From Minisyncoccota bacterium (GTDB taxonomy: Bacteria; Patescibacteriota; Minisyncoccia; Phycocordibacterales; UBA9973): a DNA stretch of 46,082 bases. Both the position numbers and the translations under genes were made by a program. A model generated the notes under the pieces. That model saw nothing but the letters and a program-made list of their open reading frames with translations. It was not told the DNA's origin and did no database searches. The number at the start of each line of letters is the position of its first letter. Positions within the stretch are counted from its first letter, which is position 1. Positions 1 to 46,082 of the stretch are shown here, one piece after another. The stretch is from positions 1-46,082 of the forward strand of contig JBAYHW010000006.1 of assembly GCA_041665925.1 (NCBI GenBank), given 5' to 3'.

Positions 1-276
1 TTCTTCTACGGGGAAATATCCAGCGTGAGCCATCGTCGCATAAAGAACTGGACAAATATGCCCATTTGAGAGCACTACACGGTCTCTGTCTTCTAAATTT
101 GGATTTTTGGGATCATGTTTTAAAATATGAAAATAAAAAAGGGTAAAAATGTCGGCCATACCGAGTGGGCCTGCCGTGTGCCCACTTTTGGCCTCTACCA
201 ACATCTCAATAATAGACATACGAATGTCATTCGCCTTTTTAGCAAGCTCTGTAATTTTTTCTTCAGGTAAAAACAT
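1..276 (-). CDS. tkt: Transketolase N-terminal (TPP-binding) subunit, partial; runs off the left edge
   Basis: Not in the ORF track. Manual translation from ATG at 276: MFLPEEKITELAKKANDIRMSIIEMLVEAKSGHTAGPLGMADIF...DRDRVVLSNGHICPVLYA, with transketolase SGH and DR-x-VLS-x-GH motifs; follows rpe by 2 nt. Confidence 0.92.
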   Translation of the reverse strand, partial: MFLPEEKITELAKKANDIRMSIIEMLVEAKSGHTAGPLGMADIFTLFYFHILKHDPKNPNLEDRDRVVLSNGHICPVLYATMAHAGYFPVEE

Positions 277-278
277 AT

Positions 279-977
279 TTACAAGTTTCTAAACCTTTCT
301 ACAAACCCTATTTTATCATAAGAATTGAAAAGAACCGAACCAGTAACTAATTTTGTTGCTCCTGCTTCCACCAAAAGTGGTGCCGTTTGCTCAGTAATAC
401 CTATATCCACTTCAATTGGTAAATCAGAATATTTTTCTCTTATCGATTCTACAACCCCATAAGTTTTTTCATCTAAAGAAATCCCACTAACCCCTATTTT
501 GTCGTTCCCCATACACTGCACAAAGTCAACAAAAGGGACTAAAGGGTAAATATTGTCTAAGGGTGTGCTTGGTTTAAATGCAATACCAAATTCAATGTTA
601 TCTCTAATGTATAAATCTATCCCTTCTAAGAAATTACGGAAGTCTTCTAAATTTGGCATCGCTTCTAAGTGAAAAATCATCCTTTTAGCCCCAAGCTTCA
701 TGTAGATATCGAAGTTCTCTACGGCATCAGCCACCATCAGATCAAGCTCAAAATCAAACTCTTCCCAAAACGGCACTCCTTGTTCTTCATTCATTATCTT
801 CTGAAAATCATAATCGTCAAAACCACCAGACGTAAACGGCCAAGTCTGACTCGGCACATAAACACCATCACATAAATCAATCTGTATCGTTGAAACGACT
901 CCACGCAAGGAAGCAATTTTATTTTTTAATTCCTCGTATGTCCTAAATGGCAACACTGATGCAATTATTTCTGTCAT
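279..977 (-). CDS. rpe: Ribulose-phosphate 3-epimerase family protein
   Basis: IQIDLCDG, ELDLMV, IFHLE, IEVDIGI and LVTGS motifs; in a cluster with rpiB and tkt. Confidence 0.85.
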   Translation of the reverse strand: MTEIIASVLPFRTYEELKNKIASLRGVVSTIQIDLCDGVYVPSQTWPFTSGGFDDYDFQKIMNEEQGVPFWEEFDFELDLMVADAVENFDIYMKLGAKRMIFHLEAMPNLEDFRNFLEGIDLYIRDNIEFGIAFKPSTPLDNIYPLVPFVDFVQCMGNDKIGVSGISLDEKTYGVVESIREKYSDLPIEVDIGITEQTAPLLVEAGATKLVTGSVLFNSYDKIGFVERFRNL

Positions 978-981
978 ATAT

Positions 982-1782
982 TTATTCTAAACCTAATTTT
1001 TCTTTTTGTTTTTTTACCTCTTCTATAAGAATATCGTGAAAAATTCCATTTGAAGCTATAAAGGATCCTTCGTCTGCCAATTTCCATTCATTGCCGTCAA
1101 TCCCAGTCACAATCCCGCCCGCCTCGGTGACTAGTAATATTCCAGAAGCTGCATCATATGTCTTGAATCCCATTTTGATGTCCGCCTCAGTACTACCTCG
1201 TGCGATATGCGCCAAGTCTAGTGCTGTACAGCCAAAATCTCTCACTGAAGCAACCACGTTTTCAGGTAAGTAATGTAATAAATTTCTTCGTAAGACTTGT
1301 GAAGAATTTCGGCCTACTGCAACAGTAACAATACATTTATCTCTATTCGCTTTTGATACGTGAATTTTTTTATCGTTTAAATACGCTCCCTTCCCTTTTT
1401 CTGCATAAAAAAGAGAACGTGTCACCGGATTATAAACTACCCCTACAAGTATGTCATCACCCTGTAATAGTGCTATCGAAACAGCAAAAAATGGAATTTT
1501 GTGTGCAAAATTCCTACTACCATCTACGGGATCTACATACCAAGTATAAAGACTTGTACCTTTTATGGCGTCTGTCTCTTCACCAACGATAGAATGATCG
1601 GGAAAATTTTCAGAAATTATTTTTTTAATAACCTCTTCAGATTCTGTATCTGCTAGAGTAACCATACTCTTGTCCTCTTTCACACCTCTTTCAATTTCTG
1701 TCTCTTGGTGTTTCTCTAGAATTTTCCCCGCTTCTAATGCTGCTTTTATGGCTACTTCTAATTCTGGTGATTTATTTTCCAT
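982..1782 (-). CDS. Inositol monophosphatase / FBPase-IMPase family phosphatase
   Basis: GEE, DPVDGSRNF and YDAASG metal-binding motifs; start moved to MENKS at 1782 to avoid overlapping rpiB. Confidence 0.88.
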   Translation of the reverse strand: MENKSPELEVAIKAALEAGKILEKHQETEIERGVKEDKSMVTLADTESEEVIKKIISENFPDHSIVGEETDAIKGTSLYTWYVDPVDGSRNFAHKIPFFAVSIALLQGDDILVGVVYNPVTRSLFYAEKGKGAYLNDKKIHVSKANRDKCIVTVAVGRNSSQVLRRNLLHYLPENVVASVRDFGCTALDLAHIARGSTEADIKMGFKTYDAASGILLVTEAGGIVTGIDGNEWKLADEGSFIASNGIFHDILIEEVKKQKEKLGLE

Positions 1783-1786
1783 AAAA

Positions 1787-2278
1787 TTATCCGAGCTTTT
1801 GTACCCTTCTAATGTGTCGTTCTTCACCTGTAAACGGGGTTTTAATGAAAAGCTCAATAGCAAACTTTATCTGATCTACTGAAAGAAACCTCGCGCTGAC
1901 AGATATAATGTTGGCATTGTTGTGAACCCGAGCCAATTTTATCATTTCATACGGGTCGCTACTTTTCTCTCCCTTAATGTCTATCGCTGTCTGCGGTAAA
2001 GCTTCAGAATAAAAAACCATAGCTCGCGCCCCTGGCACACGATTTGCGCAGATAGCTTCTCCTGTACCCGTACCTCCTAAAATTACTCCAAAGCTTCCAG
2101 TATCTTTAACTACTGCTTCTGCAACTGGCCGTATAAAGTCTGGGTAATCGTCATCGGCATCATATACAAAAGGTCCCTTATCTTCAACCTCATACCCTAA
2201 ACCTAATTCTTCAAAGTATTTTTTTAACTCCTTCTTTAGCTCAAATCCAGCATGATCAGTGCCAATATAGATTTTCAT
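1787..2278 (-). CDS. rpiB: Ribose-5-phosphate isomerase B (RpiB/LacA/LacB family)
   Basis: IGTDHAGFELK, DDYPDF, HNNANI, F-x-GEERHIRRV motifs. Confidence 0.92.
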   Translation of the reverse strand: MKIYIGTDHAGFELKKELKKYFEELGLGYEVEDKGPFVYDADDDYPDFIRPVAEAVVKDTGSFGVILGGTGTGEAICANRVPGARAMVFYSEALPQTAIDIKGEKSSDPYEMIKLARVHNNANIISVSARFLSVDQIKFAIELFIKTPFTGEERHIRRVQKLG

Positions 2279-2292
2279 ATACGCTCATTCTA

Positions 2293-2949
2293 TCACTTAT
2301 TCACTTGCCTGTGCAATTCTGAAAATAAAGCCACGGTTCTAGCAAAATCTTTCTCAGTAACTATAAAAATAAACTCAGTCGGGGTAGAAATAAGCTCTTC
2401 GATATTGATACGAGCGCGAGCTGTCACTGAAAGTAGGGAGAAAAAAATATTCGGCATACCGAAAACTTCTTCCCCATACGAAACTCCCACCGCCGCAAAA
2501 TTATTATTCACTATTTTGGGTTTAGCTTTAAAATGCTTCAAAATCTTTTTCTCTAAGCTGGTCGAGCAGAAAATGTCTATTTCTTTTGTCCCTGCAGTGA
2601 CCGTAAAAAAATCTTCTTGGGAAACAGAGATTTTTTGCTGCAAAACCTCGAGCTCTTTCAAAACTTTATTATCTCGTTCAAAAGCTATTTCAGATATCGG
2701 GAGCTTAGTGGAAATATTGGTAATCGGCACATCCACAATGAGCGGTTTAACTTTTTTAATTTCTTTCCGAATTCGCGAGAGAGATACTACCAAGCTTGTA
2801 ATCGTCACGCTTTTTTTAGTAAGTTCTTCAACTTTTGGTTTTATGCGATGCGCATAGCTACTCATATTCATATAGCCGTTAGACAAAGCAAAATACGCCT
2901 CTAGTTCTTTCATCACAATATCTCGCACAATTGGTTGTATTTTGATCAT
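2293..2949 (-). CDS. ACT-domain protein with a putative N-terminal DNA-binding region
   Basis: C-terminal GNIFFSLL-like/INIEELISTPTEFIFIV segment resembles aspartokinase-type ACT repeats; helical N-terminus (VVSLSRIRKE). Confidence 0.55.
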   Translation of the reverse strand: MIKIQPIVRDIVMKELEAYFALSNGYMNMSSYAHRIKPKVEELTKKSVTITSLVVSLSRIRKEIKKVKPLIVDVPITNISTKLPISEIAFERDNKVLKELEVLQQKISVSQEDFFTVTAGTKEIDIFCSTSLEKKILKHFKAKPKIVNNNFAAVGVSYGEEVFGMPNIFFSLLSVTARARINIEELISTPTEFIFIVTEKDFARTVALFSELHRQVNK

Positions 2950-3019
2950 ATTTTGATATTCTAACAGATTTTACAAAAAGTCTCAAATATAAGATGAATA
3001 TTAAAAAACTTAATGTTTA

Positions 3020-3040
3020 CAATGATAGTTTATATCATTG
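3020..3040. promoter_or_regulatory. Inverted repeat, candidate operator between the divergent ACT gene and cysteine synthase
   Basis: CAATGATA-gttta-TATCATTG, a perfect 8-bp inverted repeat ending 5 nt before the ATG at 3046. Confidence 0.4.
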
Positions 3041-3045
3041 AGTAA

Positions 3046-3960
3046 ATGAGGAAATCAACCCAAAATTTATTAGATGCTATAGGCAACACACCTTTAATAA
3101 GAGTCTCGTTCAAAACTAAGGGGGAAATTTTTGCAAAATTGGAATATTTAAACCCCGGAGGTAGCATCAAGGATCGTTCTGCTCTTTTTATAATTGAGGA
3201 AGCTGAACAAAAAGGTTGGTTGAAAAAGGGCGGTACAATCATTGAGTCTTCATCGGGCAACCAGGGAGTTGCCTGCGCAATGATAGGCGCACTCAAAGGT
3301 TACAAAGTCATTATTACTGCTTCTCCTGCAATGAGCGAGGAAAAAGTAAAAACAATAATGGCTTACGGAGCAAAGGTCATACACTGTCCTGCTGTGCCAA
3401 TCCACGATCCAAAAAGTCGGCATAGTGTGGCTGTGGCACTAACTAAGAAAATAAAAAATTCTTTTATGCCGAACCAATATTTTAATCTTTCTAACCCTAA
3501 GGCTCATTATTCCACTTTAGGTCCCGAAATTTGGAGACAAACACAAGGTAAAATTACGCATTATTTCGGAGCAGCGGGTACTGGAGGAACTATCAGTGGC
3601 GTTGGAAAATTTTTAAAAGAAAAAAATACAAATATTAAAATTATGGCTGTTGATGTCGATACATCTTTCCACTCCACGGACGGCAATCCAAAACCCTACA
3701 GAATGGAAGGCATCGGCGTTGATTTTGATACTCCCTGCTTAGATGAATCCGTAATCGATGAATTTTTCAAGGTCTCTGATAAAGATGGTTTAGGAATGCT
3801 ACCTAAAATGGCTTCAGAGTACGGGTTACTGGTTGGCACAGGAAGCGGCGCGGTATCTTTTGCTGTGCAAAAATATTTAAAAAACCTCAAAAAGACTGAC
3901 GTCGTGGTTATGCTCTTCGGCGACTCTGGCCGCGCTTATTTATCTAAGAATTATTATTAA
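3046..3960 (+). CDS. cysK: PLP-dependent cysteine synthase / cystathionine beta-synthase family protein
   Basis: IGNTPL, KLEYLNPGGSIKDR (PLP lysine), SSGNQG, GTGGTISG, EGIG, DSGRAYLSK. Confidence 0.85.
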   Translation: MRKSTQNLLDAIGNTPLIRVSFKTKGEIFAKLEYLNPGGSIKDRSALFIIEEAEQKGWLKKGGTIIESSSGNQGVACAMIGALKGYKVIITASPAMSEEKVKTIMAYGAKVIHCPAVPIHDPKSRHSVAVALTKKIKNSFMPNQYFNLSNPKAHYSTLGPEIWRQTQGKITHYFGAAGTGGTISGVGKFLKEKNTNIKIMAVDVDTSFHSTDGNPKPYRMEGIGVDFDTPCLDESVIDEFFKVSDKDGLGMLPKMASEYGLLVGTGSGAVSFAVQKYLKNLKKTDVVVMLFGDSGRAYLSKNYY

Positions 3961-4002
3961 TAACTATTAACGTTAATTTTCTAGCTAATTTTTCCAAATT
4001 CC

Positions 4003-4036
4003 TTAGTATACGATATATGATAGGTTAATGAAACGA
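4003..4036. repeat. Degenerate copy of a 34-bp palindromic repeat, downstream of the TrpR-like gene
   Basis: TTAGTATACGATATATGATAGGTTAATGAAACGA, 28/34 identical to 4480-4513. Confidence 0.8.
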
Positions 4037-4051
4037 GTTATCAAAATAGGT

Positions 4052-4456
4052 TTAGTTTTTTTCGTATAAGAACTTCCACCTTCCTCTCCCAGCGCGAGGA
4101 GGCAAACCAGCTCTAAGAATTTTTTCTAAGATTCCCCAAAGGTCCGATTTTTCTTGTCTTATGGCTCGAAGAATAGCGGAGTATTTGCCTATGTCATATT
4201 TTAGCGACATTCTGAATATAGTGCTGTAACTCATGCCTAAAGATTCGGCTATGTATGAAACTGGAACTTCCTGAGACAATAGGTAAATAACAGCAAACCG
4301 TTTCGCTAACATAACCTTTTCGGTCTTAGTTAAGATGTCACCCAAAAATAGACCGGCTTTAGACCTCCGTGCCGACTTTTCAAATGCTTGCCCAAATTCT
4401 TTATAAAGTTTGTTGAGAATTTCCTGCTTTAATTTTTTAGAAGACACATGCGGCAT
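4052..4456 (-). CDS. TrpR/YerC/YecD-like helix-turn-helix protein
   Basis: LTKTEKVMLAKRFAVIYLL...SYIAESLGMSYSTIFR matches the TrpR-like T-x-x-E...R pattern plus HTH. Confidence 0.75.
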   Translation of the reverse strand: MPHVSSKKLKQEILNKLYKEFGQAFEKSARRSKAGLFLGDILTKTEKVMLAKRFAVIYLLSQEVPVSYIAESLGMSYSTIFRMSLKYDIGKYSAILRAIRQEKSDLWGILEKILRAGLPPRAGRGRWKFLYEKN

Positions 4457-4479
4457 AAGAATGCAAATTGTTTATTTTG

Positions 4480-4513
4480 TTAGTATATCATATATGATAT
4501 ACTAAGGAAACGA
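4480..4513. repeat. 34-bp repeat containing a perfect 26-bp palindrome, upstream of the TrpR-like gene
   Basis: TTAGTATATCATA|TATGATATACTAA (4480-4505) followed by GGAAACGA. Confidence 0.85.
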
Positions 4514-4532
4514 TTTCATTTAGATGCAAGTA

Positions 4533-5063
4533 TTACAATGTTGAACAGTAAGATTGTAGCCCGTTCATAACAATTCCGTTTGTCTGTACTTCGTAAGTTT
4601 TTTCTCCAAATGTAGCAGGAACTGCGCACGTATGAGACATAGACCCATCCCATCTCGGATCTTCAATCTCGGTTCCATATTGGAAATTACACTTTCCATT
4701 TGTAATTCCCGTAAAAATAAAAACTGTGCTACCAAATCCAAAGTAAACGGTTTCACGTCCGGCCTTACAGGTGGAAAAATCGATCTTAATTTGAGTTGTC
4801 ATGCCAGAATCAGGAATGCTAGTCAATGTCGATTTATTTGTTTGAGTAGTCTGCTCAATAGGTGAAGTATCGGGGTTGTTTGAATTTTGTACTTTTGGTT
4901 CTGAACTATTAGAAATATCTACTTGTCGAGTTATGTTATTATCTGTTGTAATTGGATTTTCCACATTTGTTGTCTTATAAACATACACGCCATAACCAGC
5001 CATCGCTATAATTACTATTATCAGTAAAATTGGAACAATAAACCCTTTTTGTAATTTTTTCAT
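4533..5063 (-). CDS. Membrane-anchored surface protein with a pilin-like N-terminus and Cys-containing C-terminal domain
   Basis: MKKLQKGF followed by a hydrophobic helix (class III signal-like, no Glu5), a Thr/Asn/Ser linker and four Cys. Confidence 0.6.
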   Translation of the reverse strand: MKKLQKGFIVPILLIIVIIAMAGYGVYVYKTTNVENPITTDNNITRQVDISNSSEPKVQNSNNPDTSPIEQTTQTNKSTLTSIPDSGMTTQIKIDFSTCKAGRETVYFGFGSTVFIFTGITNGKCNFQYGTEIEDPRWDGSMSHTCAVPATFGEKTYEVQTNGIVMNGLQSYCSTL

Positions 5064-5072
5064 ATTTTTTAA

Positions 5073-6095
5073 TTATTTTATAGTCTCCCCTGTTTTGATG
5101 ACGTGGTCAATGAGAGTGTAGGTATACCCCATTTCGTTGTCATACCAACCCATAACTTTTACTAGATTTCCTCCGACAACGCGAGTCATTGCAAGATCGG
5201 CAATCGAACCATAGTGACTTCCAAGAATATCACTTGAGACGAGTGGCTCTTCGGTCACCGCAAATAGTTTACTCCAATGTGCGTCCCCAGCAGCTTTTTT
5301 AAGAATAGAATTTACCTCCTCAACAGTAGTATCTCGCTTAGCAATAAAAGTAATATCCACAATAGATCCTGCCGGCACTGGCACTCGAACAGATATTCCA
5401 TCGAAGAGCCCTTTGAGTTCTGGGAAGGCTTTCGTCACAGCTATAGCTGCACCAGTAGAGCTAGGCACGATGTTCTGTGCTGCTGCTCTGCCTTCTCGCA
5501 TATCTTTTTTACTTGTACCATCTATCAACGCTTGTGAAGCAGTGTATCCGTGTACAGTATTTAAAACTGCTTTTTCTATACCAATGGCTTCATGTAAAAT
5601 CGCAATGAGCGGTGAAGCCGCATTCGTTGTGCAAGATGCATTTGAAGTAATGTCGCAGGTACCAAACTTATCTTCATTGACTCCGAGCAAAATTGTCTCC
5701 CCCGGCACTGTGCCGTCTCCTTTTGAAGGAGCAGAAATTACAACTTTTTTTGCCCCAGCATCAAGATGCACTTTTGACTTTTCAAAACTTGTGAAAAGTC
5801 CGGTGGATTCTACCACCACGTCAATTTCTAAATCTTTCCAAGGCAATAAACTCGGATCCTTTTGCGCTAAAACTTTTACTTTTTTACCATCAATAACCAG
5901 ACTGTCGCCATCAATTTGAATATCGTGTTCCCATTTTTTGTAAACAGTATCGTACTTAAGAAGATAAGCCATATTGGCAATAACGCCTAAGTCATTGACA
6001 GCTACTACCTCTATTTCAGGCCTTTCCCAGGCAACTTTGAGGAATGCCCTGCCAATTCTGCCGAAACCATTAATGCCCACTTTGATTTTTTTCAT
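5073..6095 (-). CDS. gap: Glyceraldehyde-3-phosphate dehydrogenase, type I
   Basis: GINGFGRIGR, SNASCTTN, WYDNE; second ATG (6095) chosen because it lies 6 nt after TGG-TACAAT. Confidence 0.97.
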   Translation of the reverse strand: MKKIKVGINGFGRIGRAFLKVAWERPEIEVVAVNDLGVIANMAYLLKYDTVYKKWEHDIQIDGDSLVIDGKKVKVLAQKDPSLLPWKDLEIDVVVESTGLFTSFEKSKVHLDAGAKKVVISAPSKGDGTVPGETILLGVNEDKFGTCDITSNASCTTNAASPLIAILHEAIGIEKAVLNTVHGYTASQALIDGTSKKDMREGRAAAQNIVPSSTGAAIAVTKAFPELKGLFDGISVRVPVPAGSIVDITFIAKRDTTVEEVNSILKKAAGDAHWSKLFAVTEEPLVSSDILGSHYGSIADLAMTRVVGGNLVKVMGWYDNEMGYTYTLIDHVIKTGETIK

Positions 6096-6156
6096 GCCCA
6101 TATTGTACCAAAAAGAAGTTAAAACAACAAAATTAAAATGTGCTATTATAGGGAAA

Positions 6157-9100
6157 ATGCCTGAAGAAAAAGAACAATTTATCCATCTCCATACCCATTC
6201 GCACTATTCTCTCTTAGATGGGCTTTCTAAGCTTGAAGATTTAGTAGATTTAGCTAAAAAATTCAAAATGTCAGCTTTGGCCATCACTGACCACGGCAAT
6301 ATGTATGGAGCTATTGAATTTTATAAATTGGCAAAGGAGGCCGGGATTAAACCCATACTTGGGGTGGAGGCATATATCGCCAACCGCAGTAGACTAGACA
6401 AAGATCCAGGAATAGATAATAAAAGATTTCATCTTACCTTGTTGGCGAAAAATCTTCAGGGTTATAAAAATTTAATGAAGCTGGTGACTCTTTCTCACAT
6501 AGAGGGATTTTATTATAAACCACGAATGGATAAAGAGATCTTGAGACAATATTCAGAAGGTATCATTGCTCTATCGGGGTGCCTAGGTGGAGAACTTTCT
6601 CGTGCACTTGCAAACAAAGATGAAGAAAAGGGAGAATTAATAATAAGAGAGCATCAGGAAATTTTCGGTAATGAAAATTATTTTCTAGAAATACAGCACC
6701 ACACAGATGTACCAGATGACGAAGAAGTAAGAAATAGAATAATAAAATTGAGTAAAAAATTAAATGCTCCGCTGGTTGCAACTATTGATTCTCACTACCC
6801 CCTGAGTGGAGACAATAAGGCGCATGAAACCCTGCTCGCTATCCAAACGAATTCTGACATAAAAGACGACAATAAATTCTCTTTCGGAGATAGTGATTAT
6901 TCGTTTATAAGTACAGAAAAAGCCTTAGAAATATTTAAGGACACGCCCGAGGCTGTAGCGAACACGGTAAAAATTGCCGATATGTGCAACACCGAACTTG
7001 AGTTAGGGCGCTGGGTTTTCCCTGATTTTAAGGTGGAAGATGTGAAAACATATAATGAAAAACTCCGTGAGCTTACTTTCGAAGGAATAAAAAGACTCAA
7101 TATAAAAGAGACACCAGAAGTAATTGAGCGAATAGAATATGAGCTCAAGATTATTGTTGACAAAGGTTATTCGCCATATTTCTTGGTGGTTGGTGACCTT
7201 TTAGATTATGCCAAGAAAAACAGCATCCTAACGGCCATCCGCGGTTCAGTCGCTGGCTCTATGGTTACATACCTTCTAGGTATTACAAATATCAACCCGA
7301 TAGAATATAAAATTCCTTTCGAAAGATTCTTAAATCCATTTCGACCATCTGCTCCCGATATAGACATGGACTTCGCCGATAATCGCCGAGACGAAATGAT
7401 AGAATATGTAAAAAGTAAATATGGTAAAGATAAAGTTGCTCAAATAGGAACCTTCGGAACGATGATGGCCCGTGGAGCAGTACGAGATGTAGCACGAGCA
7501 CTAGCCTATCCGTACACAATAGGAGATAGAATTTCTAAAATGATTCCTATGGGTTCTCAGGGCATGCCCATGACCATAGAGCACGCGATGGAAATAGTCC
7601 CTGAATTAACTGATGCATATAACAAGGAAAAAGACACCAAGGAAATAATTGACCTCGCCAAAAAGCTTGAAGGCTGTGTCAGACACATTTCTGTGCACGC
7701 AGCTGGAGTCGTCATCGCACCCAAGCCACTTTCAGAATACACCCCGATACAATTCGACCCGAAGGGTGGCAAAATTATTACTCAATACGATATGTACAGT
7801 ATTGAAGAAGCTGGACTTTTAAAATTTGATTTCCTGGGAATTAGAAACTTAGCAATCCTAGCCGATGCCATAAGTTTGGTTAAAAAATTCTATAACATTG
7901 ATATTAATATAGAAAATATTCCTCTCGATGATAAGAAGACCTTCGTGATGTTAGCTAATGGACAGACGGAAGGACTCTTCCAACTTAATGGATCTGGAAT
8001 GACTAGATACCTAAAAGAGTTAAAACCAACATCAATTCACGACATCAATGCCATGGTTGCCCTGTATCGCCCGGGCCCCATGGAATCCATTCCCGAATAT
8101 ATTAAACGCAAACATAATCCAAGACTCGTAAAATACTTAGACCCAAGAATGAAGAAATTTTTAGGCGAATCTTACGGGCTCATAGTTTATCAAGACGATT
8201 TACTCCTTTCAGCTATTGAACTCGCTGGTTATAACTGGGAAGAAGCCGACAAATTTCGAAAAGCCGTCGGTAAAAAAATTCCGAAAGAAATGGCCGCCCA
8301 AAGAGAAAAGTTTACTAAGGGAATCATTACCAATGGACAGACGCCAGAGTTTGCAGAAAAACTTTGGAAACTTTTTGAACCATTCCAAGCATATGGATTC
8401 GGAAAGGCGCACGCCGCCTCATACGGTAAAGTCGCTTATCAAACTGCCTATATGAAGGCGAACTATCCTGTGGAATACATGGCAGCCATCCTGACAGCGG
8501 AGTCCGGCGATGTGGAAAAAATCGCTGAAATTATAGAGGAATGTAAACATATGAAAATACCGGTGATGCCTCCGCATATAAATGAAAGTTATGGCGGATT
8601 TACTTGCCTCCCAGAAGAAAAAGATACAGTTATAACCGAAGAAAATAAAAGTAAAAAAATAAGGTTCGGTTTATATACGATAAAAAATTTAGGCACAGAT
8701 ATATCTGATACTATCATTTCAGAGAGAAAATTAAATGGGAAGTTTAAATCGATTACAGACTTTTTAGACCGCATCAAACACAAAAATTTAAATAAGAAAT
8801 CCATGGAAGCATTGATAAAGTCAGGATGCATGGATGACTGGGTAGACCGCGGTATTCTACTTGCCAATCTCGAAGCTATGCTGGAATACAATCACGAAGG
8901 TTCTAAGCAAAACGAAAATCAAACTTCTCTTTTCGGCGGAATAACTTCAGTAAAAGTTCCTGAATTTAAAATGCAGGAGGCCAAGGAAGCAACTCAAGCA
9001 GAAAAACTACTTTGGGAAAAAGAACTACTGGGACTCTATATTTCTGGACATCCCCTTGACCGTCTGCGTGATAAATTAGAAAAACGTACCATGAATATCA

Positions 9101-9372
9101 AAAGGGTAAAAGAAGAAATGGGTAACGGCATGCAAGTCACCGTAGCTGGAATCATTGAAACATCAAGACAAGTTGTAACGAAAAATAATGAACGCATGGC
9201 TTTCTTAAAAATTTCAGATCTGACGGATGCCATTGAAGCCGTCGCCTTCCCTTCCATATTTAAAGAATCTATTGATATCCTGGTCCCTGAAAAATGCATT
9301 GCCTTCTCGGGCAAAGTCTCAAACAGAAACGGCGAAAAAAGCATCATTATTGAAGCAGTAAAGGAGATTTAA
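6157..9372 (+). CDS. dnaE: DNA polymerase III alpha subunit
   Basis: PHP domain HLHTHSHYSLLDG, RGS, PDIDMDF, KFDFLG, C-terminal OB fold; true start MPEEK at 6157 (the upstream ORF extension overlaps gap). Confidence 0.97.
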   Translation: MPEEKEQFIHLHTHSHYSLLDGLSKLEDLVDLAKKFKMSALAITDHGNMYGAIEFYKLAKEAGIKPILGVEAYIANRSRLDKDPGIDNKRFHLTLLAKNLQGYKNLMKLVTLSHIEGFYYKPRMDKEILRQYSEGIIALSGCLGGELSRALANKDEEKGELIIREHQEIFGNENYFLEIQHHTDVPDDEEVRNRIIKLSKKLNAPLVATIDSHYPLSGDNKAHETLLAIQTNSDIKDDNKFSFGDSDYSFISTEKALEIFKDTPEAVANTVKIADMCNTELELGRWVFPDFKVEDVKTYNEKLRELTFEGIKRLNIKETPEVIERIEYELKIIVDKGYSPYFLVVGDLLDYAKKNSILTAIRGSVAGSMVTYLLGITNINPIEYKIPFERFLNPFRPSAPDIDMDFADNRRDEMIEYVKSKYGKDKVAQIGTFGTMMARGAVRDVARALAYPYTIGDRISKMIPMGSQGMPMTIEHAMEIVPELTDAYNKEKDTKEIIDLAKKLEGCVRHISVHAAGVVIAPKPLSEYTPIQFDPKGGKIITQYDMYSIEEAGLLKFDFLGIRNLAILADAISLVKKFYNIDINIENIPLDDKKTFVMLANGQTEGLFQLNGSGMTRYLKELKPTSIHDINAMVALYRPGPMESIPEYIKRKHNPRLVKYLDPRMKKFLGESYGLIVYQDDLLLSAIELAGYNWEEADKFRKAVGKKIPKEMAAQREKFTKGIITNGQTPEFAEKLWKLFEPFQAYGFGKAHAASYGKVAYQTAYMKANYPVEYMAAILTAESGDVEKIAEIIEECKHMKIPVMPPHINESYGGFTCLPEEKDTVITEENKSKKIRFGLYTIKNLGTDISDTIISERKLNGKFKSITDFLDRIKHKNLNKKSMEALIKSGCMDDWVDRGILLANLEAMLEYNHEGSKQNENQTSLFGGITSVKVPEFKMQEAKEATQAEKLLWEKELLGLYISGHPLDRLRDKLEKRTMNIKRVKEEMGNGMQVTVAGIIETSRQVVTKNNERMAFLKISDLTDAIEAVAFPSIFKESIDILVPEKCIAFSGKVSNRNGEKSIIIEAVKEI

Positions 9373-9398
9373 TTATAAATTTGTTATAATATAATTAT

Positions 9399-9863
9399 AT
9401 GGGAGAAAAATTATCATCAGTAAATACTTCAGAAAAACAATCCCCTACCCATTTTCAACAACTTTTGAAGATGTTAAGGCTTCCCGAGACTGCAACGGAA
9501 GTTGATATCAAAGACCGATTAGAGCAGGAAGAATTCAATGAGTTTATAGGCAAAGTCGAGTTAAGAAAAATATTACCTGCCGAACAACCAATCCACGAGG
9601 GCAATAATTCCTTAAACGTTTGGCGAGAGATGTATTTTAGGAGATTTGATAAATTTCTGGGGTATAACAAAAATATTTTAGGGAAAATGTCTGCGAGATT
9701 TTTGAACGAAAAAACAAAAAAAGAATACAAAGGTACTAAAGAATGGTTGGAAAACGTAATCAGCAATTTTCGCGCCATTAGAGACTTATGTAAAATTCAA
9801 CTTCCCTCACCTAGCGAAGAAGAGCTTGTAAGGATTTTAGACAATTGGCCCACTCACAAATAA
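9399..9863 (+). CDS. Hypothetical protein
   Basis: 154-aa ORF filling the gap between dnaE and pth, preceded by TGT-TATAAT; no recognisable motif. Confidence 0.65.
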   Translation: MGEKLSSVNTSEKQSPTHFQQLLKMLRLPETATEVDIKDRLEQEEFNEFIGKVELRKILPAEQPIHEGNNSLNVWREMYFRRFDKFLGYNKNILGKMSARFLNEKTKKEYKGTKEWLENVISNFRAIRDLCKIQLPSPSEEELVRILDNWPTHK

Positions 9864-9866
9864 AGA

Positions 9867-10394
9867 TCAGTTATACAAACTCATCGCTTTTTCTTTGCTT
9901 TCGGTAAAGATACACTCTACGGCTTCGGCGACTTTCTTGGAAAGTTTTTTGAGAGTTTCTAGTTCTGACTTTTTAAATTCACCAAGAATAAATTTAATAA
10001 CATCCTTTTCGCCATGTGGTTTCTTTATTTTGCCTGATGGAGTCGTGGGTGCTATACCTATTCTAATACGAAGAAATTCCTCGCTCTTTAGTGCTTTGAT
10101 TATAGAACCTAGGCCATTATGCCCTCCACTCGAGCGATTGAAAGATATTTTCATTTTGCCTATTGGTAAATCAATGTCGTCATAGATGACCACTAAATCT
10201 TTCAAATCTTTTTTAGATTTTACAAGCTGAGCCACAGCCTTGCCAGAATTATTCATAAAATTGTCTGGCATCAAAAATTTGATTTTAATTTTTTCAAGCT
10301 TCGGTTCTATGAGTCCCACCAAAATACGACCGGTATTATGCCGTGTCTTTTCGTATTCTTCTCCTGGATTTCCTAAACCGACTATTAATTTCAT
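9867..10394 (-). CDS. pth: Peptidyl-tRNA hydrolase
   Basis: LIVGLGNPG, TRHN, FMNNSG, YDDIDLP, GGHNGL, RIRIGI. Confidence 0.96.
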   Translation of the reverse strand: MKLIVGLGNPGEEYEKTRHNTGRILVGLIEPKLEKIKIKFLMPDNFMNNSGKAVAQLVKSKKDLKDLVVIYDDIDLPIGKMKISFNRSSGGHNGLGSIIKALKSEEFLRIRIGIAPTTPSGKIKKPHGEKDVIKFILGEFKKSELETLKKLSKKVAEAVECIFTESKEKAMSLYN

Positions 10395-10511
10395 CCCGTT
10401 AGAGATAGGAAATCTTTAGATTTCCGTACCTATTTTAACTTTAATAAAAATCAACCCTAGTAATAATTTAACATTTATAAAAACAATTCACTACTCAATC
10501 TCTAATGGGAT
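10393..10511. repeat. 119-bp MITE/REP-like element with 14-bp terminal inverted repeats overlapping the pth start codon
   Basis: ATCCCGTTAGAGAT (10393-10406) vs ATCTCTAATGGGAT (10498-10511), 13/14 complementary; internal GGAAATCT-tt-AGATTTCC hairpin. Confidence 0.55.
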
Positions 10512-10569
10512 TCATTACACAATAAAAACCACTAACATGTCAATGTTATTTTATGCTATATTATAAGCC

Positions 10570-11142
10570 ATGGAACCAATAAAAATTGAAGAAAAAACAA
10601 GGAAACAATCGTTTTGGGAGCTTGTACGTTTTGCTTTAATAGCCCTATTAGTAGTCATACCTATTCGTGTATTGATAGCTGAGCCCTTCATCGTATCGGG
10701 TTCTTCAATGGTGCCTACCTTTAAAAATGGAGATTACCTAGTGGTAGATAAACTCTCATACGAATTAGGGTCACCAAAAAGAGATGATGTGGTTATTTTT
10801 CGTTATCCCGGAGATACAACAAAATTCTTTATAAAAAGAATAATCGGTCTACCAAATGAAACTGTAGATATAAAAGGTAATGATGTAACTATAACAAACA
10901 CTCAATACCCGGAAGGATTTAAGCTAGACCAACCTTTTGTGAAAAATATAGCAAATAACGACACCCATTTTGAACTCAAGAGTGATGAATATTTTGTACT
11001 TGGAGACAACAGAAGCGCAAGCTCCGACTCAAGGTATTGGGGTGCAGTTAAAGAAAATCTTTTAGTCGGTAAAGCTTTTGTTCGTTTGCTTCCGATTAAC
11101 AAAATAGATATTTTCCCTGGTAGTTATAATCAAATAAATTAA
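10570..11142 (+). CDS. lepB: Signal peptidase I
   Basis: N-terminal TM helix, SGSSMVPT (Ser), FIKRIIGLP (Lys), GDNRSASSDSR. Confidence 0.95.
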   Translation: MEPIKIEEKTRKQSFWELVRFALIALLVVIPIRVLIAEPFIVSGSSMVPTFKNGDYLVVDKLSYELGSPKRDDVVIFRYPGDTTKFFIKRIIGLPNETVDIKGNDVTITNTQYPEGFKLDQPFVKNIANNDTHFELKSDEYFVLGDNRSASSDSRYWGAVKENLLVGKAFVRLLPINKIDIFPGSYNQIN

Positions 11143-11143
11143 T

Positions 11144-12451
11144 ATGAAAAAAACAACTCACGCCAATAAAACTAAAGGTGCCGAATTGACATCACCGAAA
11201 GGCATGCGAGATTTAATGAACGAGGAATACTACGCCTTTCAGGCATTTTTTGAAAAAGCACAAGAGGTAGCTGTATATTACGGCTTTAAGCCAATAGATA
11301 CTCCTATTTTAGAACAAGAGGAGGTTTTTACTGGTGCTATAGGCGAAGGCACGGACATTGTGGATAAAGAAATGTATACTCTGAAAACAAAAGGTGGAGA
11401 CCATCTAGCTCTTCGTCCTGAACACACTGCTCCCTTAATGCGCGCTTATGTAGAACACGGAATGCAGAATATGCCTCAGCCAGTAATGTTTTATCAATAC
11501 GGCCCAGCTTTCAGACATGATAAACCCCAGCGAGGTCGCTATCGCCAGTTTTGGCAATTTGATTTAGATAGTCTTGGAAGTGATAAAAGTATAATGGATG
11601 CCTTAGTTGTGAAAGCAGGTATGAGTATTCTAGAAGAAGCTGGAGCAACGGACTTATCAATAGATATAAATTCTATTGGAGACAAAGAATGCCGAAACGG
11701 GTATTTAAAAGAACTCACTAATTATTATAAAAAACACTTGAGCAGTTTACCGGCAGTGGACCGAGAAAGATTAAAAACTAATCCCTTACGCATCCTAGAC
11801 TCCAAAGAAGAAAAAACAAAAGAAATCAATGAAGGCGCTCCGGATTCTGTTTCTTTTCTCTGTGCATCTTGTAAAAAACATTTCAAAGAAGTTCTAGAAT
11901 ATCTGGAGGAAATGGACATTCCTTACAACATAAACAAAAACTTAGTCCGAGGACTTTCTTATTACACCCGCACCGTCTTCGAAATAATAGAACAAACAGG
12001 CGGCGAAGATGGCACCCCACTTACTCTCGCGGGTGGAGGACGTTATGATTATCTAGCTCGCCAGGTGGGCAGTAAGCGTGATGTCCCTGCTGTCGGAATA
12101 TCTATCGGCGTAGACAGAATTATTGCCTCTCCTTGGTACAAAAAGCTGTCTCCCCGCATCATGAAAAAGCCAAAGATTTATTTTATTCAACTCGGCTCAG
12201 AGGCTAAACTTAAGAGCTTAAACATTATAGAAATACTACGTAAAGCTCATATCCCTATAGCTCAATCACTTTCGAAAGATTCATTGGGTTCACAGTTAGC
12301 TATCGCTGAAAAACTTGCGATCCCCTACTCTATTATTTTCGGAGTTAAGGAAGCGTTAGACAATTCTGTTATTGTCCGAGATATGTCAAACAGATCTCAA
12401 GACACAGTGAAGCTTTCTAAACTTCTAGAATACCTAAAAGAACTAAAATAA
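11144..12451 (+). CDS. hisS: Histidine--tRNA ligase
   Basis: LRPEHTA, FRHDKPQRGRYRQFWQ, RGLSYYT, GGGRYD. Confidence 0.97.
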   Translation: MKKTTHANKTKGAELTSPKGMRDLMNEEYYAFQAFFEKAQEVAVYYGFKPIDTPILEQEEVFTGAIGEGTDIVDKEMYTLKTKGGDHLALRPEHTAPLMRAYVEHGMQNMPQPVMFYQYGPAFRHDKPQRGRYRQFWQFDLDSLGSDKSIMDALVVKAGMSILEEAGATDLSIDINSIGDKECRNGYLKELTNYYKKHLSSLPAVDRERLKTNPLRILDSKEEKTKEINEGAPDSVSFLCASCKKHFKEVLEYLEEMDIPYNINKNLVRGLSYYTRTVFEIIEQTGGEDGTPLTLAGGGRYDYLARQVGSKRDVPAVGISIGVDRIIASPWYKKLSPRIMKKPKIYFIQLGSEAKLKSLNIIEILRKAHIPIAQSLSKDSLGSQLAIAEKLAIPYSIIFGVKEALDNSVIVRDMSNRSQDTVKLSKLLEYLKELK

Positions 12452-12464
12452 CAAATACAAAAAT

Positions 12465-13016
12465 ATGAAGAAAATTCTTCAACAAACAGAAAAAGTCCTC
12501 CGAAAAACGGCAGATGAGGTGCCTGTAACAGCAATACACACTCTAAAAATACAAAAAATTCTAAAAGAGATGTCTTCAGCCCTAAAAAGCCAAGACGACG
12601 GCGTAGCAATAGCCGCACCGCAAATAGGATATTCTTTACGTATATTTGTGGTCTCAGGTAAAATTTTTGGTAAAAACTTTGCTAGAAGTAGAGAAGAAAA
12701 ACTATTAAACGACAGTTATGTCACGGAAGTAAAAAAAGAAATTATCAAAGATCTTGTTTTTATAAATCCGAAAATATCTAAGCTATCTAGAGAAAAAGAC
12801 TGGATGCCTGAAGGTTGCCTCTCTGTCAGATGGCTGTATGGTCAAACTTTCAGATCTAAGAAGGCCACCGTCACGGCTTATGATGAAAATGGTAAGAAAT
12901 TTGTTCGTGGTGCTTCAGGGCTACTCGCCCAAATATTCCAACACCAAACAGACCACCTAGATGGAGTCCTATTCATCGACCACGCCAAAGATATAAAAGA
13001 AGAGTTGCCTAAATAA
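12465..13016 (+). CDS. def: Peptide deformylase with HQTDH in place of HExxH
   Basis: GVAIAAPQIG, EGCLS and QHQTDHLDG motifs; adjacent to fmt. Confidence 0.9.
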   Translation: MKKILQQTEKVLRKTADEVPVTAIHTLKIQKILKEMSSALKSQDDGVAIAAPQIGYSLRIFVVSGKIFGKNFARSREEKLLNDSYVTEVKKEIIKDLVFINPKISKLSREKDWMPEGCLSVRWLYGQTFRSKKATVTAYDENGKKFVRGASGLLAQIFQHQTDHLDGVLFIDHAKDIKEELPK

Positions 13017-13017
13017 T

Positions 13018-13905
13018 ATGAAACTAAATTTTGCATTTTTTGGTACGCCTGACGTGGCCTCTCATACCCTTGAAATTTTAAAAGGGGATGGTTATATACC
13101 TTCCTTAATAATAACCTCCCCTGACAAGCCAAAGGGGCGTAAAATGCTTATAGCTCCCCCACCGGTGAAAATTTGGGCAGAAGAAAACAATATCCCATAT
13201 ATTCAACCAGAAAAATTGACTAAAAAAGAAATTTATAATGTTTTGAGAACCCTTTCGTGGGCTGACGAGCCGAGAAGAGCAATTTTACAGCAGGAAAATA
13301 TGCGTGGTGAACAAAATATTATAGATTTCTTCCTGGTTGTCGCTTATGGAAAAATAATTCCTGAAGAAATTTTAAATATACCGAAACTTGGCTCAATTAA
13401 CATACATTATTCCCTGTTGCCGAAATATCGTGGAGCCTCACCCGTTGAATCCGCAATACTAAATGGAGACATAGAAACAGGGGTGACTATTCAAAAAATG
13501 GTTTACAAAATGGACGCTGGGCCTATAATTGCCACAGAAAAAACAAGTATTCTACCTGATGAAACATCTCCAGATCTAAGGAAGCGCCTAATCAAAATCG
13601 GCGGAGAACTTTTGATAAAAACTTTACCGAAATTAATAAATAAAGAAACAGAGGAAATCCCCCAAGATGAAAGCAACGCAACTCACTCTAAAAAAATTAA
13701 GAAAGAAGATGGATTAATTGACTTATGCGACAACGCTGTAAAAAATTACAACAAATTTAGAGCCTACGCCACCTGGCCTAGAACTTTCTTTTTTAAAGAT
13801 GGCAAAAGAATCCTAATCACCAAAACAAAGTTAGAAGAAGGTAAATTTATTATAGAAAAAATTATCCCTGAAGGTGGCAAGGAAATTGACTATACAAATA
13901 ACTAA
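13018..13905 (+). CDS. fmt: Methionyl-tRNA formyltransferase with an internal insertion
   Basis: FFGTP, VVAYG, NIHYSLLPKYRGASP, MDAGPI. Confidence 0.95.
   Translation: MKLNFAFFGTPDVASHTLEILKGDGYIPSLIITSPDKPKGRKMLIAPPPVKIWAEENNIPYIQPEKLTKKEIYNVLRTLSWADEPRRAILQQENMRGEQNIIDFFLVVAYGKIIPEEILNIPKLGSINIHYSLLPKYRGASPVESAILNGDIETGVTIQKMVYKMDAGPIIATEKTSILPDETSPDLRKRLIKIGGELLIKTLPKLINKETEEIPQDESNATHSKKIKKEDGLIDLCDNAVKNYNKFRAYATWPRTFFFKDGKRILITKTKLEEGKFIIEKIIPEGGKEIDYTNN
13234..13323. repeat. 90-bp in-frame palindromic insertion inside fmt
   Basis: TATAATGTTTTG (13234-13245) and CAAAATATTATA (13312-13323) form an 11/12 inverted repeat; the span is exactly 30 codons at a position where Fmt is normally short. 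Confidence 0.55.
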
Positions 13906-15641
13906 TACACCTCTTGTTGGTAGCATTTTTCACAATAAACTATATCAGGACTGTCTGGAGAATAGGAAGTCTCAAATTCATTCGGACAATGTCCTTCATT
14001 ATGTAAATGATGAATGGCAAAATTCTTATAAACTCCGTTTTCGGATTCTACTCCCGCACACTGACACGATCTATGCCAAAGCTTAGATGAATTTAATTTA
14101 TTTAATCTTCCGTAATAACGACAATTAGGGCAAAGTCTAGGAAGCGGTAAATTCATTCTTTTATAAAATTCCAGCTCTCTAGGAATGATTCTAAAGGCTG
14201 TCGTACAGCCATGCTTACAATCCCCCATATCAGCACAACCTATAGACTGAGTTAAAATATCTTCACTGATATCTTTAATATCATCTGGCAGGTCTTCTGG
14301 TTTGATAGTAATATCATAATTTTTAGTATTAGGGTCTTGCCATCTCAATCCCCTACTTAAAGCTTCTTCCTTGGTAAGTGGAAAGTATTCCTGCGCTACT
14401 GTTTCATTATATGCAAACATGGATAACTCCATTGGACAAAATTCTCCATATTCTCCTGCTGCTGTCATTTGTTTTATAATTTTTTCGGTTAAACTTTTGT
14501 ACTCTTCTTCTGAATATTGTTTATTAAAAATACAAAATTCTTTATTCTTTAGACCAATACATGCAAAAACATTTTTAGATTGATTACACATAAAAGAGTA
14601 CTGACTGTCGGTAGAATGCACGGCACGCAAACAGAATTTTACATTGTATGATCTCCCACTACTAGTACATTCATATGCGAGTTCTGTATCTCCCCCACTG
14701 TAAGTATCCATAGAGTCTTTATAGCGCATATTATCCCAAATATATCGTACATTTTCGCAATCCTTAACCCCGAAACTCATAAAAACATTTTTAGAGCCAA
14801 CAATATTGTCTCCGGTAGAATTAGGAGAATTTATAATAGTTAGATTTCTATTAATACTATTTTCGCAAAGTGTCTTAAATTCTTTTAAGGCTTTTTCTTT
14901 TTCAGCAAAAGAGCCTGAATTGTATTCGGCCATTTTCTTTATATATTCTTCTTTAGAAAGTTGTTCGTTTTTAAAACAATATTGTTTATTGCGTAAATTG
15001 GTGCACATAAAGCAATCAAGACAATTTTTACAATTAAGAAGCATGCTGGAATTAGCGCAATTTTCAGAAAACATAGAAAAACTTAAGAAACTACATGAAA
15101 TACACTCAACGCACTCATATAGAAATTCTGAACCATCGAAGATTTGCATACAATCTACGCAATCTCTAGATCTATTTACCCGGTAACCATAAAGAGCATT
15201 TGTAGAATAATGAGTCCTAGCACATAAATAACAATCCTTGGAGCGACCGACGTCATTGTTGTAATCACAATTTTCAGAATTCTCTATACGTAAAGATGGC
15301 CACGGCATCTTGAGCATAAATTCTCTCATTTGAGGGAAAAATGGCCTAGAAAAATCATAGTCTTGCCCATACTCCATGGGGTCAAATTCATCACTATACC
15401 AAAACTTTTGATCGAAAACTTTATGCGGTGAATCCGGCGAATACACAGAAATTATATCTTTACCAGTTTTATCGCATTTCCTTTTATATAAAATTCGTTC
15501 ATTTCGGAAACTCATCCGACGCATTTGCCTACAATCCGTACATAAAGTCGGTGGAGGAACTTTTACTTTTTCATAAAAATTAAAATCCTCAACTTCGATA
15601 TTGAAAGTTTTTTTACAATTTTTACAATTCCTTGTTTCCAT
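13902..15641 (-). CDS. Large Cys-rich, multi-zinc-ribbon protein of unknown function (CPR-typical family by recollection)
   Basis: CKNC, CTDC, CDKTG, many CxxC/CxC repeats, CPNC, CEKCY; start METRNC at 15641 avoids overlap with raiA. Confidence 0.75.
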   Translation of the reverse strand: METRNCKNCKKTFNIEVEDFNFYEKVKVPPPTLCTDCRQMRRMSFRNERILYKRKCDKTGKDIISVYSPDSPHKVFDQKFWYSDEFDPMEYGQDYDFSRPFFPQMREFMLKMPWPSLRIENSENCDYNNDVGRSKDCYLCARTHYSTNALYGYRVNRSRDCVDCMQIFDGSEFLYECVECISCSFLSFSMFSENCANSSMLLNCKNCLDCFMCTNLRNKQYCFKNEQLSKEEYIKKMAEYNSGSFAEKEKALKEFKTLCENSINRNLTIINSPNSTGDNIVGSKNVFMSFGVKDCENVRYIWDNMRYKDSMDTYSGGDTELAYECTSSGRSYNVKFCLRAVHSTDSQYSFMCNQSKNVFACIGLKNKEFCIFNKQYSEEEYKSLTEKIIKQMTAAGEYGEFCPMELSMFAYNETVAQEYFPLTKEEALSRGLRWQDPNTKNYDITIKPEDLPDDIKDISEDILTQSIGCADMGDCKHGCTTAFRIIPRELEFYKRMNLPLPRLCPNCRYYGRLNKLNSSKLWHRSCQCAGVESENGVYKNFAIHHLHNEGHCPNEFETSYSPDSPDIVYCEKCYQQEVY

Positions 15642-15660
15642 CACAGTCCAAAGTGTATAT

Positions 15661-16059
15661 TTAGTATTTAGAAGTAAAAGGATTTCGTTTAGAAAGACCT
15701 TTGAGCATTTTTTTGACGCTCTTGGCACCGCGACGGAATAATGTCTGCTTGCGGTCTTTGTTCTTATTTATCTCGTTAAAAAGAATCTCTTTGACTTCGT
15801 CTACGGCACTATACAAATCTTCATTATCACTACTGCCATAGAAGTTGTCGCCGTCTATGGTTATGGAACAATCTGCATGAAAAACTTCTCCAGCCTTGTG
15901 GTGATTCGTAGACTTTGAAACCTCAAAAGAGACTTTGACCTCCCCGGCCTTTGTTTTTATGTTTGATAATAATTTTTCTAGGTTGGTTACCCGTTTTAAA
16001 ACATAATCTTTAATAGCTTCTGTCAATTCCATGTTTTTACTTTGTAAATTTATTTGCAT
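15661..16059 (-). CDS. raiA: Ribosome-associated translation inhibitor / hibernation factor
   Basis: MQINLQSKNMELTEAIKDYV...EDLYSAVD matches the RaiA/HPF pattern. Confidence 0.88.
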   Translation of the reverse strand: MQINLQSKNMELTEAIKDYVLKRVTNLEKLLSNIKTKAGEVKVSFEVSKSTNHHKAGEVFHADCSITIDGDNFYGSSDNEDLYSAVDEVKEILFNEINKNKDRKQTLFRRGAKSVKKMLKGLSKRNPFTSKY

Positions 16060-16095
16060 GACTTTATTGTAGCATATGTTTGCTATACTTAGAAC
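16060..16095. promoter_or_regulatory. Back-to-back extended -10 promoters for raiA and ndh
   Basis: TGC-TATACT (16084-16089, +) and TGC-TACAAT (16071-16066, -), each 6 nt before its ATG. Confidence 0.6.
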
Positions 16096-17343
16096 ATGTC
16101 TGAGAAAGTAAAAATTCTAATAGTCGGCAACGGTTTTGGAGGGGTATATACCTTGAAAAACCTACATAAATCTTTCTGTGGAAAGAAAAATATAGAGCTC
16201 GCTATGGTTGGCGATAAGAATTACTTCCTCTTTACTCCACTTCTGCATGAAGTAGCTACCGGCAGCCTAAACCCCAGCAACATCATAGAGCCCATCCGAG
16301 AAGTCTTGGGGTGTTGTATAGATAAATTTTATCTTGGAAATGTGCAGTCTGTAAATTTAAACACTCACACCGTAAAATTACAAAAAGAAGATATTGCATA
16401 TGACTATCTAGTGCTCGCTCCTGGGGCACAAACAAATTTCTTCAATACTCCTGGATCTGAAGAAAATTCTTTTACTCTTAAAAATATTGAAGACGCTATA
16501 AAAATAAAGAACCATTGCATTGCTCAAATGGAACGCGCGTCACACACAGAAGATGAAGTAGAGAAAAGGAAAATGTTAAAGTTTGTCGTAGTTGGTGGAG
16601 GGCCTACGGGAGTAGAGCTGGCAGCAGAACTTGCAGAATTGATCCAAGAAAGTTTCTATCGTTATTACAAATGCGACACTTTAAAATATGTATCTATGGT
16701 CCTGATACAAAAAGGGCCGGAGTTGGTACCACAATTCCACACTAAAACACGAAAGAAAAGTCTTGAGACACTTCTTAAAAAAGGCATAGAGATAAAGCTC
16801 TCAAGCACTGTGAAAGAAGTAAACTCCAAATTCATATTGGTAAATGATAATGAGAAAATATTTTCTGAAACAGTAATATGGGTTGGTGGTATAAAACCAG
16901 TCAGTGTATCATTCGACCAAGAAGTAGATCGTACGCCTGACGGAAGAATTCTAGTTAATGAATTTTTACAACTACCTAAATACAAAAATGTCTATGCTGT
17001 GGGTGATGTCTCGGCGTTCAAAGATAAAAAGACTAGTACTTATCTTCCGGCACTCGCCCAAGTAGCCGAAAAAGAAGCGAAAACTGTAGCAAAGAACATC
17101 CAGTTAACAATATGTGGCAAAACTCCGCAAGAATTTAAATATAAAAGTCTGGGATACTTATTATCCTTGGGACAATGGATGGCCGTAGGTGAAATATTCC
17201 ATATTACTTTTTCAGGTCGCTTCACTTGGTGGCTTTGGAGGACAGTATACTTAGTAAAATTTCTTTCACTACGAAAAAAGATACGAGTCGCCATAGATTG
17301 GACGATGAATATATTCTCTACCCGCGATATTTCACAACTCTAA
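16096..17343 (+). CDS. ndh: Type II NADH:quinone oxidoreductase (FAD-dependent)
   Basis: VGNGFGG, FLFTPLLHEVATG, VGGGPTGVE, VYAVGD, ALAQVA, C-terminal amphipathic helix. Confidence 0.88.
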   Translation: MSEKVKILIVGNGFGGVYTLKNLHKSFCGKKNIELAMVGDKNYFLFTPLLHEVATGSLNPSNIIEPIREVLGCCIDKFYLGNVQSVNLNTHTVKLQKEDIAYDYLVLAPGAQTNFFNTPGSEENSFTLKNIEDAIKIKNHCIAQMERASHTEDEVEKRKMLKFVVVGGGPTGVELAAELAELIQESFYRYYKCDTLKYVSMVLIQKGPELVPQFHTKTRKKSLETLLKKGIEIKLSSTVKEVNSKFILVNDNEKIFSETVIWVGGIKPVSVSFDQEVDRTPDGRILVNEFLQLPKYKNVYAVGDVSAFKDKKTSTYLPALAQVAEKEAKTVAKNIQLTICGKTPQEFKYKSLGYLLSLGQWMAVGEIFHITFSGRFTWWLWRTVYLVKFLSLRKKIRVAIDWTMNIFSTRDISQL

Positions 17344-17346
17344 AAA

Positions 17347-19284
17347 CTATTTTTTCTTTTTTATATTCCTTGTAAGAGCCCGGAGAACAATATCAAGCTC
17401 CATTGTAGCCACCCCCACAACTGTATCTGCTCCTCCGTAGTATATATAGAGTAATTTATCTTTTATCACCATCCCGCAAGGGAAAACAACGCTGTTTACT
17501 ACTCCAACCTTTTCATACTGCTCTTCTGGCTCAAATATTGGGTCTGTAGTGCGCGCTAAGACAATAGCCGGATCATTGAGGTCAAGTAGTACTGCCCCAA
17601 CCCTGTAAGTATGATGGTTCTTAGAAATACCATGATAAAGGAGCAGCCAACCATATTTAGTCTTCAGTGGTGGAGCCGAAATGCCAACTTTTAAACTATC
17701 CCAGGAGTTTATTCGCGGGCCAATAATTCTGATACATTTATTAACAGTTTCTGTTTTAAAATTAAGTGTTTTTATATAATCTCCACATATCTCATCCCCG
17801 ACTCGGTGAAGGATAAAATACTTACCTTGGGTTTTTTCTGGAAAAATACAAGTATCCTTATCATCCAGACCTGCCGGAGTAATGAGAATTGGTTTTTCCC
17901 ATTGCCAATTTTTCTGTAGAAAATTTTTCTCCAATATGGAAGTTATAGCTACTCGTGGTGGACCAATGCCATCAAAGGCGGTATAACACATATAAATGGT
18001 TTTCTCTATCTTAGTGAGTCGTGGGTCTTCGCAACCTGAATTCCCGCCTGTAACCTTTTTCAATTCAAAATCTTCTCTAGGTATGTAAACAGGAGCACTT
18101 TGTCTTTCATCAATAGTGACACCATCTTTTGATGATGCATATCCTATAGATGAAGTATTGTCTTTAGATAGTGCCCTGTATAAAATGTGGGTCGTGTTTT
18201 TTATTCGCAATGCCGCAGGGTTAAAAGTAGCTTGAGCTTCCCAGGCATTGTTGGGATTTGGAGTAATAATTGGATTTTTAGCAGATCTAAGAAAGTGCCA
18301 CTTTGGTGCAGTTTCGGGACGCATGGTCCCAATAAGGTCGGTAATGTTCACGTGAGCCATGCAAGTCGTTGTGTCTGCAGCCCCATAATATATAAAAAGT
18401 GTGTCTTTTTCTAAGATTGCGCCAGATGGGAAAACTATGTCAGGCACGTGCCCTAAAAGTTCGTAGGATTCTCGCGGGACTAATATCGGACCCCTGGTGT
18501 GTCCTGTAATTTTTTGTGGGTTATTGACATCCAACAACACAGCCTCCACCCCGAAAATTCTCTCAAAATTATTTCCCGAAGGAAAGTAATTTTGAATATG
18601 AGAATATAGAAACAACCAACCATGAGAAGTCTTTATGGGGGTCGCCCCCACTTCTACGTGATCAGATGCAACTCTTTTGAGATCAATTGTATGTTTATCA
18701 ATATTGTTATACCAATCTGCCCAAAAATTTTGATCCCACAATTCTTCAATATTCTCCACTTGGGCCAGTGCGATTTTCGCAGGAGGCATATCGGTATTCA
18801 CTGTTAGGATTACAGTAACTTTTCCGTCTACCCGCTCCGGAAAGAGTGTCATAGCTTTAGCATTAAACGGAGTCACCAAATGTCTTTCATTTACTTTCTT
18901 TAAGTCTTTAGAAATTGCGACAGCGACTTTAATTCCACTCGCCTCAAAGGGGTATTTAGAAAGTGCTGTATAAAATATATAATAATTACCTTCAAAATAC
19001 GTAATTCTGGGATCTTCACACCCGTATTTTTCCCAATCTTCTGTGGGAGTAATAAATGGCACCCGTTCTTCAAAATGAATATTGTCCTTGCCTTTACCTA
19101 TACCTATAATAGAAAGTTGTTCTGGAGTACGAAGTTTGTCTTCTGACCCTATGGCTCGATATACCCCGTAATACGTTTTACCTTTTTTCACGACACTCAT
19201 ATTAAAAGTCGCAAAATCTTCCCAATAATGGTCTCGGTATGGATCAAGAATTGGATTATGGTGCGATCTTTTTAATACGTACAT
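17347..19284 (-). CDS. Tandem two-domain GH130-like glycosidase / mannoside phosphorylase
   Basis: Two repeats, each with ATFN, GCEDPR, LFPE and YYGAAD/YYGGAD motifs. Confidence 0.85.
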   Translation of the reverse strand: MYVLKRSHHNPILDPYRDHYWEDFATFNMSVVKKGKTYYGVYRAIGSEDKLRTPEQLSIIGIGKGKDNIHFEERVPFITPTEDWEKYGCEDPRITYFEGNYYIFYTALSKYPFEASGIKVAVAISKDLKKVNERHLVTPFNAKAMTLFPERVDGKVTVILTVNTDMPPAKIALAQVENIEELWDQNFWADWYNNIDKHTIDLKRVASDHVEVGATPIKTSHGWLFLYSHIQNYFPSGNNFERIFGVEAVLLDVNNPQKITGHTRGPILVPRESYELLGHVPDIVFPSGAILEKDTLFIYYGAADTTTCMAHVNITDLIGTMRPETAPKWHFLRSAKNPIITPNPNNAWEAQATFNPAALRIKNTTHILYRALSKDNTSSIGYASSKDGVTIDERQSAPVYIPREDFELKKVTGGNSGCEDPRLTKIEKTIYMCYTAFDGIGPPRVAITSILEKNFLQKNWQWEKPILITPAGLDDKDTCIFPEKTQGKYFILHRVGDEICGDYIKTLNFKTETVNKCIRIIGPRINSWDSLKVGISAPPLKTKYGWLLLYHGISKNHHTYRVGAVLLDLNDPAIVLARTTDPIFEPEEQYEKVGVVNSVVFPCGMVIKDKLLYIYYGGADTVVGVATMELDIVLRALTRNIKKKK

Positions 19285-19287
19285 AAT

Positions 19288-20406
19288 TTATTCGCCTTTC
19301 TTTAGTTTGGAGACTTTGTGACTTTTGAGTTCTTCTAAGAATTTATCCAGATTCGCCGTAGCCACACAAGACACTGTGTCTGCTCCGCCGTAATATACGA
19401 AAAGTTTCCCGTCTTTTACTACAGCTCCACAAGAATAAACAGTGCCAGCTTTATAACCCTCATTTTCATACCACAGATCTGGGGCTAATATCGGATCTTC
19501 GTTTTTGTAAAGAATCTTAGTTGGATCTTTGCTGTCTAAAATCATTGCCCATAATTTGTATCTACCTGGATCATTTTTTTCAATTTTATGATACAAAATA
19601 AGCCAACCTATTTTAGTCTTAATTGGTGAAGGACCAATTCCACGCGTCAAGCCATCGCGCAGTTTCCAAAGAGGACTATTTTGGTGCACACTGTGAATAA
19701 ATTTTTTACCATCCAATTCTCGCAGATCCTTAAAGTAATCAATCATTATTTTAGGAGAGATTGCATGTAAAATTGCATATTTCCCTTTAATTTTTTCTGG
19801 GAAAAGCGCCCAATTCTTATGTATCTCTCCCGGAGGGGAAATTAACACCGGCTCTCGCCAAGAAAAGCGTTTGTTTATAAAATCTTCCAAACTTACAGAA
19901 GTAAGTGCAATTCTGACTGACCCCCAACCATCAAAAGCGGTATAAAGCATATACACCATACCTCCTAAGAGTGTTAGCCTTGGGTCTTCGCACCCACCAC
20001 CCCAACCGCCCCCAGAAGATGTGATTTGTGGTACTGATTTCCTGTCAGGATTAAATTTAGCTTTCGCATAATACGCGAGCTGTTTAGAATTGTTGTCGAA
20101 ATATATTCCATCGTTGGATTTGGCATATCCCAGGACTGACATATCTCTGTCTCCTATCGCCCGATAAATAACGTGTATCTTACCGTCGCTGTAAATAGCG
20201 CTCGGATTAAAGGTGGCTTTCGACTCCCAGTAAACGTTCTCCGCTGGTTCTATTATGGGGTTTTTCTTTGACCTTTCTAGTTTCAGTGAAGATTTCTTTT
20301 TTAGTATTTTTCTCTTTAGAACTGTTCTCTTTTTAGCAGTTTTTACTGTTTTTTTCTTTATGACCTTCTTTTTTATGATTTTTTTCTTCTTTTTTAAGAC
20401 AGCCAT
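19288..20406 (-). CDS. GH130-like glycosidase with a Lys-rich N-terminal extension
   Basis: ATFNPSA, GCEDPRL, HKNWALFPE, YYGGAD; first ~45 aa are polybasic. Confidence 0.85.
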   Translation of the reverse strand: MAVLKKKKKIIKKKVIKKKTVKTAKKRTVLKRKILKKKSSLKLERSKKNPIIEPAENVYWESKATFNPSAIYSDGKIHVIYRAIGDRDMSVLGYAKSNDGIYFDNNSKQLAYYAKAKFNPDRKSVPQITSSGGGWGGGCEDPRLTLLGGMVYMLYTAFDGWGSVRIALTSVSLEDFINKRFSWREPVLISPPGEIHKNWALFPEKIKGKYAILHAISPKIMIDYFKDLRELDGKKFIHSVHQNSPLWKLRDGLTRGIGPSPIKTKIGWLILYHKIEKNDPGRYKLWAMILDSKDPTKILYKNEDPILAPDLWYENEGYKAGTVYSCGAVVKDGKLFVYYGGADTVSCVATANLDKFLEELKSHKVSKLKKGE

Positions 20407-20444
20407 ACGTCTATATTATATAACTAAACGACTTTTTAACCAAT

Positions 20445-21809
20445 CTATTTTCGTATTAACCCTAGGAATTCTTGGGTTTTCTGATTCATTAAATCTTCCG
20501 TTTTAGCCTCTACGTTTAAGCGTATAAGGGGCTGGGTATTGGAAGAGCGCACATTTGCTCGCCAGTCATTGTATTCAACAGAAACACCATCAGTATGGTC
20601 AATCTTAGCGTCTTTAAATTGAGTCTCTATTAGTCTAAAAATTTTATCAGCGTCCTCAAAAGTTTTTAAGTCAGTATTGATTTCTCCTGAAATGAAATAA
20701 TTTTTGAAATAGTCGTCAAATAATTCTGAAACTTTTTTATTGGATTCTGAAATTATTTGAAGTAAAAGCAAAAACGGAATTAAACCATTGTCCGCATAGT
20801 AAAAGTCATTAAAATAAAAGTGTCCGCTTCCCTCTCCACCAAATACAGCATCTTCTTTCCTCATCCTTTCTTTGATAAAACTGTGACCCACCTTATTCAG
20901 TAATGATACCCCTCCAGCTTCATTTACTGCATCAACAACTGCCCACGTTCCCCTGGGCTCATAAACAATTTTTGCCCCTTTGTGGTTTCTGCAAAAATAT
21001 TCGCCTAAAAATGCTGTTAAATAATATCCCGGAATTAATCGTGCATTTTCATCAAAAAGAAAAAATCTGTCAGCATCCCCATCCCAAGCAACACCCATAT
21101 CTACTTTTTCTTTTTTTATTAATTCTTCTGTCTCTGTTCTGTTTTCTTTAAGAAATGGATCTGGTGGACCTTTAGGGAAGCTTCCGTCTGGAATTTCATT
21201 TAATGGAATAATTTCAAGGGGTAAATTTAATTTTTTAAGATTCTGAATAGCTAAACCAAACATTCCATTTGCCACTACCTTCAATGGCTTTATCTTATTC
21301 CTATCCACGAAACTCAGACACTTTTCTAAATAGTCGTCTAATATATCTTTCGTGGTTACTTTCCCAAGCTTGGAAGCTTTATAAGCATATCCAGATAAAA
21401 CTAGTTGTTTAATATCATTTATTCCGCTATCGCCGGATATGGGCACGGCATTCTTACGAGACATTTTTATTCCATTATATTCTCGTGGATTATGTGAGGC
21501 CGTAATAGTAAGCGCGTCATAGCCATATTCTCCAGAAGCAAAATTATACATGTCCGTACTAATTTCTCCTATATCAATAACGTTCACTCCGTGGTCAATA
21601 AAGCCATTCTTCATAGCTTCAAACAATACCGGGCCGGACAAGCGCACGTCTCTCCCTAGGGCAACAGTTTCTGGTTGGATAAATTTGGCATAAGCCTGAG
21701 CAATTCTGTAAACTACATCTGGGTTAATTTGCTCAGGGTAAACACCACGAACATCGTAGGCATGAAAAATAGTAGGGTCAATAATAATATTTTCTTTATC
21801 TAATGACAT
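20445..21809 (-). CDS. manB: Phosphomannomutase/phosphoglucomutase
   Basis: FHAYDVRG, TASHNP (phosphoserine), DGDADR, GGEGSGH, RSSNTQP. Confidence 0.92.
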   Translation of the reverse strand: MSLDKENIIIDPTIFHAYDVRGVYPEQINPDVVYRIAQAYAKFIQPETVALGRDVRLSGPVLFEAMKNGFIDHGVNVIDIGEISTDMYNFASGEYGYDALTITASHNPREYNGIKMSRKNAVPISGDSGINDIKQLVLSGYAYKASKLGKVTTKDILDDYLEKCLSFVDRNKIKPLKVVANGMFGLAIQNLKKLNLPLEIIPLNEIPDGSFPKGPPDPFLKENRTETEELIKKEKVDMGVAWDGDADRFFLFDENARLIPGYYLTAFLGEYFCRNHKGAKIVYEPRGTWAVVDAVNEAGGVSLLNKVGHSFIKERMRKEDAVFGGEGSGHFYFNDFYYADNGLIPFLLLLQIISESNKKVSELFDDYFKNYFISGEINTDLKTFEDADKIFRLIETQFKDAKIDHTDGVSVEYNDWRANVRSSNTQPLIRLNVEAKTEDLMNQKTQEFLGLIRK

Positions 21810-21810
21810 T

Positions 21811-22308
21811 TTATTTTTTTATTTTTGTGTGCTTTTTTACAATATCTTTTACCAACTTAGATGAACTTCTGACCTTCCCTCCATGCCCTACGTTATATAC
21901 CATATTTATTCCAAGTTTTTTATGAATTTGTTTCTCTTTATACAAAGAAGAATTGGGGTTTTCTGCATCCTTTTCATTTCTGTCTCCACCATTTGCAAAG
22001 ATATGTGGCCTAACCTTTATTAAATCTACACAAATACTCATATCTTTGGTATTTTTTTTGTGACTACTTAAAAGAACCCGATCAACGGCTTCAAATGCCT
22101 CAATTATCTCTTTACGCTCGTGATCGGGCATAAAAACATACCCTTTCTTCTCCCGAAGCCAATGGTCGTTATTTATGACTACGACAAGCTCATCTCCGAG
22201 CTTTTTCGCCTCATTGAATAACCGAACATGCCCTATGTGTACAGGATCGAACCCGCCACTAACCATCACCACTTTTTTAATTTTTTTTGGTGAAGATTTC
22301 TTTTTCAT
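21811..22308 (-). CDS. Cytidylyltransferase/adenylyltransferase (HIGH family)
   Basis: SGGFDPVHIGH, FMPDHER, ANGGDR, SSS motif. Confidence 0.85.
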   Translation of the reverse strand: MKKKSSPKKIKKVVMVSGGFDPVHIGHVRLFNEAKKLGDELVVVINNDHWLREKKGYVFMPDHERKEIIEAFEAVDRVLLSSHKKNTKDMSICVDLIKVRPHIFANGGDRNEKDAENPNSSLYKEKQIHKKLGINMVYNVGHGGKVRSSSKLVKDIVKKHTKIKK

Positions 22309-22322
22309 CGGTACTGTAAAAT

Positions 22323-22997
22323 TTACTTAAGTAAAAATCTAAGAGTGGAAACAACTCTAATTTTCTTGTACTCTGGAGAGCCTGGATCTTTATCGGAAAT
22401 ATCAAACACTCCCTGGTTGCCACGAGCCACCTTGCCAAGACGAGAGCCTGACTCGGAAGCAAACTGTTCGGCACTAGTTTTCGCATTCTTGATAGCTTCG
22501 GCTAACATTTCTGGTTTAACGCTATTGATATCTGAAAATTCAAAAGCAATAGAATTCTGATTTAGAGTGACCCCCTTCTTTACTAGCAATAGAGTATCTT
22601 TGGAAGCTGCTCTTACTGCGTCAACTTTTTTTGTGTAAACAGACAATTGAGTATTAGAATTGTATCTAAACAAGGCATCTTTATAAGTATCTTGATAAAT
22701 ATTAACCGGAGCGACATTTATTTCTGAATCTTCAAAGCCTTTTTCTTTTAAGAAAGTTTTAATTCCGAGAAGGTTTTTTTCAATATCGGCGTACAGTGAA
22801 TCAATGTTATTTGATTTAACTTCAAAGTTTAGAGACCAGATAGCAACATCAGCTTTCACGATCTTCTCAGAAAGACCTTTAACCTCCACATAAGTACCTT
22901 GCTTTGAGAAATCTTTCGCTGCTAAGAAGAAAACCACCGAAAAAATCATCAGTACTGCACCCATAATCCATACACCGTAATTTTTTGTATTATCCAT
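22323..22997 (-). CDS. SIMPL domain-containing membrane-anchored protein
   Basis: N-terminal TM helix, VEVKGLSEKIVKAD, AIKNAKTSAEQFA, KKIRVVST. Confidence 0.8.
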   Translation of the reverse strand: MDNTKNYGVWIMGAVLMIFSVVFFLAAKDFSKQGTYVEVKGLSEKIVKADVAIWSLNFEVKSNNIDSLYADIEKNLLGIKTFLKEKGFEDSEINVAPVNIYQDTYKDALFRYNSNTQLSVYTKKVDAVRAASKDTLLLVKKGVTLNQNSIAFEFSDINSVKPEMLAEAIKNAKTSAEQFASESGSRLGKVARGNQGVFDISDKDPGSPEYKKIRVVSTLRFLLK

Positions 22998-23012
22998 TGA
23001 TTTTAGTAGAAA

Positions 23013-23141
23013 TTATTTTTTAAACTTATTACGTAGAGCTTTCTTCGCCAGCATTGCTCTCTTTATCTCCAAGCGTTTCTTGGTCTTATGTGAACGTCTT
23101 GATTTCTTCTTGGGACTAAGTGTTGTGCCTCTTTTTGCCAT
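23013..23141 (-). CDS. Small, very basic 42-aa protein (not in the ORF track)
   Basis: MAKRGTTLSPKKKSRRSHKTKKRLEIKRAMLAKKALRNKFKK*; ATG-to-TAA ORF co-oriented with, and 15 nt upstream of, the SIMPL gene; AT-rich leader. Confidence 0.7.
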   Translation of the reverse strand: MAKRGTTLSPKKKSRRSHKTKKRLEIKRAMLAKKALRNKFKK

Positions 23142-23237
23142 AAAATGTATTATTGGTTAAATTAATAAGATTACAATAGTATACCCTAAAATACAAAAAA
23201 ACTCAATAATTTAGTTGGAAAAATAATGGGCTTATTG

Positions 23238-23246
23238 TTATCCACA
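23238..23246 (+). promoter_or_regulatory. Perfect DnaA box (intergenic)
   Basis: TTATCCACA. Confidence 0.5.
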
Positions 23247-23317
23247 CCCCCATAGCTTTCATTGCTTCGTTTTAATATAATTATTAAATTAGTAATAATT
23301 AATTAATTTTAAATTAT

Positions 23318-23728
23318 ATGGAACCAAATCAAAACGAGCAAGTTCCCCCAGTGTCTCCACAGGGCAGTGTGGGTGGGTCATCTTTTACTCCTCCCCCTTC
23401 TCCACAGGGCAATATCGGCGGGAATACCGGCCTGGCTATTGTTGCTTACTTGTGGATATTAGTAATAGTTCCACTAGTGGCCAACAAAGACAACGACCCT
23501 TTTGTAAAATTTCACGCTAAGCAAGGGCTCATCCTACTCATCGCCTGGGTGATAGTGAGTGTTTTTAATAGCATGTTGTGGCGAATGACGTTTTCTAGTT
23601 TTGGCATCGGTTCACTCCTCAACCTTGGTTGCTTTATACTTATGATTTTCGGCATTATTAATGCCTCTAGTAGACAAATGAAAGAACTCCCACTTATCGG
23701 GCATTTAGCAAGTAAGTTTACTTTCTAG
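23318..23728 (+). CDS. DUF4870-like membrane protein
   Basis: Pro-rich N-terminus, AIVAYL, FVKFHAKQG, three TM helices, LPLIG. Confidence 0.8.
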   Translation: MEPNQNEQVPPVSPQGSVGGSSFTPPPSPQGNIGGNTGLAIVAYLWILVIVPLVANKDNDPFVKFHAKQGLILLIAWVIVSVFNSMLWRMTFSSFGIGSLLNLGCFILMIFGIINASSRQMKELPLIGHLASKFTF

Positions 23729-23745
23729 CTAGTGAAGTTCGGCGA

Positions 23746-25293
23746 CTAGGGCAATTGTGAAGTCGTCGGGCGGCAAACCCCTTTTGAATCCGCGTCATAC
23801 ACGGCTTTTACTTCTTCTGCTGTTATGGCCTTGGTCGCAATCATTATTTCGTCTATAGCACCATTGAAATACCGACCCGGAAAATATGGGTGGCTGCCGA
23901 TTCTAAGGTTTTGCGCACTCGCAACACGAGAAACCTTTAGGGCTCTCTCTTTTTCTAATACCCCATTCACGTACATTTTTAACCCGGACGAATCCCACGT
24001 TCCCGCCACGAGATACCATGTTCCCGTTTTCACTACTGTGTCCGACGCTACATCGGTGCCTGTTCCAACATAAAAGTGAAATTTATTATCTTTGTTTATT
24101 TGAAGATCAAAATCTTTGCCCTCACTCCCCTTTCCAACAATTTGCATAATGTGAGATGCGGAAGGCAAAGAATCAACTTTGACCCAAGCCATGATGCTGC
24201 CAGCCTTCGTGGGATCGTTGTAAACACTGCTCGAGGCATCCAAGTATGCAGTAACGCCATTAAACACATGCGCGTCTTCTACTTTGCCGGGGGCAGAGGA
24301 GAGACCGCCCCTGGGAAAGCCAATATTATTGTGCTTCCACTCCATGGCTTCGGAATACCAGGCAGTTAACCCCAATGGTTCTTTGGCGCAAAAAGCGCCG
24401 GGTTTGGCTTTGACTGCGTCAGCGCCTTGCGCAACCTCTGGAATTTTAATAAGAAGAGATTGCTTAATGGCATTAAAATCTTCAGCGTATTTTTCAAACA
24501 ATCCCGCGGTGGCGGTAGCAGTCAATACAAAATAATCGCTTCCCGCTAAAACCATATATTGCTTTTGAATTATTTTTAGATCTCCGTGCGAAGTGTCATT
24601 AAAAGTGAACTTTATTTCATGGGCAGGATATCCTTCTGGGGTCACTGTTTCATCCTCGCTTAAAACGAAATAGGACGGTGTATCAGAAATCCATGTCGCC
24701 TTAGAAGCTTCGGCTATTTGTTTTATTGTGGTACCGGGTGCTATGGGAGAGATGCGGGCTACGCTCAGATTGGCAGTAAAATTTTCCTCGGCGGGAGCAC
24801 GAAAGTAATCTGCTCCGTCTTTATCATTGTGGGTCCAAAGCCTGGGGTATGTTAGAGAATAGTATTCGTTCGAAAAAAATTGTTTCTGAGCCTCAGAACT
24901 GATTGGTTCTGTTGATATTTGTACGCTACCCTCACTCGACTGATTAGAAAGTCCGTTTTGGAAAGGCCAAATGTGCTTGTAGTAAGTATATCCGCTTGCG
25001 ACCCCTAAAAGTAAAAAGATGATAAATACCAAAACGTAAAGTCCAGTGTGACTTTTTTTCTGCACATACATACCAGGTGTCATGGTTTGTTGTACTTGTC
25101 GTGGCTGAATAGTCGGCGTAGGGGCTTGAGGTGAAACTGGAATTGAACTCGTAACAGGTATTGGTGAAATCCCCGCTTCTTTTAGATCAGCTTCGCTCCA
25201 GCCACCCGACAAAAGATTTTGATATATTTTCAAGTCAGGCATGCCTTGCATACGAGCCTGTTTTATGTAATCTTGCAATTCTTGAGTAATCAT
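23746..25293 (-). CDS. Membrane-anchored protein with PsbP-like and C-terminal LamG/concanavalin-like domains
   Basis: TM helix near residue 90; YSLTYPRLW...YFVLTATA (PsbP-like); SIMAWVK, WYLVAGTWD, LKMYVNG, FNGAIDE (LamG). Confidence 0.75.
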   Translation of the reverse strand: MITQELQDYIKQARMQGMPDLKIYQNLLSGGWSEADLKEAGISPIPVTSSIPVSPQAPTPTIQPRQVQQTMTPGMYVQKKSHTGLYVLVFIIFLLLGVASGYTYYKHIWPFQNGLSNQSSEGSVQISTEPISSEAQKQFFSNEYYSLTYPRLWTHNDKDGADYFRAPAEENFTANLSVARISPIAPGTTIKQIAEASKATWISDTPSYFVLSEDETVTPEGYPAHEIKFTFNDTSHGDLKIIQKQYMVLAGSDYFVLTATATAGLFEKYAEDFNAIKQSLLIKIPEVAQGADAVKAKPGAFCAKEPLGLTAWYSEAMEWKHNNIGFPRGGLSSAPGKVEDAHVFNGVTAYLDASSSVYNDPTKAGSIMAWVKVDSLPSASHIMQIVGKGSEGKDFDLQINKDNKFHFYVGTGTDVASDTVVKTGTWYLVAGTWDSSGLKMYVNGVLEKERALKVSRVASAQNLRIGSHPYFPGRYFNGAIDEIMIATKAITAEEVKAVYDADSKGVCRPTTSQLP

Positions 25294-25374
25294 TTTTTAT
25301 TATTAAATAGGAGTAAATTTGTTCGACAAAAACTACCTAAATAATAACATTTGGGTATATCAAAATCATCTTGG

Positions 25375-25383
25375 TTATCCACA
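25375..25383 (+). promoter_or_regulatory. Perfect DnaA box (intergenic; a second lies at 25415-25423)
   Basis: TTATCCACA. Confidence 0.5.
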
Positions 25384-25407
25384 TTCTGAAAAAAAGATGT
25401 CAAACAC

Positions 25408-26373
25408 CTACTTTTTATCCACAGAGTAGTCTATGCTATCAGTTATTACTAAGTGACGATAACTTATGTAGTAATTTGCGAGTAGCACGGCTCCGATGAC
25501 CGCTAGGATTATTAATCCGTTTGTAATCAAGTCTTTGTGGTGATTTCGCATTTGTATAAACAAGTAAAGAAGTAGAGCTAAAACCACAATAAAGAAAATA
25601 ATATTTAATATTATATTAGTGGTGTTTCGAGGTGAAGCAAATAATTTCTGCAAGAATGATGGTTGCTTAAATGTATCATCATTGATATTTTCTTCGTTAA
25701 CCACATCCTCGGCTCCGAGGACGTTTGATGAATTTTCTTTTACTAGTTCTGGAAGTTTTTCTACTTTTAGTTTGAAAGATTTACTAGATGAAGTAGGTTT
25801 TGGTATTGGTAGAGGGTTCGCATATACCTGTGCTACGAAGACTGTATTTCGCCCTTGATAGACACCATTTGCTACACCAGTACCCATCTCAGTATAGTTG
25901 CCTTTAACTATGTTGGCCTTATGAGTAGGGCTATTCATCCAAGCTCGAGTAACGTCCTGTGAGTCACTAAAATTGACTGCCAAGTTTTCTCCGGCATACT
26001 GATATTTGTATCCGACTTTTTCAATCCAATACCATGGAGTTTTCCCTTCTGGGCTCGTATGCGCGAAATAGCCTTTCGTCGCCATGTCTTCTGCTTTCAT
26101 TAAAGCCGCTTGGTTTAAAATTGGATTTACAAAAAGAGTTGAGAGATTTTGGATATTGCGTTCAGTGTTAGTTAAACTAGACAATACTGCCGGTAAAACC
26201 GCAGCCATGCCTCCAGTAATGTTAAGTTGGCTAATAGTCGGAATTAAAAAAGAAAATATTTCTAAAAATATAACAACAGCGATGATGTTGCGAGTACTCA
26301 AGTCACGCAAGAAATGCGGACGATGATCGTTCCCTTCGTGTGGAATAAAATGCTTTTTAAACCAAGAAAACAT
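25408..26373 (-). CDS. CAP (SCP) domain membrane protein
   Basis: KAEDMATKGYFAH, AGENLA, WMNSPTHKANI; N- and C-terminal TM helices. Confidence 0.9.
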   Translation of the reverse strand: MFSWFKKHFIPHEGNDHRPHFLRDLSTRNIIAVVIFLEIFSFLIPTISQLNITGGMAAVLPAVLSSLTNTERNIQNLSTLFVNPILNQAALMKAEDMATKGYFAHTSPEGKTPWYWIEKVGYKYQYAGENLAVNFSDSQDVTRAWMNSPTHKANIVKGNYTEMGTGVANGVYQGRNTVFVAQVYANPLPIPKPTSSSKSFKLKVEKLPELVKENSSNVLGAEDVVNEENINDDTFKQPSFLQKLFASPRNTTNIILNIIFFIVVLALLLYLFIQMRNHHKDLITNGLIILAVIGAVLLANYYISYRHLVITDSIDYSVDKK

Positions 26374-26390
26374 GGAAGAATTATAACAAA

Positions 26391-26420
26391 CAAAACCCCA
26401 CCTGTAAAGGCGGGGTTTTG
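26391..26420 (-). terminator. Rho-independent terminator after the 996-aa surface protein gene
   Basis: On the minus strand: CAAAACCCCGCCT-TTAC-AGGTGGGGTTTTG followed by TTTGTT. Confidence 0.8.
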
Positions 26421-26436
26421 TGAAGTTGATTAATAA

Positions 26437-29427
26437 TTATTTATTCAAAACTGCTCTCGTAAGAGGACCCACAACTCCGTCCCCCACCAATACATTCGCA
26501 AGCTGAAATTTAATAACCGCTATTTTGGTCAGTGGTCCAAATTTTCCATCAACCACTAAGATTCCATATCCAGCAGTATTTAAGAATTTCTGAAGCTCAG
26601 TGACTTCACCTTTCTTGGTTACGTCAGTAGACCCAAGTCTCATAAATTGCGTAAAGATAAATTTCTCAGCACCCAAAACTTCACCAGTTGTTGGACCTGT
26701 TGCAACAACTAGAACCTGCTCATTTGATCTTGCCCTACTTCCGCTACTACTACTACCACTACCACTGCTGGTGCTGGATGTCGTTCTAGAAAATTCACCA
26801 CTTACCGCTTCAGGCGAACCGTGAGAAACTGTTCGGAAGAAGTAGTTCGTGTTAGCAGTGAGGCCAGAGACAGTTATGTTGTGGCTCGTAACCATAGGTT
26901 CTTCGTCAGAAGTACCCGTAGAGTTCGCATAACCGTAATTTGGCGCTTCACCAAGCTCACTATGTGAAACCGTATCATAAATTACGCGACTTGTTGCCAA
27001 GTGATCCGTAGTCCAGGTTACCACAATAGAGGTCGTGGTTACCGAAGCCGTTGTTGTCGTTTCTTCAGTAATAACTGGTGCTGTGTAAACTTTGTGGTCG
27101 TATTCACTTCCGGTATTAAAGTAATTATCAGCTAAGTCAACAATTGATGAACGCGTTTCAAGTACATCAAGATGAGGGTCATCTCCTGCTTGTATCGGGT
27201 TGGTTAATGTTATAGTTATTTTTTTGTTTGAGTAGCTAACATTACTGATTTCATAAGAATTTTCTCCATCATAAGATTCTCCGTTGTAAACTATGAAGTC
27301 TGAAGCTTGTGGATGATGACCATCCTCATTATTCTGTAGGTCTTCATTAAACATAACCTCGATTGTGCTTAGATCGGTAGCATCAATTTCTCCAGAAATA
27401 GTTGGAGCATCGTTGTCGCTAACTGTAATCATATCTTCTAGTGTTGAAGAATTACCTGCTCCATCAAGCGCTCTCACTATATAATTAATATTGGCTGTTG
27501 AATCCGAAGGAATAGATTTATCAAATGTGTATCGTCTCTGTTGAGCGTCATTTCTATCAAGACTAGAGGTGGTTTCAGTCATTGAGGTATAACTTTCACC
27601 ATCATTGAAACTAATTTCCGCAGAAGCCACTGATACATTGTCATTGACGGTAATGCCAATGGTTGTTGTTTCTCCTGTTGTTCCCGTGGTTCCAATGTGA
27701 ACTCCAAAAGTTGGAGATGTTATATCAGTAGTGGAAGAAGTTATGTTAATATTATCAAACAAAAATCCACTGCCGTCAGTTTCGGGCGCTGCGCTTCCAC
27801 CTACACGGAAGAGAAGATCGTCAGTTGTACGTGGAGTTGGCTCTGCAGAGGCCTCAGTGTCAAAACGGAAATAGTTTTCCCACGTTGTGCCTGTGTGAAC
27901 CAATACTTCGTCTATGTAAATCTTAACAATGTCGTTTGAAGGACCGTCAACATAATCTATGACAAATTTGGCTGTATGTGCCGTAGTTCGAGAAAGACCG
28001 GATGCAACTGTGGTCGGAGAAAAATTAGCCGGATTATCAGTGCCTGGAGTATCATAGAATATAACATCTATTCCCTCCGCCTCATCACTAAATCCTAGAT
28101 AACTCATACGTGAGCCATCGCCACGATCTGGCGAAACCGAAATGAAAAGTCCGGACTGTTGTGTGGACTGTGTCGAAGCAAAATCAAATTGTGCTTCAAA
28201 ATGATTTTGACGTGTTCCACCAGACATATCACCGTTTGTGGAATCAATTTCACCAGCTTCGTTAGAATTTGAAGGGGAAAAAGTTTGATCTCCAAAAGAA
28301 CCACTAGTGACAGCATTAGACAAACGCAAGGATTTACAACCAAAACTTGAATATCCGTAGGTATTATCAACAACTGCCTGATCATAAGAACCCGCTACAC
28401 TCCAGCCATCTTGGCCATTTACTGAGCCCAAACTAAAACTGTCAAAACTGGTATCACTACAAGCAGGAGTTTCATCTTCTGCATCAAATTCCGTGAAGTG
28501 ACTAGTATCAAACACCAGTGTGCCAGCTTCGTAACTAATATCGGTAATATCTGGATAATTATCATCTTCTGGATCAATAATATCGCCATTATCATCTCTT
28601 ACAATAATATTCGGTTCCGAGTCAAAATCTAACCCATACATATAGATCTTGGCTCCGGTTGCATTCATGGCGGCAGCGGTCGTTGAGTCAAATTTCACAT
28701 GACCATCTGTTATTTCCATTGCTGTACCCAAAGATTGTATAACAGCAACAGTAGCTTGATCACTCAAGTTCAAGCTAGTGGTAAAAACAATTTTTCCTTT
28801 GCCTACTTTTTCAAAATATAAAGCAGTAGTTGAATCAACTCCAGTTTCAGAGTCTGGTGTGTCTGAAGGGTTGGTTAATTCTCCTATATTCGTGACAACC
28901 CCCTCTCCTCCTGCATATAAAGCTGTATCTATCGTACTTAATAAAGGTGCTGTTTGCCCTCCAGTCCCCGCATCATTAAACCAACCTTTGGTCGGAGTAC
29001 CAGGAGACCATGTTGTATAATCAGATCCTAATGCGGCCGATTGTCCTGCTCCCGGTGGAGTAGCATAGCTAGTACTGTGAATAGGCGTATTATTATTATC
29101 TAAAAGTGTAATAGTGTCAGCATCATTATTTAACCATCCTGTAACAGAAGCGTCATATTCATATACAACAATTCCATGAGCTGGTATGGATCCAAGTGAA
29201 GTTAATAATTTCACATGATCCGCAGTATCTACCAAATACCAATCAGTCAAAGGAATATCATCATTCGTAGTATTCAATAGTTCAACCCATTCAGTATCCC
29301 CATAGGGAACAAATTCGTTAATAATTACTGCTGGAGGAGGAAGATCTAGAGCTCTAGTTGTATTAGCTACAAAAAACCCACCTAAAACCACTACTAAACC
29401 CAAACTAAACGATAGATATTTTTTCAT
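26437..29427 (-). CDS. Large secreted multidomain surface protein (lamin-tail-like, lectin-like, Ig/Fn3-like, C-terminal peptidoglycan-binding domain)
   Basis: Signal peptide; VIINEF...EWVELLN (LTD); VTWTTD...H-x-I-x-VSGL...YFFR (Fn3-like); Ser/Gly linker; ELQKFL...VDGKFGPLT...GDGVVGPLT (PG-binding). Confidence 0.8.
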   Translation of the reverse strand: MKKYLSFSLGLVVVLGGFFVANTTRALDLPPPAVIINEFVPYGDTEWVELLNTTNDDIPLTDWYLVDTADHVKLLTSLGSIPAHGIVVYEYDASVTGWLNNDADTITLLDNNNTPIHSTSYATPPGAGQSAALGSDYTTWSPGTPTKGWFNDAGTGGQTAPLLSTIDTALYAGGEGVVTNIGELTNPSDTPDSETGVDSTTALYFEKVGKGKIVFTTSLNLSDQATVAVIQSLGTAMEITDGHVKFDSTTAAAMNATGAKIYMYGLDFDSEPNIIVRDDNGDIIDPEDDNYPDITDISYEAGTLVFDTSHFTEFDAEDETPACSDTSFDSFSLGSVNGQDGWSVAGSYDQAVVDNTYGYSSFGCKSLRLSNAVTSGSFGDQTFSPSNSNEAGEIDSTNGDMSGGTRQNHFEAQFDFASTQSTQQSGLFISVSPDRGDGSRMSYLGFSDEAEGIDVIFYDTPGTDNPANFSPTTVASGLSRTTAHTAKFVIDYVDGPSNDIVKIYIDEVLVHTGTTWENYFRFDTEASAEPTPRTTDDLLFRVGGSAAPETDGSGFLFDNINITSSTTDITSPTFGVHIGTTGTTGETTTIGITVNDNVSVASAEISFNDGESYTSMTETTSSLDRNDAQQRRYTFDKSIPSDSTANINYIVRALDGAGNSSTLEDMITVSDNDAPTISGEIDATDLSTIEVMFNEDLQNNEDGHHPQASDFIVYNGESYDGENSYEISNVSYSNKKITITLTNPIQAGDDPHLDVLETRSSIVDLADNYFNTGSEYDHKVYTAPVITEETTTTASVTTTSIVVTWTTDHLATSRVIYDTVSHSELGEAPNYGYANSTGTSDEEPMVTSHNITVSGLTANTNYFFRTVSHGSPEAVSGEFSRTTSSTSSGSGSSSSGSRARSNEQVLVVATGPTTGEVLGAEKFIFTQFMRLGSTDVTKKGEVTELQKFLNTAGYGILVVDGKFGPLTKIAVIKFQLANVLVGDGVVGPLTRAVLNK

Positions 29428-29703
29428 AAATTTCTTAAAAACTTATAATTATTAATAATATGATTATTCCCTCACCATACAACTCTTAATTTTACTGTCA
29501 ACAAGTTTTGGTGCACAAAAGGTGCATAATAAGTGGATAAAAACCGCTAAAATACCTTATAAAATAAAGAGCTTTTTAAGGATGAGGCTGTAGTTTTAGC
29601 ACTTTTTAAAATATCATAGAAATGTTGACTGTTACTCCGAATATTGACAAAAGCTATGAATAAACTACACTTTACTTATATATTAATGAATAAATAAAAT
29701 ATT

Positions 29704-30090
29704 ATGCCAGAAGGACAACAATTTAATGGAGGAGATAGCACGATTGCAAAAAAAAGGACGGACCCTTCTTCTGTTACCAGACAGGGGGATTTGGTTGCTT
29801 TGACAAAAGAAATGGAAGGATTGACCGGAGAAAAATTGACCAGAGAAACATTTATTGATGCTCTACGTTCTGTTGATTTTGTTCCATCTTCAACTGGAGT
29901 AGAAATTTCCACAGAAGAATTGATTAAGACTTTTGAAAAATTAGATAAAATGACGCCCGAAGAAGGAGAATTGATATTTAAATCCAGAGATAGTCTCGCG
30001 GGGTTTCTAAAAACAATTTTTGGTGTTACCAATACTCTTTTTATACGAGATAAAATGGTTGAGCTTCTTTCGACACACATACAAGGTTAA
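29704..30090 (+). CDS. Hypothetical protein
   Basis: 128-aa ORF after an AT-rich promoter-like region; no motif recognised. Confidence 0.6.
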   Translation: MPEGQQFNGGDSTIAKKRTDPSSVTRQGDLVALTKEMEGLTGEKLTRETFIDALRSVDFVPSSTGVEISTEELIKTFEKLDKMTPEEGELIFKSRDSLAGFLKTIFGVTNTLFIRDKMVELLSTHIQG

Positions 30091-30202
30091 GGTGAATTTC
30101 TTAGATTTATATCCCAAAAATATTCCTCTTAAGAACGATGTATTCGTTTCCATTAACGAGGCACATCCCTTCTACTTTTCTAAACCCTGAAAAGTAAATT
30201 CT

Positions 30203-30979
30203 CTATTTTAAGTAAATCTCAATGTTTTTTCTATGTTGCTCATAGGTTTTTGAGCAGTGAATTTTCCTTTTACTGTCATGTAAATAATAGAGACAATCTG
30301 TCTTTTGTGGGTTATATGCTGCGGTTATGGCATCTATCCCTGGGTTCGCTATGGCCCCAGGAGGTAAGCCTTCGTGTATGTAAGTGTTGTAAGAAGATTT
30401 TATTTTTTTATCTGCAGACTCAACTTCTTCCCACCAGCCATCTTCTTCATTACCTTTTACATATTGAAGCGTCGCATCTATTTGCAATTTCATTCCTTTA
30501 AAAATACGATTCCAAATAATTCCGGAAATTAATTTCATATCTTCCTTCCCTGCCGCCTCTCTCTGGATAATAGAAGCTACCTTAAGTGCCGTATTTTCGT
30601 TTAATACTTTTGTTGTTTTTGGTTTCTTTATTTTACTAACTTGAGCCTTAAACTCATTTGTCATGGTCGCACTTACTACTGACGGGTCCTCGTCTTTAAA
30701 TATCAAGTAGGTTTTAGGAAAATAATGCCCTTCCACGTTCGCAGTATTTATAAATTCTTGTTTATCGGCATCGTTCCAATCAAGCTTATCTGCCATGACA
30801 TCTGCCACTTCTTCTTTTCGAAGTCCTTCCTGTATACGTACTATACGCATATAGGGATTGGCTAAATTCACGTAAAAAGACAGCTTAGTGAGAAGCTCTG
30901 GGTCAAATCTGTAATAGAAAAAAATAGGTAAAATTATCGAGGCCACAAGGACAGGTAATATAAAGAAATATTTTTTCAT
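30203..30979 (-). CDS. mltG: Endolytic transglycosylase MltG (short form)
   Basis: EGHYFPKTY, ASIIQRE, LQIDAT, YNTY...GLPPGAIANPG, YYLHD. Confidence 0.88.
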   Translation of the reverse strand: MKKYFFILPVLVASIILPIFFYYRFDPELLTKLSFYVNLANPYMRIVRIQEGLRKEEVADVMADKLDWNDADKQEFINTANVEGHYFPKTYLIFKDEDPSVVSATMTNEFKAQVSKIKKPKTTKVLNENTALKVASIIQREAAGKEDMKLISGIIWNRIFKGMKLQIDATLQYVKGNEEDGWWEEVESADKKIKSSYNTYIHEGLPPGAIANPGIDAITAAYNPQKTDCLYYLHDSKRKIHCSKTYEQHRKNIEIYLK

Positions 30980-31022
30980 ACTGTAAATGAATTATAACAT
31001 AAAATGTTAGGGCTTGTTTTCT

Positions 31023-31586
31023 TTACAAACCAGGGACAAAAGTCATGACTAATGTCCAAACAGAAAGTGTAACAAATGCCCAAGCTTCCATCAAACTGTT
31101 ACCTTCTTTGTGTTTGATAAATAAAAATATTTGTCCAAATAAATATAAAACAAACATTAACAACGAAAATATAAACAAAATATTGGCACTAGTATTTCTT
31201 ATAGGAAAAGTTATCAAAACTAGAGAAATAGGCATTATAGAGAAATAATACTTCGTAAAAAAATTATGGATTACTGGGTATTTCCTGTAGGTAAAAATTG
31301 CAACCAAAATTGTGGCTAAGTTTGCGCTTAGATATAATAAACATCCCAAATTTAAATAACTTAGAGAAAATTTTTGTGTCAGGTAGAACAAAAACATTAT
31401 TTGAAAAAATGTTCCAACGATAAGCCCCAGGCCAACAATCTTTCCAACTTTTTTATTTTCAAGAGTTGCCAAGCTGACTGTCTCTCTTTTCGTATTTATT
31501 CCGTAACGGATCGCAGGATAAATCACAAGCACCCAAGCTGAAAAAATAGCCAGAACTCCTGAGAACTTGATGAATACTTGAAACAT
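31023..31586 (-). CDS. Multi-pass membrane protein of unknown function
   Basis: About six hydrophobic segments; start MFQVF is 6 nt after TGT-TATAAT. Confidence 0.7.
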   Translation of the reverse strand: MFQVFIKFSGVLAIFSAWVLVIYPAIRYGINTKRETVSLATLENKKVGKIVGLGLIVGTFFQIMFLFYLTQKFSLSYLNLGCLLYLSANLATILVAIFTYRKYPVIHNFFTKYYFSIMPISLVLITFPIRNTSANILFIFSLLMFVLYLFGQIFLFIKHKEGNSLMEAWAFVTLSVWTLVMTFVPGL

Positions 31587-31600
31587 AGAAATATTATAAC

Positions 31601-31630
31601 AAAAAACCCATACGAAAGTATGAGTTTTTT
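31601..31630 (-). terminator. Terminator hairpin, probably the original tRNA-Asn terminator displaced by the insertion
   Basis: AAAAAACCCATAC-GAAA-GTATGAGTTTTTT, 3 nt outside the left direct repeat. Confidence 0.75.
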
Positions 31631-31633
31631 GTT

Positions 31634-31642
31634 TTTGGCTCC
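31634..31642. repeat. Distal att core (9-bp direct repeat)
   Basis: TTTGGCTCC, identical to 37689-37697. Confidence 0.8.
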
Positions 31643-31749
31643 CTCTAGTAAGCAAGTTCAGAACTCTTAATTGGAATGCTATCAAAAGCGAACTGCAATT
31701 TAGTGGAATACTTTCTCTATACCAACAAGAAACGGCTTTTAGTTTATAA
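31636..31749 (+). other. Stranded C-terminal coding tail of the serine recombinase; in frame only after circularisation
   Basis: Reads WLPLVSKFRTLNWNAIKSELQFSGILSLYQQETAFSL*, with no start codon of its own; begins with the same TGG CTC C as the integrase end. Confidence 0.75.
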
Positions 31750-31936
31750 GTTAGTACCAGTCGTTAGCATGGTTACGTTCTAGTACCATTCAGAACTCGT
31801 TGATACCAGATGGGATAAGAGTGTAAACGAAAGGGTGTCTGCTTCTTTCGTTTTACGAATTAAGGGTAGTGGGTGTTTTCTTTCTCGGACATTTTTATTT
31901 GGCGGGGATGCCCTAATATATTTAGAAAATTTCCAG

Positions 31937-33217
31937 CTATTTTTTCTTGTCATTCAGGTCTTCAAACTCTGGATTCACTGTTTCTTCTTTTTTCTTAGAC
32001 CCCATCGGTGGAAGAGGTTCTATTTTTTTAGGAGGCGGAAGTTTTTTGGGGAAGATTTTTACCCTCGTCTTCTCATCTTCTTTGGTTACTTCTTGTTTGT
32101 GTTGCCACCTTTCGCCGCGAGGAGCCAAGTATGTAATTCCGTAATCAAAAAACGTATTGTTTTTAGTTTCAACAAAAATATGTGGGCATTTAGCAATGGT
32201 ATCTCCTAGTGGGTCTATTTCAACAATTCTTTCATAAGGAATCACAGCCTCTATCTCAAAGAAAGCTTGATTATCGCGTTCGATTGTATCAAGAAAATCG
32301 TGTGCACGGCGAAATGAATCATCGTAATCTTTAGGTTTGTTCCAAAAATCTTCGTGACCCCAGGCTAGATTCACTTCTTCAGTGTAATCCCACTCAAGAA
32401 GCTTCATTCCATTAAAATCAATTTTTCTATAAGCTGGATACCTCCTGGTCATTAGCCTAATTCCTTCATGAGTATGACCCATAAAGTAATAGGTTTTCCA
32501 TCGAGGATGCTCTTTGAAATCTGGTATTGCTCCGCTATAGGGATAGTTTGTATCATTGGCATCACGAACCAAAACTTCCATAAATGATTCGCGGTCTACA
32601 GCACCAAGATGTTTGACCACTTTTCTTTTAGTTGCTAATAAGCTACGAATTTGGGTGGCGACAGTTCGTCTTCTGATTATTAGAGAAATACCAAAATACC
32701 CATAGAGCAAATTGTCATTCTTTGGTTGGAATAACATATCCTCTAAATCCGCCTTTCCCCATAAATAAAATTCCTGCACGCCCTTTTCGCGCATTTTTTC
32801 TCTGAATGCATCACGTGTCTTTTTTGAGAAATCACAAGGTGCTGCAAAAATAACTCCATGGGGAATATCCGCTCCCCTGGGTATCATTTCATCAACATAT
32901 TTATTAATTTTTGCAGGAGCAATAGTTTTTTCCCTTTTACATTGAATCTGCCAGAGTCTGTCTAATGAAGAGGATATCAGCTCTTCCTCTAATTCATCCT
33001 CACTATCTTTTGTGGGCTGTTGGTTAGTTGCGCCAGCTACTTCAAAACCTCTTGCATCATACCCATCATCTGCACCTAGTCGTCCTGTAGGCTCAAGTAA
33101 ACGCCATTCCCTAAAGTCATATATAAGCTGGCGTACTAAATCCTCGAAACGATGAGGTTCAAGGTCATTGAAGGGTAAAGGATTCAAGGTCCTGGTTGTT
33201 GTAGGAGTTTTTTTCAT
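31937..33217 (-). CDS. Restriction-endonuclease-like (Mrr-type PD-(D/E)xK) protein, putative defence cargo
   Basis: RFEDLVRQL, G-x-x-GADDGYDARG, WQIQCKR in the N-terminal third; C-terminal domain unrecognised. Confidence 0.7.
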   Translation of the reverse strand: MKKTPTTTRTLNPLPFNDLEPHRFEDLVRQLIYDFREWRLLEPTGRLGADDGYDARGFEVAGATNQQPTKDSEDELEEELISSSLDRLWQIQCKREKTIAPAKINKYVDEMIPRGADIPHGVIFAAPCDFSKKTRDAFREKMREKGVQEFYLWGKADLEDMLFQPKNDNLLYGYFGISLIIRRRTVATQIRSLLATKRKVVKHLGAVDRESFMEVLVRDANDTNYPYSGAIPDFKEHPRWKTYYFMGHTHEGIRLMTRRYPAYRKIDFNGMKLLEWDYTEEVNLAWGHEDFWNKPKDYDDSFRRAHDFLDTIERDNQAFFEIEAVIPYERIVEIDPLGDTIAKCPHIFVETKNNTFFDYGITYLAPRGERWQHKQEVTKEDEKTRVKIFPKKLPPPKKIEPLPPMGSKKKEETVNPEFEDLNDKKK

Positions 33218-33223
33218 TACTAC

Positions 33224-33232
33224 TGTGGATAA
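33224..33232 (-). promoter_or_regulatory. Perfect DnaA box 6 nt upstream of the nuclease gene start
   Basis: TGTGGATAA on the plus strand. Confidence 0.45.
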
Positions 33233-33443
33233 CCAATTGGCATCTAGTGCTATCTAGTACATTCGGTTACGTTCTTATTCTATTCCACTTGTCTTTACTT
33301 TACAATGGTATACACGGTAAAATTACATTGTTCATCGAAAATAATCCCAGAGTGAGGAGATAAATTATCAAATCACTACGTGCTTCAGTAAGATGAAGCA
33401 TTGCGTCGGGCGAAGGGAAACCCGCTAGGTAGGAATCATTGAG

Positions 33444-33528
33444 AAGCTACCATTTCAGCTCACATTTTTGTGGGATGCGATGGTAGCTTTTTACTTTCTG
33501 CAAACCGCAACTAATTGAGTTGCGGTTT
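33444..33528 (+). promoter_or_regulatory. Tandem stem-loops upstream of the rep operon (candidate origin or attenuator)
   Basis: AAGCTACCAT/ATGGTAGCTT (33444-33453/33480-33489) and AAACCGCAACT/AGTTGCGGTTT (33502-33512/33518-33528) followed by a T run. Confidence 0.55.
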
Positions 33529-33530
33529 TT

Positions 33531-33704
33531 ATGTTATCTACACAAGCAAAAAAAGAAATTAAGCATATTGAGGAAAAACCAAACAAAGTTGGTTTGACCC
33601 GAGAAGACAATCAGAAACTTGTTGATGTCTTCGCGTTGCTTATTAAAGTAGATAAAAGAATAAGCCCCCACCTTTATAAGCCTAATAACGCTACAAATGA
33701 TTGA
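33531..33704 (+). CDS. Small hypothetical protein, 57 aa (not in the ORF track)
   Basis: MLSTQAKKEIKHIEEKPNKVGLTREDNQKLVDVFALLIKVDKRISPHLYKPNNATND*; stop overlaps the rep start. Confidence 0.65.
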   Translation: MLSTQAKKEIKHIEEKPNKVGLTREDNQKLVDVFALLIKVDKRISPHLYKPNNATND

Positions 33705-34854
33705 TTCAATATGCCTTTCAATTCCGTGTAGTGAAGTAAAGGACATTGAGCCTAATGCCCAGAGCATTACTGCATGGGAATTACATTCCAAGACTAAGCG
33801 ATACACGAAGTATGTAAAAAATGTTTCTGTAAATAAATCAGGAACTTACTACCCTCATCTGACAAGGTACACGAAATGGTTTAACCAAGAAGCCAACGTA
33901 CGCATAGAGTTCTCTGTTCCAAAACTGTTTTTTCAAAACAATCTCGATGAACTAGAGGATGCAGATTTCCTAAATGTTATTACTGTTCTACAAAAACGTT
34001 TACATGAAATGGACGTATCTATTTCCAAAGAAGCCCTGGTGAATAGTGTGGTAAGTGGGGTCCATTTCTCAAAGAATATCGTCTTGGAAAATGGATACAC
34101 AACCAGTTATCTTATAAGTGAAATGAATAAAATAAATCTTAGGAAAGTTTTTGATTTTACTCGCGCAAAGTATACAAATGATGGTCAAAGCCTTTATGCT
34201 CACACGGCTTCGCATGAACTTATTATTTACGACAAAGTAGCGGATATACTGGCAAGTGAAAAAAGAGCTATGGATAGAGGTCAATCTGCCTATCAGCGAA
34301 GTATCTTTGCGGGGGTAGAAAAGAAGAATTTGCCCGAAGTCATACGCTTTGAAGTACGACTGGTTCGTAAACCGAAAATGAATAGCGTTCTCGGAAAAGT
34401 TGGACATAGTAAAAATCCAACTTTTAAGGACGTATTCAATTCTCAATTAAGTCGGAAAGTTATTTTGCTTTACTGGCAAGAAATTATAAAGGCTGGAGGC
34501 AGTGTGGCCTTCTCAATCCCTCTAAGTAGCAAAGACATGTTGCGGGCTATCTTTATGGCGAATAAGGACATGAAGGCAAAGCAAGGAATTTACCTAGCTG
34601 GGTTATCAATTATTGCTAGAGATGGGATAAGAGAACTGCGCTCAATAGTTTCAAAGCAATCAGGAGAACGGACATGGTACCGAATTTCAAAAGATATTGC
34701 GCTCGTAAATAGTCTTATTACACAGAATAGAGTCAGAGACTGGGTACGACAGATAGACCACAAACTTGCAAATTATAAAACCTATAGAACAGGTAGGTTA
34801 TCCACCTTACCAATTTGTAATGTAAAGAAAAGTAAAGTATCATCATTGATATGA
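33697..34854 (+). CDS. Phage/plasmid replication initiator, gene II/X / Rep_trans-like (rolling-circle type)
   Basis: MIDSI, RIEFSVPKL, VHFSKN, LIIYDK (candidate catalytic Tyr), IRFEVRL. Confidence 0.7.
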   Translation: MIDSICLSIPCSEVKDIEPNAQSITAWELHSKTKRYTKYVKNVSVNKSGTYYPHLTRYTKWFNQEANVRIEFSVPKLFFQNNLDELEDADFLNVITVLQKRLHEMDVSISKEALVNSVVSGVHFSKNIVLENGYTTSYLISEMNKINLRKVFDFTRAKYTNDGQSLYAHTASHELIIYDKVADILASEKRAMDRGQSAYQRSIFAGVEKKNLPEVIRFEVRLVRKPKMNSVLGKVGHSKNPTFKDVFNSQLSRKVILLYWQEIIKAGGSVAFSIPLSSKDMLRAIFMANKDMKAKQGIYLAGLSIIARDGIRELRSIVSKQSGERTWYRISKDIALVNSLITQNRVRDWVRQIDHKLANYKTYRTGRLSTLPICNVKKSKVSSLI

Positions 34855-35414
34855 AAAGAGTAATTATCGTACATCAGTGGATGGCTGGAGCTGAAGCAGA
34901 TTGGCGGCCTTGGCTAAAAAATGAGTTAGTCAAACAAGGTTATGAGGTGTTGGTACCAGATATGCCAGAAATTGATACTCCTGTTATTGATAAGTGGGTG
35001 AATCATTTATCAACCATTGTGGGCATCCCCGACGAAAACACTATTTTTATTGGACATAGTATTGGATGCCAAGCAATTTTGCGCTATTTGGAAACCATAG
35101 ATGTATCTATTGGAGGGGCAATATTCGTTGCTGGTTGGTTTACACTCACTGGTATGGAAGATGAAGAAGTTGAAAAAATAGCTGAACCATGGATAAAAAC
35201 TCCAATAAATTTTGAAAGGATAAAGGAGGTATTGCCAAAATCTATTGCTATCCTTTCTGATAATGACCCCTATGTACCCTTGGAGAGTACAAGAATGGTG
35301 TTCGAAAAAGAGCTGGATACAAAAGTAACCGTTATTCCTAACGGTGGACATATTACTGCCGATGATGGTTTTACAGAGTTGCCACAAGTTCTTAGTGAAC
35401 TTCAAAAATTATAA
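34851..35414 (+). CDS. Alpha/beta hydrolase, RBBP9/YdeN family
   Basis: GHSIG nucleophile elbow, SDNDPYV, GGH triad. Confidence 0.88.
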   Translation: MKRVIIVHQWMAGAEADWRPWLKNELVKQGYEVLVPDMPEIDTPVIDKWVNHLSTIVGIPDENTIFIGHSIGCQAILRYLETIDVSIGGAIFVAGWFTLTGMEDEEVEKIAEPWIKTPINFERIKEVLPKSIAILSDNDPYVPLESTRMVFEKELDTKVTVIPNGGHITADDGFTELPQVLSELQKL

Positions 35415-35418
35415 AAAT

Positions 35419-35595
35419 ATGAAAAACAAAGAATTTTATACTGCAAAAGACTTGGCTGACAAATTAGGAGTAAATATTATGACTATTTATCGTTATATAG
35501 GAGCTAAGAAACTCAAAGCATACAAGTTAGGAAAAGAATTTAGGATTGAGAAAAAGGACTTCAACAACTTCCTTAATAAAGTGAAAACAAGGTGA
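35419..35595 (+). CDS. Excisionase/MerR-like HTH DNA-binding protein (candidate recombination directionality factor)
   Basis: FYTAKDLADKLGVNIMTIYRYIGAKKLKAYKLGKEFRI; start MKNKEF at 35419. Confidence 0.85.
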   Translation: MKNKEFYTAKDLADKLGVNIMTIYRYIGAKKLKAYKLGKEFRIEKKDFNNFLNKVKTR

Positions 35596-36200
35596 TTTAT
35601 ATGCCGAGCAAAGGTTACAAAATGAGCAAGGAACATAAAGACGCTATATCTAAGGCGCTAAAGGGTCACGTCTCTTCTGAGGAAACTAGAAGAAAGATTG
35701 GTCTGGCTAATAGAGGTGTTTGGATAAAGTTCAATTGTGATTATTGCGGAAAAGAAAATGAAGAGAAACAATCACATTATAAGAAAAAGGTACGACATTT
35801 CTGTGATGCAAAATGCTATGCATCTTTCGTAAAAGAAAAACAGCCATTAGGTGAAAAGAACGCGTATAAGGGAGTAAGGAAGATTGGTGAAAACAAACAG
35901 GTTTATCATCGCAATTATGTAAAAAATCATCCAGAAAATATAGCTCACTTAAAAGCTCGAAGATATGCACGAGAGCGAAATGCTGAAGGCAGTCACACTT
36001 TGGCTGAGTGGATTGCATTAAAACTTAAATACGATAATAAATGCATTCATTGTAAAGAGTTTAAGCCACTCACAAAAGACCACATCTTACCTTTAGCAGA
36101 AGGAGGTACAGACTATATTCACAACATTCAACCCCTCTGTCGAAACTGCAATAGCAAGAAATGGAAGAAATTGGACTACGTTATTTCCCAAAAATTATGA
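35592..36200 (+). CDS. HNH endonuclease with N-terminal NUMOD3-like repeats and a Zn finger
   Basis: HKDAISKALKGHVSSEETRRKIG; CDYC; CIHC...TKDHILP...GGTDYIHNIQPLCRNCNSKK; start is GTG 35592 or ATG 35601. Confidence 0.85.
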   Translation: MIYMPSKGYKMSKEHKDAISKALKGHVSSEETRRKIGLANRGVWIKFNCDYCGKENEEKQSHYKKKVRHFCDAKCYASFVKEKQPLGEKNAYKGVRKIGENKQVYHRNYVKNHPENIAHLKARRYARERNAEGSHTLAEWIALKLKYDNKCIHCKEFKPLTKDHILPLAEGGTDYIHNIQPLCRNCNSKKWKKLDYVISQKL

Positions 36201-37705
36201 AAGCAATAAAAGTCTCACGCGTATCAACAGAAGAACAAAAAGAAGCTGGTAATTCACTCCCAGCTCAAATTAAACGTATAGATGATTATTGCAAAAGAAA
36301 GGGCTTTGAGGTCATTCGCTCTTTTAGTTTTGATGAGAGCGCTTACAAAGATAAACGGGATGAGTTTGATAAGTTGGTTGAATATGTCCAAGACATTGCG
36401 AAGAAAGAAAAAATAGCAGTTTGTTTTGATAAAGTAGACCGTCTTTCAAGAAGTGTTTTTGATTCAAGAGTGGGCACTTTATATCAAATGTCCGTAGAGG
36501 GAAAAATTGAGCTTCACTTTGTTTCTGACAACCAGGTTTTGAACGGTAGTTTATCTGCAACAGAGAAAGGTGGTTTTGGTATGAGTCTTGTGATGGCAAG
36601 CTATTATTCAAATGCAATTAGTGACAACGTAAAACGAGCATTTGAACAAAAACGCAGAAATGGTGAATGGACTGGAGGGGTACGCATAGGATACAAGAAT
36701 GTATCACTTGATGTTGAGAAGAGATTAAGAAAAGATATTATTCTTGACCCCGACAGAGCACATCTAGTTCAAATGATATTTGAGCTTTATGCCACTGGAA
36801 ATTATTCGATGGAGGCAATTCGGGTGAAGATTACTGAAATGGGATTAAGAACTCGTGACGGAAACGTTTTATCGAAGAGTGGAATAGAAAACATTTTGAA
36901 AGATAGTTTCTTTTGTGGGATTGCTGTATCAAAGAAATACAACCTGACTTGGGTTCATAATTATCCTCGCATCACTACAAGGGAGATATTTGATAAGTGT
37001 CAAGAACTACGAGCAAAACGAAAGACATCACGCCCAAAATCTCTCTCAAAGGATTTTATATTTAAGGGTTTACTTAAATGTCAGAACTGCGGATGCTCAA
37101 TGAGTGCTGAAATTAAAAAGGGGCGTTTTGTTTATTACTCCTGTACAAATGCAAAGCGTATTTGTAAACGAGTATATGTGCCTGAAAAGACACTCCTTGA
37201 GCCTGTGTACGAGCTTCTGGGACGCTTTGAGAGCATTAAAGAGGAAGTTCAAGATGGCCTGGTTAGGGAGCTAAGGAAGAACACAGAATCAGAGGTGGTT
37301 TTCCATAAAGCCCAGATAAGTCGTATCACCAGTGAATATGAACAGATAAAATCGAAAGATGACAGGTTGCTAGAAAGGTATCTTGAAGACAGCACGAGTA
37401 TTACTAAAGATATCTATGACAAAAAACATCAAGAATATGCTGATGCACTCCAGGTCCTAGAGATAGAACTTAGTGAAAATAGAAAAGCGGACTATGACTA
37501 CCAAACCACGGTAGCTACTGTGGTTTCTGTTGCTCGTCGCGCAAAGCAAATCTTTGAAGGTTCTGAACCATCTGAAAAACGAGCACTTTTAAACTATATA
37601 CTTCAGAACCCAACCGTAAACGAAAAGAAGCTATGTTTTTCAATAGCTTCTCCGTTCAATCTAGTCCTAGACCTAGCTGATAGTCCTATTTGGCTCCGGG
37701 GGTAG
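36197..37705 (+). CDS. Large serine recombinase (integrase); 3' end reads into the tRNA
   Basis: RVSTEEQ catalytic motif, DKVDRLSR, recombinase domain, CQNC...YYSC Zn ribbon, coiled coil; ends TGG CTC CGG GGG TAG antisense to the tRNA 3' end. Confidence 0.93.
   Translation: MKAIKVSRVSTEEQKEAGNSLPAQIKRIDDYCKRKGFEVIRSFSFDESAYKDKRDEFDKLVEYVQDIAKKEKIAVCFDKVDRLSRSVFDSRVGTLYQMSVEGKIELHFVSDNQVLNGSLSATEKGGFGMSLVMASYYSNAISDNVKRAFEQKRRNGEWTGGVRIGYKNVSLDVEKRLRKDIILDPDRAHLVQMIFELYATGNYSMEAIRVKITEMGLRTRDGNVLSKSGIENILKDSFFCGIAVSKKYNLTWVHNYPRITTREIFDKCQELRAKRKTSRPKSLSKDFIFKGLLKCQNCGCSMSAEIKKGRFVYYSCTNAKRICKRVYVPEKTLLEPVYELLGRFESIKEEVQDGLVRELRKNTESEVVFHKAQISRITSEYEQIKSKDDRLLERYLEDSTSITKDIYDKKHQEYADALQVLEIELSENRKADYDYQTTVATVVSVARRAKQIFEGSEPSEKRALLNYILQNPTVNEKKLCFSIASPFNLVLDLADSPIWLRG
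37689..37697. repeat. tRNA-proximal att core (9-bp direct repeat)
   Basis: TTTGGCTCC, overlapping the tRNA-Asn GGAGCCA 3' end and the integrase W-L codons. Confidence 0.8.
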
Positions 37706-37731
37706 GGATCGAACCTACGACCAATCGCTTA

Positions 37732-38286
37732 CACTTATCCTCTTATTACTAAAAGGGATGGACTATATCATCTTCATATTTTGAAAATAAAATTTTCAAA
37801 ACTTAGAAGCAAGGCGCTTCGACTGATTTTGAATCAGGCTACTCCTCGAAAGGATAGTCTCTGAACCTGCCCTAAACTTTAGGGATTGGCTGCTGATTGC
37901 CCTCTGGTGAGGGTTTCCAGCAATTCACCTTGTTTTCGATCTATTTTTCAATAGAAAGCTGCGTTATACCTGACTCGACTTCTCTGTGACAATTTGCACA
38001 AAGTAGCACACACTTATATAATTCTTTTTGCACGATACTCCACGCACGAGTGTATCCCTTATCACCAACCCCAAAACTTTTATCTTTGGAATTTATATGG
38101 TGAAGTTCAAGGGCACCAATACATTTTGTATATCCACAAATTTGGCATTTGCCGCCTTTGTATTCAACTGCAAGAACTTTTATTTTCTTGCGTCGTTTTG
38201 CAACAGCTTTAATAAGTGCTTCTCGTCTATCGGCATATTTCCTATTATCTGGCATAAATCTATCATACCAAAGGGTGGAAATTTCC
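37732..38286 (-). ncRNA. Group I intron, 555 nt, at anticodon position 35/36
   Basis: 5' exon ends in U and the intron ends in G. P AAUUGCUGGAAA (37925-37914), Q AAUCAGCAGC (37898-37889), R GUUCAGAGACUA (37866-37855), S AUGAUAUAGUCC (37771-37760); IGS GCAG (37962-37959) pairs with exon CUGU with a U-G pair at the splice site. Confidence 0.92.
37941..38255 (-). CDS. Intron-encoded HNH homing endonuclease
   Basis: CQICGY...LELHH...CVLLCANCHRE; lies in the L1 loop, and its last codons encode the IGS; ATG 38255 preferred over GTG 38288. Confidence 0.85.
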   Translation of the reverse strand: MPDNRKYADRREALIKAVAKRRKKIKVLAVEYKGGKCQICGYTKCIGALELHHINSKDKSFGVGDKGYTRAWSIVQKELYKCVLLCANCHREVESGITQLSIEK

Positions 38287-38438
38287 ACAGGCGACCGCTC
38301 TACCGCTGAGCTACCCCGGAATTTATTCTTTTTTCTAAGGAACTTTACCTATATTATCAGAAAACACAGAAAAAACAACAAAATTTGTGCCCCTTCCCTG
38401 ACCACAAATCCTTTATGAATATGATGTATAATAGAAAC

Positions 38439-38678
38439 ATGAAAATTGAAGTTCTGGGTTCAGGGTGTGCAACGTGTAAAAAATTGTTTGAAATAGTTCA
38501 GAAAGCAGTATCAGAATTAGGGATGAGTGAGAAAGTTGAATATATTACCGATATTCAAAAGATTATAGCTATGGGGCTAATACAGAGCCCGGTTCTCGCG
38601 ATCAACGATAAACCAGTATTGGTTGGCTTTAGCTCTGACATAGAAAAAATTAAAAAAATAATAGAGAGTAGTAAATAG
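38439..38678 (+). CDS. Small redox-active disulfide (thioredoxin-like) protein
   Basis: MKIEVLGSGCATC, SPVLAIND; ATG is 6 nt after TATAAT. Confidence 0.88.
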   Translation: MKIEVLGSGCATCKKLFEIVQKAVSELGMSEKVEYITDIQKIIAMGLIQSPVLAINDKPVLVGFSSDIEKIKKIIESSK

Positions 38679-38680
38679 TT

Positions 38681-39646
38681 ATGAGTATTTTTTACCCTAT
38701 ACAAATACTGGCCAATTGGCTGACATATTCTATTTTAACAATTACTCCGAAAACACTTTTAGCGGAAGCTGTTAACTTTTTTATATATGACACACTTAAG
38801 ATCTTTATTCTTTTATCGGTTATTATTTTTGCTGTTTCAATAATTCGTTCATATTTACCACCAGAAAAAATTAGAGCAATTTTATCTCATAAAAATAAAT
38901 ATATGGGGAATGTTGTGGCATCACTTCTAGGAATCATCACTCCCTTTTGTTCTTGTTCAGCTATCCCGTTATTCCTTGGTTTTGTACAAGCAGGCGTACC
39001 CCTAGGCACAACTTTCTCTTTCCTGGTAGCTTCGCCGATGATAAATGAAGTGGCACTAGTTTTACTCTTAGGAATGTTCGGCTGGAAGATTGCATTGATA
39101 TATACCCTAAGTGGGCTTATTATTTCTATTTTATCTGGAATAATTATAGGAAAAATGAAAGTGGAGAGTTTAGTTGAACCATTTGTATATCAAAACACTA
39201 TTAATGGAAATATAGAACTACCGACAATGACGAGAAAAGAGAGAATTATTTATGCGAAAGATTATACTCTAGATATATTAAAGAAGGTTTGGATTTATAT
39301 TTTAATAGGTATAGGCATCGGGGCTTGGATACATGGCTATGTACCTGCTGATTTCCTAGCCACCTATGCAGGAAGCGATAAATGGTATGCTGTACCCCTT
39401 GCTGTCTTGATAGGTATTCCACTGTATTCAAATGCTACTGGAGTTATCCCTCTTGTTTCCGCTTTAACAGAGAAGGGGGTGGCTATGGGCACAACGCTGG
39501 CTTTTATGATGTCTGTAACCGCCTTATCCTTGCCAGAATTTATGATTTTAAAAAGAGTTATGAAAATGAGATTGATTTTTATTTTTGCTGGGATTGTAGG
39601 AGTAGGCATCACCCTTACTGGATATCTATTTAACATCTTGCTTTAA
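38681..39646 (+). CDS. Predicted permease, DUF318/ArsP family
   Basis: TPFCSCSAIP, FLVASPMINE, GIPLYSN, LSLPE; multiple TM helices. Confidence 0.88.
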   Translation: MSIFYPIQILANWLTYSILTITPKTLLAEAVNFFIYDTLKIFILLSVIIFAVSIIRSYLPPEKIRAILSHKNKYMGNVVASLLGIITPFCSCSAIPLFLGFVQAGVPLGTTFSFLVASPMINEVALVLLLGMFGWKIALIYTLSGLIISILSGIIIGKMKVESLVEPFVYQNTINGNIELPTMTRKERIIYAKDYTLDILKKVWIYILIGIGIGAWIHGYVPADFLATYAGSDKWYAVPLAVLIGIPLYSNATGVIPLVSALTEKGVAMGTTLAFMMSVTALSLPEFMILKRVMKMRLIFIFAGIVGVGITLTGYLFNILL

Positions 39647-39662
39647 GGGTGACAAAATAAAT

Positions 39663-40166
39663 TTATTTAAAACTATCTTGAATAAGATTATTTCTCATCA
39701 TCCCCTTTTGTGGGTTTGTTCTTTGAAGATAATTCCCCATCATTCCTTTCATAGGGCCACGCTGAAGTAGGCTATCATTTAAGCCAGTCATGTCTATAAC
39801 AACTCCCGCAATTACAACAACAAGGATAAAGCCACCTATTAAAATCCATGGACTTTTTTTATACGAAAAGTCGTATTGACGAATAAGCCAAATCCCCGCT
39901 ATTAAGCCCGTAACAGCGAATACTGCCGTCCACCAAGGGAAATTTGAAATCATTTGATCAAGCCGATATTCCCCCATAGGTCCATGTGTACGCACTGAAA
40001 ACCTTACCAACCCTATAAGAAAAGTTGAAACAACTACCGAAGATATCAATCCGAAGAAAGTTAAAATTGACCCAATAACAAAATATACCCTTGGTTTCAT
40101 CTTGGCTTTACCTTGATGGATTTGGTTCATAACATTTTTTGTAATGTTTTCTAATTCTTTTGGCAT
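39663..40166 (-). CDS. Membrane protein, candidate anti-sigma factor
   Basis: Three TM helices; overlaps the ECF sigma stop. Confidence 0.6.
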   Translation of the reverse strand: MPKELENITKNVMNQIHQGKAKMKPRVYFVIGSILTFFGLISSVVVSTFLIGLVRFSVRTHGPMGEYRLDQMISNFPWWTAVFAVTGLIAGIWLIRQYDFSYKKSPWILIGGFILVVVIAGVVIDMTGLNDSLLQRGPMKGMMGNYLQRTNPQKGMMRNNLIQDSFK

Positions 40167-40693
40167 ATATTTTTCATTATTTTTTTAGCTCTACTAATCC
40201 TTATTGCAACTGTCCCCATTGGAATTCTCAAAATATCACTGATATCTTCGTATGATTTCTCATCAACATAGTATAAAGAAAGCGGTTCAGAATATATTAA
40301 AGGGATGTTTTTTAAACAACGCTCAACTTTTTCTTTTGATTCTTTTTCTTCATACTCTTTTTCAATATCATCTTCGCTTTCGAAATCCCAATCCTCGGGC
40401 AATGGAATTTCTTTTTTGTACTTTTTAGCTAGATTCATTGCTTGATTGTGGGCTATGCGATACATCCAGCTAGAAAACTTCTTTTCAATATTAAAACTAT
40501 TTAAATTTACAAAAGCTTTTATAAAAGATTCCTGCACCACATCAATTGCCCTATCTTCATTTTTAATTAAATTATTTACATAACGTACAAGTTTCTTCTG
40601 ATATCTCTCAATAATAATAGAATAAAGATCTTTATTAGAGGTTCTTACTTTTAATACTATCTCTTCATCTGTTAACTCCTTACCTTCATTCAT
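40151..40693 (-). CDS. ECF RNA polymerase sigma factor (sigma-70 family)
   Basis: DVVQESFIKAF, FSSWMYRIAHN, SYEDISDILRIPMGTV. Confidence 0.92.
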   Translation of the reverse strand: MNEGKELTDEEIVLKVRTSNKDLYSIIIERYQKKLVRYVNNLIKNEDRAIDVVQESFIKAFVNLNSFNIEKKFSSWMYRIAHNQAMNLAKKYKKEIPLPEDWDFESEDDIEKEYEEKESKEKVERCLKNIPLIYSEPLSLYYVDEKSYEDISDILRIPMGTVAIRISRAKKIMKNICQKN

Positions 40694-40729
40694 ACTAGTA
40701 TCTTAGCAGTTTTTAAGATAATACATCAA

Positions 40730-40749
40730 ACCCCGATTTTATTCGGGGT
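40730..40749 (-). terminator. Terminator-like hairpin after the 133-aa gene
   Basis: ACCCCGA-ttttat-TCGGGGT, with a short T run on the minus strand. Confidence 0.5.
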
Positions 40750-40771
40750 AAGGTGTACTAAATCTAAATTA

Positions 40772-41173
40772 TTAATTCATACAATTACCTCTCCCGGCAC
40801 CTCTACCGAACCCACTACTCGCACCTTGCCCACTGCCATTTTTTAACCCAAGCCCAAGCTCTTGTCTGATTTTTTGAGCTCCCGCCAAGTCACCACTTTT
40901 AGCTAATTTATAAGCTTCAGCAAACTTTGCAAAGTTGTCTTTATTAACAACCTGGGTGACTCTCCCTTGATTTTGCATAAGTGCTTTCCAGCCCGTGTAA
41001 TCATTTGTCGCAAAAGCTTTCTCAATAGCAGCCTCCCTCTCTACTGAGTAATTAGGGCCTTTGACGCTCATATCGCCTCTATATGCATTTGCGCTATTTG
41101 CAATTGCTCCTGATATTCCTAACACTAACGCTAGTGTTCCTAAACCTAAAATTATCTTTTTTGTCTTATTCAT
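40772..41173 (-). CDS. Secreted hypothetical protein with a Gly/Arg-rich tail
   Basis: Signal peptide; C-terminus GSGQGASSGFGRGAGRG. Confidence 0.7.
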   Translation of the reverse strand: MNKTKKIILGLGTLALVLGISGAIANSANAYRGDMSVKGPNYSVEREAAIEKAFATNDYTGWKALMQNQGRVTQVVNKDNFAKFAEAYKLAKSGDLAGAQKIRQELGLGLKNGSGQGASSGFGRGAGRGNCMN

Positions 41174-41336
41174 GTTTATTATCTGTTTAACTGTTAATAC
41201 TAATTCGACCCTATACCTCTAATACAATACAGTAGTCATTTTTCTTTCAATTTTGAATATCCCCACCCAGTTCTAGTCTAGACTGTCTGGGTGTATAATA
41301 AAGTTATTAATAAGCTTAATAATAATTAATGTCTAT

Positions 41337-41738
41337 ATGCTAAAAGAATTTAAGCAATTTTTACTTAGAGGAAATGTCGTGGATCTTGCTGTTGGTGTCG
41401 TTATCGGTGCGGCTTTCGGTACCGTGGTTACAGCTCTGGTGTCTGATTTATTGACCCCGCTAATCTCAGCTATTGCTAAAGTCCCAGATTTTTCCGGATT
41501 TTTCTTTACCTTAAATGGCAGTAAATTTATGCTTGGTCATTTTATTAATGCACTCATCTCCTTTATACTCGTGGCTGCGTCAGTTTTTTTCTTTGTGATT
41601 AAACCAATGAATTTCCTCATTGCAAAATCACGAAAAGGAGCCCCCGCAGACCCAACAACAAAAAAGTGCCAGGAGTGCCTTAGTGAAGTCCCAATGGATG
41701 CCAAGCGCTGTTCTCATTGTACTCAAGTTATCTTATAG
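41337..41738 (+). CDS. mscL: Large-conductance mechanosensitive channel with a C-terminal Zn ribbon
   Basis: MLKEFKQFLLRGNVVDLAVGVVIGAAF; tail CQEC...CSHC. Confidence 0.93.
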   Translation: MLKEFKQFLLRGNVVDLAVGVVIGAAFGTVVTALVSDLLTPLISAIAKVPDFSGFFFTLNGSKFMLGHFINALISFILVAASVFFFVIKPMNFLIAKSRKGAPADPTTKKCQECLSEVPMDAKRCSHCTQVIL

Positions 41739-41776
41739 CTATACGTAAGAAATCATTATTAATTTAATTTTTAATT

Positions 41777-42148
41777 ATGGAAATCACAATCTTTTTGGCA
41801 AAATTTTGGGGAAGTCTTTTTATGATTCTGGGCGCCTTGTCTATTGGTGCAAAATTGTTAGGAAGAATCATAGAGTATACCGAAGACAGAACTGTTACTA
41901 TTTCTACTGGCTATATTACTTTTTTGTTGGGCTTGGCTACAGTTGTCGCTCACAATATATGGGTAATGGACTGGCCAGTTGTCGTCACTGTTTTAGGGTG
42001 GGTTACATTATTTAAAGGAATTGAGAAAATAGGTTTTCCTGATCGCGTTAATAAAAAAGCCCAAATGTTTAAAAATCAATCCATGCTTTGGGGTGGTGTT
42101 ATATTTCTCATTGGTGCTTTTATTTTTTGGATAAGTTTTAGTTACTAA
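41777..42148 (+). CDS. Small four-TM membrane protein
   Basis: Hydrophobic segments; HNIW...VVTVLGW pattern. Confidence 0.7.
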   Translation: MEITIFLAKFWGSLFMILGALSIGAKLLGRIIEYTEDRTVTISTGYITFLLGLATVVAHNIWVMDWPVVVTVLGWVTLFKGIEKIGFPDRVNKKAQMFKNQSMLWGGVIFLIGAFIFWISFSY

Positions 42149-42213
42149 TTATAGTTTTTGTGTGTTTCATAATAGTGTATAATTATACTATTACTAGTTT
42201 AATATTTTGTATA

Positions 42214-42579
42214 ATGACAAACGAAAAAAAGATAGAGTGGATTTTAAGAATTGGTGTCGCTGGAGAATTTTTAGGTCATGGAATGTTTGCAATTATTGGT
42301 AAAGCCGACTGGGTCGCATGGACCCAAAAGCTAACTGGGCTAGATTTAGCCACAGCTACAATGTTTATGACGGTAGTCGGTGTGGTAGATGTTGTATTAG
42401 CCTTAATTATACTTTGGAAACCAATGCGTCCCCTTCTTCTCTGGATGGCTTTCTGGGGCTTCTGGACAGCCCTAGTGCGTCCGCTTGTAGGTCTCCCAAT
42501 ATGGGACTTTATAGAACGTTTTGCCAACTGGGCTGCGCCACTAGCACTCTACTTCTTGTATAAAAATAAAAATCAGTAA
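42214..42579 (+). CDS. DoxX-like membrane protein
   Basis: LRIGVAGEFLGHG, FIERFANWAAPL; start MTNEKK. Confidence 0.6.
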   Translation: MTNEKKIEWILRIGVAGEFLGHGMFAIIGKADWVAWTQKLTGLDLATATMFMTVVGVVDVVLALIILWKPMRPLLLWMAFWGFWTALVRPLVGLPIWDFIERFANWAAPLALYFLYKNKNQ

Positions 42580-42581
42580 TC

Positions 42582-43616
42582 TTACCAGACCCTGAAGAAA
42601 ATTCTAATAACCGGAGATAAAAAGTAGTCAAATATTTTTGGTTTATATGCTTTGTAATCGAAAACAATAGCTTCTTTTTTCCATTCTTGAACAATTCCTG
42701 AAAGCTTCCGCACAGCATTTATGTCTTTTAAAAAAATACCAACTTCCGAATTAAGTTCGAAAGAAATAAAGTCTAAATTATTGGAACCAACAATTCCCTC
42801 TCTATTGTCAATTATCATAGCCTTCGCATGATTCATTTTGGGCTCTAGGAGAAAATTTACACCTAATTTAGAAAGCTTGTACATAAAGAAATATCCTACT
42901 CTATTAGCCCAAAAATTATTAGTGGTTTTAGGTACAAGAACTTCGACTTTTACCCCCCGCAAAACCGCCTGATGCAGAGCGACGATAAACCACCTGGAGG
43001 GCATAAAGTATGGTGTAACTAAAACAATACTTTCTTTAGCCTGATGCAGGTTTTCTTTATAAATTTTTTTTAAATTATATTTTTTCCTAACTGGAAAATG
43101 TTCCACTAGCCAAGTTCGTGTTTTGTCTAGAGCTATTGGACGATTTTGTGCTAAAACCATTTTATCATCACCCCTAGATTGACTATAAACTTTAGCAAAA
43201 GATCTAATGATGTGTTTAATTAATTTTTTCCCTTTGACTTCAATAACTAAATCATTCCAAAATCTAAATCTTTGACTCAAGTTCACTCCCCCGATAAAAG
43301 CTCGAAGTCCATCTACAACTAAAATTTTACGATGTGTCCGATGGAAAAAATAACTCTGAAAAAGCAACTCGGCCCCACTCTCCCGCATGCCAACAACAGC
43401 ATTCTTGCTTAATTCAGAACTGCCGGAAGAATCTAAGACAATTCTTACTCGTACTCCATTTTGAGCTTTTTCTTTTAAGAGCGTCAGGAAATCATACTGA
43501 ACCATGTCGTTGCTAAAAATATACATTTCTAGATAAATGTATTCTTTAGCATTCTTGATAGCTTCAAACATAGCCTTCCAAGCCCGTTCAGAATTGGTGA
43601 AAAACTTATATTGCAT
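42582..43616 (-). CDS. cls: Phospholipase D family protein (cardiolipin synthase-like)
   Basis: Two HKD motifs, HRKILVVD and HAKAMIID; start MQYKF is 6 nt after TACAAT. Confidence 0.85.
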   Translation of the reverse strand: MQYKFFTNSERAWKAMFEAIKNAKEYIYLEMYIFSNDMVQYDFLTLLKEKAQNGVRVRIVLDSSGSSELSKNAVVGMRESGAELLFQSYFFHRTHRKILVVDGLRAFIGGVNLSQRFRFWNDLVIEVKGKKLIKHIIRSFAKVYSQSRGDDKMVLAQNRPIALDKTRTWLVEHFPVRKKYNLKKIYKENLHQAKESIVLVTPYFMPSRWFIVALHQAVLRGVKVEVLVPKTTNNFWANRVGYFFMYKLSKLGVNFLLEPKMNHAKAMIIDNREGIVGSNNLDFISFELNSEVGIFLKDINAVRKLSGIVQEWKKEAIVFDYKAYKPKIFDYFLSPVIRIFFRVW

Positions 43617-43693
43617 TACGCTATTGTACACTAAATAATACAAAAAAGTTTGCATTATTAACAGAATAAGCTAGAATATCTTTGTGTATATTT

Positions 43694-43769
43694 GGGCCGT
43701 TAGCTCATCTGGTAGAGCACCTCATTTGCAATGAGGGGGTGGCAGGTTCGAGTCCTGTACGGTCCACCA
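43694..43769 (+). tRNA. tRNA-Ala(UGC)
   Basis: 76-nt cloverleaf, G3-U70 pair, CCTCA-TT TGC AA-TGAGG, GGTTCGAGTCC, encoded CCA. Confidence 0.97.
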
Positions 43770-43770
43770 T

Positions 43771-45216
43771 TTAAAAAATGTGCCAGAGGACCTGATTAGT
43801 GACTTCGTGGTGATAGATTATCTCTGAGGGTTTAATGACAGCGCCTAAGGCCTTCGGGCTTCTGTCGGCGGCCATTTGTTTAAATTCTGCATATTTCCAC
43901 TGATTCGCAGCATTTAAAATTTTACCTATAAAACCACTAGCCTTAAAGAGCTTGATGGCATCATTGATATTGTCCGGCAATATCCGCACCCGCTCACGTT
44001 TGTCTTTATCTTTCACTAGCAGCTGACCTTCTAGTCCAGTCCTAAGAATGGTATACAGTGTAAGGTAAGGGTTTGAGTCTGGAGCAACAGAGCGTACTTC
44101 TATGCGCGTTGTCTTTTCATTGCCAACAGGAATACGAATCATGGATCCACGATCTATGGGTGAAACTTTGATTTGATTCGGTGCTTCGAAGTGTGGGTCA
44201 AGTCTCCTGTAGGCATTCACACTAGAATTAAATGCTAGGCAAATCTCCGGTGCATGATTCAGCAGTCGAGAGATAAAATTCCAAGCAATATCAGATAACC
44301 CGTCTTTACCCTTAGCGCTGTAGAAAATATTTTTACCATTTTTTGCCAGAGAGAAGTTGATGTGCATCCCAGAACCATTAATGCCCACCATGGGCTTAGG
44401 TAGGAATGTAGCCGTCATTCCGAGATTGTCCGCCACCTGCCGACAAACTAGTTTGTATAGCTGGATGTTGTCTGCCGCACGAAGTACATCGCTGTAAGAG
44501 AAATTCATCTCAAATTGTGAAGGCGCCACTTCTGGATGATCCTTTTCATTAAGGAAACCCATTGCCCTCTGGGCCTCTGCAGCTCTATCTATAAACTGAC
44601 GCAAGCGATCAAGCGGTAATGAATGATAATACCCACCAGTAGAGATAAGAGTGAATCCATTCTTACCATATTCTTGTTCGGCGTTAAATCCATCCACCAG
44701 GAATCCTTCCACTTCGGCAGCGGCAAAAGCAGTAATGCCGTCTTTATTCTTTAGTTTGTGCGCATAGAGCTTGAGCTGCCCGCGGAAATCAGAAATATAT
44801 TGTTTACGATCTCTGTCTAAAACATCCACAAACATTATAACTTTTCCAGGACCGAAAATATCTGCAGGAAGAAAACGGATGCTCCCCCAGTCTACCGACA
44901 GGCGCAGGTCAGACTCGTGCTGTTCTGAAAATCCGCGGATGGAAGATCCATCAAAGGTTAAGTTGTCTGCGGAATCTAGTAAGAATTTTTTATCATAATC
45001 CAACATATGAAAACGACCTTCGAGGTCGGTAAAGCACAATGTCACCGCTTTAATTCTTTTTTCTTTTAGTAAGTAGGCGCGATACTCTTTCTCAAGTGTT
45101 CCTGGGCTCATCTTTTCGGCATCTTCTTTCGCTTTTAAATTCATCTCCTCCAACGTATCGTAAGGAATTTCTAAAAAGTTCTTCAAATTGCTCACCCCCG
45201 TGGATGTGTTATCCAT
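43771..45216 (-). CDS. glnA: Glutamine synthetase, type I
   Basis: FDGSSIRGF, HPEVAPSQFE, ATFLPKP, NGSGMH, NAYRRL, RIEVRS...NPYL. Confidence 0.93.
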   Translation of the reverse strand: MDNTSTGVSNLKNFLEIPYDTLEEMNLKAKEDAEKMSPGTLEKEYRAYLLKEKRIKAVTLCFTDLEGRFHMLDYDKKFLLDSADNLTFDGSSIRGFSEQHESDLRLSVDWGSIRFLPADIFGPGKVIMFVDVLDRDRKQYISDFRGQLKLYAHKLKNKDGITAFAAAEVEGFLVDGFNAEQEYGKNGFTLISTGGYYHSLPLDRLRQFIDRAAEAQRAMGFLNEKDHPEVAPSQFEMNFSYSDVLRAADNIQLYKLVCRQVADNLGMTATFLPKPMVGINGSGMHINFSLAKNGKNIFYSAKGKDGLSDIAWNFISRLLNHAPEICLAFNSSVNAYRRLDPHFEAPNQIKVSPIDRGSMIRIPVGNEKTTRIEVRSVAPDSNPYLTLYTILRTGLEGQLLVKDKDKRERVRILPDNINDAIKLFKASGFIGKILNAANQWKYAEFKQMAADRSPKALGAVIKPSEIIYHHEVTNQVLWHIF

Positions 45217-45301
45217 ATAAAATTATCTTAAATTAGTTAATAATTAATATAAAAATACTATAATTTATTATAATTATATACCTAACTAATATAAAATAGC
45301 C

Positions 45302-45310
45302 TGTGGATAA
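45302..45310 (-). promoter_or_regulatory. Perfect DnaA box upstream of glnA
   Basis: TGTGGATAA on the plus strand. Confidence 0.45.
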
Positions 45311-45337
45311 ATAAATATAAGTTCGAAAACACCTCTC

Positions 45338-46082
45338 TTACTGGCAACTCACCTCCAATTTGGAAAAATCCACTCCAGTGATCAATTTAGTTTGTTTTAA
45401 ACTTTCTTCGTTGTATAGGGTAGTAGAGATAAACGTAAAGAACGTAGCATTTGTCGCAAGCTCAGCATCAGCACCCATAATCCCTAAAGAATTTTGGACT
45501 TTTTGGAGGTCCGCTTTTACTTCTTGTATACCCGAATTTAAAAACTTGCAAGACTTGTATGGCGCTTGACTTGACTTAACAGTATTTTCTTCTGAAAAGT
45601 TAAGAACACAAAAATCTCCTTCTGGTTTAGTTGTGTAATACGACGTACCGAATTTTGGATCGGAGAACGATAACTTTAACTTTGCAGAGACGCAGGGAGA
45701 AAAAGCTCGTCCCATACAAGCATTAGCCTCTCTAATGTTCGTAGCATTTTGAAGGTCGGTGCTAGCTTTATTAAAATCATAATCTTTACTGTAAATAAAC
45801 GCTGTTCCGCAGTCTTTTCCAGCGGATACTGGCCCACTCAACCCTGAACTCTCTTCTGGCTCGGTAGCCGGATTTTGCTCTGGGGTGTTTGTCGTTTCAT
45901 TTGTTTGCTCATCAGATGGTGTATCAAAAACTACATCTGGTTCTAAAGATGTCTTGTTTAAATATTGATAACCAAAATATCCTCCACCAGCTAAAATTAA
46001 TATTCCGATTACGCTCAAAATTAGCCCCATGTGGCTCGCAGTGGCTACTACAGTAGGTGCTATCGAAGCTGGTGTACTAAAA
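45338..46082 (-). CDS. Membrane-anchored surface protein with a Cys-containing domain; 5' end probably beyond the window
   Basis: Frame stays open from the ATG at 46030 to the window edge (FSTPASIAPTVVATASH); TM helix, Thr/Glu/Pro linker, six Cys. Confidence 0.65.
   Translation of the reverse strand, partial: FSTPASIAPTVVATASHMGLILSVIGILILAGGGYFGYQYLNKTSLEPDVVFDTPSDEQTNETTNTPEQNPATEPEESSGLSGPVSAGKDCGTAFIYSKDYDFNKASTDLQNATNIREANACMGRAFSPCVSAKLKLSFSDPKFGTSYYTTKPEGDFCVLNFSEENTVKSSQAPYKSCKFLNSGIQEVKADLQKVQNSLGIMGADAELATNATFFTFISTTLYNEESLKQTKLITGVDFSKLEVSCQ

Follow-up and report, generated by a model that had tools for sequence, protein, structure and literature searches.

Why should a small regulatory gene carry a copy of one palindrome on each of its two sides? 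The question is raised by a TrpR-like helix-turn-helix (HTH) gene in the window, by which we mean the whole analysed stretch of 46,082 nucleotides from a Minisyncoccota bacterium. Read directly from the sequence, positions 4480-4505 form a perfect 26-bp palindrome, and 23 nt separate it from the start codon (ATG at 4456) of the open reading frame 4052-4456 on the minus strand. A second copy lies 15 nt past the stop codon, with positions 4003-4036 and 4480-4513 identical at 28/34 positions, and a longer alignment (4003-4039 with 4480-4516) identical at 30/37. GAAACGA comes next after both palindrome copies, and CCTTAGTATA at 4001-4010 and TATACTAAGG at 4498-4507 were confirmed. The layout described in the earlier note, with its coordinates, gaps, 28/34 identity, GAAACGA and end repeats, agrees with the sequence in every detail. 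What that note called terminal inverted repeats are merely the outer portions of the two palindromes; no direct duplication was seen outside them in the window sequence, so that by this mark the locus does not qualify as an insertion sequence or MITE.

Features of the locus and its neighbourhood (positions in the window)
Feature	Position	Strand	Basis or remark
cysK-like PLP enzyme gene	3046..3960	+	Pfam PALP, E = 9.5e-66; convergent with the TrpR-like gene
Downstream operator copy (predicted)	4003..4028	.	Differs from the upstream 26-mer at five positions; flanked by the stop codons of cysK and the TrpR-like gene, which converge on it
Direct-repeat extension past the palindrome, TGAAACGAGTT	4029..4039	+	Partner is GGAAACGATTT at 4506-4516
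TrpR-like HTH gene, 134 aa	4052..4456	-	Open reading frame and Pfam PF01371
Upstream operator (predicted), perfect palindrome TTAGTATATCATATATGATATACTAA	4480..4505	.	Predicted binding site of the encoded protein; overlaps the predicted promoter of the gene
Extended -10 promoter element TGATATACT, predicted	4482..4490	-	In the gene-proximal arm of the upstream palindrome
Repeat-extension partner GGAAACGATTT	4506..4516	+	Gene-distal side of the upstream palindrome
Lineage-specific membrane-protein gene	4533-5063		Between the GAPDH gene and the upstream palindrome
GAPDH gene	5073..6101	-	Other border of the GAPDH/cysK junction

The palindrome pair is far above chance expectation. At up to three mismatches, the sole match of the 26-mer in the window is itself, and 0/100 shuffles contained any match. 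The downstream copy differs from it at 5 positions, the runner-up in the 46 kb at 8, and the best matches in 60 block shuffles at 7-9. The longest perfect palindrome arm measures 13 nt in the window versus 7-11 nt in the same number of block shuffles. The exact 26-mer is absent from the genome contig collection and private to the source genome; relatives were reached with a degenerate pattern.

The encoded protein passes the Pfam Trp_repressor profile (37.2 bits against a cutoff of 27, E = 3.1e-9, residues 19-98). It stays below the cutoffs of the two NCBI families, YerC/YecD (HisR, TIGR02531; 19.5 against 42.2 bits) and the trp operon repressor TrpR (TIGR01321; 18.1 against 67.25 bits). Profile matches in the PDB are 3FRW, 3G1C and 3KOR ('putative Trp repressor', YerC-like; E = 1e-4 to 0.08). 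Weak Pfam matches lead to transposase-type HTH families (HTH_23, E = 5e-4), and no transposase family matched in Pfam or NCBIfam. An AlphaFold2 model built on 24 close homologs is poor (pLDDT 60), and its best Foldseek matches are TrpR-like, none of them significant. As modelled, the protein is a small all-helical HTH protein lacking a catalytic domain. Its conserved features are the N-terminus MPHVSSKK, a recognition helix with ..MSYSTIFRMS.. that includes Arg82, and the C-terminal PPRAGRGRWKFLY. We found 285 homologs, mostly 70-83% identical, in Nomurabacteria/Paceibacterota; the family comprises at least 540 clusters (50% identity) at E ≤ 1e-10, and every member that could be placed comes from Patescibacteria MAGs.

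Both copies are present at all 33 orthologous genome loci, and among paralog loci at 29-45% identity both were seen by eye in 14/16. Scoring by script found the two-sided layout in 59 of the 61 distinct proteins, and in the two misses (L019, L047) the upstream copy is visible on inspection. Judged from these sequences, a palindrome on each side appears to be a family-wide rule that holds for all 61 distinct members examined, paralogs included. Paralogs do bear flanking copies, which bears out the layout on the very point at which the earlier note had considered it open to refutation. The layout is spread over many MAGs and several named Patescibacteria lineages. Comparison of relatives lengthens the element to about 38 bp (AATTCCTTAnnnTATCATATATGATAnnnTAAGGAATT), pointing to a dyad-symmetric operator core TATCATATATGATA within TTAnnn...nnnTAA that reaches this length when extended. 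The centre [AG]TATA[TC] and the N-terminal MPH[IV]SSKK are constant in most paralogs, and the C-terminal GRGRW is constant within the ortholog group. At variable positions, upstream and downstream copies resemble each other more within a locus (3.38 of 6) than between loci (2.84 of 6), and the within-locus value was reached in 0/5000 permutations.

The variable part of the arms offers a greater level of detail about which protein is likely to read these sites. Arm sequences are particular to each subfamily, with paralog arms such as GGTACAAT.., TTTCGAT.. and GGCACTATCACGCGTG.., and GGTACAATATATTGTACC as one example of a whole paralog palindrome; even paralog pairs of one genome bear different palindromes (L036 versus L045, L011 versus L040). 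Arg82 pairs with the arm TATCAT..ATGATA, and Lys82 with TACA[AG]T..A[CT]TGTA. In counts that ignore phylogenetic kinship, Arg82 proteins have the half-site triplet TCA in 151/188 cases and CAA/CAG in 0/188, and Lys82 proteins have CAA/CAG in 40/48 and TCA in 2/48. The switch to Lys82 occurs inside the ortholog group (L005, L006, L009, L019) as well as in paralogs, and helix variants ..TLSRMS accompany TAGCAT/TAACAT cores. Because the arm sequence follows residue 82 of the recognition helix, the encoded protein probably reads its own flanks, and this covariation suggests an operator sequence specific to each protein. An HTH protein that binds both ends, which the earlier note had offered as one of two alternatives, thereby appears well supported by the family-wide layout and the recognition-helix covariation together.

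For the upstream copy, the transcript start predicted from sequence lies near 4475. A counterpart of the upstream palindrome precedes the TrpR-like gene in all relatives; the gene-proximal arm is TTAGTA (giving TATACT, TGATATACT) in 37/44 distinct upstream sites, and the distance from site to ATG in relatives is usually 12-13 nt, with a mode of 12 nt. The -10 quality is kept in upstream copies only. The putative operator overlaps the predicted promoter of the gene itself. With the extended -10 inside the upstream copy, a bound protein would shut off a nearly leaderless mRNA. From the observed position and conservation of this site we infer that the protein, most likely dimeric, occupies the upstream operator and shuts off its own transcription, which would be classical autorepression. 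The trpR gene of E. coli is autoregulated in this manner, through an operator that overlaps its own promoter. TrpR-family HisR (YerC) repressors of Firmicutes bind lineage-specific 20-bp palindromes (PMC9413887), and this family relationship fits the reading as a self-operator.

The downstream copy, which reads TTAACCTATCATATATCGTATACTAA in gene orientation, has one intact half-site and one damaged by TG to CG changes, a point against the operator reading; the variant ..ATATCGTATA.. is also found in L002, L003 and L021. The downstream neighbour is convergent in 56/75 units, as cysK is in the window, and for this reason the downstream copy is not the operator of an adjacent promoter, an outcome that the earlier note had named as refuting its reading. 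Lying directly after the stop codon, it would rather serve the same protein as a further operator. There it might cooperate with the upstream site to close the whole gene into a loop of about 460-480 bp, or a protein bound to it might act as a roadblock that keeps polymerases of convergent neighbours out of the regulator gene. Under either the loop or the roadblock, both suggested by placement, the level of the regulator would be set by its own feedback alone. The centre-to-centre spacing of the two copies varies from 433 to 545 bp with no helical periodicity of 10-11 bp (Rayleigh p > 0.6) and hence does not speak for a phased loop, although at such a distance phasing matters little.

We thus read the locus, with a probability of about 0.6, as a self-bracketed autoregulatory operator module of the TrpR-like protein with a small regulon. 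The regulon is suggested by copies that lie elsewhere: 51 of the 134 exact matches in metagenome contigs stand apart from any family gene. These solo sites are found 3-25 nt past stop codons, often between convergent genes, and sites at convergent junctions outnumber those at divergent ones by 23 to 5. A multi-copy Zn-ribbon gene family is likewise preceded by this palindrome, at a distance of 13 nt, in a register that matches the one before TrpR-like genes. Named neighbours include Zn-ribbon family genes, trmH, fpg, secA, UDG and msrB, with no his gene among them, the names covering a minority of neighbour clusters. Sites are sparse, with two in the 46-kb window and, in about 270 kb of loci found through the protein, one more. 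At the fpg/trmH junction, the solo site is kept in lineages whose Fpg proteins are 58-65% identical, and also in a second Fpg type (~32% identity), with the surrounding spacer unconserved. Retention at one orthologous junction across such distant lineages suggests that the solo copies are functional. An operator at these other loci would define a small regulon or a set of insulators. A classical operator between convergent genes would have no gene to repress, yet many solo sites are found in just such places, which counts against the operator reading.

The position of the solo sites past stop codons and between convergent genes would also suit RNA stem-loops, e.g., bidirectional intrinsic terminators or mRNA 3' stabilisers, with the gene merely lying between two of them. 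Some copies are indeed perfect 34-38-bp palindromes with a strong predicted fold (L105, -20.2 kcal/mol, z -8.8), and A- and T-runs flank some of them. However, the three variable positions per arm (8-10) show no covariation that preserves pairing, as they pair no more than independence predicts (0.13 observed versus 0.31 expected at position 8 of solo sites). The downstream copy of the window is unstable as RNA (-1.4 kcal/mol, z +1.4), 196/200 shuffles folding equally well or better, and a terminator scan of 3800-4700 found no terminator-like site. These three results led us to reject a hairpin or terminator, which we regard as highly improbable; upstream copies are probably also located upstream of the transcript start, Rfam returned only a sub-threshold chance match to a miRNA, and the sequence itself, beyond its symmetry, is conserved in relatives and tracks a protein residue. 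That same tracking weighs on a further explanation, in which TG-n-TA-nnn-T on both strands forms a bidirectional extended -10, or the site of another factor, and the TrpR-like protein is not the binder. The conserved arm positions TGATAnnnT do fall where an extended -10 has its key bases, and the 12-13-nt register to the starts of both the TrpR-like and the Zn-ribbon genes is fixed. Nevertheless, the arms of paralogs are too different for one polymerase to serve them all, they co-vary with the helix of the enclosed protein, -10 quality is maintained in the upstream copies alone, and a promoter has no evident role right after the regulator's own stop, facing a convergent gene. We consider this explanation very unlikely. 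A pair devoid of function, arisen by chance or by recent local duplication, could draw on the repeat running about 11 nt past the palindrome in the window, an extension (TGAAACGAGTT/GGAAACGATTT) that is not kept at other loci; against the shuffle controls and the two-sided layout of all 61 distinct members its probability is negligible, and the comparative data refute it.

Comparison of related genomes suggests that the module of this family is occasionally gained, lost or relocated. In one relative (L107), the GAPDH/cysK junction holds a single palindrome between flanks that match the window at 76-77% of nucleotides, and is the empty site with one repeat that the earlier note had predicted. 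Its CysK is 82% identical to that of the window, and that of L005, which like the window carries the unit, 78%. In L043, a paralog unit lies on the opposite strand between tkt and rpe, genes that are 2 nt apart in the window; this insertion is not bounded exactly by the palindromes, having an extra 65 and 36 nt. Solo palindromes also come and go: one at the HPF/Zn-ribbon junction is present in L135 and absent from the window, and the fpg/trmH palindrome is present in L127 and absent from L082, although the two Fpg proteins are 92% identical over the shared stretch (a fragment in L082). Such turnover of palindromes and units among close relatives characterises mobile DNA more than it does operators and counts against the operator reading.

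The unit and the solo palindromes might accordingly be the ends and footprints of a small mobile element, akin to REPINs with their RAYTs or to dif modules, with regulation secondary and the HTH protein marking palindromes for a catalytic partner encoded elsewhere (e.g., a recombinase) or for some other activity. Besides the differences at the GAPDH/cysK, tkt/rpe, HPF/Zn-ribbon and fpg/trmH junctions, this is suggested by the order thrS-palindrome-UDG-palindrome-TrpR-palindrome in L083, which resembles a cassette array and is the only locus of its kind found, by the many contexts in which units occur, by the enrichment at convergent junctions that is usual for tolerated insertions, and by the likeness of the two copies within a locus together with the repeat that runs past the palindrome in the window. 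On the other side, the unit has no recombinase, transposase or integrase next to it, either here or at the other loci read as gene maps, the sole recombinase of the window being a large serine recombinase at 36161-37705, 32 kb off, and the protein itself is modelled without a catalytic domain. Paralogs of one genome have different sites, so that the site follows the enclosed gene rather than a shared enzyme, and an enzyme acting in trans on all of them is unlikely. Copy number is low, synteny is strong (the order thrS-unit-gyrB recurs in 11 loci) and the protein is 70-83% identical among relatives. The L043 insert ends off the palindromes, and no target-site duplication was seen. A search of 2.9 million viral contigs yielded no relative of the protein and one palindrome at the edge of one contig, and no PHROG or PADLOC family matched; a phage or defence origin was rejected on these grounds. 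We judge an active mobile cassette unlikely. Its version in the earlier note, a one-gene cassette moved in trans by a site-specific recombinase, found no support, given the lack of a linked recombinase, the sites private to each paralog, the conserved solo sites and the absence of relatives from the viral contigs searched. For the autoregulatory operator module, there is a simpler source of movement. In the DNA that was examined, these genomes show few repeats besides the 26-38-bp palindromes, and recombination between the palindromes would occasionally delete, insert or relocate a unit. This would explain the empty site and the variable context without a dedicated recombinase; the cassette-like turnover is thus probably a by-product of recombination between repeats.

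The earlier note knew of no described system with such a layout, which goes too far: lambda cI lies between OL and OR, and RAYT genes lie between REP sequences. Searches of the literature on TrpR/YerC or on transcriptional regulators with palindromes or in Patescibacteria yielded no account of the arrangement, and only work on HisR was found. The family shares with TrpR and HisR a small all-helical HTH protein, PF01371 and palindromic (here predicted) operators. It differs from them by its conserved N-terminal MPH[IV]SSKK and, in the ortholog group, C-terminal GRGRW, by a longer putative operator (26-38 bp), and by a second one past the stop codon as a rule. Whereas TrpR and HisR control trp or his genes, the sites of the present family lie at gene 3' ends and by Zn-ribbon genes.

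Among looping repressors, lambda CI binds OL and OR on either side of cI-rexAB, LacI bridges O1 and O2 over 401 bp, and GalR and DeoR also loop DNA. Like these, the present units have a predicted dyad operator in two copies, separated by a few hundred bp, with a promoter at one copy, and they enclose the repressor gene itself, as the operators of lambda do. In contrast, a single operator per side sits tightly around a 400-bp gene, across hundreds of specificities, and helical phasing is lacking; looping is one possible role. In IS1, the small DNA-binding protein InsA binds both terminal inverted repeats and represses a promoter in the left end. Here too, a small HTH-type gene lies between two binding sites of its own product (predicted in our case), the upstream one with a promoter; the present unit, however, has neither a transposase frame nor target duplications, and each of its ends is a full palindrome.

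RAYT transposases, which act on REPs and REPINs, are encoded by single-copy, mostly vertically inherited genes flanked by their cognate palindromes (PMC3116915, PMC3337134). The likeness extends to palindromes dispersed in intergenic regions, often at gene ends, with a separate palindrome family for each protein subfamily. However, RAYTs are HUH/Y1 transposases, and an HTH protein with no predicted catalytic domain does not belong among them. REPs also reach tens to hundreds of copies, while few copies of the present palindrome per 100 kb were seen; its sequence is kept in distant lineages, and its register to start codons is fixed. Short gene modules bounded by palindromic sites are also known as the dif modules of Acinetobacter (PMC6449649). 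Dif modules and integron cassettes resemble the present units in enclosing one or a few genes between palindromic sites about 26-28 bp long, each with an AT-rich centre of 6 bp, in leaving empty sites with one copy, and in the array-like example L083. XerC/D or IntI act on the dif or attC sites of all modules of a genome alike, whereas the present paralogs have private sites that track their own products; the host genes are chromosomal housekeeping genes, and the units are absent from the phage contigs searched. The locus is no integron cassette, as the palindrome has no GTTRRRY core, no integrase adjoins it in the maps read and one locus only is array-like; nor is it a Xer dif module, as paralog units within a single genome have unlike sites, each in keeping with the protein that the unit encodes.

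If the reading as autoregulatory operator modules is correct, a large TrpR-like family obeys one rule, every gene being bracketed by its own operator, and the cognate DNA site of each member could be read straight from the genome sequence. This would make regulons predictable in uncultivated ultra-small bacteria, a field with almost no regulatory data. The family would also amount to a natural library of repressor/operator pairs, possibly orthogonal, with a visible code (Arg82 with TCA, Lys82 with CA[AG]). Two placements, that of a conserved operator past the gene's own stop and that of solo sites between convergent genes, lead to the idea that roadblocks or loops may insulate transcription units in streamlined genomes, and the insertion and deletion differences indicate that such repeats would serve as break-points for gene gain and loss as well.

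A wider and rather doubtful idea is that these units represent operator-bounded modules, i.e., small HTH genes with their own site on both sides that seed solo copies and behave as REPIN/RAYT-like replicators without a transposase. Their movement might rely on a host enzyme, or on the palindromes as portable homology after DNA uptake, and solo copies might be co-opted as insulators or terminators between convergent genes. Such co-option would be placed in genomes that have few other signals.

The palindrome pair around the TrpR-like gene is confirmed. The elements that the earlier note had described, namely the 26-bp palindrome, its 28/34-identical copy (4003-4036 vs 4480-4513), the GAAACGA directly after each copy and the outer decamers CCTTAGTATA and TATACTAAGG, are all borne out in the window sequence, and shuffled sequences give no equal. 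Extension of the comparison to 4039 and 4516 yields an identity of 30/37. At up to 3 mismatches, the 26-mer has no second match in the window and none in 100 shuffles; the downstream copy carries 5 mismatches and the runner-up in the 46 kb carries 8, and shuffled windows give 7-9. The perfect arm is 13 nt long, compared with longest arms of 7-11 nt in the shuffles. Between GAPDH and the upstream palindrome lies a gene for a 176-aa predicted membrane-anchored protein (4533-5063, minus strand) with no significant family match. This gene is missing from L107 and L006/L009/L011 (L-numbers denote loci from relatives' genomes or metagenome contigs), indicating a lineage-specific insertion beside the unit formed by the gene and its two palindromes.

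Features of the unit in the window, paralog palindromes and spacers with additional palindromes
Feature	Location	Strand	Description
TrpR-like gene	4052-4456	minus	ORF, 134 aa; Pfam Trp_repressor 37.2 bits, cutoff 27
Upstream palindrome	4480-4505		TTAGTATATCATATATGATATACTAA; perfect 26-bp palindrome, 23 nt 5' of ATG
Downstream copy	4003-4036		ends 15 nt past stop codon of TrpR-like gene
Paralog palindrome	L036/L037		TTTGGTACAATATATTGTACCAAA
Paralog palindrome	L038		AACCTTTCGATATATCGAAAGGTT
Paralog palindrome	L039		TTAACCTTACAGTATACTGTAAGGTTAA
Paralog palindrome	L045		AATCTACTACGATATATCGTAGTAGATT
Paralog palindrome	L049		ATCATACGATATATCGTATGAT
Paralog palindrome	L051		GGCACTATCACGCGTGATAGTGCC
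Spacer with additional palindromes	L120:2175-2245
Spacer with additional palindromes	L090:3489-3560
Spacer with additional palindromes	L062:6766-6841
Spacer with additional palindromes	L061:232-291
Spacer with additional palindromes	L107:1175-1262
Additional palindrome examples			TTACGTAAT..ATTACGTAA; TACGCTATAGCGTA; CTTACATATGTAAG

The window protein belongs to Pfam PF01371 and fails the NCBIfam cutoffs for both YerC/YecD (19.5 vs 42.2) and TrpR (18.1 vs 67.25). Its nearest solved structures are YerC-like (3FRW, E=1.1e-4; 3G1C; 3KOR), and the same structures are the best Foldseek matches, none significant, to a weak, all-helical AlphaFold2 model (pLDDT 60). It is best described as belonging to a distinct clade of TrpR-like proteins with added conserved N- and C-terminal segments, whose members placed here all come from Patescibacteria. 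For the window protein, 285 homologs are detectable, most of them 70-83% identical and, where the source is named, from Nomurabacteria/Paceibacterota MAGs. When 1.8 billion representatives were searched with a profile, 540 clusters passed E<=1e-10 and 1419 passed E<=1e-3; almost all of these are full-length, at 125-150 aa.

Bracketing by its own palindrome is a rule throughout this family. Among 51 loci taken from species-representative genomes, the orthologous ones carry the same palindrome just 5' of the ATG and just 3' of the stop codon in 33/33 cases (core TATCATATATGATA, flanks TTAnnn / nnnTAA), with only one further good match, in L033, within ~270 kb of protein-seeded loci. The flanking copies that the earlier note had proposed to look for beside paralogs are present as well: distant paralogs (29-45% identity) are likewise bracketed, each by a private palindrome, and their N-terminus reads MPH[IV]SSKKL in all except the most distant, L051. 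Scored by script, 59/61 distinct proteins with enough flanking DNA are two-sided, and the upstream copy of both misses is visible on inspection. Some paralog units hold extra copies of their own palindrome, with three tandem copies downstream in L047:3979-4657, two upstream copies in L048:3891-4490 and L041:3854-4440, and a third copy 650 nt upstream in L036:3315-4448. Assembly CAYQKC01 breaks inside a family gene, since one gene is split over two contig ends (L028:1-383 and L050:3825-3922), perhaps because of strain variation or of repeats there.

The family-wide rule comes with a readable recognition code. Paralogs of one assembly carry different palindromes (L036 vs L045; L011 vs L040), indicating that the site follows the enclosed gene. 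From an alignment of all units, the residue at the position of Arg82 (..STIF-R-MS..) was cross-tabulated with the triplet in each half-site. Arg accompanies TCA in 151/188 half-sites and CAA/CAG in 0/188; with Lys, the counts are 2/48 and 40/48. The switch to Lys occurs both within the ortholog group (L005, L006, L009, L019) and among paralogs, and ..TLSRMS variants of the helix are paired with TAGCAT/TAACAT cores (L010, L012, L028). Such an association, in counts that ignore phylogeny, is the pattern expected of direct readout by a TrpR-family dimer, and the palindromes bound by the related HisR/YerC repressors are 20 bp long and lineage-specific (PMC9413887). Most paralogs keep the same palindrome centre, [AG]TATA[TC]. 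On the protein side, residues 1-8 (MPH[IV]SSKK), which resemble the basic N-terminal arm of lambda repressor, are nearly invariant in paralogs down to ~33% identity, and residues 118-131 (GLPPRxGRGRWKFLY), which resemble an AT-hook-like motif, are invariant within the ortholog group. MPH[IV]SSKK and the C-terminal GRGRW may thus contact the constant TATA centre. The proposal of the earlier note that an HTH protein may bind both ends is supported by this comparative evidence. In assembly JBBDZS01, the thrS|gyrB slot holds a 43%-identical paralog (L040:3968-4455) with a different palindrome, TATACTACGATATATTGTAGTATA, and the ortholog of the window protein is located after GAPDH (L011); the paralog in this usual slot could have arrived by replacement or arisen by rapid divergence on the spot.

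The upstream copy has a classical autorepression layout. Its gene-proximal arm is TTAGTA in 37/44 distinct upstream sequences, which yields the extended -10 element TGATATACT, and the modal distance from palindrome edge to ATG is 12 nt, hence a predicted promoter inside the operator and a nearly leaderless mRNA. The downstream copy is harder to account for. That it is merely the operator of an adjacent promoter, a possibility raised in the earlier note, is ruled out by the convergent orientation of cysK and of the downstream neighbour in 56/75 units. Selection as a hairpin is likewise rejected, as there is neither pairing covariation nor a stable fold: at the three variable positions of each arm pairing is no commoner than under independence (solo-site position 8: observed 0.13, expected 0.31), and the window's downstream copy folds at -1.4 kcal/mol, with 196/200 shuffles folding equally well or better. 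For the upstream copy, the folding energy is -11.7 kcal/mol. A scan of the locus found no intrinsic-terminator pattern, and an Rfam scan gave no meaningful match. We conclude that the downstream copy is a second, predicted binding site. It might cooperate with the upstream copy in a loop around the gene; alternatively, it might stop polymerases arriving from the convergent neighbour. The centre-to-centre spacing of the two copies (433-545 bp) lacks a 10-11-bp periodicity, so a phased loop is without positive support, though phasing is weak over such a distance. An operator past the stop codon is a conserved, unexplained feature. No description of a TrpR-like gene bracketed by its own palindromes was found in the literature searched. 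Among the closest analogies are autoregulated TrpR/HisR repressors and two-operator looping repressors; the lambda cI gene lies between OL and OR. REPIN/RAYT and dif modules are alike in layout only.

The main rival explanation is that the unit moves as an active element, as in the one-gene cassette moved by a recombinase in trans that the earlier note had put forward. Gain and loss do occur. The one-repeat empty site that this idea calls for exists in a relative: in L107, which comes from a 354-kb contig and shares 76-77% nucleotide identity with the window over GAPDH and cysK, a single palindrome lies between these genes. The simplest reading is that the unit was lost here through recombination between the two repeats; the unit adjoins cysK in both the window and L005, and CysK identities are 82% for window-L107, 78% for window-L005 and 81% for L107-L005. 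The genes tkt and rpe, separated by 2 nt in the window, have a paralog unit between them on the opposite strand in L043; the ends of this insertion, however, are not at the palindromes. Palindromes away from any family gene (solo sites) also come and go. One lies between HPF and a Zn-ribbon gene in L135 and is absent from the window, and the fpg|trmH site of L127 is missing from L082, with Fpg fragments 92% identical over the shared stretch. An array-like order is found in L083:1232-2488 (thrS, palindrome, uracil-DNA glycosylase gene, palindrome, TrpR-like gene, palindrome), and the glycosylase gene adjoins solo palindromes in L060 and L082 too. Upstream and downstream copies are more alike at variable positions within a locus than between loci (3.38 vs 2.84 of 6), a likeness matched in 0/5000 permutations.

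Against an active element stand the recurrence of the thrS-unit-gyrB order in 11 loci, the private site of each paralog and the low copy number of the palindromes. No recombinase adjoins the unit in the loci whose gene maps were read, and the only one in the window is 32 kb away, leaving the recombinase mechanism without support. No relative of the protein was found on 2.9 million viral contigs, and PHROG and PADLOC give no family match to it. Given this evidence, the turnover is probably a by-product of recombination between the palindromic repeats; few repeats were observed in the examined DNA of these genomes, and the palindromes are some of them. The window's large serine recombinase (36161-37705, plus strand) scores 87 bits as CcrB-like and 74 bits as XisF-like, in all cases short of the cutoffs. 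It is not linked to the palindromes and is surrounded by unannotated ORFs; this region, ~31.9-38.3 kb, is possibly an integrated element.

Scanned with a degenerate pattern, metagenome contigs gave at least 120 loci. Among the matches listed, 134 sites are exact: 42 flank a family gene, 51 are solo (>700 nt on each side with no family gene nearby) and 41 are near contig ends. Genes called by a simple procedure over 1.13 Mb place the solo sites among these matches at 23 convergent, 48 tandem and only 5 divergent junctions, usually 3-25 nt past a stop codon. Recurrent contexts are the convergent fpg/trmH junction, the end of secA and the 5' side of a multi-copy ~570-aa family with zinc ribbons at both termini. 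Selection seems to act on at least some solo sites, because the fpg|trmH site is retained in lineages with Fpg 58-65% identical, and also in a second Fpg type at ~32%, while the spacer outside it is not conserved. At convergent solo sites, unlike in upstream copies, the arms do not conserve the quality of the -10 element, so that binding is a likelier role for these sites than promoter activity. The Zn-ribbon family (~570-600 aa) has no Pfam, NCBIfam or PADLOC match and occurs in tandem copies in other genomes. The site is on its 5' side in 15/24 cases, 10 of the 15 at 6-13 nt from the ATG, with exactly 13 nt the commonest distance. The window holds a member (13902-15728, minus strand, and 15640-15700; motifs CxxCKKxF..EDFxFYEKI ... 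YCEKCYQQEVY) ~20 nt after the HPF gene, with no palindrome between. Some short spacers combine a solo TrpR-type palindrome with members of other palindrome families, which have AT-rich centres and lie within 5-45 nt of it. Such spacers look like intergenic 'hubs' of several dyad sites, and the additional palindromes are possibly operators of other paralogs.

Follow-up and report, generated by a model that had tools for sequence, protein, structure and literature searches.

We analysed a stretch of DNA of 46,082 nt, referred to throughout as the window, in which a compact group of genes at positions 31634–37697 has a tRNA-Asn gene on one side and the terminator of that gene on the other (Table 1). 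The initial annotation had described a tightly coupled operon here, and the open reading frames and their junctions match that description: orf57 and Rep overlap by 8 nt, Rep and the hydrolase gene overlap by 4 nt, a 4-nt gap precedes the HTH_17 gene, and 4-nt overlaps join the HTH_17 gene to the HNH gene and the HNH gene to the integrase, the last assuming an integrase start at ATG 36197. Profile searches and homologues also confirmed the assignments of the serine integrase (phrog_95, E 2.4e-73), the Xis-like HTH_17 protein, the HNH protein, the hydrolase and the nuclease. The 426-aa nuclease itself has no Pfam match; one of its homologues is labelled 'restriction endonuclease' by its source. 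We considered orf57 as a coat protein and ruled this out, as it has no membrane-spanning stretch.

Table 1. Features of the element and its target, in window coordinates
Feature	Position	Strand	Remarks
Intrinsic-terminator hairpin	31598..31633	-	16 pairs then T-run; host DNA just outside the element
Left junction (tRNA-distal), TTTGGCTCC	31634..31642	.	Always-shared core GCTC at 31638-31641
Detached integrase 3' reading frame	31636..31749	+	WLPLVSKFRTLNWNAIKSELQFSGILSLYQQETAFSL plus stop
Mrr_cat-type restriction endonuclease relative, 426 aa (cargo)	31937..33217	-	Homologues with PF04471
Structured non-coding leader	33380..33530	+	Fold z-score -7.4
orf57, small backbone ORF, 57 aa	33531..33704	+	Homologous small ORFs before Rep in most loci
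Rep, 385 aa	33697..34854	+	Divergent G2P/Phage_CRI-like nicking initiator (family level)
Ser_hydrolase (PF06821) alpha/beta hydrolase (cargo)	34851..35414	+	E 2.4e-24
HTH_17/excisionase-family DNA-binding protein (backbone)	35419..35595	+	Directly after Rep in essentially every locus
NUMOD3 + HNH endonuclease, 202 aa (cargo)	35592..36200	+	Occupies the Xis-Int slot
Large serine integrase, integrated truncated form, 502 aa	36197..37705	+	Resolvase, Recombinase and Zn_ribbon_recom domains
Right junction (tRNA-proximal), TTTGGCTCC	37689..37697	.	TGGCTCC = reverse complement of tRNA 3' end GGAGCCA
Target gene tRNA-Asn(GUU)	37691..38320	-	Split by group I intron

Target tRNA gene and boundaries of the element

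ARAGORN missed the target tRNA-Asn in the window because a group I intron (Rfam RF00028, 88 bits), which contains an HNH ORF, splits the gene. Joining exon 1 (38320-38287) to exon 2 (37731-37691) across the intron (38286-37732) gives a canonical 75-nt tRNA-Asn(GUU). The right repeat copy is the 3' end of this minus-strand tRNA, and the hairpin at 31598-31633 adjoins the left one. A minus-strand intrinsic terminator score, together with the paired stem and T-run, bears out the earlier proposal of a displaced host terminator; the hairpin is as expected for the tRNA-Asn's own terminator, moved about 6 kb away by the insertion.

The 9-bp direct repeats reported earlier are present: TTTGGCTCC occurs exactly twice in the window, and the spacing of 6055 bp agrees with the predicted circle size. 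Taken alone, this repeat is weak evidence, because 0.35 copies are expected by chance and 5 of 100 shuffles had at least two. Across the family of related elements described below, only the 4 bp GCTC are in every case common to both junctions, and the remaining bases of the window copy's repeat are extra identity that is not required. Neither the predicted circle junction of the window element, ATTTGGCTCC-CTCTAG, nor its empty site was found in metagenome scans, so its boundaries rest on comparison with the family.

A family of elements with a shared backbone

A survey of Rep and serine integrase neighbourhoods, as the initial annotation had suggested, revealed about 50 related loci, mostly labelled Patescibacteria, with the same backbone and tRNA 3'-end junction. 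The backbone runs in the order small ORF, Rep, HTH_17 Xis-like protein, cargo and an orthologous large serine integrase, which is 44-77% identical across all loci. The small ORFs lie upstream of Rep in most loci, encode 45-59 aa and share an ...E(D/E)(K/R)xxLV... motif. In most loci the 3' end of the integrase overlaps a minus-strand tRNA-Asn(GTT), usually uninterrupted; rarer targets are tRNA-Gln (L031, L037, L042 and L066) and tRNA-Asp (L059). The left junctions have a constant layout of host hairpin, T-run, GCTCC and a conserved arm, and about 45 relatives show the same order from hairpin through T-run to GCTCC as the window. Delimited elements number 26; their lengths range from 5382 to 11737 bp, with a median of 7356 bp, and the core common to their two junctions measures 5-11 bp. 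We did not find this family described in the searched literature.

Restriction-modification cargo is carried by 15 of the relatives examined, and such systems mostly fill their Xis-Int slot. The nuclease gene of the window copy was absent from the other family elements examined, and its hydrolase gene has no counterpart in them and lies between Rep and Xis, an unusual location for the family. The nuclease, hydrolase and HNH genes are cargo of the window copy only, outside the family backbone. The window copy may also be a reduced variant, because it lacks a plus-strand gene (function unassigned) present immediately before the small ORF in most relatives.

Several relatives showed signs of movement. 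An element at least 99.8% identical was found within different flanks, and L042 is a tandem pair; with the shared backbone and junction, these loci uphold the proposal of an integrative element. Contigs L080 and L081, from two samples and sequencing runs, are exact rotations of one 9406-bp circle, each with a 30-nt terminal overlap. A closed-circle assembly could in principle come from tandem repeats too. Contigs L077, L078 and L079 carry attP, and the attP consensus has no clear dyad symmetry. Closed-circle contigs with the predicted attP exist for relatives, in which the excised circle that had been postulated is supported; for the window copy neither its junction nor its empty site was recovered.

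A predicted attachment site within the integrase gene

In the window, the antisense strand of the tRNA 3' end supplies the last integrase codons (W-L-R-G-stop). At the other end of the element, the detached reading frame lacks an in-frame start codon as long as the element is integrated, and recombination between the repeats would fuse it in frame to integrase codon W511. Nearly all loci conserve the tail peptide upstream of Rep, its register relative to the GCTCC core is fixed, and its third codon positions wobble (entropy 0.89, 0.62 and 1.20 at positions 1, 2 and 3). The tails of relatives join their integrases in frame, and full-length integrases of 531-547 aa are present in the protein collection. 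These reading frames place attP within the integrase gene, a point new to this analysis, such that a conserved tail of about 35 aa would be joined only in the circle.

The state of this tail also bears on whether the window copy might be a fixed genomic island, decayed and incapable of excision or replication, with genes kept only for defence. The copy was seen only in integrated form, in two assemblies (the window and L009), it lacks the gene carried by most relatives, and no circle junction of its own was found, all of which would fit such an island. Yet every backbone ORF is intact and tightly coupled, the junction cores are intact on both sides, the detached tail is still an open frame of 37 codons that fits the family consensus, and close relatives are demonstrably mobile. 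We consider a fixed island very improbable, the least probable of the readings discussed here.

A divergent family of Rep proteins

The initial annotation had called Rep a rolling-circle-type initiator. At the level of the family this stood, but the window protein had no direct match in Pfam, PHROG or NCBIfam. The family comprises at least 1119 clusters at 50% identity, a lower bound, with invariant residues Y178-D179-K180 and R217/E219/R221. Phage_CRI was the sole recurrent Pfam family, matching 7 of 44 diverse members (best E 5e-7), one of which, P0269, passed the curated cut-off of 21.7 with 27.1 bits; Rep_trans matched 2 of 32. Foldseek returned viral proteins, one from Inoviridae, and one family member carries the UniRef label 'Replication initiation protein'. 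An hhalign alignment to IKe gpII paired RFEVRL with RFEARL, a weak match (E 0.013, probability 3%). Neither the sequence profile nor an AlphaFold model (pLDDT 79) matched any solved structure, Rep_trans structures included. At family level, these results support a divergent branch of G2P/Phage_CRI initiators, placed with Rep_trans.

This affinity raises the possibility of a satellite or stripped-down relative of filamentous, inovirus-like phages, which would keep only G2P-like replication and integration modules and leave packaging and export to a helper inovirus. Filamentous-phage replication proteins are indeed what the family matches best in Pfam and Foldseek, a size of 5-12 kb without virion genes would suit a satellite, and the inoviruses predicted in CPR genomes include some with serine recombinases (PMC6813254). 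Against this, pI/Zot ATPase, coat and other morphogenesis genes were unseen in the annotated examples among about 60 relatives, the small ORF lacks a membrane-spanning segment, no relative occurred among IMG/VR viral contigs or GenBank phages, no packaging signal was identified, and restriction-modification cargo is typical of plasmids and islands. We regard a phage satellite as very improbable.

The window had no match to capsid, Zot-like, T4SS or canonical relaxase families in Pfam, PHROGs, NCBIfam or PADLOC. The earlier statement that capsid, Zot and T4SS genes are missing was therefore sound, but 'no MOB relaxase' overstated the case, since in Firmicutes elements the MobT relaxases are proteins of the Rep_trans type (PMC5704250). 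Rep might accordingly act chiefly as a MobT-type relaxase of an integrative mobilizable element (IME), nicking an oriT on the excised circle, with the strand passed to the chromosomal monoderm-type T4SS of Patescibacteria and rolling-circle replication, if any, secondary. The superfamily of Rep includes the MobT relaxases of Tn916, ICEBs1, ICESt3 and many streptococcal IMEs, and some MobT-encoding elements also employ serine recombinases (PMC5704250). MPF_FATA-class T4SS and VirD4-like proteins are widespread in Patescibacteria, with almost no detectable relaxases, and the Rep family is so divergent from standard models that relaxase screens would not have picked it up. The element encodes neither transfer machinery of its own nor any other route for cell-to-cell spread. 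Nevertheless, Pfam favours the phage initiator over Rep_trans, none of the annotated relatives showed a coupling protein (TcpA/FtsK/VirD4-like), and the Patescibacteria T4SS is thought to be non-conjugative and essential in role. Mobilization, which overlaps with the explanation we prefer and is compatible with it, seems unlikely as the chief role of Rep.

The leader before orf57 is a candidate attenuator or replication origin. Its final stem-loop (33502-33528) is terminator-like in a terminator scan and ends 2 nt upstream of the orf57 ATG. Among 40 elements, 37 have an equivalent hairpin that ends 0-6 nt short of the ATG, and the stems have many different sequences. Neither an origin nor a nick site was identified.

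Discussion

The integrative plasmid-like reading of the initial annotation is largely supported and is extended by the family comparison: 31634–37697 is likely to be a small, plasmid-like integrative element of Patescibacteria, in an integrated copy that looks intact. We propose that the serine integrase recombines attP with the final bases of tRNA-Asn, crossing over within GCTC (GAGC on the tRNA strand). The tRNA would stay whole because the element provides a replacement ...CCA end. Because attP lies inside its reading frame, the integrase would lose its tail of about 35 aa on integration and gain 2-11 residues encoded by the tRNA antisense instead; excision, with the HTH_17 protein a candidate and probable directionality factor, would give the tail back. 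In the circle, the G2P/Rep_trans-like Rep would nick an origin, possibly the conserved hairpin adjoining the small ORF, and rolling-circle replication would allow the circle to persist as a plasmid.

[quoted passage not shown] These too are small, integrated elements with a site-specific recombinase, a Rep_trans-superfamily nicking protein, cargo and no transfer apparatus of their own, and on excision they form a circle, which may undergo rolling-circle replication. Whereas site-specific serine-recombinase IMEs are described as integrating within and disrupting dispensable genes (PMC5704250), the Patescibacteria family inserts at the 3' end of a tRNA gene, which it restores. It also differs from the Firmicutes IMEs in the phylum of its host, in a Rep that forms a family of its own, highly divergent and nearer to phage G2P models, in its HTH_17 Xis-like gene, in the predicted position of attP inside the integrase frame and in lacking a coupling protein; its mobilization is putative.

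Parts of this arrangement recur elsewhere. The actinomycete integrative and conjugative element pSAM2 has initiator, excisionase and integrase in one co-oriented operon (repSA-xis-int), integrates at a tRNA 3' end and replicates its excised circle by the rolling-circle route, but has a tyrosine integrase, an unrelated Rep and, for transfer, a TraB/FtsK-like DNA translocase that the window element lacks. RS1 and TLC, satellite filamentous phages of Vibrio cholerae that depend on helper inoviruses, are likewise integrated elements of a few kilobases with a G2P/Cri-type replication protein and no virion genes. Their helpers are known and they integrate at dif through host XerCD, whereas the Patescibacteria family has its own large serine integrase, tRNA targets, restriction-modification cargo and no known helper. 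An attP within a coding sequence, such that integration alters the protein product, is also found with SSV-type archaeal integrases and in the integration-dependent immunity of mycobacteriophages BPs and Brujita. These use tyrosine integrases; SSV1 splits its integrase gene into two non-functional parts and BPs and Brujita cut the repressor gene, whereas in the Patescibacteria family the exchange would be confined to roughly the final 35 codons of a serine integrase.

Our results support the existence of a large family of small circles that integrate and whose backbone bears defence cargo, mostly restriction-modification genes, the window copy instead carrying an Mrr-like nuclease, an HNH endonuclease and a serine hydrolase. 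In these elements, the integrase gene would be cut short at each integration event.

Junctions and target tRNA gene

The window contains two copies of the nonamer TTTGGCTCC, at 31634-31642 and 37689-37697. They are spaced 6,055 bp apart, which confirms by sequence the 9-bp repeats that the initial annotation had taken as the ends of an integrated element. Two copies of a 9-mer are only mildly unusual, as 5 of 100 shuffles also gave them, and the case for an element therefore rests on the context of both copies. On the opposite strand, the right copy reads as the 3′ end of a tRNA (GGAGCCA). ARAGORN reported no tRNA at this junction and, as the sole tRNA of the window, a tRNA-Ala elsewhere. Rfam placed a group I intron at 37739-38019 on the minus strand (88 bits). 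Read along that strand, the 5′ half of a tRNA is followed by the intron and then by the 3′ half, and ARAGORN missed this tRNA-Asn because the intron interrupts the gene. In silico splicing according to group I rules (last exon base U, last intron base G) joined 38320-38287 to 37731-37691 and yielded a canonical 75-nt tRNA-Asn(GUU), sharing its anticodon arm exactly with the intron-free tRNA-Asn genes of relatives. A tmRNA considered at 37691-38050 was rejected on the Rfam evidence for an intron-split tRNA there. Rfam also detected a group I intron at the matching tRNA-Asn position in four related loci (L018, L019, L045 and L074), and the tRNA-Asn genes of three others (L014, L021 and L060) probably contain one as well.

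Directly left of the left repeat, at 31598-31633, we found a hairpin of 16 pairs with a T-run on the minus strand. This is where the tRNA terminator would be expected if about 6 kb had entered between the tRNA and its terminator, and the displaced terminator first proposed outside the distal repeat is thus present. The same anatomy recurs among related loci. In most of them the integrase gene (Int) overlaps, at its 3′ end, the 3′ end of a tRNA-Asn(GTT) gene on the minus strand; tRNA-Gln takes this place in four and tRNA-Asp in one. About 45 left junctions align base for base: variable host DNA closes with a hairpin and T-run and is followed by (TG)GCTCC and the conserved arm CTCTAGTGGACAAGTTCAGAAC. 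Calling junctions by longest common substring misplaced many of them because the core is so short; we discarded that method and set element ends by anchoring on conserved FRT codons together with the junction features. This delimited 26 elements of 5,382-11,737 bp (median 7,356 bp). The cores common to attP (the site on the circle) and attB (the tRNA 3′ end) measure 5-11 bp. GCTC alone is present in every pair, so the 9-bp repeat of the window consists of a 4-bp obligatory core plus additional identity. Serine integrases require identity between attP and attB only at the central dinucleotide, and the short core would fit such a 2-bp crossover. The bases that restore the CCA end of the tRNA would come from the element. 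A simple test for dyad symmetry in the attP consensus gave a chance-level result.

Features of the window element and of related loci
Feature	Location	Strand	Details
Small ORF	33531-33704	plus	57 aa
Rep	33697-34854	plus	385 aa
Xis	35419-35595	plus	HTH_17 gene
Int, integrated form	36197-37705	plus	502 aa
Detached Int tail	31636-31749	plus	C-terminal frame
Target tRNA-Asn(GUU) gene, split	37691-38320	minus	group I intron of 555 nt (38286-37732) interrupts the anticodon between nucleotides 35 and 36
HNH homing-endonuclease-like ORF	37941-38288		inside tRNA intron
Leader hairpin	33502-33528	plus	last stem of structured 150-nt leader 33380-33530, z = -7.4
Predicted circle junction			...GATAGTCCTATTTGGCTCC|CTCTAGTAAGCAAGTTCAGAAC...
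Predicted empty site			...GAGTTTTTTGTTTTTGGCTCC|GGGGGTAGGGATCG...
Gene upstream of small ORF, L001	8996-9793	plus	example from a related locus
Gene upstream of small ORF, L084	5354-6097	plus	example from a related locus
Gene upstream of small ORF, L080	253-978	plus	example from a related locus
Gene upstream of small ORF, L003	8584-9771	plus	example from a related locus
Gene upstream of small ORF, L077	6183-7271	plus	example from a related locus
Gene upstream of small ORF, L078	3710-5293	plus	example from a related locus

Gene content and the element family

Between the repeats lie a 57-aa ORF, the 385-aa Rep, a Ser_hydrolase gene (PF06821), an HTH_17/excisionase-family gene (Xis), a NUMOD3 and HNH gene, and the serine recombinase. 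Their joints are overlaps of 8, 4, 4 and 4 nt plus one 4-nt gap, and a 426-aa gene lies on the opposite strand, as described for the coupled operon initially. Searches of the window with Pfam, PHROGs and NCBIfam agreed with the earlier statement that no virion or conjugation gene is recognizable. Its remainder is ordinary chromosome, including genes for DnaE, glutamine synthetase and phosphoglucomutase. G+C content climbs locally to 0.45 at 23500-25000, against about 0.36-0.40 elsewhere, coinciding with the gene for a 515-aa Laminin_G_3/DcrB-domain protein (23746-25293, minus strand). The reading frames of the element are intact, which makes it highly improbable that it is a dead island.

The suggested survey of Rep and serine integrase neighbourhoods, covering 66 genome loci plus metagenome contigs, revealed a constant gene order of Rep, HTH_17, cargo slot and Int in every locus with sufficient downstream DNA. 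Rep is usually preceded by an ORF of 45-59 aa, the cargo slot spans 0-5.4 kb, and orthologous Int proteins are 44-77% identical to that of the window. Record titles cover numerous Patescibacteria lineages, among them Paceibacteria, Gracilibacteria, Uhrbacteria, Wolfebacteria (complete genome CP011209), Komeilibacteria and Magasanikbacteria, a few bin labels being doubtful. The slot between Xis and Int held restriction-modification systems of types II, IIG or III or an Mrr-type nuclease in 15 of the relatives examined; in eight loci it holds a single ORF of 157-223 aa with no assigned family, and in L042 it is empty. By carrying such genes, the element would spread defence cargo. A second cargo zone, between the Int tail and the small ORF, contains DUF2779, SocA_Panacea, Fic and DUF3800 genes and a plus-strand gene of several families. 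In most relatives this plus-strand gene lies directly upstream of the small ORF. A family of 241-265 aa accounts for about 27 loci, and others encode 395, 362 or 527 aa; none has a Pfam match on record, and none of these plus-strand families is present in the window element.

The window copy is atypical in three respects: an Mrr_cat-related nuclease (homologues carry PF04471) on the opposite strand, the hydrolase placed between Rep and Xis, and a cargo slot occupied by an HNH endonuclease. These three genes of the initial annotation are thus present, as cargo specific to this copy. Two further observations concern related elements. The left cargo region of one (L021, 7981-8106, minus strand) contains a match to LOOT RNA (Rfam RF03000, 69 bits). 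Sample ERZ27249449 yielded a contig identical to the window (L009) and also a second family member (L083), with an Int 84% identical and a DNA_methylase and RE_HpaII system as cargo; its downstream flank differs, so L083 appears to reside in a different host genome. Within the searchable literature, coverage of which is incomplete, we found no prior description of this family.

Rep as a putative nicking initiator

The window Rep had no match in Pfam, PHROGs or NCBIfam at E ≤ 0.01 and none in PADLOC, and comparison with PDB sequences returned nothing for the single protein or for a profile. A word-indexed search found 669 homologues, nearly all unannotated, the few named ones coming from Patescibacteria; a profile search expanded the family to at least 1,119 clusters at 50% identity. 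One member is named "Replication initiation protein" in UniRef. The sole recurrent Pfam family was Phage_CRI (G2P N-terminal, PF05144), matched by 7 of 44 diverse members (best E 5e-7). One of these proteins, P0269, scored 27.1 bits against a curated cut-off of 21.7 and matched the Rep family profile at E 1.5e-60. Rep_trans (PF02486) was matched by 2 of 32 closer members (best E 7e-5). The assignment of Rep as rolling-circle type thus holds at the level of the family, the window protein itself having no direct domain match.

Across 44 sequences that are 27-64% identical to the window Rep, Y178-D179-K180 and E219 show no variation, with R217 and R221 close to invariant. Alignment of the family to the single IKe gpII sequence with hhalign was weak (E 0.013) and paired RFEVRL with RFEARL. 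In pT181 RepC, the active-site tyrosine lies within "IYNK" and is followed later by "RVEIEL", motifs to which Y178-D179-K180 and the R-x-E-x-R pattern of Rep may correspond. An AlphaFold model of Rep (pLDDT 79, pTM 0.75) retrieved nothing from the PDB with Foldseek at E ≤ 0.001, including no solved Rep_trans structure; its BFVD matches were three predicted proteins of viruses (E 1.8e-9 to 9.4e-6), and an Inoviridae genome encodes one of them. We read Rep, from these sequence comparisons, as a putative divergent branch of the G2P/Rep_trans nicking-initiator superfamily, a relation of family-level homology and not of membership in Pfam Phage_CRI or Rep_trans. Homology and the free circles of relatives described below suggest that such a Rep would drive rolling-circle replication. 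We recognized no conserved nick sequence for a cognate double-strand origin.

Inoviruses have been predicted in CPR bacteria (PMC6813254), and the element could in principle be a satellite of them. We consider this very unlikely: neither a pI/Zot-like ATPase nor a coat protein occurs in the window or in annotated relatives, no relatives turned up in IMG/VR, and tblastn with the window Rep and P0269 found nothing in GenBank phages. The same tblastn queries also found nothing among PLSDB plasmids.

A terminator-like hairpin ends 0-6 nt upstream of the small-ORF start codon (ATG) in 37 of 40 elements (median z-score -4.6). Its stem takes many different sequences, so that conservation lies in structure and not in sequence. 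In the window leader, three further hairpins lie just upstream of this last stem. When the hairpin was aligned with MAFFT, the stems fell out of register and RNAalifold therefore gave no structure; the hairpin became visible once each sequence was folded on its own. It may attenuate Rep expression or, alternatively, serve as an origin hairpin. In plasmid pT181, repC is immediately preceded by a terminator.

An integrase with two predicted C-termini

Int contains an N-terminal resolvase catalytic domain (PF00239, E 2.4e-17; KVSRVSTEEQ near the N terminus), a Recombinase domain (PF07508, E 1.7e-13) and a zinc ribbon (PF13408, E 5.6e-9), and it matched the PHROGs family phrog_95, 'integrase', at E 2.4e-73. 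With this domain composition, Int can be classed as a predicted large serine recombinase, or phage-type serine integrase. The anatomy of insertion at tRNA-Asn is evident across the family, and the chemistry would be that of a serine integrase. The conserved HTH_17 protein is a candidate directionality factor for excision.

Read in the TGG CTC frame, the left end of the element encodes D-K-F-R-T-x-N-W-x-x-I-K-S-E-L-x-F-S-G-I-L-x-L-F-P...L-Q-N-stop, a peptide present upstream of Rep in nearly all loci. Among 48 distinct sequences, variability was 0.89, 0.62 and 1.20 bits at codon positions 1, 2 and 3. Clean third-position wobble reaches 40-80 nt past the crossover, which indicates selection on the protein. 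The TTCAGAAC stretch of the left arm is conserved at all three positions, as would be expected of coding sequence that the integrase also binds. In the integrated state of the window, this tail has no in-frame start codon, and a TGA lies four codons 5′ of the core. The frame runs unbroken from Int across the core in every delimited element, and this continuity predicts that the circle encodes an Int whose conserved tail measures about 35 aa (full length 535 aa for the window element). A query consisting of Int plus the predicted tail matched proteins of 531-547 aa with 98-99% query coverage, and on the contigs encoding them (L077-L081) Int continues directly into the "left end".

The integrated form of Int ends in W-L plus 2-11 residues derived from tRNA antisense (WLRG-stop in the window), and the exchange point lies downstream of all catalytic and DNA-binding domains. 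A role for the tail in controlling direction or protein stability is plausible. An attP within coding sequence is established for tyrosine systems, namely the SSV1 integrase and mycobacteriophage repressors; we know of no case for a serine integrase. Our search of the literature, of incomplete coverage, found no serine integrase truncated by integration, and to our knowledge this would be the first with a C terminus that depends on integration state.

Mobility and circular forms

The same element, at least 99.8% identical, occurs in differing flanks on metagenome contigs L003, L004, L006 and L007. In a tRNA-Gln locus (L042, 10001-19726), a minimal family member is present as a tandem pair with copies 6,441 bp apart and an attP-type junction between them, so the Int of the upstream copy is full length. 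Two sequencing runs each yielded a contig of 9,436 nt with a 30-nt terminal overlap (L080 and L081). Once trimmed, these are exact rotations of one 9,406-bp sequence without host genes. One closed circle explains this most simply; a tandem array could be proposed instead, although such arrays normally break assembly at att branch points. Excision to a circle, a step shown for these relatives, would give the window element the junction listed in the table, and the attP of relatives (for example, AGTCCTAACTGGCTCCCTCTCGTGGACAAGTTCAGAAC in L077) agrees with it. The circle junction and empty site of the window element itself, which the initial annotation had proposed as a check, were not found in exact-match scans of JGI metagenomes; the second assembly, L009, has the integrated state identical to the window.

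In L003, L005, L007 and L008, Int is followed not by a tRNA but by sequence resembling the left arm of another element and then by a type III restriction-modification/AAA_13 island, which is inverted in L007 relative to L003. This arrangement points to several elements having accreted at a single site, with recombinase-mediated inversion as a possible further event.

Mode of spread and significance

Together, we regard the window element as probably an integrative plasmid-like element of Patescibacteria that would integrate at tRNA-Asn through its serine integrase, excise and replicate by the rolling-circle mode. It may, non-exclusively, be an integrative mobilizable element (IME), with Rep serving as relaxase. 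In Firmicutes elements, proteins of the Rep_trans type also serve as MobT relaxases (PMC5704250), which keeps mobilization a live possibility, and the element encodes its own integration and excision module, has att sites and lacks mating-pore genes, as the IME definition specifies. However, we saw no coupling protein or T4SS linkage and consider this reading rather unlikely. The early statement that no MOB relaxase is encoded stands for canonical families, none of which was hit, but not for Rep, which may also be a relaxase. Resemblance to the Firmicutes IMEs with Rep_trans is one of function, as the window Rep forms a distinct family outside that group; moreover, Int targets and restores a tRNA 3′ end rather than disrupting a gene. 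Likewise, the rep-xis-int design resembles pSAM2-type elements without placing the element among them. No element protein matched a family of the TraB/FtsK-like double-stranded DNA translocase of the pSAM2 type (Pfam, PHROGs and NCBIfam), and the element differs from both IMEs and pSAM2-type elements in lacking TraB or a coupling protein and in having attP inside the Int gene.

A speculative extension, which we put forward as a long shot, is that the Rep family is the 'very different relaxase' missed by surveys of the widespread Patescibacteria T4SS, that tRNA-Asn elements ride this chromosomal T4SS between CPR cells, and that the swap of the Int C terminus acts as a switch, with the circle competent for integration and the integrated state stable. 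Spread of the probable integrative plasmid-like element by natural-competence uptake is compatible with all observations.

Mobile elements of Patescibacteria are barely charted; CPR plasmids were called "rarely studied" by a recent groundwater survey, which found only 17 (PMC12023590). The window holds one member of an apparently very common and well-defined family, with a predictable tRNA-Asn site, a conserved attP and a slot rich in restriction-modification genes. Patescibacteria have become transformable only recently, and a compact replicon with a site-specific integrase and defined sites would, if our reading is correct, be useful for their genetics. The family would also provide a concrete vehicle for the exchange of defence genes in a phylum of tiny genomes, a serine integrase with an integration-state-dependent C terminus and, for the Patescibacteria T4SS, a testable candidate for its missing relaxase.

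Follow-up and report, generated by a model that had tools for sequence, protein, structure and literature searches.

Among the closest described systems is the SPbeta-like Bacillus phage vB_BsuS-Goe14, in which attP lies in the part of a serine integrase gene that codes for the C-terminus (Kohm et al., bioRxiv 10.1101/2021.11.22.469490). Integration truncates this integrase by 131 aa and leaves the C-terminal piece at the other prophage end, and in the authors' speculation integration would be the task of the long form and excision that of the short one (10.1101/2021.11.22.469490). In the myxophage Mx8 (IntP/IntX) attP is located within the int ORF, and integration at a tRNA 3' end replaces the C-terminus (PMC4383910). 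The "suicidal" tyrosine integrases of the SSV type, found in archaeal viruses and plasmids, carry in the integrase ORF a recombination site which matches a tRNA gene (PMC7253208; PMC8371274). In ICEKp1, displacement of the terminator at tRNA-Asn affects int transcription and the int promoter is switched with the state of the element (PMC13023037). The extreme C-terminus of the phiC31 integrase contacts its RDF (10.1101/2025.05.02.651858). A serine integrase truncated by its own integration is not described here for the first time, since Goe14 precedes it. The original prediction knew of no characterised serine-integrase case; this is too strong a statement of novelty, given the truncation reported for Goe14, which is likewise functionally uncharacterised.

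The window analysed here is a stretch of 46,082 nucleotides from a Minisyncoccota bacterium, and its positions 31634-37697 are an integrated copy of a plasmid-like integrative element of 6.05 kb. The element is flanked by a 9-bp direct repeat, TTTGGCTCC, and has the 3' end of a tRNA-Asn(GUU) gene as its insertion site. The repeat occurs in exactly two copies in the window, both on the + strand. The left copy (attL core, 31634..31642) is a leftover of the tRNA 3' end, reading GGAGCCAAA on the minus strand; the right copy (attR core, 37689..37697) covers the I-W-L codons of the integrase gene plus the first base of the codon after them. On its own the repeat is not significant and is weak evidence, with 0.35 copies of such a 9-mer expected by chance and at least two copies in 5 of 100 shuffles. 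The boundaries are significant because the same architecture recurs across the family, and it is the comparative data which carry the case. The intersection of the cores across loci confines the crossover to GCTC.

The target gene (37691..38320, minus strand) is left intact by the insertion. Its 5' exon (38320-38287) and 3' exon (37731-37691) are separated by a group I intron of 555 nt (38286-37732, minus strand; Rfam RF00028, 88 bits), which carries an ORF with HNH domain and family matches (38288-37941, minus strand). A default ARAGORN scan missed the tRNA, which was recovered with introns allowed and which after splicing in silico folds as a 75-nt tRNA-Asn(GUU). The native terminator of the tRNA has been displaced: a terminator-like hairpin with a stem of 16 pairs, followed by a T run (31598..31633, minus strand), directly abuts the left core copy, and other loci have comparable hairpins in their left flanks. 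No minus-strand terminator was found from the tRNA end to 35345. The reconstructed attB reads ...CCCCGGAGCCAAAAACAAAAAACTCATACTTTCGTATGGGTTTTTTGTT. Neither a circular form nor an empty site was found for the window's own element, and the metagenome scan gave 0 hits.

The integrase gene (ORF 36161/36197-37705, + strand) encodes a large serine recombinase (LSR) with Resolvase, Recombinase and Zn_ribbon_recom domains (PHROG: phrog_95 integrase, E = 2.4e-73), and the integrated short isoform of 502 aa (36197..37705) ends ...ADSPIWLRG. The TGG-CTC codons correspond, in reverse complement, to the discriminator and CCA end (GAGCCA) of the minus-strand tRNA, and the 3'-terminal 15 nt of the gene are antisense to tRNA-Asn. 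When 37697 is joined to 31643 the frame is kept and a tail of 35 codons is gained, the product then ending ...SPIWLPLVSKFRTLNWNAIKSELQFSGILSLYQQETAFSL before the stop. Counted from the first ATG the circular and integrated products have 547 and 514 aa, a difference of 33 aa, and from the likely start MKAIKV 535 and 502 aa. The severed tail, PLVSKFRTLNWNAIKSELQFSGILSLYQQETAFSL followed by a stop (31643..31749, + strand), shares the reading frame of int in the circular form alone. Its frame runs open from a stop at 31621-31623 as far as the TAA at 31747-31749, without any ATG, GTG or TTG; the other two frames across the tail meet stops after 1 and 8 codons. It should be noted that an open run of 34 codons is mildly unusual at most, in DNA which around the element has about 33-41% GC. 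The original prediction had placed the att core inside the last codons of the recombinase, with an integrated end ...SPIWLRG taken from antisense tRNA, and all these sequence statements hold. The translated join agrees with its in-frame gain of 33 aa, and the open distal tail without a start is borne out, the "37 codons" given for it having been counted from the TGG at 31636.

AF2 models the tail as three short helices (pLDDT 71-78). The AF2 model of a long-form homologue (P0010), which is 71% identical to the window integrase, matches the SPbeta, LI, Bxb1 and phiC31 integrases in a Foldseek search. The circular form encodes a 535-aa enzyme whose conserved C-terminal tail is predicted to be helical, and the 502-aa form retains the catalytic and recombinase parts as well as the zinc ribbon and the coiled coil.

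The family backbone, as read from the gene content, consists of a protein called p385, a 58-aa HTH protein, variable cargo and the large serine recombinase; it is shared by the window element and the episomal long-form contigs, and 67 of 85 loci have it. p385 (33697..34854, + strand) is found in 70 of the 85, and its identity to the 372/405-aa backbone ORFs on three episomal contigs (L001-L003) is 48-53%. Some members of its family give weak matches to Rep_trans and Phage_CRI, the UniRef name is "Replication initiation protein", and a fold search against the PDB gave no match; this is weak evidence for a putative replication initiator. The small ORF of 57 aa upstream of it (33531..33704, + strand) is conserved in some relatives. 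The 58-aa protein (35419..35595, + strand), which the original prediction had pointed out, is real and belongs to the excisionase family (TIGR01764 "excise", 41.8 bits with a cut-off of 28.8). It is present in 68 of the 85 loci, its counterparts on episomes match HTH_17, and by its family it is a candidate directionality factor or regulator. The cargo includes a 57-aa ORF (31780..31953, minus strand) and a 426-aa ORF (31937..33217, minus strand), both with no family match and the latter not conserved among related elements. It also includes a serine hydrolase of alpha/beta fold (34851..35414, + strand; PF06821, E = 2.4e-24), absent from the other loci among the 85 compared. A free-standing HNH/NUMOD3 endonuclease of the homing type (35592..36200, + strand; PF14279, PF01844, PF07460 and HNH families of PHROG), the stop of which overlaps the int start, occurs in this element only among the same 85 loci.

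A search at E < 1e-20 gave 1,653 homologues of the integrase, and a search of GTDB species genomes gave 275 matches. The titles of the 80 loci kept are mostly Patescibacteria/CPR, with a few records labelled as other phyla, and the element belongs to a family which is widespread in Patescibacteria. A tRNA overlaps the int 3' end in 66 of 85 sources, and in 48 of those 66 it is tRNA-Asn. The C-termini were classified for the best 120 of the 1,653 homologues: 49 stop at most 3 aa past the Trp-Leu junction, another 35 continue across the T-arm of the antisense tRNA, and 10 have the canonical long tail, with the consensus WLPLVDKFRTxNWxxIKSELQFSGIL. All 10 long forms are on contigs of at most 9.4 kb, whereas contigs of more than 12 kb hold 35 of the 83 short and read-through forms (Fisher p = 0.012). 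The tRNA-derived endings are WLRG, WLPG, WLRR or a read-through such as WLRGQDSNLRPID, and the replacement C-terminus varies with the host tRNA from 2 to about 40 aa. Further tail classes exist within the family.

The long form is carried by circular molecules. Two contigs (L003 and L004) from two samples are permuted versions of one 9,406-bp circle with 30-nt terminal overlaps. Eight contigs from eight samples (L085-L092) fall with 0 mismatches onto a single 7,628-bp circle, with overlaps of 127 nt and 30 nt. The episomal contigs with demonstrated circularity have the long ORF in their gene-caller annotation. A short form (P0248, ending ...RPIWLRR, on a 3,822-bp NCBI contig) belongs to the same 90%-identity cluster as the 7,628-bp circle. 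Locus L045 has the size of that contig and the identical C-terminal peptide, and it adjoins tRNA-Asn; from this match it would seem to be the same contig.

By tblastn, more than 35 loci have a distal tail on the same strand as int, at a distance of 5.4-11 kb upstream of it. The window tail is up to 84% identical to such tails over 25 aa (E = 3e-15), and is also homologous to the tails of the episomal long-form integrases. In all 21 elements analysed (20 fetched loci and the window), a join at the core of 6-11 bp gives back the long ORF with its frame kept. The entropy of the tail per codon position is 0.86, 0.57 and 1.19 and its pN/pS is 0.42. In codons 10-27 pS is 0.785, which is saturated, against a pN of 0.31, and I14, L18, F20, S21 and G22 are kept in spite of this. 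Such codon-periodic conservation argues for selection at the protein level. Codons 4-8 (GAC AAG TTC AGA ACT), about 11-25 bp from the crossover, are near-invariant with their third positions conserved too. They probably double as the P' arm of attP, so part of the tail conservation would be at the DNA level. The motif D-x-F-R-T-x-N/D-W is retained even in a second LSR family which is 30% identical. The expectation that CPR homologues would fall into tRNA-derived and WLP..FRT..NW classes with matching in-frame distal tails has thus been confirmed. The distal tail is conserved in homologous elements under protein-level constraint, and the crossover maps to the shared core, within GCTC. Two integrase isoforms determined by the recombination state are supported by these sequences, with long forms on demonstrably circular molecules.

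We interpret the locus as a plasmid-like element with attP inside int, where the circle encodes a long and the integrated copy a short integrase, and where the tail would be functional and its loss would alter the enzyme; we give this reading a probability of about 75%. The attP core lies in the 3' end of int with the Trp-Leu codons matching the tRNA-Asn 3' end, and because of this position recombination with the tRNA cuts int. On integration int runs into the antisense tRNA and stops after two codons (RG), and the last 35 codons are stranded 6 kb away at the other element end without a start codon; excision rejoins them. The tRNA is kept intact, with its terminator moved to the far end of the element. 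The episomal enzyme would have in the tail a functional module, and the enzyme without it would most likely be shifted or restricted to excision together with the HTH protein, or altered in level. A second state-dependent effect may come from transcription of tRNA-Asn that is not terminated and passes through int in antisense. A "switch" in this sense presupposes that the isoforms differ in stability, directionality or Xis interaction, which we infer. The selection on the tail could act wholly in the episomal phase and would then be uninformative on the truncated form.

The arrangement could also be a by-product of compaction, attP overlapping the end of int as a small element mimics a tRNA, with equivalent isoforms and no switch; the tail would then give general help, as in folding or solubility, or do little. 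The isoforms could behave alike because neither lacks a domain which LSR catalysis is known to require, the short form having all the canonical ones. The integrated C-terminus is arbitrary, being set by the host tRNA and variable in length, and so has no designed function. A heterologous tail is tolerated by the enzyme in tandem arrays, and the family has other tail classes. We nevertheless hold this explanation to be rather doubtful, since a dispensable tail is expected to decay or shorten. Purifying selection on the protein extends beyond the likely attP arm in codons 10-27, the motif is kept in the 30%-identical family, and the predicted helices of the tail are ordered.

If integration were suicidal as in the SSV type, loss of the tail would inactivate the enzyme, excision would need full-length integrase in trans from a co-resident episome, and integrated copies without one would be dead ends. 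Self-disrupting integrases have precedent in the literature (PMC7253208; PMC4383910), metagenomes are rich in episomes of the family, and remnant or duplicate tails at three loci (L018, L028, L031) suggest decaying copies. This is improbable, as no more than 33-35 of about 535 residues are lost and they lie in none of the known functional domains. Furthermore, int is full length (query residues 1 to about 500) in nearly all kept loci, though the search favours intact copies, and the integrated copies retain the excisionase-family HTH. It is very improbable that the tail is conserved as DNA only, as P' arm or another binding site, with an incidental open frame and the short form as the true integrase. 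Codons 4-8 are near-invariant at all three positions and lie where LSR zinc-ribbon domains bind attP, which would fit, but the idea is largely refuted by the three-base periodicity and the saturated synonymous change in codons 10-27, and the open in-frame join in all elements analysed and the long ORF called on circular contigs also speak against it. That the 9-bp repeat is a chance one, with int merely abutting the tRNA and no element having these ends, agrees with the shuffling result and is refuted by the comparative data, as the terminator adjoins the left copy, the homologous tail begins exactly after it, 20 other loci have the same architecture and the backbone is common to circular episomes.

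The element with two integrase forms can now be compared with the known systems. The expression of the large serine recombinase TnpX of Tn4451/Tn4453 reportedly varies with the topology of the element, as the circular intermediate assembles a promoter at the joint; there too the circle creates something which the integrated form is without, a promoter in Tn4451 and the 3' end of an ORF here. Mycobacteriophage BPs, with a tyrosine integrase, is said to have an integration-dependent immunity in which the repressor is rewritten and a degradation tag removed. BPs and ICEKp1 are like the present element in having att in or beside a gene, so that the recombination state alters a product or its expression; BPs rewrites a repressor, whereas here a serine integrase has its coding sequence rewritten. 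Insertion of ICEKp1 likewise displaces the tRNA-Asn terminator, but there the switch is transcriptional, the integrase is a tyrosine recombinase and int is co-oriented with the tRNA, whereas here they are convergent. In the SSV type integration partitions the integrase gene and excision restores it as here, but an archaeal tyrosine recombinase is split into two substantial parts and taken as inactivated, whereas the serine recombinase here loses no more than its extreme C-terminal tail. Mx8 reportedly targets tRNA-Asp and has a much larger C-terminal segment replaced. Its phage and prophage encode different isoforms as here, of a tyrosine instead of a serine recombinase. In the phage collection no close relative of the window integrase was found, the best match having 32% identity on a 6.4-kb contig. 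Goe14 loses 131 aa as compared to 33-35 aa here, and its target is the protein gene spoVK and not a tRNA-Asn 3' end. It is a single large Firmicutes phage, whereas in Patescibacteria the design is common to a family of plasmid-like elements of 5-11 kb, for which both circles and selection on the tail are documented.

The int ORF (36161-37705) codes for a large serine recombinase (LSR). It contains Resolvase, Recombinase and Zn_ribbon_recom domains and matches the PHROG integrase family phrog_95 (E = 2.4e-73). The catalytic domain is of the N-terminal resolvase type (PF00239, E = 2.4e-17, residues 19-170) and is accompanied by a recombinase domain (PF07508, 1.7e-13) and a zinc ribbon (PF13408, 5.6e-9); the motif R8 V9 S10 and the Cys columns are invariant in alignments of the family. 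The gene callers of the protein database place the start at 36197 (MKAIKV..., 502 aa, P0001). In the integrated state the protein ends ...ADSPIWLRG*. The 9-mer TTTGGCTCC is present in two copies in the 46-kb window, at 31634-31642 and 37689-37697, both on the + strand, and in int this core covers the codons I-W-L plus the first base of the next codon. The original prediction was that the att core lies in the last codons of int and that joining 37697 to 31643 keeps the frame and extends the protein by 33 aa, and this was borne out by the in silico join, which gives ...SPIWLPLVSKFRTLNWNAIKSELQFSGILSLYQQETAFSL*. The tail segment (31643-31749) has no ATG, GTG or TTG in its frame, and the remaining two frames close after 1 and 8 codons. 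It should be noted that the chance expectation for the 9-mer is 0.35 copies and that two or more copies were found in 5 of 100 shuffles; the repeat alone proves little, and the case for an element is made by the comparative data.

The target of the element is a tRNA gene which a default ARAGORN scan missed because of a group I intron, the sole report being an unrelated tRNA-Ala. The intron scores 88 bits in Rfam, over minus-strand positions 37739-38019. The tRNA-Asn(GUU) gene (37691-38320, minus strand) carries a 555-nt group I intron in its anticodon loop, with an HNH homing-endonuclease ORF (38288/38255-37941) inside it. When the 5' exon (38320-38287, minus strand, TCCGGGGTAGCTCAGCGGTAGAGCGGTCGCCTGT) and the 3' exon (37731-37691, minus strand, TAAGCGATTGGTCGTAGGTTCGATCCCTACCCCCGGAGCCA) are spliced in silico they fold as a 75-nt tRNA-Asn(GUU), and thus the int codons TGG CTC are the reverse complement of GAG-CCA, which is the last acceptor base, the discriminator and the CCA end of the tRNA; the RG* ending of int is the acceptor and T stems in reverse. 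With introns allowed, ARAGORN placed the intron ambiguously and returned Thr-TGT or Asn-GTT. We call the tRNA Asn because the intron-less orthologous sites are all Asn and because the U1:A72/G73 end fits Asn. Intron-bearing tRNA-Asn genes are also present at the related loci L005, L028, L055, L027, L041 and L047, and the introns at such other Patescibacteria loci are about 212-265 or 551-569 nt long.

At the left end, the core copy is followed directly on the minus strand by AACAAAAAACTCATACTTTCGTATGGGTTTTTTGTT, a 16-pair hairpin with a T run, and beyond this terminator a DUF998 gene starts (31586-31023, minus strand). Deleting 31643-37697 in silico brings the terminator behind tRNA-Asn-CCA and gives a normal tRNA locus; the left flank is the former downstream region of tRNA-Asn. 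The tRNA is intact through CCA at one end of the element, and the left end holds a 9-bp remnant and the native terminator. Terminator-like hairpins are frequent also in the reconstructed attB left arms of other loci. In the integrated state the native terminator (31598-31633) is 6 kb away from the tRNA, and no minus-strand terminator-like site was found between the tRNA-Asn 3' end (37691) and 35345. Since int is convergent with the tRNA, read-through from the tRNA would run antisense to the whole int gene in this state.

A GTDB scan with one genome per species gave 275 relatives, of which 80 loci were kept; by their record titles they are mostly from Patescibacteria/CPR lineages, with a few under other phyla. 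In more than 35 loci tblastn with tail peptides located a tail on the strand of int, at a distance of 5.4-11 kb upstream of its stop. The long ORF was restored in frame by joining at a shared repeat of 6-11 bp in 21 elements, i.e., 20 loci and the window, all of which have an altered or truncated int gene and a displaced coding fragment at the opposite end of the element. The cores always contain GGCTC or a one-base variant. Serine integrases use short att sites with little identity between attP and attB and a 2-bp crossover; here the identity between attL and attR is limited to 6-11 bp. Intersecting the cores of L017 and L060 (GCTCCCC) with those of L048, L053 and L075 (TGGCTC) places the crossover within GCTC, for the cores as now sequenced. 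This was more informative than a scan for inverted-repeat symmetry in attP, which gave only a weak maximum near the core. A tRNA lies over the int 3' end in 66 of 85 sources, and in 48 it is tRNA-Asn(GTT). A further 7 sources, including the window, are Thr-TGT calls solely from the ambiguous ARAGORN intron placement, and the remaining int-overlapping tRNAs are Gln, Asp, His or Pro.

At three loci two tail-like segments are found upstream of one int: L018 (4550-4648 and 5452-5553), L028 (3057-3125 and 3738-3839) and L031 (3761-3823 and 4537-4626). Such doubling points to relics of insertions, earlier ones or ones in tandem, into one tRNA. For many MAG contigs the end falls on the int/tRNA junction or no more than about 120 nt away from it, or the start lies about 120 nt before the tail (L008, L009, L026, L081, L083; L017, L019, L055, L059, L071). 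Assembly apparently tends to stop where an element ends, which mixed populations of integrated, empty and circular forms would lead one to expect, and MAGs may contain too few of these elements or have them in the wrong bins.

A homologue search with the joined 547-aa protein as query gave 1,653 relatives at E < 1e-20, the top 120 being 65-84% identical. C-terminal classes were scored on these top 120 clusters, after the conserved ...SPFNLVLELAxSPNWL. A stop within three residues (RG*, PG*, RR*, PR* and the like) is found in 49 clusters, and 35 clusters read through into ...QDSNLRPID.., which is the antisense of a tRNA T-arm (GGTTCGAATCC in reverse). The canonical long tail PLVDKFRTxNWxxIKS(D/E)LQFSGILxLFPxLSLQN is present in 10 clusters, other tails with a related xxDxxRT motif in 13, and 13 were given no class by the script. 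Within the top 120 clusters the C-termini thus split as anticipated, into tRNA-derived endings and WLP..FRT long tails. None of the 10 canonical long forms is on a contig longer than 9.4 kb, whereas contigs above 12 kb carry 35 of the 83 short or read-through forms (Fisher p = 0.012).

In a tandem array at L025 (10001-19735; also in L023 and L073) the recombinase corresponding to int, Int_A, continues into a different in-frame tail, ALTDDFRTIDWAKEYPYPTISLGEIKALVC*. The second element at L025 has an LSR ORF (17951-19675), 30% identical, which ends ...SLLPR* over tRNA-Asn (19663-19735); the attP-in-ORF design is therefore found in a second LSR family too. In arrays of this type Int_A gains a chimeric tail, and such chimeras probably account for some of the "other tail" classes (WLRIVEDVRT...).

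Long forms were found on circles. The contigs L003 and L004, from two sequencing runs, each have 9,436 nt, of which 30 nt are repeated at the two termini, and the underlying 9,406-bp sequence is 100% identical in both apart from a rotation of 7,918 nt. P0244, a 546-aa long-form integrase, is present on 13 contigs, and the 8 which were fetched (L085-L092, eight samples in JGI and Logan assemblies) can all be placed on a single 7,628-bp circle without a mismatch; their break points differ, terminal overlaps are 127 and 30 nt, and two contigs overrun the unit by 7-9 nt. On the circular episomes the ORF crosses attP uninterrupted; in the window the att core is inside the integrase coding sequence. 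With attP inside its ORF, int is cut short when the element integrates at the 3' end of tRNA-Asn, and its conserved tail is left behind at the far end; the complete gene is on the circles. The two isoforms that were predicted to follow recombination state are supported at the level of sequence and population; the functional switch proposed with them, in stability, directionality or Xis interaction, is hypothetical. A short form, P0248 (...RPIWLRR, on a 3,822-bp NCBI contig), falls in the same 90%-identity cluster as P0244. The locus L045 has the same contig size, and its int ends in the same peptide and adjoins tRNA-Asn. From this match of size and peptide the P0248 contig would be L045, in which case a single lineage of the element would be on record both integrated and as a circle. 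A degenerate pattern fitting attB, attP, attL or attR of the window's element gave 0 matches in metagenome contigs, so for this element itself there is no direct empty-site or circle evidence.

The selection on the tail was analyzed with 24 tails. The entropy is 0.86, 0.57 and 1.19 at the three codon positions, and pN/pS is 0.42. For codons 10-27, which an attP arm is unlikely to reach, synonymous change is saturated (pS 0.785) and pN is 0.31, and the residues I14, L18, F20, S21 and G22 are almost invariant. In codons 4-8 (GAC AAG TTC AGA ACT), about 11-25 bp from the crossover, the third positions are nearly invariant too. The zinc-ribbon domains of LSRs bind attP about 11-25 bp from the crossover, and because of this agreement in distance codons 4-8 may double as the P' arm of attP. 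To judge from the substitution pattern, selection acts on the tail as coding sequence, and a signal at the DNA level is superimposed. In an AF2 model computed for P0010, a long-form homologue, from a 70-sequence alignment, the tail is predicted to form three short helices (pLDDT 71-78). Every canonical domain of the model precedes the tail, and the long helices 355-402 and 408-433 make up the coiled-coil insertion. The top Foldseek matches of the fold are the SPbeta, LI (4KIS), Bxb1 and phiC31 integrases (E 1e-16 to 1e-9).

These data can be read in different ways. The overlap of attP with int could be a neutral by-product of compaction, against which the constraint on codons 10-27 speaks. The loss of the tail on integration could also be a suicidal truncation of the integrase. 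A third rival, conservation of the tail as DNA only, is the one of the three that is largely excluded, by the pattern in codons 10-27. The most far-reaching reading, with a probability of about 0.3, is that the tail of 33-35 aa is a built-in directionality or activity module, and that integration turns the integrase into an excision-competent (or silenced) form. The element would then sense its own state via the coding sequence of its recombinase, with no separate regulator. This design would be common to at least two LSR families, 30% identical and both targeting tRNA-Asn, and tandem arrays would produce a third, chimeric isoform with the tail of the neighbour. The broader proposal, separate from this reading, is that the tail is important to the episomal enzyme and that its loss would alter activity, directionality or level; in the present data, it is the selection on the tail and its predicted helices that bear on a difference in function between the isoforms. 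The proposal gains plausibility from two published findings: phiC31 integrase touches its RDF with its extreme C-terminus (10.1101/2025.05.02.651858), and in ICEKp1 the terminator of tRNA-Asn is moved away by the insertion, with a change in the transcription of int (PMC13023037).

The window's element has its backbone in common with the episomal long-form contigs L001-L003, with identities of 48-53% for the protein p385, 60-79% for the 58-aa HTH protein (35419-35595) and 65-71% for int. p385 and HTH are found together in 67 of 85 loci, and HTH matches the excisionase family TIGR01764 above the cut-off. p385 (33697-34854, + strand; homologues P0121-P0240) has 669 relatives. The window protein falls into no family of Pfam or NCBIfam at the thresholds applied, and it has nothing convincing among PDB sequences (one weak match, 6r2m, a glycoside transferase, E = 0.00099) and no PDB fold match for its confident AF2 model (pTM 0.74). 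It has three unnamed viral BFVD matches (E ~5e-9), and a few relatives give Rep_trans/Phage_CRI matches, which are only weak. p385 is a putative replication protein and may be a novel replication initiator. An inovirus reading, prompted by PMC6813254, was dropped: the element has no Zot/pI-like ATPase and no PHROG matches for one.

The cargo in the window is a serine hydrolase, an HNH/NUMOD3 endonuclease and two unknown ORFs; that of the episomes is restriction-modification systems and DUF3800. Restriction-modification genes (Tsp45I with an N6_N4 methyltransferase, an MmeI-like type IIG enzyme, a D12 methyltransferase) and DUF3800 are the dominant cargo on L001, L003 and L085-L092, which suggests that the elements spread defence systems among Patescibacteria. 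The free-standing HNH/NUMOD3 gene (35592-36200, + strand) is located between HTH and int, and the stop of the endonuclease gene and the start of int share the bases ATGA. Its absence from 84 of 84 related loci makes it look like a homing endonuclease that was inserted into the element recently. No close relatives were found in curated phage and plasmid collections, the best identities being 32-33%. The closest LSR in the phage collection (32% over residues 1-501) is on MT837677.1, a 6.4-kb unannotated "Bacteriophage sp." contig from human faeces, which may be a related small element from gut/oral Saccharibacteria.

Serine integrases are valued because their direction is set by an accessory factor. 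The present family offers a simple and testable route to control of directionality or dosage without extra parts, via the rewritten C-terminus. The practical relevance is in integrase mining and in genetic tools for Patescibacteria. Mining of LSRs from integrated elements of such families yields truncated or tRNA-antisense-extended proteins, as in 84 of the 120 top homologue clusters, and their activity may be misjudged. To our knowledge few plasmids and few genetic tools have been described for Patescibacteria; the abundance of these circular or integrative elements of 5-11 kb, and their defined, highly conserved tRNA-Asn target, make them an obvious starting point for integration vectors.

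Self-rewriting by an attP inside int is known for tyrosine recombinases, namely Mx8 IntP (PMC4383910) and the SSV type (PMC7253208). For Bacillus phage Goe14, integration is reported to truncate the serine integrase, and the authors of that study speculated likewise about its long and short forms (bioRxiv 10.1101/2021.11.22.469490). The Islander paper of 2014 stated that serine integrases were then not known to target tRNA genes (PMC4383910), and the int family is a serine-recombinase exception to this statement. A large LSR mining study makes no mention of tRNA targets or of attP inside an ORF, and in our literature search, whose coverage was incomplete, no published description of the Patescibacteria int family was found. 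What appears to be new here is an LSR family which is widespread, has tRNA-Asn as its target and severs its own short, conserved tail. The core inside the int ORF, the altered int and the fragment at the far end are shared with Mx8 IntP, the SSV type and Goe14. In the SSV type, however, a tyrosine integrase gene is in two large parts, whereas here the recombinase is of the serine type and only 35 codons are displaced. The typical tRNA-targeting islands, which have the intact tRNA and the 3'-end remnant in common with this element, use a tyrosine integrase, here replaced by an LSR. In the integration-dependent immunity of BPs, attP is reportedly in the gene for the repressor, which loses a C-terminal degradation tag on integration; in the present element attP crosses the integrase and not a repressor.

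What the first reader, a model, noticed from the sequence alone, without database searches (positions are those of the whole stretch)
37691..38320. Hidden tRNA-Asn split at 35/36 by a group I intron whose guide sequence is encoded inside an HNH gene
Seen: a complete cloverleaf after splicing and all P/Q/R/S elements. The IGS (GCAG) lies about 325 nt from the 5' splice site, within the HNH codons ACG CAG, so the ORF tail doubles as ribozyme structure. Standard tRNA scanners would probably miss this gene. Classic bacterial tRNA group I introns are in Leu, fMet, Ile and Arg tRNAs; I recall 35/36 Asn/Asp introns being reported for Patescibacteria, so the site itself may not be new.
Basis: partly seen in the sequence, partly recalled or inferred. 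Interest (0 to 1): 0.68.

Follow-up and report, generated by a model that had tools for sequence, protein, structure and literature searches.

The report
Self-splicing intron hidden in tRNA-Asn

Summary
On the minus strand, a tRNA-Asn(GUU) gene (38320-37691) is split between nucleotides 35 and 36 by a 555-nt group I intron (38286-37732; Rfam RF00028, 88.4 bits). A 104-aa HNH gene sits in the P1 loop. The guide sequence (CGCAG, 37963-37959; intron +325) lies in its codons ACG CAG, and its stop codon lies in P2.

Sixty-eight of the 80 related loci examined, nearly all Patescibacteria MAGs, have the same layout. Covariation supports P1 (the +1 pair switches G-C/A-U), P2, P4-P6, P8, P9.0 and the anticodon stem across the exons. 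Fifty-two metagenome contigs carry an uninterrupted tRNA-Asn gene identical to the predicted ligated exons. Three loci have an ORF-less intron with a compact P1 hairpin ending in the same GCAG, and the HNH gene free-standing just upstream.

Phage relatives of the HNH are free-standing and lie preferentially next to tRNA-Asn genes. A conserved TGnTATAAT box 6-8 nt before the ATG suggests the HNH gene has its own promoter and a leaderless mRNA.

There is a direct precedent: the Synechocystis tRNA-fMet intron has its endonuclease ORF in P1, overlapping P1/P2. So this is a new member (new tRNA, site, nuclease family and phylum) of a known kind. Splicing itself is untested.

The parts
38287..38320 (-). 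tRNA-Asn(GUU) 5' exon (positions 1-35; ends C32 U33 G34 U35)
   Evidence: Sequence. The same exon type is seen in 68 loci. The ligated product is called tRNA-Asn(gtt).
37732..38286 (-). Group I intron, 555 nt, ending in the terminal G (omega-G) at 37732
   Evidence: RF00028 at 88.4 bits over 38019-37739. Structure counts on 70 homologues give 89.8% of cells paired against 69.8% in shuffles.
37691..37731 (-). tRNA-Asn 3' exon (U36 to discriminator G73, plus encoded CCA at 37693-37691)
   Evidence: The anticodon stem across the two exons is 97% paired, with 4 of 5 pairs showing compensatory changes.
38286..38290 (-). P1 5' strand: C32 U33 G34 U35 | G(+1); the 5' splice site is between 38287 and 38286
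   Evidence: Four exon pairs are invariant in 61/61 distinct sequences, including U.G at the splice site. The +1 pair is G-C 43, A-U 11, other 7.
37959..37963 (-). Internal guide sequence / P1 3' strand, CGCAG (G37962 = intron +325), inside HNH codons ACG CAG
   Evidence: The same GCAG sits 5-9 nt after the splice site in ORF-less introns.
37964..38285 (-). L1, the 322-nt loop of P1, holding the HNH promoter-like box and most of the HNH ORF
   Evidence: Follows from the P1 assignment. The loop is only 4-5 nt in the ORF-less relatives L048, L035 and L077.
37941..38255 (-). HNH endonuclease ORF, 104 aa (ATG 38255; stop TAG 37943-37941). Motifs: C37-x2-C40, H52-H53, C86-x2-C89-H90
   Evidence: PHROG phrog_2255 'HNH endonuclease', E 1.3e-26. 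Pfam HNH 20.6 bits, just under its 21.4 cut-off. H52, H53, C40, C86, C89 and H90 are invariant in 70 aligned homologues.
38262..38270 (-). TGG-TATGAT, an extended -10-like box 6 nt upstream of the HNH ATG (inferred internal promoter, leaderless mRNA)
   Evidence: A perfect TATAAT lies within 22 nt of the ATG in 53/70 loci and a 5-of-6 or better match in 62/70, mostly 6-8 nt from the ATG. TG precedes it in 46/62. Only 1.06% of control windows contain TATAAT.
37940..37955 (-). P2 hairpin UCUAUU-GAAA-AAUAGA (GAAA tetraloop); its 3' strand contains the HNH stop codon
   Evidence: 6/6 pairs show compensatory changes and 98.1% of cells are paired. Also in the minimum-energy fold.
37926..37932 (-). 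P3 5' strand (CAAGGUG); pairs with 37816-37810
   Evidence: 90.3% paired; 2 pairs compensatory..
37892..37921 (-). P4-P5 domain (P4 37921-37917 / 37896-37892; P5 37913-37909 / 37904-37900)
   Evidence: P4 is 99.4% paired with 4/5 pairs compensatory; P5 has 4/5 compensatory..
37870..37884 (-). P6 hairpin (CCCUAA / UUAGGG)
   Evidence: 6/6 pairs compensatory..
37855..37859 (-). P7 5' strand (GACUA, within CAGAGACUA); pairs with UAGUC at 37765-37761. This is the guanosine-binding helix
   Evidence: Invariant in 69/69 sequences, so it gives no covariation information. Matches the Rfam consensus.
37823..37854 (-). Two extra hairpins between P7 and the 3' strand of P3 (P7.1-like 37854-37843; P7.2-like 37837-37823)
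   Evidence: 3/4 and 5/5 pairs compensatory. Absent in the subclass L034, L043, L046, L047, L053, L064, L076.
37772..37816 (-). P3 3' strand (37816-37810) and P8 (outer 37809-37806 / 37775-37772; inner 37801-37792 / 37788-37779)
   Evidence: P8 outer 3/4 pairs compensatory, inner 10/10..
37732..37765 (-). P7 3' strand (37765-37761); the two nucleotides after P7, A37759 and U37758, which form P9.0 with G37734 and U37733; P9 (37756-37739, GUAA tetraloop); omega-G at 37732
   Evidence: P9.0 has 2/2 pairs compensatory and is 100% paired (A-U 35 / G-C 34; U-A 46 / C-G 17 / U-G 6). This fixes the 3' splice site.

Best explanation

How it most likely works:
- The pre-tRNA is transcribed from the tRNA promoter.
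- The last four exon nucleotides (C32 U33 G34 U35) and the first intron nucleotide pair with the guide sequence CGCAG, 325 nt downstream. This forms a 5-bp P1 with the canonical U.G wobble at the splice site.
- The 322 nt in between are an oversized P1 loop. The rest of the ribozyme (P2 with a GAAA loop, P3-P8, P9 with a GNRA loop, a two-pair P9.0, terminal G) folds downstream.
- An exogenous guanosine attacks after U35. Then the 3' OH of U35 attacks after the terminal G at 37732, joining CCUGU to UAAGCG.
- The anticodon stem formed between the two exons probably holds the splice sites together, since P10 is weak.

The P1 loop carries a small HNH nuclease gene. Its last codons are the guide sequence, J1/2 and P2 ('core creep'). 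The gene most likely has its own extended -10 promoter, placed so that transcription starts at or next to the ATG. Translated (leaderless) mRNAs would then be separate molecules from the pre-tRNAs that must fold and splice.

The nuclease most likely cuts or nicks intron-less tRNA-Asn genes and drives homing of the intron.

Shown here: the anatomy, conservation and covariation of all helices including both splice-site helices, the existence of identical uninterrupted alleles, and the ORF-less form. Inferred: catalysis, promoter use, and nuclease activity and target.
For: - **Group I intron:** RF00028 full-length hit at 88.4 bits.
- **Same layout elsewhere:** 68/80 loci have the same split tRNA-Asn, with the intron always ending in G and the exons always ...CTGT | TAA....
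- **Ribozyme structure:** on 70 homologues, 89.8% of cells are paired against 69.8% in shuffles and 36-47% when partners are slid. Fifty-one pairs show changes on both sides. P2 is 6/6, P6 6/6 and P9.0 2/2 compensatory.
- **P1:** four invariant pairs including U.G, plus a covarying +1 pair (G-C 43 / A-U 11). A third state, C-G, occurs in L035.
- **Exon pairing:** the anticodon stem across the exons is 97% paired, with 4/5 pairs compensatory.
- **Product is a real gene:** 52 metagenome contigs hold an uninterrupted tRNA-Asn identical to the ligated exons. ARAGORN calls the ligated product tRNA-Asn(gtt).
- **ORF-less forms:** L048, L035 and L077 have compact P1 hairpins (CUGUAA-auua-UUGCAG and similar) ending in the same GCAG-CUU-P2 context.
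- **RNA constraint on the coding sequence:** Gln99 (CAG) is present in all intron-resident HNH genes but is Ser, Ser or Lys in the three free-standing ones.
- **The protein is an HNH nuclease:** PHROG E 1e-26, with invariant CxxC...HH...CxxCH. The ORF is intact in about 67 of 71 loci at 64-95% identity.
- **-10 box:** 76% of loci against 1% of control windows, also present before the free-standing copies in L035 and L048.
- **Target specificity:** phage relatives sit next to tRNA-Asn in 19 of 41 de-replicated clusters, against a 13% background.
- **Precedents:** an ORF in P1 overlapping P1/P2, and 'core creep' (PMC3073962).
Against: - No splicing, transcript or nuclease data exist for this element or any homologue.
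- P1 is only 5 bp and must form across 322 nt. Four of its five pairs are invariant for reasons unrelated to P1 (the anticodon loop), so direct covariation rests on one pair. That pair is unpaired in 7 of 61 distinct sequences (those with AGCAGC).
- P10 is weak and not conserved: U36 can pair in 49/71 loci and A37 in 31/71.
- The window's -10 box is TATGAT (5 of 6), with no good -35. The A/U-rich box could instead act at the RNA level.
- Only 46 kb of the genome is available, so a second, uninterrupted tRNA-Asn gene cannot be excluded.
- Related sequences are not independent, so shuffle statistics overstate significance.
Confidence: 0.85

Rival explanations
1. The HNH protein is translated from the pre-tRNA or from the excised intron RNA, not from an intron-internal promoter. 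On this view the conserved UAUAAU box is an RNA signal (for example an A/U-rich element that supports translation start without a Shine-Dalgarno sequence), or part of the L1 structure.
For: No Shine-Dalgarno sequence is visible before the ATG, and the box is A/U-rich. The simple promoter scan did not report this box with a matching -35. Intron ORFs are known to be expressed from host-gene transcripts under tight translational control (PMC3073962, PMC3984707).
Against: The motif matches the extended -10 consensus, TGnTATAAT, not just A/U richness: TG is present in 46/62 loci. It lies at a fixed 6-8 nt from the ATG, the distance expected between a -10 box and a start site. A similar box precedes the free-standing copies in L035 and L048, which need their own promoter. 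Ribosomes reading through the guide sequence and P2 on a pre-tRNA would block splicing.
Confidence: 0.3
2. P1 is formed with some other guide sequence close to the 5' splice site, for example the local hairpin GUGGAAAUUUCCAC at 38288-38275. On this view the distal GCAG is only coding sequence.
For: In the window, a 5-bp hairpin spans the splice site. Guide sequences normally lie within a few tens of nucleotides of the splice site.
Against: That hairpin pairs the splice-site U with A, not G. It is conserved only in the closest relatives. No other conserved complement to CUGU exists in the first 30 nt. The distal GCAG is invariant, sits immediately 5' of P2 where a guide sequence belongs, covaries with intron +1, and is the P1 3' strand in the ORF-less introns.
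Confidence: 0.03
3. The gene is a dead, disrupted tRNA-Asn (pseudogene) with a decaying intron, and the cell uses another tRNA-Asn copy.
For: Only 46 kb of the genome is visible and no other tRNA-Asn can be looked for. Some homologues have broken HNH ORFs (L024).
Against: Compensatory changes in every testable helix, in both splice-site helices and in the tRNA's own anticodon stem across 60-70 species show long-term selection for a foldable ribozyme and a functional ligated tRNA. The window copy has every helix, the terminal G and the HNH ORF intact.
Confidence: 0.03
4. The HNH protein is mainly a splicing helper (maturase) or has some other host role, rather than being a homing endonuclease.
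For: The protein is very small (104 aa) and has no recognisable sequence-specific DNA-binding module. The long L1 might need help to close P1. The best, non-significant matches among solved structures are the nuclease domains of group II intron maturases.
Against: ORF-less introns of the same family exist, with the HNH gene outside the intron. Catalytic and zinc-binding residues are invariant. Uninterrupted and interrupted alleles with identical exons coexist. Free-standing phage relatives sit beside intron-less tRNA-Asn genes, which fits a DNA target rather than an RNA-folding role.
Confidence: 0.08

Closest known systems
Synechocystis sp. PCC 6803 tRNA-fMet group I intron encoding I-Ssp6803I
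   Same: [quoted passage not shown] The endonuclease ORF is inserted in P1 and runs into ribozyme structure: Table 1 of PMC3073962 lists insertion site P1, a 61-nt overlap, and elements P1/P2. The intron makes tRNA scanners miss the gene (PMC8450103).
   Different: The host tRNA is fMet, not Asn. The nuclease is a PD-(D/E)XK enzyme of 150 codons, not a 104-aa HNH (PMC1995217). It is cyanobacterial and sporadic, whereas this family has relatives of its nuclease in 374 species-representative genomes. Here the overlap length varies from 13 to 130 nt beyond the guide G among homologues.
Classic bacterial tRNA group I introns of subgroup IC3 (Azoarcus tRNA-Ile, Anabaena/cyanobacterial tRNA-Leu(UAA), Agrobacterium tRNA-Arg)
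   Same: A small ribozyme in the anticodon loop, with P2 capped by GAAA, P9 capped by a GNRA loop and a two-pair P9.0. From memory only, the core strings AAUUCGGnGAAACC, CCGAGCCAAGC and GAAGGUGUAGAGACUA resemble the Azoarcus intron. The Anabaena intron depends on the exon-exon anticodon stem (Zaug et al. 1993, as cited in PMC3984707).
   Different: Those introns are ORF-less and have a compact P1. From my own knowledge, their insertion sites are 34/35 (Leu) or after nucleotide 36 (Ile, Arg), not 35/36. Most members here have two extra hairpins between P7 and the 3' strand of P3, which the Azoarcus intron lacks (from memory). Subgroup membership was not testable here.
Phage group I introns encoding HNH endonucleases (I-HmuI of Bacillus phage SPO1, I-TwoI, I-BasI, I-PfoP3I)
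   Same: A group I intron plus an HNH-family homing endonuclease. The ORF overlaps the ribozyme in SPO1 (9 nt in P8; PMC3073962 Table 1).
   Different: Those introns interrupt protein-coding genes (DNA polymerase, nrdE). Their ORFs sit in P8 or other loops, and the enzymes are larger, with extra DNA-binding modules. The 2014 review states that all phage introns known then were in protein-coding genes despite many phage tRNA genes (PMC3984707).
Free-standing homing endonucleases that target intron insertion sites or tRNA clusters (phage T4 SegB in the tRNA gene cluster; 'collaborative homing' of an ORF-less intron with a neighbouring free-standing nuclease)
   Same: L035, L048 and L077 have the HNH gene just upstream of a tRNA-Asn that carries an ORF-less intron. 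Phage relatives are free-standing genes in tRNA arrays next to tRNA-Asn. SegB is a nuclease gene within the T4 tRNA cluster (PMC2330249).
   Different: SegB is a GIY-YIG enzyme. The collaborative-homing examples (cyanophage psbA, phage T3-like DNA polymerase) are recalled from memory and involve protein-coding genes. No activity has been tested for any member here.

Membership tests
Group I intron (Rfam RF00028) | Conserved core helices P3-P8 with the P/Q/R/S elements, scored by a covariance model | tested here: met
   88.4 bits against a gathering score of 50, E 2e-21, model positions 1-253 of 253. The helices are confirmed by covariation on 70 homologues.
Group I intron (Rfam RF00028) | 5' splice site after a U that forms a U.G wobble with an internal guide sequence (P1) | tested here: met
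   U35.G37962 is present in 61/61 distinct sequences. The neighbouring +1 pair covaries, G-C 43 / A-U 11. ORF-less relatives form a compact P1 hairpin with the same GCAG.
Group I intron (Rfam RF00028) | Intron ends in G (omega-G), positioned by P9.0 and/or P10 | tested here: met
   All 68 complete introns end in G. P9.0 has 2/2 covarying pairs and is 100% paired. P10 itself is weak and not conserved.
Group I intron (Rfam RF00028) | Self-splicing by two guanosine-initiated transesterifications | not testable with these tools
   Needs an in vitro splicing assay. It is inferred here from conservation only.
Subgroup IC3 (bacterial tRNA introns) | The peripheral architecture and core sequence signature of IC3 | not testable with these tools
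The GAAA loop on P2 and the GNRA loop on P9 are present. The resemblance to the Azoarcus core is from memory. The extra hairpins between P7 and P3' are atypical.
tRNA-Asn | Cloverleaf with anticodon GUU after exon ligation | tested here: met
   ARAGORN calls the ligated exons tRNA-Asn(gtt), 75 nt. Identical uninterrupted genes occur in 52 metagenome contigs. The discriminator is G73 and CCA is encoded.
HNH endonuclease superfamily | Sequence match to HNH profiles, with the catalytic His and the zinc-binding Cys pairs | tested here: met
   PHROG phrog_2255, E 1.3e-26. Pfam PF01844 scores 20.6 bits, just below its 21.4 cut-off. C40, H52, H53, C86, C89 and H90 are invariant and C37 is at least 90% conserved in 70 homologues. 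No structure was predicted.
Homing endonuclease (mobile intron) | Interrupted and uninterrupted alleles of the same target coexist | tested here: met
   At least 120 metagenome contigs have the uninterrupted junction, and 52 are identical to the window's exons. By contrast, 68 genome loci have the intron.
Homing endonuclease (mobile intron) | Site-specific cleavage of the intron-less allele near the insertion site | not testable with these tools
   Needs protein expression and a cleavage assay. The indirect support is that phage relatives lie beside tRNA-Asn genes in 19 of 41 clusters, against a 13% background.
Endonuclease ORF overlapping the ribozyme core ('core creep', PMC3073962) | The 3' extension of the ORF into the ribozyme varies in length among homologues, and the added tail is not conserved as protein | tested here: met
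   The stop codon lies 13 to 130 nt past the guide G across the loci, most often 19 nt (32 loci). The tails are unrelated in sequence beyond ...CHREVEAGITQLP.

The most novel reading that the evidence does not exclude
This may be an essentially undescribed family: a lineage-wide group I intron in what is probably the only tRNA-Asn gene of hundreds of Patescibacteria species. Those cells would then depend on self-splicing to read Asn codons.

The same HNH gene cassette (extended -10 box plus a leaderless ORF) is caught in three contexts: free-standing beside tRNA-Asn in phage tRNA arrays, free-standing upstream of an ORF-less intron, and inside the P1 loop with the guide sequence recruited into its coding region. 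Uninterrupted (intron-less) tRNA-Asn alleles exist as well. Together these would form a natural series showing how a mobile group I intron is born and how 'core creep' proceeds.
Probability: 0.45. Interest if true: 0.6.

Novelty: new member of a known kind. Interest (0 to 1): 0.45.

Why it matters
**Annotation.** The tRNA-Asn gene of many Patescibacteria genomes is invisible to ARAGORN and tRNAscan-SE, or is misnamed tRNA-Thr when introns are allowed. This distorts tRNA complements, completeness checks and claims about missing decoding capacity. Rfam's group I model also misses one structural subclass at its gathering score.

**Biology.** If it is the only tRNA-Asn gene, translation in these reduced genomes depends on a ribozyme.

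**Evolution.** The family offers many natural variants for testing three things:
- how a 5-bp P1 closes across about 320 nt;
- how a coding sequence and a guide sequence share nucleotides;
- the published models for the origin of mobile introns (a free-standing nuclease invading an intron, followed by core creep).

The variants include uninterrupted alleles, ORF-less introns, ORF-containing introns, introns with and without the two extra hairpins, and stop codons at many positions. The small HNH enzyme with an apparent tRNA-Asn gene specificity is also a candidate for biochemical study.

Tried and rejected
- **GTG 38288 as the HNH start** (the 115-aa ORF): rejected. Homologues align from ATG 38255, and the upstream part is exon and splice site.
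- **Local hairpin GUGGAAAUUUCCAC (38288-38275) as P1 or as a terminator:** it pairs the splice-site U with A, is not conserved beyond close relatives, and its T-run is weak.
- **An alternative P1 register** using the upstream CAG in the ACAGCAGC variants: inconsistent across loci.
- **P10 between U36 A37 A38 and the nucleotides 5' of the guide sequence:** only 1-3 possible pairs and not conserved. The exon-exon anticodon stem is the better candidate for aligning the 3' exon.
- **My first structure string for P1** was off by two columns. It was corrected.
- **Subgroup assignment:** Rfam has one model. The Azoarcus sequence could not be retrieved from the held paper, and PMC179611 is not held.
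- **Group I introns in the phage loci that lacked a detectable tRNA-Asn:** none found in 20 loci.
- **Protein matches outside PHROGs:** NCBIfam and solved structures gave nothing significant for the HNH.
- **Literature:** nine searches found no description of a tRNA-Asn group I intron or of this family. The only hit is a passing remark on CPR tRNA introns. Subscription journals are not covered, so absence is not proven.
- **Not run:** structure prediction and the large protein searches, because the HNH assignment did not depend on them.


Full report
**1. What is in the sequence**

Read on the minus strand, 38320-38287 is TCCGGGGTAGCTCAGCGGTAGAGCGGTCGCCTGT: an acceptor strand, D arm and the 5' half of an anticodon arm, ending C32 U33 G34 U35. 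37731-37691 is TAAGCGATTGGTCGTAGGTTCGATCCCTACCCCCGGAGCCA: U36 A37 A38, the 3' half of the anticodon stem, the variable loop, the T arm, the acceptor strand, discriminator G and CCA.

Joined together, these give a 75-nt cloverleaf that ARAGORN calls tRNA-Asn(gtt).

The 555 nt between them (38286-37732) start with G and end with G. Rfam's group I model matches 38019-37739(-) over its full length at 88.4 bits, E 2e-21. It is the only RNA family hit in the window besides a tRNA-Ala.

ARAGORN in default mode finds only that tRNA-Ala. With introns allowed it finds the split gene, but it puts the intron in the wrong place and names the gene tRNA-Thr(tgt). The authors of tRNAscan-SE state that it was not designed to detect group I introns (PMC8450103).

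**2. The intron's open reading frame**

The in-frame ATG at 38255 opens a 104-aa ORF that ends at TAG 37943-37941.
- It matches phage HNH endonuclease families: phrog_2255, E 1.3e-26.
- It scores just under Pfam's HNH cut-off, 20.6 against 21.4 bits.
- It carries C37-x2-C40, H52-H53 and C86-x2-C89-H90. Five of those residues plus C40 are invariant in 70 homologues.

The mechanical ORF list starts this frame at GTG 38288, inside the exon. That is an artefact of the list.

**3. Where the guide sequence is**

Immediately 5' of a clear P2 hairpin (UCUAUU-GAAA-AAUAGA, 37955-37940) lies CGCAG (37963-37959). It can pair with C32 U33 G34 U35 | G+1, giving C-G, U-A, G-C, U.G and G-C. The G that pairs with the splice-site U is 37962, which is intron position +325. 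It is the third base of codon ACG (Thr98), and CAG is Gln99.

P1 has a 322-nt loop that contains the HNH gene. The gene's last codons are the guide sequence, J1/2 and P2, and its stop codon is in the 3' strand of P2.

**4. Comparative test**

A scan of one genome per species (GTDB) with the HNH protein found 374 relatives. The best 80 loci come almost entirely from Patescibacteria-type MAGs labelled Paceibacterota, Nomurabacteria, Taylorbacteria, Kaiserbacteria and so on. A few carry labels such as Simkania or Gammaproteobacteria, which probably reflect binning errors.

In 68 of the 80 loci the same arrangement is complete: a tRNA-Asn 5' exon ending CTGT, an intron of 498-647 nt ending in G, and a 3' exon starting TAA. 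The rest are cut by contig ends, or are the three special cases in section 6.

The guide G lies at intron +299 to +354. It is at codon position 3 of the HNH frame in 71 of 71 sequences, counting the window.

Pair counts on an alignment of the region from the guide sequence to the 3' exon (70 sequences) give 89.8% standard pairs. Shuffles give 69.8%, and sliding the partners gives 36-47%. Compensatory changes are seen in P2 (6/6 pairs), P4 (4/5), P5 (4/5), P6 (6/6), the two extra hairpins (3/4 and 5/5) and P8. P7 is invariant, so it says nothing either way.

Both splice sites are supported separately:
- **P9.0.** The two nucleotides after P7 pair with the two nucleotides before the terminal G. 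This helix is 100% paired, with A-U 35 / G-C 34 and U-A 46 / C-G 17 / U-G 6. That fixes the 3' splice site.
- **P1.** The four exon pairs are invariant in 61 of 61 distinct sequences, as they must be because the anticodon loop is fixed. The pair between the first intron nucleotide and the base before GCAG switches between G-C (43) and A-U (11), with 7 unpaired. That switch changes the encoded amino acid (Thr to Leu or Met), so RNA pairing overrides the protein here.

The anticodon stem, split between the two exons, is 97% paired, with compensatory changes in four of five pairs. So the ligated tRNA is under selection.

The window's ribozyme part alone folds into P2, P3, P4, P5, P6, P8 and P9, with z = -4.46.

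**5. The ligated product exists as an ordinary gene**

Fifty-two of them carry an uninterrupted tRNA-Asn gene identical over 72 nt to the window's ligated exons. None has the HNH gene nearby.

This confirms the junction CCTGT|TAAGCG. It also shows that interrupted and uninterrupted alleles of the same target coexist, as expected for a mobile intron.

**6. ORF-less introns settle the identity of P1**

In L048, L077 and L035 the HNH gene lies just upstream of the tRNA-Asn gene. The intron at the same 35/36 site has no ORF. There, P1 is a compact hairpin:
- L048: CUGUAA-auua-UUGCAG
- L077: CUGUA-gaaaa-UGCAG
- L035: CUGUC-gguua-GGCAG, a third state (C-G) of the +1 pair

In each, the hairpin is followed by the same CUU-P2 context. 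In these free-standing genes the residue that corresponds to Gln99 (CAG in every intron-resident copy) is Ser, Ser or Lys. So the CAG is held by the RNA, not by the protein.

**7. Expression of the HNH gene (inferred)**

A TATAAT box lies within 22 nt upstream of the ATG in 53 of 70 loci, and a 5-of-6 or better match in 62. It is mostly 6-8 nt from the ATG and is preceded by TG in 46 of 62. TATAAT occurs in only 1.06% of control windows of the same loci.

The window has TGG-TATGAT at 38270-38262, 6 nt from the ATG. No Shine-Dalgarno sequence is visible. The free-standing copies in L035 and L048 keep a similar box.

The simplest reading is an extended -10 promoter that yields a leaderless HNH mRNA. 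Ribosomes would then not run through the guide sequence and P2 of the pre-tRNAs that must splice. This is an inference, and the rival (translation from the pre-tRNA or the excised intron) remains open.

The stop codon lies anywhere from 13 to 130 nt past the guide G in different species, and the added tails are unrelated in sequence. This is what the published 'core creep' model predicts (PMC3073962).

**8. Likely target of the nuclease**

Relatives at 43-61% identity occur in 226 viral contigs as free-standing genes within phage tRNA arrays. After de-replication to 49 clusters, the nearest tRNA is tRNA-Asn(GTT) in 19 of the 41 clusters that have any tRNA nearby. tRNA-Asn makes up only 13% of the tRNAs in those stretches.

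This points to the tRNA-Asn gene as the DNA target of the whole clade. No cleavage data exist.

**9. Comparison with what is known**

Group I introns in bacterial tRNA anticodon loops are classic: Leu, fMet, Ile and Arg, described as 'four different tRNA genes' in PMC1995217.

An endonuclease ORF inserted in P1 and overlapping P1/P2 by 61 nt is tabulated for the Synechocystis tRNA-fMet intron (PMC3073962, Table 1). ORFs that overlap the ribozyme core, with tightly controlled expression, are reviewed in PMC3984707.

That CPR tRNAs can carry group I introns is mentioned in passing in PMC8172020.

What appears to be new here:
- the host tRNA (Asn) and the 35/36 site;
- an HNH enzyme in this position;
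- the breadth across Patescibacteria;
- two structural subclasses, with or without two hairpins between P7 and the 3' strand of P3. The subclass without them falls below Rfam's gathering score;
- the coexistence of uninterrupted, ORF-less and ORF-containing states.

I found no paper describing this family in nine searches. Subscription journals are not covered, so I rate it a new member of a known kind, not a new kind.

The core looks like subgroup IC3: a GAAA loop on P2, a GNRA loop on P9, a two-pair P9.0, and core strings that I recall from the Azoarcus intron. Subgroup membership could not be tested with the tools at hand.

**10. Limits**

- Nothing here shows catalysis, transcripts or nuclease activity.
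- P1 covariation rests on one variable pair.
- P10 is weak.
- A second tRNA-Asn gene elsewhere in the source genome cannot be excluded from 46 kb.
- The homologues are related to one another, so the shuffle controls overstate independence.

**Verdict**

The mechanism is well founded on comparative evidence. Novelty is modest and practical value is real. Interest 0.45.

Noticed in passing
window 35592-37705 (+): A 202-aa ORF with NUMOD3 + HNH_5 domains (35592-36200) is followed by a 514-aa large serine recombinase (36161-37705; Resolvase, Recombinase and Zn_ribbon_recom domains). The recombinase's last 15 nt overlap the 3' end of the tRNA-Asn gene on the opposite strand. A similar recombinase abuts both intron-containing tRNA-Asn genes (L027, L038, L040, L050) and intron-less ones (L086, L130, L159). 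It therefore looks like a separate integrative element or a conserved neighbour of tRNA-Asn, independent of the intron.
   Followed up: partly
L048:3001-3680, L077:3001-3660, L035:2998-3610: In these Patescibacteria loci the HNH gene is free-standing, immediately upstream of a tRNA-Asn gene whose 35/36 intron has no ORF and a compact P1 hairpin. This is an intermediate or derived state relative to the ORF-in-P1 form.
   Followed up: yes
L201-L280 (IMG/VR viral contigs): Relatives of the intron HNH (43-61% identity) are free-standing genes inside phage tRNA gene arrays, preferentially next to tRNA-Asn(GTT). tRNA-Asn is the nearest tRNA in 19 of 41 de-replicated clusters, against 13% of the tRNAs present. 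No group I intron was found in the 20 loci checked.
   Followed up: partly
L230:1821-1941: A phage tRNA-Asn-like gene directly downstream of an HNH relative carries a 48-nt insert at exactly the same 35/36 site (...GGCTGT | AGGAAATTCGG...TTTCCGCGAG | TAACCGG...). The insert ends in G and has complementary ends. It is far too short to be a group I ribozyme. It could be a degenerate remnant, a different kind of intervening sequence, or a disabled gene.
   Followed up: no
L203:1764-1850, L204:1084-1170, L269:1790-1876, L244:1318-1406, L258:1031-1118: Phage tRNA arrays near the HNH relatives contain 83-89-nt tRNAs with a long variable arm (the shape of Tyr, Ser or Leu tRNAs in bacteria) but a GUU (Asn) anticodon. 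Their anticodon loop differs from that of bacterial tRNA-Tyr by one base (CUGUUAA against CUGUAAA, the latter from my own knowledge).
   Followed up: no
L034, L053, L035 (also L043, L046, L047, L064, L076): A structural subclass of the same intron family lacks the two hairpins between P7 and the 3' strand of P3 and has a different P3/P4 sequence (GGGAUAACGGUG). Rfam RF00028 does not reach its gathering score on the three loci tested, so this subclass is invisible to both tRNA scanners and the standard intron model.
   Followed up: partly
L024:3001-3311: In this locus the HNH ORF is broken near its start: the protein match begins only at 3087, and the frame from the expected start stops after 3 codons. 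Yet the ribozyme and exons look intact, as expected for decay of the nuclease gene after the intron became fixed.
   Followed up: no
window 38321-38340 (-) and the equivalent positions in L001-L011: A conserved A/T-rich string (AATATAT or GAATAAAT) lies directly against the first nucleotide of the tRNA gene in many loci. It is too close to the mature 5' end to be a standard -10 box for a transcript with a leader. Its role was not examined.
   Followed up: no
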